From an uncultured virus (IMG/VR IMGVR_UViG_3300017814_000143) (lineage: Duplodnaviria > Heunggongvirae > Uroviricota > Caudoviricetes): a stretch of DNA of 20,000 nt. Positions 1 through 20,000 of this stretch are shown here, in pieces. The stretch's first letter is position 1. Every line of letters begins with the position of its first letter. Where the stretch lies: IMG/VR virus record IMGVR_UViG_3300017814_000143; one strand, written 5' to 3'. The notes under the pieces were generated by a model. It worked only from the letters and a program-made list of their open reading frames with translations. It made no database searches and was not told the origin of the DNA. The translations under genes were made by a program, and so were the position numbers.

Positions 1-2
1 GG

Positions 3-59
3 GAGCTGGCGCCCGTCCTCGACGCGATCGCGAGGGCGGAGGGAGAGGATGGCGAGTAG
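3..59 (+). CDS. 3' end of a phage hypothetical protein (partial, ...ELAPVLDAIARAEGEDGE*)
   Basis: Open frame from the window edge to TAG 57-59, overlapping the ATG at 49; GC3-rich codons. Confidence 0.4.
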   Translation, partial: ELAPVLDAIARAEGEDGE

Positions 60-270
60 GCGGTGCCACAGGTGCCCCACGTGCTCGTCGTGCGGCGTGC
101 TGCGCACGGCGGGCTTCGTCACGGAGGAGAGGCTCCGCTGCACGAGGTTCGGCATCGACGTGGACCCGGGCGACGGGTGCACGTTCGGCGACGGGGAGGG
201 GTCGAGGCAGGCCCGCCGACCCATGACGGTAGACCTGCCGGGCGACTGGAACAGGAGGGGCGGATGGTGA
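49..270 (+). CDS. Small Cys-rich phage hypothetical protein (73 aa)
   Basis: Purine-rich SD (GGAGGGAGAGG) before ATG 49; CxxCxxCxxC...C...C pattern; stop overlaps the next start. Confidence 0.65.
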   Translation: MASRRCHRCPTCSSCGVLRTAGFVTEERLRCTRFGIDVDPGDGCTFGDGEGSRQARRPMTVDLPGDWNRRGGW

Positions 271-674
271 GAGGGCGACACGAACTTGGGACAAATGTCC
301 CAAGTGTCCCAAGTTCTCGGAAAGGCTACATCGTCTGGACGTGGGCCGAGATAGACGCGATCCGCAAGCACCCGGACATGACCGCCGAGGAGCTCCACGA
401 GATCATCCCGCGCCATTCGGTCAAGGCCATCAGGAACCAACGCTCCCGTGTCGGCCGCTACTCCCCCGACGCCGTGCCGCTGTGCCAGAGGTGCGGGGAG
501 CACCCCGTGTGGGAGGAGGCCGCCGACGCACGCAGGTGGGGGCTGTGCAAGGCTTGCGCCCTCGAGGAGAGGGCGTGGCGGTCCAAGCACGGAGGCGAGC
601 TGTCCCGCAAGGACAACGCGCTCCGGCAGGCGAGGTTCAAGGCGAGGCACCGGAAGGAGGACGGCAGGTCATGA
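264..674 (+). CDS. Putative DNA-binding protein (136 aa): Myb/SANT-like HTH plus CxxC...CxxC zinc finger and basic C-terminus
   Basis: SD AGGAGG at 253-258 before ATG 264; WTWAEIDAIR...IPRHSVKAIRNQR resembles Myb-like repeats; CQRC and CKAC; ATGA overlap with the next gene. Confidence 0.65.
   Translation: MVRGRHELGTNVPSVPSSRKGYIVWTWAEIDAIRKHPDMTAEELHEIIPRHSVKAIRNQRSRVGRYSPDAVPLCQRCGEHPVWEEAADARRWGLCKACALEERAWRSKHGGELSRKDNALRQARFKARHRKEDGRS
282..316. repeat. Palindrome/tandem array of TGTCCCAAGT (three copies, one inverted)
   Basis: GAACTTGGGACA (282-293) is the perfect reverse complement of TGTCCCAAGTTC (305-316), with a further TGTCCCAAGT at 296-305. Confidence 0.9.
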
Positions 675-781
675 CGATCTACGTGGACCCGGCAAGCTTC
701 ATGTGGGGGGTGGCGGCGGGAATACTCCTGCTCCTGTTCATCGCCTTGCTCGGGGTCAGCAAGGATAGGGACGGCAAGTGA
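671..781 (+). CDS. Small single-pass membrane protein (36 aa)
   Basis: SD AAGGAGG at 654-660; MTIYVDPASFMWGVAAGILLLLFIALLGVSKDRDGK has one hydrophobic helix and a charged tail. Confidence 0.7.
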   Translation: MTIYVDPASFMWGVAAGILLLLFIALLGVSKDRDGK

Positions 782-978
782 TGGGCGACAAGGGTGGCGG
801 TCTGTCGGATGGCTACGAGACCTTCGTGGTGCGGCTTGACGTGACGGTTCCCGTCGCGACGAGGGGCACGTCATCGGATGCCGCCGAGACGGCCACGGAG
901 GTCATAGGTCAGCGCCTACGAGACGAGTTCGGACCGTCGGTCAAGGTGAAGCCGCACGTCGACGCGCTCTTCGACTGA
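778..978 (+). CDS. Phage hypothetical protein (65-66 aa)
   Basis: GTGA/TGATG coupling to the previous stop; codon usage like neighbours. Confidence 0.6.
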   Translation: MMGDKGGGLSDGYETFVVRLDVTVPVATRGTSSDAAETATEVIGQRLRDEFGPSVKVKPHVDALFD

Positions 979-988
979 CCGTGCGGCC

Positions 989-1009
989 ATGTGACCTGCG
1001 GCGCACGCT
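989..1009 (+). promoter_or_regulatory. Putative phage late promoter, copy 1 (variant; leaderless terminase transcript)
   Basis: ATGTGACC-TGCGGCG-CACGCT, then 6 nt to ATG 1016, which lacks an SD. Confidence 0.55.
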
Positions 1010-1015
1010 GTGGCC

Positions 1016-2689
1016 ATGGAGAACACGGGGACACAGCCGCTCGACAACCCCCGGCGCGAGCGCTACTGCCAGGAACGTGCCGGCGGCAGGACCCAGCGCC
1101 AGGCGATGCTCGCGGCCTACCCGAGCAGGGCGGGCTGGTCCGACAACGCCGTCGACTGCGCGGCGTCCAAGCTCGAGGCGGATGCAAAGGTCAAGCAAAG
1201 GCTCGACGCCCTCAAGCGGGCCGCGGCGGACGCCGCCACGCTCACCCGCGCCGAGGTCCTCTCGGGCATGGGCGAGACCTTCCGCAGGGCCCAGGCTAGC
1301 AACCGCACGGGCATCACGCAGGTCGGCGTCCAGGCCGTCTCCTCCATCGGCCGCACCCTGCTCGACGCCCTGCCGGCCGACGCCCCGCCGGACGCCCCCG
1401 CCGCCGTGACGGACTTCGGCCTCCTGGTCGCGCCCCCGTTCCTCGCGCCCCACAGGCAGGTGGCCAGGGACGCGGGCGGCGAGTGGTGGGAGTTCGGCGG
1501 GCGCTCGTCAGGCAAGAGCTCGCACGTCTCGCTCGAGGTCGCCTACGGCATGACGCGGCATCCGGACCGCTCCGCCTACGTCGTCATGCAGCGCCAGAAG
1601 GACATGCGCGAGGGTGTGTACGAACAACTCGCCTGGGCGCTCGGCGCGCTCGGCGTGGCCGACGAGTGGACGTTCCGCACCTCGCCGCTCTCCGTCACGA
1701 GGCGCGAGACCGGGCAGGTGGCCCTGTTCCACGGCATGGACTCGGCCGACAAGACCAAGGCCGTCAAGGCGCCCGCCGGGACCTACTTCGCCTACCAGTG
1801 GTTCGAGGAGGCCGACCAGCTCTCCGGCATGCCCGCCATCCGCACGGCCGAGCAGTCGACCACGCGAGGGCCCGGGCCCTTCTTCCGCTTCGTCACCTTC
1901 AACCCACCACGAAGTCGCGACTCGTGGGCCAACGCCGAGATCGCGCGCAGGGAGGCCGCGGGACTCGAGGTATACCGCTCGAGCTACCTCGACATGCCGC
2001 GCGAGTGGGTCCCGCAGCAGCTGAGGGACGACGCCGAGGCGCTGAGGATCGCGGACGAGGAGAGCTACCGCCACGAGTACCTGGGCGAGCCCGTGGGCTA
2101 CGGGGCCGAGGTCTTCGCCCGTGCCACGGTGCGCGAGGTCACGGACGCCGAGCGCCGCCGGCTCGAGCGCCACGTCTACGGCGTGGACTGGGGCTTCTCC
2201 ACCGACCCGTGGGTGTGGCTCATGGCCGCCTACGACCCCGCGACGCGCACGCTCTACGTCCTGGACGAGATGCACGGGCGCGGGCTCTCCAACGCCGAGA
2301 CCGCCCGCATGGTGGCGGACCGCATGGCCAAGGCGCTCGTGGCGGACGACGGGGAGGTCGTGGAGGACGCCGAGCCGTACGCCACGGTCGAGTGCGACGG
2401 CGCCGAGCCCAAGAGCGTGGCCGACTACCGCGAGGCGGGCATCCAGGCGGTGTCGGCACCGAAGCAGGGGCGCCACAACGTCCACAACTCCGTGCGCTGG
2501 CTGCAGGAGCGCTCGGCGATCGTCATAGACCCGCGCTGCGGGCTGGCGGCCGGGGAGATCCCCGCCTACCAGTACGCCATGACGCGCGACGGCGAGGTCA
2601 CGGGCGAGCTCCCCGACAGGGACAACCACTCCATCGACGCCCTGCGTTACGCGTGCTCGACCCTCATGGACGAGAGGGGCAACGTCTAG
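1016..2689 (+). CDS. terL: PBSX/SPP1-type terminase large subunit with N-terminal terminase-small-subunit-like domain
   Basis: Walker A GGRSSGKS, Walker B QWFEEAD, motif FNPP, nuclease motifs GVDWGF, DGAEPKS and DNHSIDALRYA. N-terminal ~120 aa (ERYCQER...AMLAAY...AASKLEADAKVKQRLDAL) resemble TerS. Alternative start GTG 1010. Confidence 0.93.
   Translation: MENTGTQPLDNPRRERYCQERAGGRTQRQAMLAAYPSRAGWSDNAVDCAASKLEADAKVKQRLDALKRAAADAATLTRAEVLSGMGETFRRAQASNRTGITQVGVQAVSSIGRTLLDALPADAPPDAPAAVTDFGLLVAPPFLAPHRQVARDAGGEWWEFGGRSSGKSSHVSLEVAYGMTRHPDRSAYVVMQRQKDMREGVYEQLAWALGALGVADEWTFRTSPLSVTRRETGQVALFHGMDSADKTKAVKAPAGTYFAYQWFEEADQLSGMPAIRTAEQSTTRGPGPFFRFVTFNPPRSRDSWANAEIARREAAGLEVYRSSYLDMPREWVPQQLRDDAEALRIADEESYRHEYLGEPVGYGAEVFARATVREVTDAERRRLERHVYGVDWGFSTDPWVWLMAAYDPATRTLYVLDEMHGRGLSNAETARMVADRMAKALVADDGEVVEDAEPYATVECDGAEPKSVADYREAGIQAVSAPKQGRHNVHNSVRWLQERSAIVIDPRCGLAAGEIPAYQYAMTRDGEVTGELPDRDNHSIDALRYACSTLMDERGNV
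2644..2664 (+). promoter_or_regulatory. Putative phage late promoter, copy 2 (inside terL 3' end, upstream of portal)
   Basis: GCGTTACG-CGTGCTC-GACCCT. Confidence 0.55.
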
Positions 2690-2698
2690 GAGGGTGCG

Positions 2699-4105
2699 AT
2701 GTCACGCAAGGTCACGGGTTTCCCCGCATGGGCGACGAGGTTCCTCAGGGGGCTCGGGTACCGCCCGGGCAACTGCATGGACGAGCACATCAAGGCGTGG
2801 TGGGGCTGGTACCAGGTCGACAACGGCTTCTACGGCGTCGACCGCCCGGACACGGGCCGCGGGGACTGCCCGGACCGGCACCTCTCCCTGAGGCCGGCGC
2901 GCATGGCCGCGGACGAGTGGGCGTCCCTCGTCATGGACGACAAGACCCAGATGGGCTCCGAGGACGCTACCGTGAACGCATGGGTGGGAGAGCGGTTCGG
3001 CGGCTTCGTCGGCGACGAGCTCGACCACCTCGCGCTGTCGTTCGCGCTCGGGACCGGCGCGTGGGTCGCCGACCTCGGTGGCATCGTGGGCGACTCGACC
3101 GCGGGTACCACGGCCTCCATCTCCTTCTACGACGCGTCGCAGCTCTGCCCGCTCGAGAGCGACGGGGACGAGTCGGTGTCGTGCGCCTTCGTGCGCCGCA
3201 TCTCGCACGGCCGCGGCCTGCTCGACCAGCTGCAGGTCCACGCGCCCGACCCCGCGACGGGGACGTACCACGTCCGCACGTGGGTCTTCGGCACCAGGTC
3301 GCACCAGGTCCCGTGCGCGGCCGACGACATCACGGCCGACCTCGACACGGGGACGGCGCTCCCCTGCTACGCGCTCGTCCGCCCCGCGATCGCCAACACC
3401 TACGAGGAGTGCACGCCCCTCGGGGTCTCCGTCTTCGACGACGCCCAGGACGCCATCAAGCTCGTGGACGAGGCGTTCGACGCCTCCTACTGGAGGCTGC
3501 GCGTGTGCCAGCCGCGCATGGTCGTGGACGAGGCCGGGCTTCGCCGGGACCCGAAGACGGGCGAGCTTGACCTCGTGGGCACCGTCGACAGGCGCGTCTT
3601 CAAGGCCGTCTCGGGCGGCGGCGACCACCCGCAGCCCGCCACGGTCTACGACCCCGGCCTCCAGGCGTCCGAGACCGACACGGCCCTCAACTCCGCCCTC
3701 TCGCTGTTCTCGGCCAAGTGCGGGTTCGGCCCCAACTACTTCAGCTACTCGCGCCAGCAGGGCCTGAGGACGGCCACGGAGGTGTCGGCGGACAACTCGC
3801 AGCTCTTCCGCAACGTGCGGCGCCACGAGCAGGTGGTGGGCGACGCCATCGAGAGGCTCGTGGCAGGGGCCTGGGCCGCCGAGACCGCTCTGCGCACGGG
3901 CACCGACCCGGGCGTGCCCGACGTCAAGGTCACGTGGGACGACTCCATCGTGGAGGACACGGCCACCGAGCGTGCGCTCATGAAAGACGACATCAGCCGC
4001 GGGCTCGCCCCGGCATGGCTCTACCCCGTGCGCTACTACGGCATGTCCGAGGACGAGGCCAAGGCGCTCGTCGGCTCCCAGCAGGCGGTGCCGGAGGAGG
4101 CATAG
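2699..4105 (+). CDS. Portal protein (A118/SPP1 gp6-like, 468 aa)
   Basis: Position after TerL, size, SD AGGAGG; motifs PLGVSVFD, CGFGPNYF, RTATEVSADNS and VTWDDSIVED typical of A118-type portals. Confidence 0.9.
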   Translation: MSRKVTGFPAWATRFLRGLGYRPGNCMDEHIKAWWGWYQVDNGFYGVDRPDTGRGDCPDRHLSLRPARMAADEWASLVMDDKTQMGSEDATVNAWVGERFGGFVGDELDHLALSFALGTGAWVADLGGIVGDSTAGTTASISFYDASQLCPLESDGDESVSCAFVRRISHGRGLLDQLQVHAPDPATGTYHVRTWVFGTRSHQVPCAADDITADLDTGTALPCYALVRPAIANTYEECTPLGVSVFDDAQDAIKLVDEAFDASYWRLRVCQPRMVVDEAGLRRDPKTGELDLVGTVDRRVFKAVSGGGDHPQPATVYDPGLQASETDTALNSALSLFSAKCGFGPNYFSYSRQQGLRTATEVSADNSQLFRNVRRHEQVVGDAIERLVAGAWAAETALRTGTDPGVPDVKVTWDDSIVEDTATERALMKDDISRGLAPAWLYPVRYYGMSEDEAKALVGSQQAVPEEA

Positions 4106-4108
4106 CCC

Positions 4109-5473
4109 ATGGCCACGGACGCCTTCGACTCGCTAGCGGAGACGCTGGTTCGCGGGTCCGAGCAGAGCTACGTCGAGTACCTCACCGAACGGTTCCTCGA
4201 CATGCTCGACGAGGCCGTGACGAACCCCGACCGCCTCCAGGTGCTCGCGTCACGCTCCAGGACGGCCGCCATGGCCGCGTGGGACCGCTTCAGGGGCAAG
4301 GTGACCAAGGAGACGCAGGACGCCTTCACGGAGGCGATGCGGGGCGAGGACGAGCACCTCGTCTCGTCGCTCGCCAGGGCGTACGGCTACGACCACACCC
4401 TCACGACGAGGGCCAACAACGAGATGAACGAGGCGGCACGCGGCATGTCTGAGGTCATGCGCCGGCAGAACGTGGCGCTCGCCGACGACATGACCGATGC
4501 CTGGTACCGGGTCACGTCCGACGCCGTCACCGGCACGGAGATGGGCAAGAGCTACCGTGACGTCATGGAGGACGCCGTCTCACGCCTGTCGGACGCCGGG
4601 CTCGAGACCATCGACTACCGCTCTGGCGTGAGGACGACGATCGACGCGGCCACGCGCAGGCACGTCGTCTCGCAGGCCAACCAGGCGAGGGGCGACCTGC
4701 TCATGAGGCGGTGCGACGAGTGGGGCTGCGACCTCGTCATGGTGTCGGCGCACTTCGGGGCGCGCCCGAGCCATGCCGTGTGGCAGGGAAGGGTCTACTC
4801 ACGCTCGGGAAGGGACCCGAAGTACCCGTCGCTCGACTACGGCACCGGATACCACGGCACCGGCCCGCACGCCGCCCTGGGCGACAGGCTCTGCGGCGTG
4901 AACTGCTTGCACAGCCTCTCACCATGGGTGGAGGGCTACAGCCAGCTCCCCTCGACCGACTTCTCGGAGCAGGAGGAGCGTGTCGGCATGACGAGCGACG
5001 AGTACTACGCCGCGAGGCAGAAGCAGCGCGGCATGGAGCGCCAGGTCCGCCAGTTCAAGCGCAGGGTCGCGCTCGGACAGGAGCGCGGTCTCGACATGAC
5101 CGCCGACAGGTACCGCCTGGGACGCGCACAGGCCAGCCTGAGGGGGCATTGCAAGCAGTACGGGCTGACGCGCGACTACGAGCGCGAGCGGGCCTACGCG
5201 GTCGCAGAGCAGCCGAGGGGGCTGGGCAGGGTGGCGTTCAGCGTCGGGACCCACGCGCAGACGAGGATGGCGGAGCGCGGGATCACGGACACCCAGATCG
5301 CACAGGCGCTCAACGACCCGCTGCACGAGCTCTCCGTGACCACCGACGAGAGAGGCCACGCCAAGAAGGTGATAGGCCACGAGGTGACCGTGGTGATCAA
5401 CCCGGACACGGGTAAGATAGTCACGACGTACCCGACCGGGAAGAAGGCAAGGAGGAGGTATGGCGCTGAGTAA
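4109..5473 (+). CDS. Minor capsid protein (Phage_min_cap2/MuF-like) with C-terminal putative RNase toxin domain
   Basis: VSAHFGARPSHAVWQGRVY...LCGVNCLH and Y...QKQRGMERQVR motifs of minor capsid protein 2; last ~80 aa THAQTRMAERGIT...ALNDP...VVINPDTGKIVTTYP resemble DUF4258/colicin E5-like BECR-fold domains. Confidence 0.85.
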   Translation: MATDAFDSLAETLVRGSEQSYVEYLTERFLDMLDEAVTNPDRLQVLASRSRTAAMAAWDRFRGKVTKETQDAFTEAMRGEDEHLVSSLARAYGYDHTLTTRANNEMNEAARGMSEVMRRQNVALADDMTDAWYRVTSDAVTGTEMGKSYRDVMEDAVSRLSDAGLETIDYRSGVRTTIDAATRRHVVSQANQARGDLLMRRCDEWGCDLVMVSAHFGARPSHAVWQGRVYSRSGRDPKYPSLDYGTGYHGTGPHAALGDRLCGVNCLHSLSPWVEGYSQLPSTDFSEQEERVGMTSDEYYAARQKQRGMERQVRQFKRRVALGQERGLDMTADRYRLGRAQASLRGHCKQYGLTRDYERERAYAVAEQPRGLGRVAFSVGTHAQTRMAERGITDTQIAQALNDPLHELSVTTDERGHAKKVIGHEVTVVINPDTGKIVTTYPTGKKARRRYGAE

Positions 5474-5669
5474 GGAGCAGACAGCCCTCCTCAGGAAGCT
5501 TGGTCTCGCGACCGACTTCTCGACTGGCATGACGAACGAGCAGTACTTCAGGATCGACGACGTCATGAGCGACGAGATGATGAGGCATGGGATCAACTCG
5601 ACCGGTGACGGGCTCAACGACTACGGCGAGCTCTGTCGCAGCATCATCGTCTCCCTGCCGGACGACTAG
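5460..5669 (+). CDS. Putative immunity protein for the MuF toxin (69 aa, acidic)
   Basis: Strong SD AGGAGGAGG, 14-nt overlap with the toxin gene end, acidic composition versus a basic toxin tail; followed by a terminator. Confidence 0.65.
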   Translation: MALSKEQTALLRKLGLATDFSTGMTNEQYFRIDDVMSDEMMRHGINSTGDGLNDYGELCRSIIVSLPDD

Positions 5670-5694
5670 CCCATAGCCACACGACGCACCACCC

Positions 5695-5723
5695 GAGGCC
5701 CTCGCGAGAGGGTCTCTTCCTTT
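5695..5723 (+). terminator. Intrinsic terminator-like hairpin
   Basis: GAGGCCCTC-GCGA-GAGGGTCTC (9-bp stem with one G-U, GNRA loop) followed by TTCCTTT. Confidence 0.7.
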
Positions 5724-5726
5724 GCT

Positions 5727-5747
5727 GCGTTACCGGGGCGCGACCCT
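5727..5747 (+). promoter_or_regulatory. Putative phage late promoter, copy 3 (scaffold/capsid operon)
   Basis: GCGTTACC-GGGGCGC-GACCCT; predicted +1 (5754) coincides with the first base of a perfect hairpin, 5754-5775. Confidence 0.65.
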
Positions 5748-5796
5748 CCTATCGTCGGGGCATCCCTGCCCCGACATGCCGAAGAGGAGGTACGAA

Positions 5797-6339
5797 ATGC
5801 CAGGTGCTGCATCAACCGAGGGCGAGGACGGCAAGCCCCAGGACCCCAAGGCCGGCGAGGGAGCGAGTCCCCAGGACCCGGAGCAGGACCCGAAGCCCCA
5901 GGAGGGCGCGGACGGCGAGGGCGGCAAGCCCCAGGACCCGGACACGCACGAGGGCGACGCGGTCAACCGCCACCAGTACGACCGTGACATCGAGCGCAGG
6001 GACAAGGAGATCGCGGAGCTAAGGGAGCAGGTCAAGGCCCAGAACGACGCCAAGGCCGCCTCGGGTGACGCAACCGCCAAGCTGCGCCAGGAGCTCGACG
6101 AGTTCAAGGCGCAGCTCGCGAGCGAGAAGGCCAACACGGCCCTCACCGCGGCAGGCTGCATCGACCTCGAGCTAGGGTGCGAGGCGCTTGCCAAGTTCGA
6201 CGGCGACGTGGCAAAGCTCGCGGAGGCAAAGCCGTACCTCTTCGGGGACAAGGACAGGACCATCCGATCGACAGGCGGGAAGCCTGCCGGAAGCGCCACC
6301 GGGCCCGCGAAGAGCATCCGCGACGCGCTCAGGGGCTAG
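5797..6339 (+). CDS. Capsid scaffolding protein (180 aa)
   Basis: SD GAGGAGG before ATG 5797; acidic low-complexity N-terminus with PQDP repeats, coiled coil, AKPYLF motif; directly upstream of MCP. Confidence 0.85.
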   Translation: MPGAASTEGEDGKPQDPKAGEGASPQDPEQDPKPQEGADGEGGKPQDPDTHEGDAVNRHQYDRDIERRDKEIAELREQVKAQNDAKAASGDATAKLRQELDEFKAQLASEKANTALTAAGCIDLELGCEALAKFDGDVAKLAEAKPYLFGDKDRTIRSTGGKPAGSATGPAKSIRDALRG

Positions 6340-6351
6340 AAAGGAAGACAA

Positions 6352-7245
6352 ATGGCAACCACACTCGCGGACCTCGCCGCCAACTCCCAGGACAAGCTCG
6401 TCCAGGGGTTCGTGAACGAGATCATCACCGACGACTACCTGCTCGGCGCGATGACGTTCGACGACTGCATGACGCCGAGCGGCACGTCCGACCTGACCTA
6501 CACCTACAAGCGCGTGAAGACCCCCATGACGGCCGCGTTCCGCGCCCTCGAGAGCGAGCCCGCCAAGACCGAGGTGTCCATCGAGAAGGTCACCACCAAC
6601 GTCGGCATCCTCGCGGACGCCTGGCAGATGGACCGCGTCGAGAGGGACGCCGCCGAGGACCTCTACGAGCTCAAGCTCGAGGAGTCCAAGAACGCCATCG
6701 TCCGTGCGTTCGACGCGCAGGTCGTGTCCGGCAAGAAGGGCACCAACGCCTTCGACGGCCTGGCGACCATCCTCTCGGGCACGTCCACCGAGGCGACCTC
6801 GGCAGTGGACCTCTCCACCCTCGACCAGGCCAAGTCCCTCGACTTCGCCGACGAGCTCGGGAACATGCTGTCCGTCCTCATGCGCACGCCCGACGTGCTG
6901 CTCGTGAGCAGCACCATGAAGGCCAAGCTCGACTCCATCGCCCGCCGCATCGGCATCGGCACCGCCACCGTAGAGACCGCGGGCGGCACCATCACCACCT
7001 GGGACGGCATCCCCCTGCAGCCCCTCAAGGACGGCGCGCTCACGACCAACGACATCTACGCCGTCTGCCTCGGGCTCGACGCCTTCCACGGCATCACGCT
7101 CAAGGGCGGCTCCGCCATCACCGTCACGCTCCCCGACTGGACCGCACCCGGCGCCGTCAAGTCCGGCGACTGCGAGTTCGTGTGCGGCTGCGCCCTCAAG
7201 GCCACCAAGGCCGCAGGCGTGCTGCACCCGAAGGCCGCGGCATAG
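6352..7245 (+). CDS. Major capsid protein (297 aa)
   Basis: Position, size, strongly biased codon usage, SD GAAAGGAAG; motifs MATTLADL, FDGLATIL and KAAGVL. Confidence 0.9.
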   Translation: MATTLADLAANSQDKLVQGFVNEIITDDYLLGAMTFDDCMTPSGTSDLTYTYKRVKTPMTAAFRALESEPAKTEVSIEKVTTNVGILADAWQMDRVERDAAEDLYELKLEESKNAIVRAFDAQVVSGKKGTNAFDGLATILSGTSTEATSAVDLSTLDQAKSLDFADELGNMLSVLMRTPDVLLVSSTMKAKLDSIARRIGIGTATVETAGGTITTWDGIPLQPLKDGALTTNDIYAVCLGLDAFHGITLKGGSAITVTLPDWTAPGAVKSGDCEFVCGCALKATKAAGVLHPKAAA

Positions 7246-7249
7246 CGCC

Positions 7250-7594
7250 ATGGCGGCACCGGAGCTGACATACGCCGACTACGCGGACGACGCCTACCGC
7301 GGCAAGCTCGGGGAGGTCGCCTTCGCGGACGCCCTCCCCGTCGCGCGCGCACGTCTCGTGGCCATGACGGGCGAGGACGTGCCGGACAGGTGCTCCGCCG
7401 CGTGGTGCCTGGCGCTATGCGCCATGGTCGACCACGTGACCGGGGCCGACGGCAGCCACGACGGCCTCAAGAGCCAGACCATAGGCGGCACGTCGAAGAC
7501 GTGGACGGACGCCCAGGCGGCATCCGGAGACGTCGACGCGGTCATGCCATGGCTCGCGGGCACGGGACTGCTCTACTGCGGGCTAGGGTGCTGA
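7250..7594 (+). CDS. Head-tail adaptor protein
   Basis: Position after MCP; TYADY...KSQTIGGTS...WLAGTGLLYCG pattern typical of adaptors. Confidence 0.75.
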   Translation: MAAPELTYADYADDAYRGKLGEVAFADALPVARARLVAMTGEDVPDRCSAAWCLALCAMVDHVTGADGSHDGLKSQTIGGTSKTWTDAQAASGDVDAVMPWLAGTGLLYCGLGC

Positions 7595-7595
7595 C

Positions 7596-7910
7596 ATGGC
7601 CATCGAACGTGACACCGTCACCATCTGGCACGACGCGGGCACGCCGAAGAAGGCCGAGTGGCATCGCACCATCGTGACCAACGTGCGCGTCGACTGGTCC
7701 GCCGGGAGCGTCCCCGGCTCCGTGGGGGCCACCACCCAGAACCAGATGACTGCCTACCTGTGGTCGCAGCCGACGATCGCCGCGGGGGACCGCATCATGG
7801 TCGGCCCGTCGTCCGAGGCGGAGCCGCCCATGGCGGCGATGCGCGTGTCACGGGTGCAGCCATGGACCGACGACGGCCGCTTCGAGCACATGGAGGTGAC
7901 GGCGCGGTGA
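7596..7910 (+). CDS. Head closure/head-tail joining protein
   Basis: Position; beta-rich 104 aa ending HMEVTAR; GTGA overlap with the next gene. Confidence 0.7.
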   Translation: MAIERDTVTIWHDAGTPKKAEWHRTIVTNVRVDWSAGSVPGSVGATTQNQMTAYLWSQPTIAAGDRIMVGPSSEAEPPMAAMRVSRVQPWTDDGRFEHMEVTAR

Positions 7911-8266
7911 GGATATCCCTTAAGGGCATCAACCTCGGCAGCGTGCTCCCCGACGAGCGCAGGAACCTCAACGCGGCACTCGGGACCGTCGCCGAGAACG
8001 CCCTCGCGGACTGCGAGCGGTTCGTGCCGTACGACACCGGGGCCCTGCACAGGTCCGGGCGTGCCGTGCTGTCCGACGGCAAGGCCACGCTCGAGTGGGG
8101 CGGGACCGAGGACACGAGCCGCTACGCACGCAGGCAGTACTACGACGGCTCCCTGCACCACACGACCGCGGGTACGTGCTCCCACTGGGCCGTCGCGGCC
8201 GCAGCCGTGCGCGGCACCGCCTGGGCGGCCATGTTCAGGAAGGCGCTCAAGGGAGGCAGCAGATGA
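7907..8266 (+). CDS. Neck/tail completion protein (Minor_capsid_2/HK97 gp10-like, 119 aa)
   Basis: GTG 7907 with SD GGAGG; motifs FVPYDTGALHRS and YARRQYY. Confidence 0.8.
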   Translation: MRISLKGINLGSVLPDERRNLNAALGTVAENALADCERFVPYDTGALHRSGRAVLSDGKATLEWGGTEDTSRYARRQYYDGSLHHTTAGTCSHWAVAAAAVRGTAWAAMFRKALKGGSR

Positions 8267-8670
8267 CGGACCTCACGCCATGCGTCGAGGAATGGCTCGG
8301 GGGGATCCTCTCCCCCATCCCCGTGGCGCTCGGGGAGTTCAGCGCCATCATCGAGGTCTCAGCCCAGATCCAGCCGGCGCCAACCCAGGCCGTCGTGAGG
8401 AGCTACCTCAGCGGCGGCGGGGTCTACCAGTACGGCTACGAGCTCTACCTGCGCTGCAGGCCGAGCGATGAGCGCGGGCGCGTGGACGCGATCTCGGAGC
8501 TCGCGATCGTGGCCGACGCCATCGACCGCAGGAGTTACCCGGAGGCACCCGAGGGCGTCATCTGGTACTCGCACGAGGTCACGGCGCGGCCGAACAAGTT
8601 CAGCACCAACGAGGACGGCACCGAGGACTACCAGATGATCGCCGTCCTCACCTACATCGAGAGGAGCTAG
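8263..8670 (+). CDS. Tail terminator protein (135 aa)
   Basis: ATGA overlap at 8263, SD GGGAGG; position before the major tail protein; YLSGG...Y and C-terminal YQMIAVLTY. Confidence 0.7.
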   Translation: MTDLTPCVEEWLGGILSPIPVALGEFSAIIEVSAQIQPAPTQAVVRSYLSGGGVYQYGYELYLRCRPSDERGRVDAISELAIVADAIDRRSYPEAPEGVIWYSHEVTARPNKFSTNEDGTEDYQMIAVLTYIERS

Positions 8671-8672
8671 AC

Positions 8673-9179
8673 ATGGCAGACGCAGTGCGCGCGCTCGTCG
8701 GCGCGTGGGAGATCCAGCACTACCTGAGCTTCGCCGGCACGGACGGGACGTACGGAGACCCTCTCCGCGCCACGGAGACGACCAAGGCCGACGTCAAGAG
8801 GGACGACGACGAGTACAAGCCCAAGTACCTCGACCGAAGGACGATGCCCAAGTACGTCATGGGCTCGACCACGACGATCGGGCTCGAGCTCGACGCGCTC
8901 TTGCCGGGCGACATCCAGTCGAAGCTCGCGGAGCACGAGGATGACGTGAACGTCCCCGTCCAGTACATGAGGACGCTCAACTACGACCTCACGACCGGCG
9001 CGAGGTGCGCCGCCACGGCGCTCGTGGCCAAGCGCGCGACCGCCACGCTCACGTCCGACCCGATCACCGGCGACTCCGGCGAGCCCATCAAGCTCTCTGG
9101 CACCGTCACCATCACCGGGGACTGGGAGTACGGCACCTATGACACCACGACCAAGAAGTTCACGCCGAAGGCCGCGTAG
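8673..9179 (+). CDS. Major tail (tube) protein (168 aa)
   Basis: Position, SD GAGGAG, high-expression codon bias, C-terminal GTYDTTTKKFTP typical of siphophage tube proteins. Confidence 0.8.
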   Translation: MADAVRALVGAWEIQHYLSFAGTDGTYGDPLRATETTKADVKRDDDEYKPKYLDRRTMPKYVMGSTTTIGLELDALLPGDIQSKLAEHEDDVNVPVQYMRTLNYDLTTGARCAATALVAKRATATLTSDPITGDSGEPIKLSGTVTITGDWEYGTYDTTTKKFTPKAA

Positions 9180-9204
9180 CGCGGCGGACACGCATCGCCA
9201 GGCA

Positions 9205-9230
9205 GGGGGCCGTCCTTCGGGGCGGCCCCT
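9205..9230 (+). terminator. GC-rich hairpin with cUUCGg tetraloop after the major tail gene (terminator or 3' stabiliser; no U-tract)
   Basis: GGGGGCCGTCC-TTCG-GGGCGGCCCCT. Confidence 0.6.
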
Positions 9231-9231
9231 C

Positions 9232-9252
9232 GCGTTATCCGTGGCCGACCAT
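9232..9252 (+). promoter_or_regulatory. Putative phage late promoter, copy 4 (tail chaperones)
   Basis: GCGTTATC-CGTGGCC-GACCAT directly after the hairpin. Confidence 0.65.
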
Positions 9253-9287
9253 GTGCCCCATCACAGGACATGGAATCGGAGGCTGGC

Positions 9288-9689
9288 ATGGCAGATACGA
9301 CAGATACCAAGGCGCTCGCGCTCGAACTGACGGAGAGCCCGACGCTCGCCGTCACGGTGGGGGACAGGGTCCTGCACCTGGAACTCGGCAACTTCACCTA
9401 CGTCATCGAGATTCGCAGGTGGATGGATGACGTCCGGGCCGAGGGGGGCGGCATCGAGGGTGACATGTCCAAGCTGCAGCGCGTGGCCGAGGACGGGCTC
9501 GCGATCGTGGCCGCGGCGTTCGTCGAGCCTGACGCGGCGGACGTGCTGCTCGGCGGTCGCAACCGCCTGAACCTCTCCCGCATCATCACCGTGCTCGGCT
9601 TCATCGCACGCCAGACCACGTCCGACGAGTCGATGGCCGTCGTGCAGGGGGCCATGGACGCCTTCGCGGCTACGGGCGACGAGGACTAG
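9288..9689 (+). CDS. Tail assembly chaperone (133 aa)
   Basis: SD GGAGG 9278-9282 before ATG 9288; position between tail tube and TMP. Confidence 0.7.
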   Translation: MADTTDTKALALELTESPTLAVTVGDRVLHLELGNFTYVIEIRRWMDDVRAEGGGIEGDMSKLQRVAEDGLAIVAAAFVEPDAADVLLGGRNRLNLSRIITVLGFIARQTTSDESMAVVQGAMDAFAATGDED

Positions 9690-9692
9690 CGC

Positions 9693-10280
9693 ATGGACTG
9701 GCTCACGCGGGAGCCCCCGTCGGAGGTGGACGTTTGCGGCGAGGCCGTACCCATCCGCACGGGGTGGCGCCGAGCGGTGAGGTCCTACGTCCTCATGGGA
9801 ACGCGCTCGCGCATCCCCATTGGGGACTGCGACAAGCTGCTCTCGTCGTGGTTCTCGCGCGACGGGGTTGTGCCCCGTACCGTGCTGGGGCACCAACGCG
9901 AGGCACTCGACGCGGCACTCTCGTGGCGCGACGACGCGCTCGTCGAGGCGATGCCCTACGGGGACGGGATGTCGCGCAGAGCGACCGTCCGCGTCTTCGA
10001 CTGGGAGGCGGACTCCGGCATCGTCGTGGCCGACTTCCTGCGACTCTACGGCATCGACCTCACGGACCGCGCCACCCAGATGCACTGGTGGCGCTTCGCG
10101 CTTCTGTGGCGCGGTGCCGCGGCGAGCGAGTCGCTCGTGGCGTCGGCCATCTCGGCGCGCTCTCCCCTCGACGGGGACGTCGACAAGTGGTCGCGGAGGG
10201 CGCACGAGAGGCTCGCGGGGGCGTGGGCGTTACCGCCGACGCAGGCTGAGCTCGTCCAACGGGCGAGGGAGGCGTGGTAG
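9693..10280 (+). CDS. A118 Gp15-like tail assembly chaperone (195 aa)
   Basis: Motif FDWEADSGIVVADFLRLYGIDL...MHWWRFALL characteristic of Phage_Gp15. Confidence 0.85.
   Translation: MDWLTREPPSEVDVCGEAVPIRTGWRRAVRSYVLMGTRSRIPIGDCDKLLSSWFSRDGVVPRTVLGHQREALDAALSWRDDALVEAMPYGDGMSRRATVRVFDWEADSGIVVADFLRLYGIDLTDRATQMHWWRFALLWRGAAASESLVASAISARSPLDGDVDKWSRRAHERLAGAWALPPTQAELVQRAREAW
10227..10247 (+). promoter_or_regulatory. Putative phage late promoter, copy 5 (inside gp15-like 3' end, upstream of TMP)
   Basis: GCGTTACC-GCCGACG-CAGGCT; coincides with a rare TTA Leu codon in the overlapping gene. Confidence 0.6.
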
Positions 10281-10284
10281 GCGG

Positions 10285-12258
10285 ATGCCCAACATAGACA
10301 CAGTCAACTTCGAGATAACCGCAGACGACTCCGACTTCAAGGAGAAGCTGGGCAATCTCGGCAACGAGGCGGAGAAGGCCACGGAGAGGGCCAGCAAGGG
10401 ACTGTCGGGGATCGGGACGAAGCTCGGCGAGACCGAGGGACCCGTGACCAGACTGTTCTCCGGCATCACGGCGAAGGCCGCCGCCATGGCAGGAGTGGTG
10501 GGCGGGTTCGTCAGCACCCTCGCCACCAAGGCCATCGACGCCCTGGGGAACATCGCCTCGGAGGCCGTCACCGCATCGGACTCCACCGACAAGTTCAGGC
10601 AGACCCTGGACTTCGCGGGCGTCGACACCTCGACCATCGACGACCTCACGCAGAAGACCCAGGACTACGCGGACAAGACCGTCTACGGCCTCAGCGACAT
10701 CCGGAACATCACGGCACAGCTGGCGTCGAACGACGTGCAGGGGCCCGAGCAGCTCGCCGAGGCCCTGGGCAACGTCAACGCGGCCGCCGGTGGCACGGCG
10801 GACACGTACTCCCTCCTCGGCCTCGTGCTCACGCAGACGAACTCGGCCACCAAGCTCACCGGCGACAACTGGCGCCAGTTCTCCCAGGACGTCCCGGGCG
10901 CGGCAGGCCAGGTCAAGCAGGCACTCTCCGACATGGGCGCGTACACGGGCGACTTCGCCACCGCGATGGAGAACGGCGAGATCAGCTCGGACGAGTTCAA
11001 CCAGGCCATCATGAACCTCGGCATGACCGACGCGGCACAGCAGGCGGCGACCTCGACGCAGACCTTCGAGGGCTCCATGGGCCAGCTCCAGGCGTCGGTC
11101 GTGGGGGTTATGACGGACGGCCTCGACCTCATCAAGCCCGGGATGACGGGCTTCATCAACTCGCTGTCGAGCGGCATCGACTGGATCAGGGGCGTGCTCT
11201 CGGGCGCGTCCGGCGCCGCATCGCCGTTCGTCAGCGCGCTCTCGTCGATAGATCAGGCGTTCATGTCGGGGCTGCAGCCGGCGCTCACGTCGGTGCAGCC
11301 CCTCCTCTCTCAGCTCATGCAGCAGCTCCAGACGTTCGCAGCCGTCGTGGGCCCTCCGCTGCAGCAGGTCTTCACGGCATTGCAGCCCATGGTGGCGGCG
11401 CTCGCAAACGTCATCGGCGCGGTGCTCGGCGGGGCGATAAACGTCGCCGTCGTGTGGGTTACCGAGCTGATGGAGGGGCTGAACGTCGTGGCCTCCGTCG
11501 TGATGCCGCTCGTGTCCGCGGCCGTACAGGTGCTCGCCCCGATCTTCACTGCGGTCTTCTCGGCCATCGCGTCGATCGTGACGGCGTGCACCGAGACGGT
11601 CTCTGCCGTGTGGACGGGGGTGCTGTCGTTCCTCTCCGGGGTCCCCGGTTCCATCGAGGGCTTCTTCTCGGGCGTCGGTGACGCCATCGTGGCCTTCTTC
11701 CAGCCGCTCGTGAGCGGGGTCACGGGGATAGGCGACTCCGTTGCGAGCTACATGAGTGGGGTCCCAGGGCGCATCACGTCCGCGTTCAGCGGGATCGGTG
11801 ACACCATCGTCGACTTCTTCGCGTCCATCCCGGGAAAAATCGCCGACATGTTCGCGAACATCCACGTGCCGAGCCTGCACGTCGATGGATCGTTCAACCT
11901 CGACCCGCTCAACTTCTCCCTTCCGACCATCAGCTTCTACGCCAACGGCGCCTACGTCGACTCCCCAACCATGGGCGTCTTCGGCGAGGCCGGCGGGGAG
12001 TACCTCGTCCCGCGCGACCCCACGTACATCGGCCAGCTCGCAGGCGACATCATAGGCATGCTCGGTGGGATGGCGGCGTCCGGCAACGCCGGTGGCCCAT
12101 CGTCACAGAGCGCGGACAAGTCCGTCGTGAACGCGATAGGACGGCTCGAGGCGAGGGTCGACGCCATGGCCGGCAGGATCGTCGACGCGGTGTCGGCGGA
12201 CACGACCATGACGCTCGACCGTCGCGAGGTCGGACGCATCGTGAGGGGGCTGGCATAG
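10285..12258 (+). CDS. Tape measure protein (657 aa)
   Basis: SD GGGAGG; tape-measure domain (YADKTVYGLSDI...MENGEISSDEFNQAI), amphipathic F/W-spaced repeats, C-terminal FYANGA...GEAGGEYLVP. Confidence 0.92.
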   Translation: MPNIDTVNFEITADDSDFKEKLGNLGNEAEKATERASKGLSGIGTKLGETEGPVTRLFSGITAKAAAMAGVVGGFVSTLATKAIDALGNIASEAVTASDSTDKFRQTLDFAGVDTSTIDDLTQKTQDYADKTVYGLSDIRNITAQLASNDVQGPEQLAEALGNVNAAAGGTADTYSLLGLVLTQTNSATKLTGDNWRQFSQDVPGAAGQVKQALSDMGAYTGDFATAMENGEISSDEFNQAIMNLGMTDAAQQAATSTQTFEGSMGQLQASVVGVMTDGLDLIKPGMTGFINSLSSGIDWIRGVLSGASGAASPFVSALSSIDQAFMSGLQPALTSVQPLLSQLMQQLQTFAAVVGPPLQQVFTALQPMVAALANVIGAVLGGAINVAVVWVTELMEGLNVVASVVMPLVSAAVQVLAPIFTAVFSAIASIVTACTETVSAVWTGVLSFLSGVPGSIEGFFSGVGDAIVAFFQPLVSGVTGIGDSVASYMSGVPGRITSAFSGIGDTIVDFFASIPGKIADMFANIHVPSLHVDGSFNLDPLNFSLPTISFYANGAYVDSPTMGVFGEAGGEYLVPRDPTYIGQLAGDIIGMLGGMAASGNAGGPSSQSADKSVVNAIGRLEARVDAMAGRIVDAVSADTTMTLDRREVGRIVRGLA

Positions 12259-13092
12259 GTGGACATGACCCTGACCTACACGAACCACCTGGGAGACACA
12301 GTGACCCTCGGCGCGCCCGGCGGCCACGTCCACTACGGTGAGACCGACCTCTTCGGCCACAAGTGGAGCTACGAGCACGACGGGCAGCGCGTCTGGGGGA
12401 TGAGCCTCGACGCGCGGGAGGTCACGCTCCCGGTGTGCGAGCTCGGCGGATCGCTCGCGGAGCGCGAGGGGGTCTACCGCACGCTCGAGGCGGACGCGGA
12501 GGAGGGCGCGCGCGGCACGCTCTCGTACCACGGCTGGGAGCTCGGCGTCATCCCCATCGCCTCGTCGCTCGACCAGTGGTGGTGGGACGACGGGGTCGAG
12601 GAGAGGAGCGTGACCCTCCTCGTCCCGAGGCCGCTCTGGACGAGGGACGAGACGGTCACCTACCAGATCGCCAGGGCGGACGGGACCACCCAGCCGGGGA
12701 GCGACTACCCACGCGACTACCCCTGGGAGTACGCGCGCCCGTCGCTCGCGCACGTGGCGGTCGTGGACGCGGGGTCGGCCGAGTGGAGGTGGGTCGTCTA
12801 CGGCCCCGCGGTGGACCCGTGGGTCGTCATCGAGGGCAACCGCCACGAGGTGGACGTGACCGTCCCCTCGGGGTCGCGCCTCGAGCTCGACACGCGCGAC
12901 CGCACCATACGCATGGTGTCGGTCGACGGGGACGTCTCCAACTGCTTCCCTTCGCGCCTGCGCGGGGCCGAGGGGTCCGGCACGTACGCCTTCGCACGGC
13001 TCCCCGGCGGGCGCGTCGAGCTGCTCACCGACAACGCCTTCGCGTTCGACGTCACGGTGCACTACGAGAGGTCCGAGCCGGCATGGGCATGA
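12259..13092 (+). CDS. Distal tail protein (Dit)
   Basis: Follows TMP; LTYTNHLG, PRPLW, DYPRDYPWEY, YGPAVDP and YERSEPAW motifs. Alternative start ATG 12265. Confidence 0.85.
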   Translation: MDMTLTYTNHLGDTVTLGAPGGHVHYGETDLFGHKWSYEHDGQRVWGMSLDAREVTLPVCELGGSLAEREGVYRTLEADAEEGARGTLSYHGWELGVIPIASSLDQWWWDDGVEERSVTLLVPRPLWTRDETVTYQIARADGTTQPGSDYPRDYPWEYARPSLAHVAVVDAGSAEWRWVVYGPAVDPWVVIEGNRHEVDVTVPSGSRLELDTRDRTIRMVSVDGDVSNCFPSRLRGAEGSGTYAFARLPGGRVELLTDNAFAFDVTVHYERSEPAWA

Positions 13093-14933
13093 CCCGACAC
13101 CTCGACGTGGTGGCGACCGACGCCTCCCGCACGGACGTCGGCACGCTCCCCGGGGCCACCCTCGACCTCACCGTGGGCGACGACGGCCAGGACAACGACT
13201 TCGAGCTGACGACCCCGCTCTCCGGCTACGTCCCCCCGGCCGGGGCCCTCGTCTACGTCGACGGGACCGGGTGGGGAGGCATCGTCGACGAGCGCGAGGT
13301 CTCGACCGACTCGACGGTGGTCACCCTCTCGGGGCGCACGTGGTCGGGCGTCCTCCAGAGCCGCGTGCTGCGCCCGGACGCCGGCCAGGACTACCTGACC
13401 TACGACGGTGACGCGAATGCCATGCTCGCCGCGCTCGTGGACCGGTGCGGCCTCGGATGGCTCCTCTCGGTCCCGAAGGCCGCCTCCGGCGTCACGGTCT
13501 CCGGACGGTTCGACCGCTACTGCGACATGTGGTCGGGCATCCGCAAGGCGCTCCGCGCCTCGGGGGCGAGGCCCGACCTCTCGTGGTCGGGCACGGGGTG
13601 CGTCCTCTCCGCCGTCGCCTCGACCTCGGTCGAGCCACCCGAGGGGGAGGTGGCCATGACGGCGAGCTCCGACTCGAGACCCATCAACCACCTCGTCTGC
13701 CTCGGGCAGGGCGAGCTCTCCGCCCGCGTGGTCGTCGACCTCTACGCTGATGCCGACGGCAACGTCTCCGACACCCAGACCCTCTTCGGGGCCGACCTGC
13801 GCGAGGCAGCCTACGACTACAGCGGGGCGACCACAGACGAGCTCGCGACCGAGGGCAGGAAGAGGCTCCTGGAGCTGCAGGAGGGCTCCTCGGTCACGCT
13901 CGACATATCGGAGGTGACGGCGGCCCTGCAGGTCGGCGACCTCATCGCCGCCACGGACCCGAGGACCGGCATAGGGGCGACCTGCGAGGTCGCGCGCGTC
14001 ATCGTCAAGGTGAGGAACGCGCTGGCGACCGTCTCGTACGAGGCCGGGGCCACCACGACCACGACGAGCCTCTCCGGGTCGGCCGAGACGTCCTCCGGGG
14101 GCGTGGCCTACACCGCCGGGGACGGCATCTCCATCAGCTCGGGCACCATCTCGGCAGAGGTCACGCAGGCCAAGCTCGACGCCGTCACAAGGACCGCGGC
14201 GGACGCAGCCACGCAGGCAAGCAGCGCCGCCTCGACGGCCTCGGCCGCGCAGACGATGGCAGGCGCGGCCGTTCAGACGATCACGGCCACGTCACCCATG
14301 GCTGCCTCGCGCACCGGCAACGCCGTGAGCCTGACGCACGCGACGAGCGGCGTGGCGGCGGGCGCATACGGGCCCGCGGCGAACGCGACCCCGACGTGGG
14401 GCGGCACCGCCACCGTCGGGGCGCAGCTCTCGATAGACGCGCGCGGGCACGTGACTGGCGCCTCGGGACGCAGCGTCACGATCCCCGGCTCCGTGGCCAC
14501 GCAGACGGCCAAGGGGCTCATGTCGTCGACGGACAAGACCAAGCTCGACGGCATCACGGCCGGGGCGCAGCCGCAGGCCGTGACGTCCGTGCAGGGTCGC
14601 ACGGGGGCGGTCACGCTTGCCAAGTCAGACATCGGCCTCGGGAGCGTCGACGACACCGCGGACGCCGACAAGCACGTGGCCACGGCGGCCTCCCTCGGCA
14701 CGGCGCGCACGATCAGGCTCTCGGGCGCGGTCAGCGGCGAGGCCGCATTCGACGGGACCACGGACGTGACGATCACGTGCACGGGCGACACCGAGGCCGC
14801 GGGCTTCCTCGCGGCGCACCCCGTCGGCAGCTACCACCTCACGAGCGAGCCCGGGAACCCCGGCGTTACCTATGGCGGAACCTGGGAGTCGGCCCCGAGC
14901 GAGGGCCCGTACGCATGGCACAGGACGGCCTAG
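13089..14933 (+). CDS. Baseplate hub (ReqiPepy6 Gp37-like) with fibre-like extension (614 aa)
   Basis: ATGA overlap at 13089; NDFEL, GWGGIV, GRTWSGVL and NHLVCLGQGEL motifs; A/T/S-rich fibre repeats (GLMSSTDKTKLDGI, VTSVQGRTGAVTL); C-terminal HPVGSY...GGTW...WHRTA. Confidence 0.8.
   Translation: MTRHLDVVATDASRTDVGTLPGATLDLTVGDDGQDNDFELTTPLSGYVPPAGALVYVDGTGWGGIVDEREVSTDSTVVTLSGRTWSGVLQSRVLRPDAGQDYLTYDGDANAMLAALVDRCGLGWLLSVPKAASGVTVSGRFDRYCDMWSGIRKALRASGARPDLSWSGTGCVLSAVASTSVEPPEGEVAMTASSDSRPINHLVCLGQGELSARVVVDLYADADGNVSDTQTLFGADLREAAYDYSGATTDELATEGRKRLLELQEGSSVTLDISEVTAALQVGDLIAATDPRTGIGATCEVARVIVKVRNALATVSYEAGATTTTTSLSGSAETSSGGVAYTAGDGISISSGTISAEVTQAKLDAVTRTAADAATQASSAASTASAAQTMAGAAVQTITATSPMAASRTGNAVSLTHATSGVAAGAYGPAANATPTWGGTATVGAQLSIDARGHVTGASGRSVTIPGSVATQTAKGLMSSTDKTKLDGITAGAQPQAVTSVQGRTGAVTLAKSDIGLGSVDDTADADKHVATAASLGTARTIRLSGAVSGEAAFDGTTDVTITCTGDTEAAGFLAAHPVGSYHLTSEPGNPGVTYGGTWESAPSEGPYAWHRTA
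14863..14883 (+). promoter_or_regulatory. Putative phage late promoter, copy 6 (upstream of Zn-finger and RBP genes)
   Basis: GCGTTACC-TATGGCG-GAACCT; overlapping codons GTT and TAT are atypical for this gene. Confidence 0.6.
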
Positions 14934-14943
14934 GAGGCATTGG

Positions 14944-15186
14944 ATGGCAAAGACTGAGGGTTACTCGCAGTTCGTATGCGACCGCTGCGGGAAGACGCTG
15001 TACGCCACGAAGGACGCGCCCGAGGCGCAGAGCTGGAGGGCCGTCAGCCGCGTCACGGCGGACGGCGTCAGCATCTCGAGGCTCCTCTGCCCTGACTGCT
15101 CGGGCAGGTATCGTGAGCTCGCCCAGGCGCAGGACGTCGCCTTCGGCGACCTCATGGCCAACGGGACCACAACCACTGTCGCCTAG
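14944..15186 (+). CDS. Small CxxC...CxxC (zinc-ribbon-like) tail-region protein (80 aa)
   Basis: SD AGGAGG before ATG 14944; CDRC and CPDC. Confidence 0.75.
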   Translation: MAKTEGYSQFVCDRCGKTLYATKDAPEAQSWRAVSRVTADGVSISRLLCPDCSGRYRELAQAQDVAFGDLMANGTTTTVA

Positions 15187-15194
15187 GGGGAGTC

Positions 15195-16037
15195 ATGGCA
15201 ATCTCACTCGTCACCGGGTTCGCAGGACAAGCCCACGTCACGCCGGCACAGGACGGCGCGGGATACGCGGGCATCGTCGGCACCGGGTGCTACGTCACGA
15301 AGACCGGCAGGATGCTCGCGGCATCCATGTCGACGGCCAACAAGTGCGTCGTCTGCGACGGCGACGCCTGGATGTACGGCCGCCACGTGCGCATCGAGGC
15401 CGGGACCACGGAGGAGCTGACGGTGCAGTCGGGGTCCCAGGGCACGAAGCGCAACGACCTGGTGGTCGTGCGCTATGCCAAGGACGCGAGCACGGGCGTC
15501 GAGACGGCCTCGCTCGTGGTCGTGAAGGGCACGGCGGGGACGACCGCGACCGACCCGACCTACAGCGACGGCTCCATCCTGGACGGGACGTCGCCGGTCG
15601 ACATGCCCCTGTACCGCATCCCGATCGACGGCATCACGGCAGGGACGCCCGTCCCCCTCTTCTCGGTGCTGGCCCCGATGTCGGAGCTCCAGGATTCCAT
15701 ATCCCAGACGGGCAAGTGGCACGCCACGAGGGGCGGCGGCATCGCGGTCGTGCCCACGCGCGACTGCATCCTCGACGTCGAGCTGTCGCTGAGCAACGTG
15801 TGGGGATACACGGGAGGTGCCTTCTCGCTCGCCATCAACCTGCCGTCCGGGCTTGCCGTCCTCGCGAACACGAACGCGTACGGCTCCGGGGGCGACACCG
15901 TCGGAAGGCAGGTCACATCCAGGCTCGTCGCGTCGGGGGCCAAGGCCGGGCAGTCGTACTCCTTCTCCTACACGCTGGCCAACGGGGGAGGCTTCTCGGA
16001 CCCGATGTGGATCGCGAGGGAGCTTCCCTCGTCGTAG
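15195..16037 (+). CDS. Tail fibre/receptor-binding protein: constant N-terminus (to DSISQT) plus currently expressed variable cassette A
   Basis: N-terminal baseplate-anchor motifs (KRNDLVVVRY, LVVVKGT, MPLYRI); crossover site 1 at 15687-15709 encodes QDSISQT; 114-aa beta-rich C-terminus. Confidence 0.85.
   Translation: MAISLVTGFAGQAHVTPAQDGAGYAGIVGTGCYVTKTGRMLAASMSTANKCVVCDGDAWMYGRHVRIEAGTTEELTVQSGSQGTKRNDLVVVRYAKDASTGVETASLVVVKGTAGTTATDPTYSDGSILDGTSPVDMPLYRIPIDGITAGTPVPLFSVLAPMSELQDSISQTGKWHATRGGGIAVVPTRDCILDVELSLSNVWGYTGGAFSLAINLPSGLAVLANTNAYGSGGDTVGRQVTSRLVASGAKAGQSYSFSYTLANGGGFSDPMWIARELPSS
15687..15709 (+). repeat. Shufflon crossover site 1 (expression site)
   Basis: CTCCAGGA-TTCCATA-TCCCAGAC; 15692-15709 is a perfect 18-bp inverted repeat of 16695-16712. 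Confidence 0.9.
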
Positions 16038-16370
16038 CATTCCATATCCCGGACGCTCCTGTGGTCCGGCTCCTCGGGGAAGCTCGGCTCACTCCCGCTG
16101 TCGGCAGACCCCTCACGGTTCTCCGCCCTGGAGCTGAGGTACGTGGACGACGACGGGCTGAACCGGATGGCAGAGGTGCCGCCGTCCGGCGCCTGTGGCT
16201 TCGGCTTCACGACCACCCGGCTGGACACCGGGGTCACCTACGTCAAGTTCGTCCAGGGCTCCGTCGACGGCAGGATGCTCAATCTGGTCGGGCAGCGCGT
16301 ATGCCAGATCGGGGGGAGCGTGCAGGACATCCAGGTCGCACGGATACAGGCGGTGTACGGTGCGCTCTAG
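16038..16370 (+). other. Silent variable RBP C-terminal cassette B (110 aa, no own start)
   Basis: Frame opens at site 2: HSISRTLLWSGSSGKLGSLPLSADPSRFSALELRYVDDDG...IQAVYGAL*; LLWSG...L..D.S.F..LE...I..VYG pattern resembles phage fibre tips. Confidence 0.8.
16039..16055 (+). repeat. Shufflon crossover site 2 (internal; left arm degenerate)
   Basis: ATTCCATATCCCGGACG, 16/17 identical to 15694-15710, same orientation and same reading frame. Confidence 0.88.
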
Positions 16371-16711
16371 CTCGCCACGGCGAAGGCGCACTGCCCGACG
16401 ATCCAACGCCACTCATCCGGCTGAGCGCGCTGGATGATCCATGAGACCGTCACCGAGCCATCGTCCGTGACGGTCAGAGCTGCCGCCCCATCACCTGTCG
16501 ACGCGCCCTTGGCGGTGGCCACGAGGATTGCCGAACTCGACCATGGCCTGCACCCCGCCGGTAAGGTACAGATGACATCGCCGAGGGCTATGTAGAACGA
16601 TTTGAGGGCCGCAAGCTCAAGGACGCAGAGACTGCCGGCACGCGTGACCCTGGCAGTGCCGGCCCACCCACTGACTATCGGAACGTCGACGGCAGTCTGG
16701 GATATGGAATC
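16367..16711 (-). other. Silent variable RBP C-terminal cassette C (114 aa, inverted)
   Basis: Frame from site 3: DSISQTAVDVPIVSGW...ICTLPAGCRP...AFAVAS*; LPxGxRP motif typical of RBP head domains; stop shares CTAG 16367-16370 with cassette B. Confidence 0.85.
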
Positions 16712-16717
16712 CCGGAC
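16695..16717 (-). repeat. Shufflon crossover site 3 (recombinase-proximal, inverted)
   Basis: On the - strand GTCCGGGA-TTCCATA-TCCCAGAC: 8-bp arms (7/8 palindromic) around a 7-bp asymmetric core; 1 bp from the recombinase stop codon. Confidence 0.9.
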
Positions 16718-16718
16718 A

Positions 16719-17597
16719 TCACTCGAGCAGATACGCGTCAAGCCTGCGGGCGGCGTCCTTGGAGACGGACTTGCCGCTCCAGAAGTAGTGCTCCCGCAGC
16801 ATGGACGAGCTCTCCGTGTGCCCGAGCTGCTCCTTTATGACGGCCTCGGGGACACCTGCCCCTATCGCGAGGTAGACGTAGGTGTGCCGAAGGTACATCG
16901 GGGGCACGTAGGGCAGGCCCTCGCGCGTGCAATGGGCCCGGTAGCGTCTGGCAATCGCATCGGGGCTCATGCGCGCGCCATGACCGTCCGGCACGAGCGG
17001 TCCCGTGCCGCGAATCTCCCGCAGACGGCGCGTCGCGGTCCTGGGCATGTAGACCGTCCTCACCGAGCTCGGCGTCTTGGTGAACCACTCGACCGGCTCG
17101 CCTCCGACTACCTGGAGCCCCTTGTCGACCCGTACCCCGCCCTCGCGGAGGTCGATGTCGCGCCACCACAGCGCGCACCCCTCGCACCTCCGCAGCCCGC
17201 AGGTGAGTGACACGAGGAGCCACGGCTCCAGGGGGTGGCCCCAGAAGCCGCGCAGGAGCCTTCGCGCCTGGTCGGCGTCAAGGAACCTCGGCACGTATGG
17301 CGCCCTCCTCCTCGGCAGAGCTATCGACTTGCGGCACGGGTCCACCGCGATCAGGTCGTCGCGCTCCGCCATGCGCAGGATCCTCTGCAGGCATGACTTG
17401 GCGTTCGCCGCCTGGGCGTGGGTCATCGGGGCGAGCCATGCCTCTATGTCGCGGGCCCGTATCTCGGACAGCTCGGCGTCACCCCAGCGAGGCAGGACGT
17501 GGTTGGCGTAGTCGCTCGCGTACCCCGCGAGCGTGGACGGGGCGAGCCCTGTCTTGGTGGGCCAATAGAAGGTCTCCGCATAGTCCCCTAGGCGCAT
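16719..17597 (-). CDS. Tyrosine recombinase, probable shufflon invertase (292 aa)
   Basis: SD GGAGG; SAM-like core-binding N-terminus; catalytic motifs GLRRCE (R), TKT (K), YLRHT, QLGH and EHY (Y); no arm-binding domain; abuts site 3. Confidence 0.92.
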   Translation of the reverse strand: MRLGDYAETFYWPTKTGLAPSTLAGYASDYANHVLPRWGDAELSEIRARDIEAWLAPMTHAQAANAKSCLQRILRMAERDDLIAVDPCRKSIALPRRRAPYVPRFLDADQARRLLRGFWGHPLEPWLLVSLTCGLRRCEGCALWWRDIDLREGGVRVDKGLQVVGGEPVEWFTKTPSSVRTVYMPRTATRRLREIRGTGPLVPDGHGARMSPDAIARRYRAHCTREGLPYVPPMYLRHTYVYLAIGAGVPEAVIKEQLGHTESSSMLREHYFWSGKSVSKDAARRLDAYLLE

Positions 17598-17608
17598 CTC
17601 GTACCTCC

Positions 17609-17657
17609 GAATCCTAGATGCCTCTCAGGGCCTCCCCCTGGGACGGCACTAGGATTC
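17609..17657. promoter_or_regulatory. 49-nt imperfect inverted repeat between recombinase and lysis genes
   Basis: GAATCCTAG-A-TGCC-TCTCAGGG-CCTCC-CCCTGGGA-C-GGCA-CTAGGATTC. Confidence 0.75.
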
Positions 17658-17661
17658 TCCC

Positions 17662-17682
17662 GCGTTACCGCCGTCGCACGAT
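17662..17682 (+). promoter_or_regulatory. Putative phage late promoter, copy 7 (lysis cassette)
   Basis: GCGTTACC-GCCGTCG-CACGAT, with SD AAGGAGG 11 nt downstream. Confidence 0.65.
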
Positions 17683-17705
17683 CGGGTCGACCAAGGAGGT
17701 GAGAA

Positions 17706-17744
17706 GTGGACGACACCGCCAAGAAGCTCGTGTGCAGGAGGTAG
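17706..17744 (+). CDS. 12-codon leader mini-ORF MDDTAKKLVCRR
   Basis: SD AAGGAGGT 17693-17700, GTG start, TAG stop; its last codons form the SD of the next gene; copy of that gene's N-terminus. Confidence 0.5.
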   Translation: MDDTAKKLVCRR

Positions 17745-17746
17745 AC

Positions 17747-18193
17747 GTGGACGACACGGCAAGGAGGCTCCTGTGGTGGGGCCTGACGGCGGGCGTCGGG
17801 TACTGCGCCAGCGCATACGTCGCCTGCGGCAACCCGCGCCAGGACGCGCTCGCCGTCACGTGGATGGCCGTGCTCCTCGTCTCCGCCCTCGCCTACGCGC
17901 TGTGGCGCACGACCGCCCGCAGGCGTGCCGAGGAGGCCCGCATGCACGCGGAGATAGTGGCGCGGCTGGACTCGGTGGACGAGAGGCAGCGCCTCATGCT
18001 CGACGCCCAGCAGCAGACCATGCGCTCGGATATCGTGCACAAGGTGGACAAGTACGTCTCGCGCGGGTGGGTGACCCCCGAGGAGCACAGGGCGATATCG
18101 GACGAGTACGGCTCGTACTCCGCCCTCGGCATCAACGGCTACATCAAGGTCTACATCGCGAAGGTCGACGCGCTCGAGGTACGCGAGGTCTGA
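17747..18193 (+). CDS. Lysis-region membrane protein, holin-associated (148 aa)
   Basis: SD AGGAGG 17736-17741, GTG 17747; two N-terminal hydrophobic segments, coiled coil, C-terminal Y..YSALGING motif common in genes beside phage lysins. Confidence 0.75.
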   Translation: MDDTARRLLWWGLTAGVGYCASAYVACGNPRQDALAVTWMAVLLVSALAYALWRTTARRRAEEARMHAEIVARLDSVDERQRLMLDAQQQTMRSDIVHKVDKYVSRGWVTPEEHRAISDEYGSYSALGINGYIKVYIAKVDALEVREV

Positions 18194-18232
18194 CGCCAAC
18201 CGGCACCGCGGTCGCGCCACACGGGAGCGGCC

Positions 18233-18260
18233 TAGCACGAAGTAGCACGAAACGACACGA
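18233..18260 (+). repeat. Three CACGA-ending direct repeats at 10-bp period
   Basis: TAGCACGAAG TAGCACGAAA CGACACGA directly before SD AGGAGG of the next gene. Confidence 0.7.
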
Positions 18261-18273
18261 TTTAGGAGGACGT

Positions 18274-18666
18274 ATGGATACGTTGGTTCAGAAGTTCGTG
18301 GATTGGTGCGCCCGGAAGGACGCCGCGGCGCTCATCGAGCACACGGTGGTGGAGGGCGTCCTGGGCGTGGCAGTGACTGCGGTCGGGCAGATCCCGGCGC
18401 CGTACTCGCTCTATGTCGTGCCGCTCTCGATGGCGGTGCTCACGCCCGTCATCGCGGCCATCGGCAACGGCGGGAGCCCGGATGCGACCACGGCCGCGGC
18501 CCCTGTCGTGGCCACGGCCACAGAGACGGAGACGGCTACCACGACCCCCGTCGTGGCCACGGAGGGCACCACGGCGGTTACGAACCCCACCACGACGAGC
18601 ACCGATGTGGCATCTGTGGTTGCCGCGACCGACATCCCCGCAGCCATGACCGACAAGGAGGCGTAG
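18274..18666 (+). CDS. Putative holin with Thr/Ala-rich C-terminal tail (130 aa)
   Basis: SD TAGGAGG; two hydrophobic segments (VVEGVLGVAVTAVG, YVVPLSMAVLTPVIAAIG); upstream of the endolysin. Confidence 0.65.
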   Translation: MDTLVQKFVDWCARKDAAALIEHTVVEGVLGVAVTAVGQIPAPYSLYVVPLSMAVLTPVIAAIGNGGSPDATTAAAPVVATATETETATTTPVVATEGTTAVTNPTTTSTDVASVVAATDIPAAMTDKEA

Positions 18667-18668
18667 CC

Positions 18669-18770
18669 ATGGCGGACCCGACGGACGACGAGAGGAAGGA
18701 AATCGAGGCTCAGGACAGCACGGACGGGCCTGCCGACGCCCAGGAGCCGAAGGAGGTCAAGTATGAGTAA
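18669..18770 (+). CDS. Small acidic protein (33 aa)
   Basis: SD AAGGAGG, ATG 18669, MADPTDDERKEIEAQDSTDGPADAQEPKEVKYE*; 8-nt overlap with the endolysin start. Confidence 0.6.
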   Translation: MADPTDDERKEIEAQDSTDGPADAQEPKEVKYE

Positions 18771-19665
18771 CTGCGCGAGCGACGTGCTGTCCATCGCGGC
18801 TGGCGAGATCGGCTACGACCGGCACGACGACCCCGACGAGGGGAGCAAGTACGGCCGCTACTATGCCGGCGTGACCGGTTCCCCGTACTTCGGGACCACG
18901 GGCGTCCCGTACTGCGCCATGTTCGTCTCGTGGTGCTTCGCGCAGGCAGGGGCGAGCTGCGCCGGACTCCCCGCAGCGAGCAGCAGGACGCTCTACAACG
19001 ACGCCAAGGCAGCAGGACGCCTCAGGGCGTCCGTGCGTGACGCCCAGCCGGGGGACGTGATGCTGTTCGACTGGTCCCGCGCAGGAGACGACGGTGACGG
19101 CGACCCCGTCAACCTCGACCACACGTGCCTGTGCGAGATGAACCTCGGCGGGGACGGCGTGCAGACCATCGAGGGCAACATCGCCAACGGCAAGGTGCTC
19201 CGTCGTGTGCGCGACTGGTCCTACTGTGTCGCAGCGATCGCGCCCGACTACGCCACGCTACCCGACGTGCCATCCACGCCGAGCACCGAAAGCGTAGGCA
19301 GCCTCGACGGCGAGAGCGGCGAGCTGCTGGTCGATGGTGACTACGGTTCTATAACCGTCAAGGACGTCCAGAGGACCATGCAGTTCTACGGGCTCTACCA
19401 GGGATACCTGATCGATGGCGACTTCGCGTACCACGCCAAGCTTGCGTTGCAGCAGTATCTCCAGCGCAAGGGCTACTACCAGGGATATCTCCTCGATGGT
19501 GACTTCTCCGGTCACTCGGTGTACGCGTTGCAAAGCTATCTCAAGGACCTCGGTTACTATTGGTACACGGCCGATGGAATTCGCTATTGGTGCGACCTCG
19601 ACTCAGACTGGGGCGAGTACACCACCAAGGCTTTTCAGCGTGCTCTGAACAGCGAAAAGTTCTAG
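18763..19665 (+). CDS. Endolysin: CHAP peptidase/amidase plus peptidoglycan-binding repeats (300 aa)
   Basis: PYCAMFVSWC (catalytic Cys), DHT (His), QTIEGN; four DGD(Y/F)/DSDW...LQ repeats of PG_binding_1 type; SD AAGGAGG. Confidence 0.92.
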   Translation: MSNCASDVLSIAAGEIGYDRHDDPDEGSKYGRYYAGVTGSPYFGTTGVPYCAMFVSWCFAQAGASCAGLPAASSRTLYNDAKAAGRLRASVRDAQPGDVMLFDWSRAGDDGDGDPVNLDHTCLCEMNLGGDGVQTIEGNIANGKVLRRVRDWSYCVAAIAPDYATLPDVPSTPSTESVGSLDGESGELLVDGDYGSITVKDVQRTMQFYGLYQGYLIDGDFAYHAKLALQQYLQRKGYYQGYLLDGDFSGHSVYALQSYLKDLGYYWYTADGIRYWCDLDSDWGEYTTKAFQRALNSEKF

Positions 19666-19732
19666 GAACGTTGTCTGACACCAATCGCCGATCGTCATAG
19701 ACAACCGCGCTTGCGTGCCACACGTGACAGAC

Positions 19733-19765
19733 AAGGCCCTCACCCTGCGGGGTGGGGGCTTTTTT
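19733..19765 (+). terminator. Rho-independent terminator of the lysis operon
   Basis: AAGGCCCTCACCC-TGCG-GGGTGGGGGC followed by TTTTTT. Confidence 0.88.
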
Positions 19766-19901
19766 GCGTCCCGGTAGTGTCCCTAATCGGAGAAATAACC
19801 ACACTCATACGAAGATGCGTTTGCATACATGCAGATACAGGACTTATTCCCCACCCTGCAACGCTATCTTGAGCTACGCTCCGTAGAGACGACCCTGCTC
19901 G

Positions 19902-20000
19902 CTAATGCCCCTTGATGGACTCGAGGAACTCCTTCGCGCGATCGGTCTGCGGATTGTCGAAGAACTCGTCAGGCGTGTTCTCCTCGAGAATCATGCCGTC
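19902..20000 (-). CDS. 3' end of a host polar amino-acid ABC transporter ATP-binding protein (partial)
   Basis: Reverse strand reads DGMILEENTPDEFFDNPQTDRAKEFLESIKGH*, matching the typical C-terminus of GlnQ/ArtM-family ATPases. Confidence 0.8.
   Translation of the reverse strand, partial: DGMILEENTPDEFFDNPQTDRAKEFLESIKGH

Follow-up and report, generated by a model that had tools for sequence, protein, structure and literature searches.

A probable Rin-type shufflon with three alternative receptor-binding tips in the tail module of a high-GC siphophage

The receptor-binding protein gene and its cassettes

The stretch of DNA analysed here (the window) comprises 20,000 nucleotides of the uncultured virus record IMGVR_UViG_3300017814_000143. 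A gene of 280 codons at 15195-16037 (+) contains a copy of a short repeated sequence in frame (site 1, see below) and is followed by two open frames without start codons and, on the opposite strand, by a recombinase gene. Codons 1-166 of the gene (15195-15692, +), termed Rc, form its constant N-terminal part, and residues 1-173 of the product matched phrog_9994 and phrog_13141. Rc was 39-57% identical to the constant parts of 13 Bifidobacterium and Coriobacteriia-type loci. The AF2 model had block pLDDT values of 72-88 across Rc residues 30-165. The best Foldseek matches of Rc were the receptor-binding protein (RBP) of lactococcal phage p2 (E 2.3e-3) and that of phage 1358 (4l92/4l9b, E 0.04-0.09, probability 0.95-0.98); all matches were above an E of 0.001, and the fold link is weak by itself. 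The product of 15195-16037 is a small RBP, composed of a 166-residue shoulder (Rc) and a head of about 110 residues that can be exchanged.

Three cassettes for such heads are present, A (15693-16037, +), B (16038-16370, +) and C (16367-16711, -), with 114, 110 and 114 codons plus stop. All are start-less and open in a common register from the site. Cassette A is the tip expressed in the window; B and C are silent there and lie tail to tail. The frame of B begins at 16038 with HSISRT, continues for 104 codons and ends with TAG at 16368-16370. On the minus strand, the frame of C begins at 16711 with DSISQT, continues for 108 codons and ends with a stop at 16369-16367, and the two stops overlap on the CTAG at 16367-16370. 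Beyond the residues encoded by the site no similarity was found among A, B and C, and an hhalign comparison between the B pair and the C family returned a probability of 0.1%.

Cassette A matched the Pfam family PF21454 MSP1_barrel (E 2.9e-10, residues 176-273) and PDB entry 5e7t_G, "Major structural protein 1", the receptor-binding head of Tuc2009 (E 2.9e-11). Judged by these sequence matches, cassette A is a receptor-binding head domain.

A profile search with cassette C found 73 relatives, and its AF2 model was of good quality (pLDDT 84.3, pTM 0.79). The alignment used for cassette C (A4) included 6 of 18 HMMER hits. Several large proteins (for example one of 6485 residues, hit in nine stretches) were set aside from it as apparent composition matches. 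Foldseek matched the model to the TP901-1 RBP (4hep_A, E 3.4e-4, TM 0.70-0.72) and also to gp15 of Listeria phage PSA and the p2 RBP head. The cassette C profile found 30yz_W, "receptor-binding protein", among the PDB sequences (E 6.7e-4). As modelled, cassette C is a receptor-binding head domain with a confidently predicted TP901-1-like fold. No Pfam family was assigned to cassette C or to 54 of the 55 members of its alignment; the single hit, FlaA (E 0.009), was at chance level. A word-based search for cassette C among longer proteins gave no relatives in 1725 candidates.

Cassette B had no PDB or Pfam match, the best E of its profile against the PDB sequences being 1.3, and a word-based homologue search with the B part of the Rc-B fusion gave no significant hit among 117 candidates. 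One relative was found, a silent cassette at a B. imperatoris locus (L005), with 39% identity over 77 residues (E 1.7e-8), which begins directly past a site-like sequence. In the AF2 model of the Rc-B fusion, made from a 12-row alignment, block pLDDT in the region of cassette B was 28-44. The language-model structure of cassette B in the Atlas resembled the C-terminal regions of baseplate proteins of the BppU type (TM 0.85 by query), a modelled likeness that may serve as a lead. RBP-like heads had been expected for all three cassettes in the initial annotation of the locus; this holds for A and C; B would be a putative third head.

Crossover sites and recombinase

The 16-mer ATTCCATATCCCRGAC occurs three times in the window. 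The first copy, rix1 (15694-15709, +), lies within the RBP gene, encodes DSISQT in frame and belongs to a longer repeat starting at 15688. The second, rix2 (16039-16054, +), lies one base past the stop of cassette A and has a G at position 13. The third, rix3 (16695-16710, -), is inverted, and its longer repeat extends to 16716. The longer repeat is an imperfect inverted repeat of 22 nt (15688-15709 and 16695-16716, 95% complementary). The expected chance count for the 16-mer was 0.02 and none of 200 dinucleotide-preserving shuffles contained three matches, so the sites are not due to chance. No extra copy was found in the window, even with up to two mismatches. The consensus of the sites, ATTCCATATCCC(A/G)GAC, is asymmetric and stands ahead of each of the three cassettes. 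The cassette-side arm TCCCRGAC is kept among the window sites and the opposite side is variable. Each cassette has its own site; one copy lies within the gene and another directly past its stop. A consensus scan of 14800-17900 for promoters and terminators found none of either.

The recombinase gene (16719-17597, -) has 292 codons, and its product matched PF00589 with residues 126-266 (E 2.6e-9) and phrog_1 (E 2.7e-43). Residues 16-265 align to XerD (1a0p) in a two-domain, XerD-like layout. A SAM-like core-binding domain already begins at residue 4, so that an arm-binding domain would not fit. R136, K174, R237, H260 and Y271 are invariant between the recombinase and its homologues in phages ctl617 and PMBT6 (see below). 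In the HxxR motif, where the first position is usually His, the window enzyme has Met and these two homologues have Arg. From its sequence, the enzyme is classified as a tyrosine-type recombinase without arm-binding domain, as in the Rin shufflons. It is the sole recombinase of the locus, which carries no serine recombinase of the Gin/Cin/Min type, and no second integrase was found within the 20-kb window, which spans terminase to endolysin.

The initial annotation had described three sites at these positions and orientations, a start-less frame of 110-114 codons in one register from each, the convergence of B and C on CTAG, and a tyrosine invertase, all as found here. It had also placed the stop codon of the recombinase 1 bp from site 3; the stop (16719-16721) is in fact separated by 8 bases from the 16-mer and by 2 from the end of the longer repeat.

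Proposed switch and rearranged forms in public assemblies

In the proposed mechanism, the recombinase would pair two sites of inverted orientation, exchange strands inside the 12 bases that the sites share and invert the intervening DNA. One mobile unit would consist of cassette A together with the left half of site 2, and the other of the tail-to-tail B/C pair. With two mobile units only four arrangements would therefore be possible: S1, with Rc-A and B next, which is the order of the window; S2, with Rc-A and C next; S3, with Rc-B; and S4, with Rc-C. Every state would be one inversion away from two others, and the outcome would be three alternative tips in one phage population.

Rearranged DNA was found in public assemblies. 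The evidence consists entirely of assembled contigs, as opposed to raw reads. Viral and metagenome collections, scanned for patterns, yielded at least 155 loci, of which at least 8 (on 6 contigs) resemble the window and 147 are lone chance matches. The locus was found in bioreactor and wastewater metagenomes. S1 and S3 were seen as whole contigs, and S2 and S4 as junction fragments.

State S3 is contained in one contig of 6640 bp with a depth of 18.2 (X5 record 9). There, 14500-15693 is followed by 16039-16710, then by 16038 to 15710 in inverted orientation and finally by 16695-18200; at the three joints 12, 18 and 12 letters fit either side. Read from Rc, the first site is followed by B (forward) and C (reversed), the second by A (reversed) and the third by the recombinase. 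An IMG/VR contig (L002/L037/L038) has the same order at 99.5-100% identity, and partial S3 contigs were found in X7 (record 12), L170 and L171. Cassette A lies inverted beside the recombinase in X5, X7, L002 and L170. The Rc-B fusion is an open gene of 276 codons in L002 and is also present in the X5 contig. A second inversion through site 2 that would express B, as had been proposed initially, is borne out by these two whole contigs.

The assembly of run X1 is broken at every site, into contigs covering 14500-15709, 15692-16050, 16021-16068, 16039-16710 and 16699-17776. Their overhangs match exactly the partner flanks of four junctions, rin|A, A-end|C, rin|B and Rc|C, and therefore at least S1, S2 and S4 are present in this run. 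The Rc|C junction, which agrees with the inversion between sites 1 and 3 first suggested for the expression of C, was seen only as an 8-letter overhang on one short X1 contig. A 48-bp X1 contig for the A-end|B junction had a depth of 19.7, compared to 42.3 and 38.5 for its neighbours. Another contig, L048, begins in the order of S1 and beyond site 3 continues into an inverted end of A, a junction of another state.

These data bear on the possibility that the arrangements are fixed strain differences, left by rare past recombination in a system that no longer switches. X5, X7 and L002 each have a single arrangement in a long contig, as such strains would; contigs lose rare variants, so these samples cannot reveal mixing. 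Fixed differences are improbable, however, given the occurrence of at least three arrangements together in X1 with contigs broken at every site, the passage of L048 from one state into another, the 99.5-100% identity of cassettes and flanks across all states, and a recombinase frame that is intact and has its conserved residues.

All joints of the rearranged forms lie inside the 12 shared bases. At site 1 they are 15693 to 16039 and 15710/16695, at site 2 16038/16710 on opposite strands, and at site 3 15710/16695 and 16038/16710. The A or G at position 13 of the site always travels with the cassette, and the left flank remains in every case attached to Rc, the A end or rin. This places the exchange within the 12 shared bases, and we infer that strand exchange would take place in their central overlap.

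The same joints could in principle be produced by assemblers, which in metagenomes can misjoin at repeats; one contig (L059) is plainly a mixed walk of this kind. Logan contigs are built from 31-mers. With only 16-22 bases, the repeat is shorter than the 31-letter words of the run index and is bridged by unique flanks. The same three joints were furthermore found in contigs of different pipelines and samples (X5, X7, L002, L170 and L171), and the rearranged Rc-B gene keeps its open frame of 276 codons. It is thus very improbable that the alternative junctions are assembly artefacts of a short inverted repeat. L059 was not used as evidence for any state; it is chimeric, as both of its ends are recombinase flanks and 1123 of its bases are unrelated. 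A relative in run X9 matches 14762-16027 apart from 40 differing letters and 3 gaps, diverges past cassette A and is uninformative on switching.

A role of the sites mainly in the capture of tip cassettes from other phages, instead of inversion within a genome, deserves equally little credence. The lack of relationship among A, B and C would suit such exchange, as would the 39% identity of the cassette B relative in the B. imperatoris prophage locus compared to 57% for the constant parts. Every rearranged form nevertheless has the same three cassettes, merely reordered and inverted. In the long run of evolution such capture might contribute to the system as well, but it does not explain the contig data.

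The reading preferred here, with a probability of about 0.9, is that the locus is a Rin-type shufflon in a siphophage tail module. The recombinase of the window would then be the enzyme that catalyses the inversions. The tips may differ in receptor or host range, and the three of them probably correspond to three receptor specificities.

Relationship to Rin shufflons and other inversion systems

In genome contigs, relatives of the locus were recovered by an alignment-based scan with Rc. In distant mode, blastn of 15000-17700 against the phage collection gave no match, and neither did a search of the terminase fragment against phages. A single-protein scan of genome contigs with the recombinase matched 22 pattern stretches and yielded no relatives.

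The best phage-database matches of both Rc and the recombinase were Siphoviridae sp. ctl617 (OY725605; 44.0% and 43.5% identity) and Bifidobacterium phage PMBT6 (MK932884; 39.9% and 40.3%), the recombinases being the best among 415 phage records and equivalently placed with respect to the Rc homologue. Both phages share the gene order of the window, including a small Cys4 protein upstream; the order in the homologous loci is small Cys4 protein, Rc with internal site, cassettes and inverted recombinase. The site peptide at the same place is DSVTQT in both phages and DSISQT in the window, and their site core is TTCCGTAACCC. ctl617 carries ATTCCGTAACCCAGAC in Rc and has seven sites, and PMBT6 has three direct sites and one degenerate inverted site.

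The core of the window site, TTCCATATCCC, agrees with TTCCGTAACCC at 9 of 11 positions. TTCCGTAACCC was found in PMBT6, ctl617 and nine genome loci (L006, L007, L009, L011-L014, L016 and L017), and L012 has an additional variant copy. Compared with adjacent gene pairs of Bifidobacterium phages and prophages that share the layout and have TTCCGTAACCC, Rc was 40-57% and the recombinase 38-44% identical, as measured with PMBT6 and the Bifidobacterium genomes of nine species standing in for the sequences of the published phages.

The Rin shufflon was described by Mavrich et al. (2018) in dnaJ2-integrated prophages of Bifidobacterium breve/longum (Bb423phi1, Bl157phi1 and Bl30698phi1), with a constant part of 168 residues related to the RBP of lactococcal phage 1358, an XerD-like invertase separate from the integrase of the prophage, start-less heads of 95-100 residues with similarity to the TP901-1 head, and inversions in sequence data; Bb423phi1 has five possible full-length RBP alleles, Rc-Rv1 to Rc-Rv5 (PMC6109161). 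According to that description, these prophages resemble the window in having a tyrosine invertase without arm-binding domain beside the cassettes, mutually dissimilar cassettes with a short asymmetric site ahead of each, and a site copy inside the gene with another just past its stop (PMC6109161). The window has 166 residues in the constant part ahead of the site, very close to the published 168, and somewhat longer heads of 110-114 residues; its core TTCCATATCCC matches the published 11-base Rin site TTCCCTAACCC at 9 of 11 positions and differs at 2. It has three cassettes and a GC content of 69% and occurs in bioreactor and wastewater metagenomes, in contrast to the human gut isolates of the published account (PMC6109161).

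A Rin shufflon has also been described in Eggerthella lenta clade 1 prophages, with an 8-base repeat, ttccgtat, and cassettes that often carry H-type lectin domains (PMC8778435). By its published description it resembles the window in its tyrosine recombinase, its small cassettes in tandem and the presence of a site both within and after the large gene, and TTCCATAT of the window agrees with the Eggerthella repeat at 7 of 8 positions (PMC8778435). On this evidence the locus is assigned to the Rin shufflon family (PMC6109161, PMC8778435) as a diverged and probably active member, and is not a new kind of system. It had been suggested at first that the site sequence and host context may be undescribed; this applies to the exact site sequence and the habitat only, as the system is of the Rin type that the initial annotation itself had named. 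Slightly short of an even chance is given to the more specific view that the locus combines a co-diverged recombinase/site pair orthogonal to the common TTCCGTAACCC systems, a Rin shufflon outside the animal gut in a 69% GC actinobacterial phage of engineered water, and a minimal four-state, three-tip switch with at least three states in one sample.

In the R64 shufflon, the tyrosine recombinase Rci inverts several segments at asymmetric sites and thereby swaps the C-terminus of PilV; its sites have a conserved and a variable arm. By this description the R64 sites and the window sites are alike in having one conserved arm, but the R64 target is a conjugative pilus adhesin and not a phage protein. 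In Mu (Gin), P1 (Cin) and p15B (Min), inversion swaps tail-fibre C-termini and host range by means of serine invertases, in contrast to the tyrosine recombinase of the window (PMC6109161).

The Rin design, a tyrosine invertase combined with start-less RBP heads, was earlier described in human-gut Bifidobacterium and Eggerthella prophages, and would with this locus extend to a high-GC phage in bioreactor and wastewater metagenomes. With three sites, four states and three tips it would be a very small and fully enumerable example, for which rearranged forms already exist in public assemblies. The diverged site and the approximately 40% identical recombinase could form a natural pair for questions of site recognition and of inversion without deletion.

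There is also a lesson for annotation. At the sites, contigs of such phages are interrupted or wrongly joined (L001, L023, L048 and L059), the viral contigs L001 and L023 terminating at site 1 (15705 and 15709), and the nearest record (G001) likewise extends only as far as site 1. Silent cassettes get called as small orphan genes, and in the records of PMBT6 and ctl617 the genes are labelled only "hypothetical protein" and "integrase".

Crossover sites and cassette frames

The 16-mer ATTCCATATCCCRGAC was found in three copies, at 15694-15709 (+, site 1), 16039-16054 (+, site 2) and 16695-16710 (-, site 3), and no further copy with up to two mismatches occurs elsewhere in the 20-kb window. The expected number was 0.02 and three matches were obtained in 0 of 200 shuffles, which agrees with the three sites proposed in the initial annotation. 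Site 1 lies in frame within the 280-codon receptor-binding protein gene (15195-16037), where it encodes the peptide DSISQT. Site 2 begins one base past the stop of this gene and opens a 110-codon frame ending at TAG 16368-16370. Site 3, on the opposite strand, opens a 114-codon frame terminating on the CTAG shared with the site-2 frame, so that the start-less, site-led frames were indeed found to converge as annotated. A longer imperfect inverted repeat of 22 nt (15688-15709 / 16695-16716, 95% complementary) takes in sites 1 and 3. The recombinase stop had been placed 1 bp from site 3; this distance had to be corrected, as the stop (16719-16721) is 8 bases off the 16-mer and 2 bases off the longer repeat.

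Constant part and exchangeable tips

Residues 1-173 of the receptor-binding protein align with the N-terminal halves alone of PHROG families 9994 and 13141. The similarity therefore stops at site 1, where the constant part (Rc) gives way to the exchangeable tip cassettes A, B and C. Tip A, which is expressed in the window, matched the Pfam family MSP1_barrel (E 2.9e-10) and the solved 'Major structural protein 1' chain of 5e7t (E 2.9e-11). Tip C is without a Pfam family; a profile search gave 73 small relatives. A model of tip C from 55 rows (pLDDT 84.3, pTM 0.79) was an eight-stranded all-beta domain, with the receptor-binding head of the lactococcal phage TP901-1 among the nearest solved folds (4hep_A, E 3.4e-4, TM 0.70; 3ejc, TM 0.72). 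The fold search also placed it near the receptor-binding heads of Listeria phage PSA gp15 and phage p2, and the tip C profile matched the solved 'receptor-binding protein' 30yz_W among PDB sequences (E 6.7e-4).

For tip B, no link was found in PDB sequences or by profile comparison. The Rc-B model had block pLDDT values of 72-88 over Rc and of 28-44 over B, making the B part unusable. The Rc-B protein is present letter for letter in the ESM Atlas, and as a lead only, the Atlas model of the B part appears similar to the C-terminal parts of BppU-type baseplate proteins (TM 0.85 by query). A relative of tip B (39% identical, E 1.7e-8) is found in a B. imperatoris prophage, where it is likewise a silent cassette. 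It lies between the recombinase and Rc and begins immediately behind a site-like sequence. The site variant ahead of this cassette, TTCGCTAACCC (L005:7112 region), was missed by the site search pattern.

Rearranged forms in public contigs

Contigs assembled from public sequencing runs were compared over 14500-18200. In run X5, a single contig of 6640 bp (depth 18.2) followed 14500-15693, 16039-16710 forward, 16038 back to 15710, and 16695-18200. The resulting order is Rc fused to B, then C reversed, A reversed and the recombinase. The 'skip of 345' in this contig is the Rc|B joint; it was not read as a deletion, since the contig contains A at a later point. The same order was found at 99.5-100% identity in L002 (also L037 and L038), an IMG/VR contig identified via its recombinase, and its fused Rc-B gene is open for 276 codons. 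Record 12 of run X7, L170 and L171 are parts of this form. At the rearrangement joints 12, 18 and 12 letters fit either side. Between the window and L002, the left flanks (Rc, A end, recombinase side) and the right sides (A/G at position 13 plus the cassette) stay intact while their partners change, which places the strand exchange within ATTCCATATCCC.

In the proposed mechanism only two units would be movable: the B/C pair, and cassette A together with the left half of site 2. This would allow four arrangements: S1 (Rc-A with B next), S2 (Rc-A with C next), S3 (Rc-B) and S4 (Rc-C). S1 is the arrangement of the window and S3 that of X5 and L002. In run X1, contigs terminate at every site, and four overhangs reproduce, letter for letter, the partner flanks predicted for rin|A, A-end|C, rin|B and Rc|C (rin, recombinase). 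These junctions, taken from among the matches listed (8 of 17 X1 records), place at least S1, S2 and S4 in X1. Because X1 may be the source sample of the window, it is no independent evidence for that sequence; its additional junctions are still new information. The contig with the A-end|B junction had a depth of 19.7, about half that of its neighbours (42.3 and 38.5); contig depths are rough, and the difference is no more than an indication. Further signs of mixing were viral contigs L001 and L023, which end at site 1, and L048, which follows the S1 order and then passes site 3 into the inverted A end. The predicted rearrangements thus exist, with S3 in whole contigs of X5 and L002 and Rc|C as a junction overhang in X1. 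Together with the other X1 junctions, they support the earlier interpretation of tip switching by inversion, presumably catalysed by the recombinase.

The 2285-bp metagenome contig L059 was left out as evidence for a state, being a mixed walk. Its bases 1-1123 are unrelated to the window; the remainder crosses three junctions and is bounded on either side by recombinase flanks. The contig was probably assembled as a chimera from a mixed population. A relative with an A-type tip was found in run X9. Over 14762-16027 it has 40 differing letters and three gaps, with a single substitution in site 1 (15708 A>G), and after 16027 its sequence is unrelated. This relative may be without the other cassettes.

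Recombinase

The recombinase (16719-17597, -) has 292 residues and consists of a tyrosine-recombinase catalytic domain and a core-binding domain, the latter starting at residue 4 and thus leaving no room for an arm-binding domain. It aligns to XerD across residues 16-265. R136, K174, R237, H260 and Y271 are invariant in comparison with the two nearest homologues, and would be the catalytic residues expected for the family. Met stands in place of the His that usually opens the HxxR motif.

A strong stem-loop is located at 17609-17657, beyond the start codon of the recombinase (17597) and ahead of the next genes on the plus strand, with perfect 9-base arms GAATCCTAG / CTAGGATTC around a second GC-rich helix. 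The 106-nt stretch containing it folds at -51.2 kcal/mol (z -4.85; 0 of 200 shuffles fold as well). It was not called as a terminator in a consensus scan because it is without a T run, and it may be an insulator of the late operon or an operator for the recombinase.

Relation to the Rin shufflon

The Rin shufflon of Bifidobacterium prophages is described in PMC6109161 as a tyrosine invertase without an arm-binding domain, acting on a constant part of 168 residues and TP901-1-like variable tips of 95-100 residues. An 11-base site, TTCCCTAACCC, precedes each tip; one copy is inside the gene and another follows its stop. Inversions were observed on comparing prophages, virion reads and genome reads. 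The same system, with the repeat ttccgtat, is reported for Eggerthella lenta clade 1 prophages in PMC8778435. Tail-fibre genes are among the families enriched for programmed inversions in PMC9881135, the available portion of which mentions neither Rin nor Bifidobacterium. Every Rin-family feature testable at sequence level was found in the window. The window differs from the Rin systems in GC content (69%) and habitat (bioreactor/wastewater); its site core agrees with the published site at 9 of 11 positions and differs at two, and its recombinase is distant (about 40% identity). Judged by its sequence, the system is best described as an active, minimal and diverged Rin-type shufflon, a type of system already known.

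Phage records matching Rc (5) and the recombinase (415) are headed by the same two, Siphoviridae sp. ctl617 (44.0% and 43.5% identity, respectively) and Bifidobacterium phage PMBT6 (39.9% and 40.3%); after these two, recombinase identity drops to 30.3%. Both records have the order small Cys4 protein, Rc, small cassette ORFs, inverted 'integrase' and lysis genes, and the site falls in the same peptide as site 1 of the window, as ATTCCGTAACCCAGAC in ctl617 (7 sites) and TTCCGTAACCC in PMBT6.

An alignment-based Rc scan of one genome per species gave 13 loci with Rc identities of 39-57%, 11 titled Bifidobacterium (9 species), one Coriobacteriaceae MAG and one Collinsella MAG. For loci L005-L015 (n = 11), a recombinase homologue was found downstream in 5 and the site pattern in 8; L008 and L010 had neither. 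Three Rc loci were cut off by contig ends. In B. merycicum DSM 6492 (L015), where the site pattern was matched only once downstream, neither a recombinase homologue (within 5 kb) nor an internal site could be recognised. The unusual core of the window, TTCCATATCCC, recurs there without a mismatch 72 bases past the stop of the homologous gene (L015:5882), and the locus may be a relic. The match to the recombinase homologue of B. pongonis (L013:2308-3142) is split into two overlapping segments (residues 1-168 and 153-284), suggesting either a frameshift or a sequencing error. The isolate assembly of B. pullorum subsp. saeculare An836 has two contigs (L016, L017; 241-242 bp) that join the Rc end to two other cassettes of locus L006, which makes three alternative junctions in all.

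Genomic setting and host

The window covers the half of a siphophage genome that carries the structural and lysis genes. It encodes a large terminase (1010-2689), minor capsid protein 2 (4109-5473), a Gp15-like protein, the tape measure (9820-12258), minor tail proteins (12259-14933), a small Cys4 protein (14944-15186), the receptor-binding protein with its cassettes, the recombinase on the opposite strand and a CHAP endolysin (18763-19665), in this order. The whole or part of the stretch was present, always as contigs, in 15 run rows (11 studies) of bioreactor and wastewater metagenomes, 8 of them with at least half of its words. The six phage-database matches of the endolysin (four Actinomyces phage records, one Bifidobacterium phage and one unassigned phage) fit an actinobacterial host without proving one.

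The small Cys4 protein directly upstream of Rc has 80 residues with two CxxC pairs and belongs to family phrog_28750. A search of 15 other loci (E up to 1e-2) gave homologues in the same position at 9. As these include L010 and L015, where the recombinase was not found, the protein travels with the receptor-binding protein and not with the invertase.
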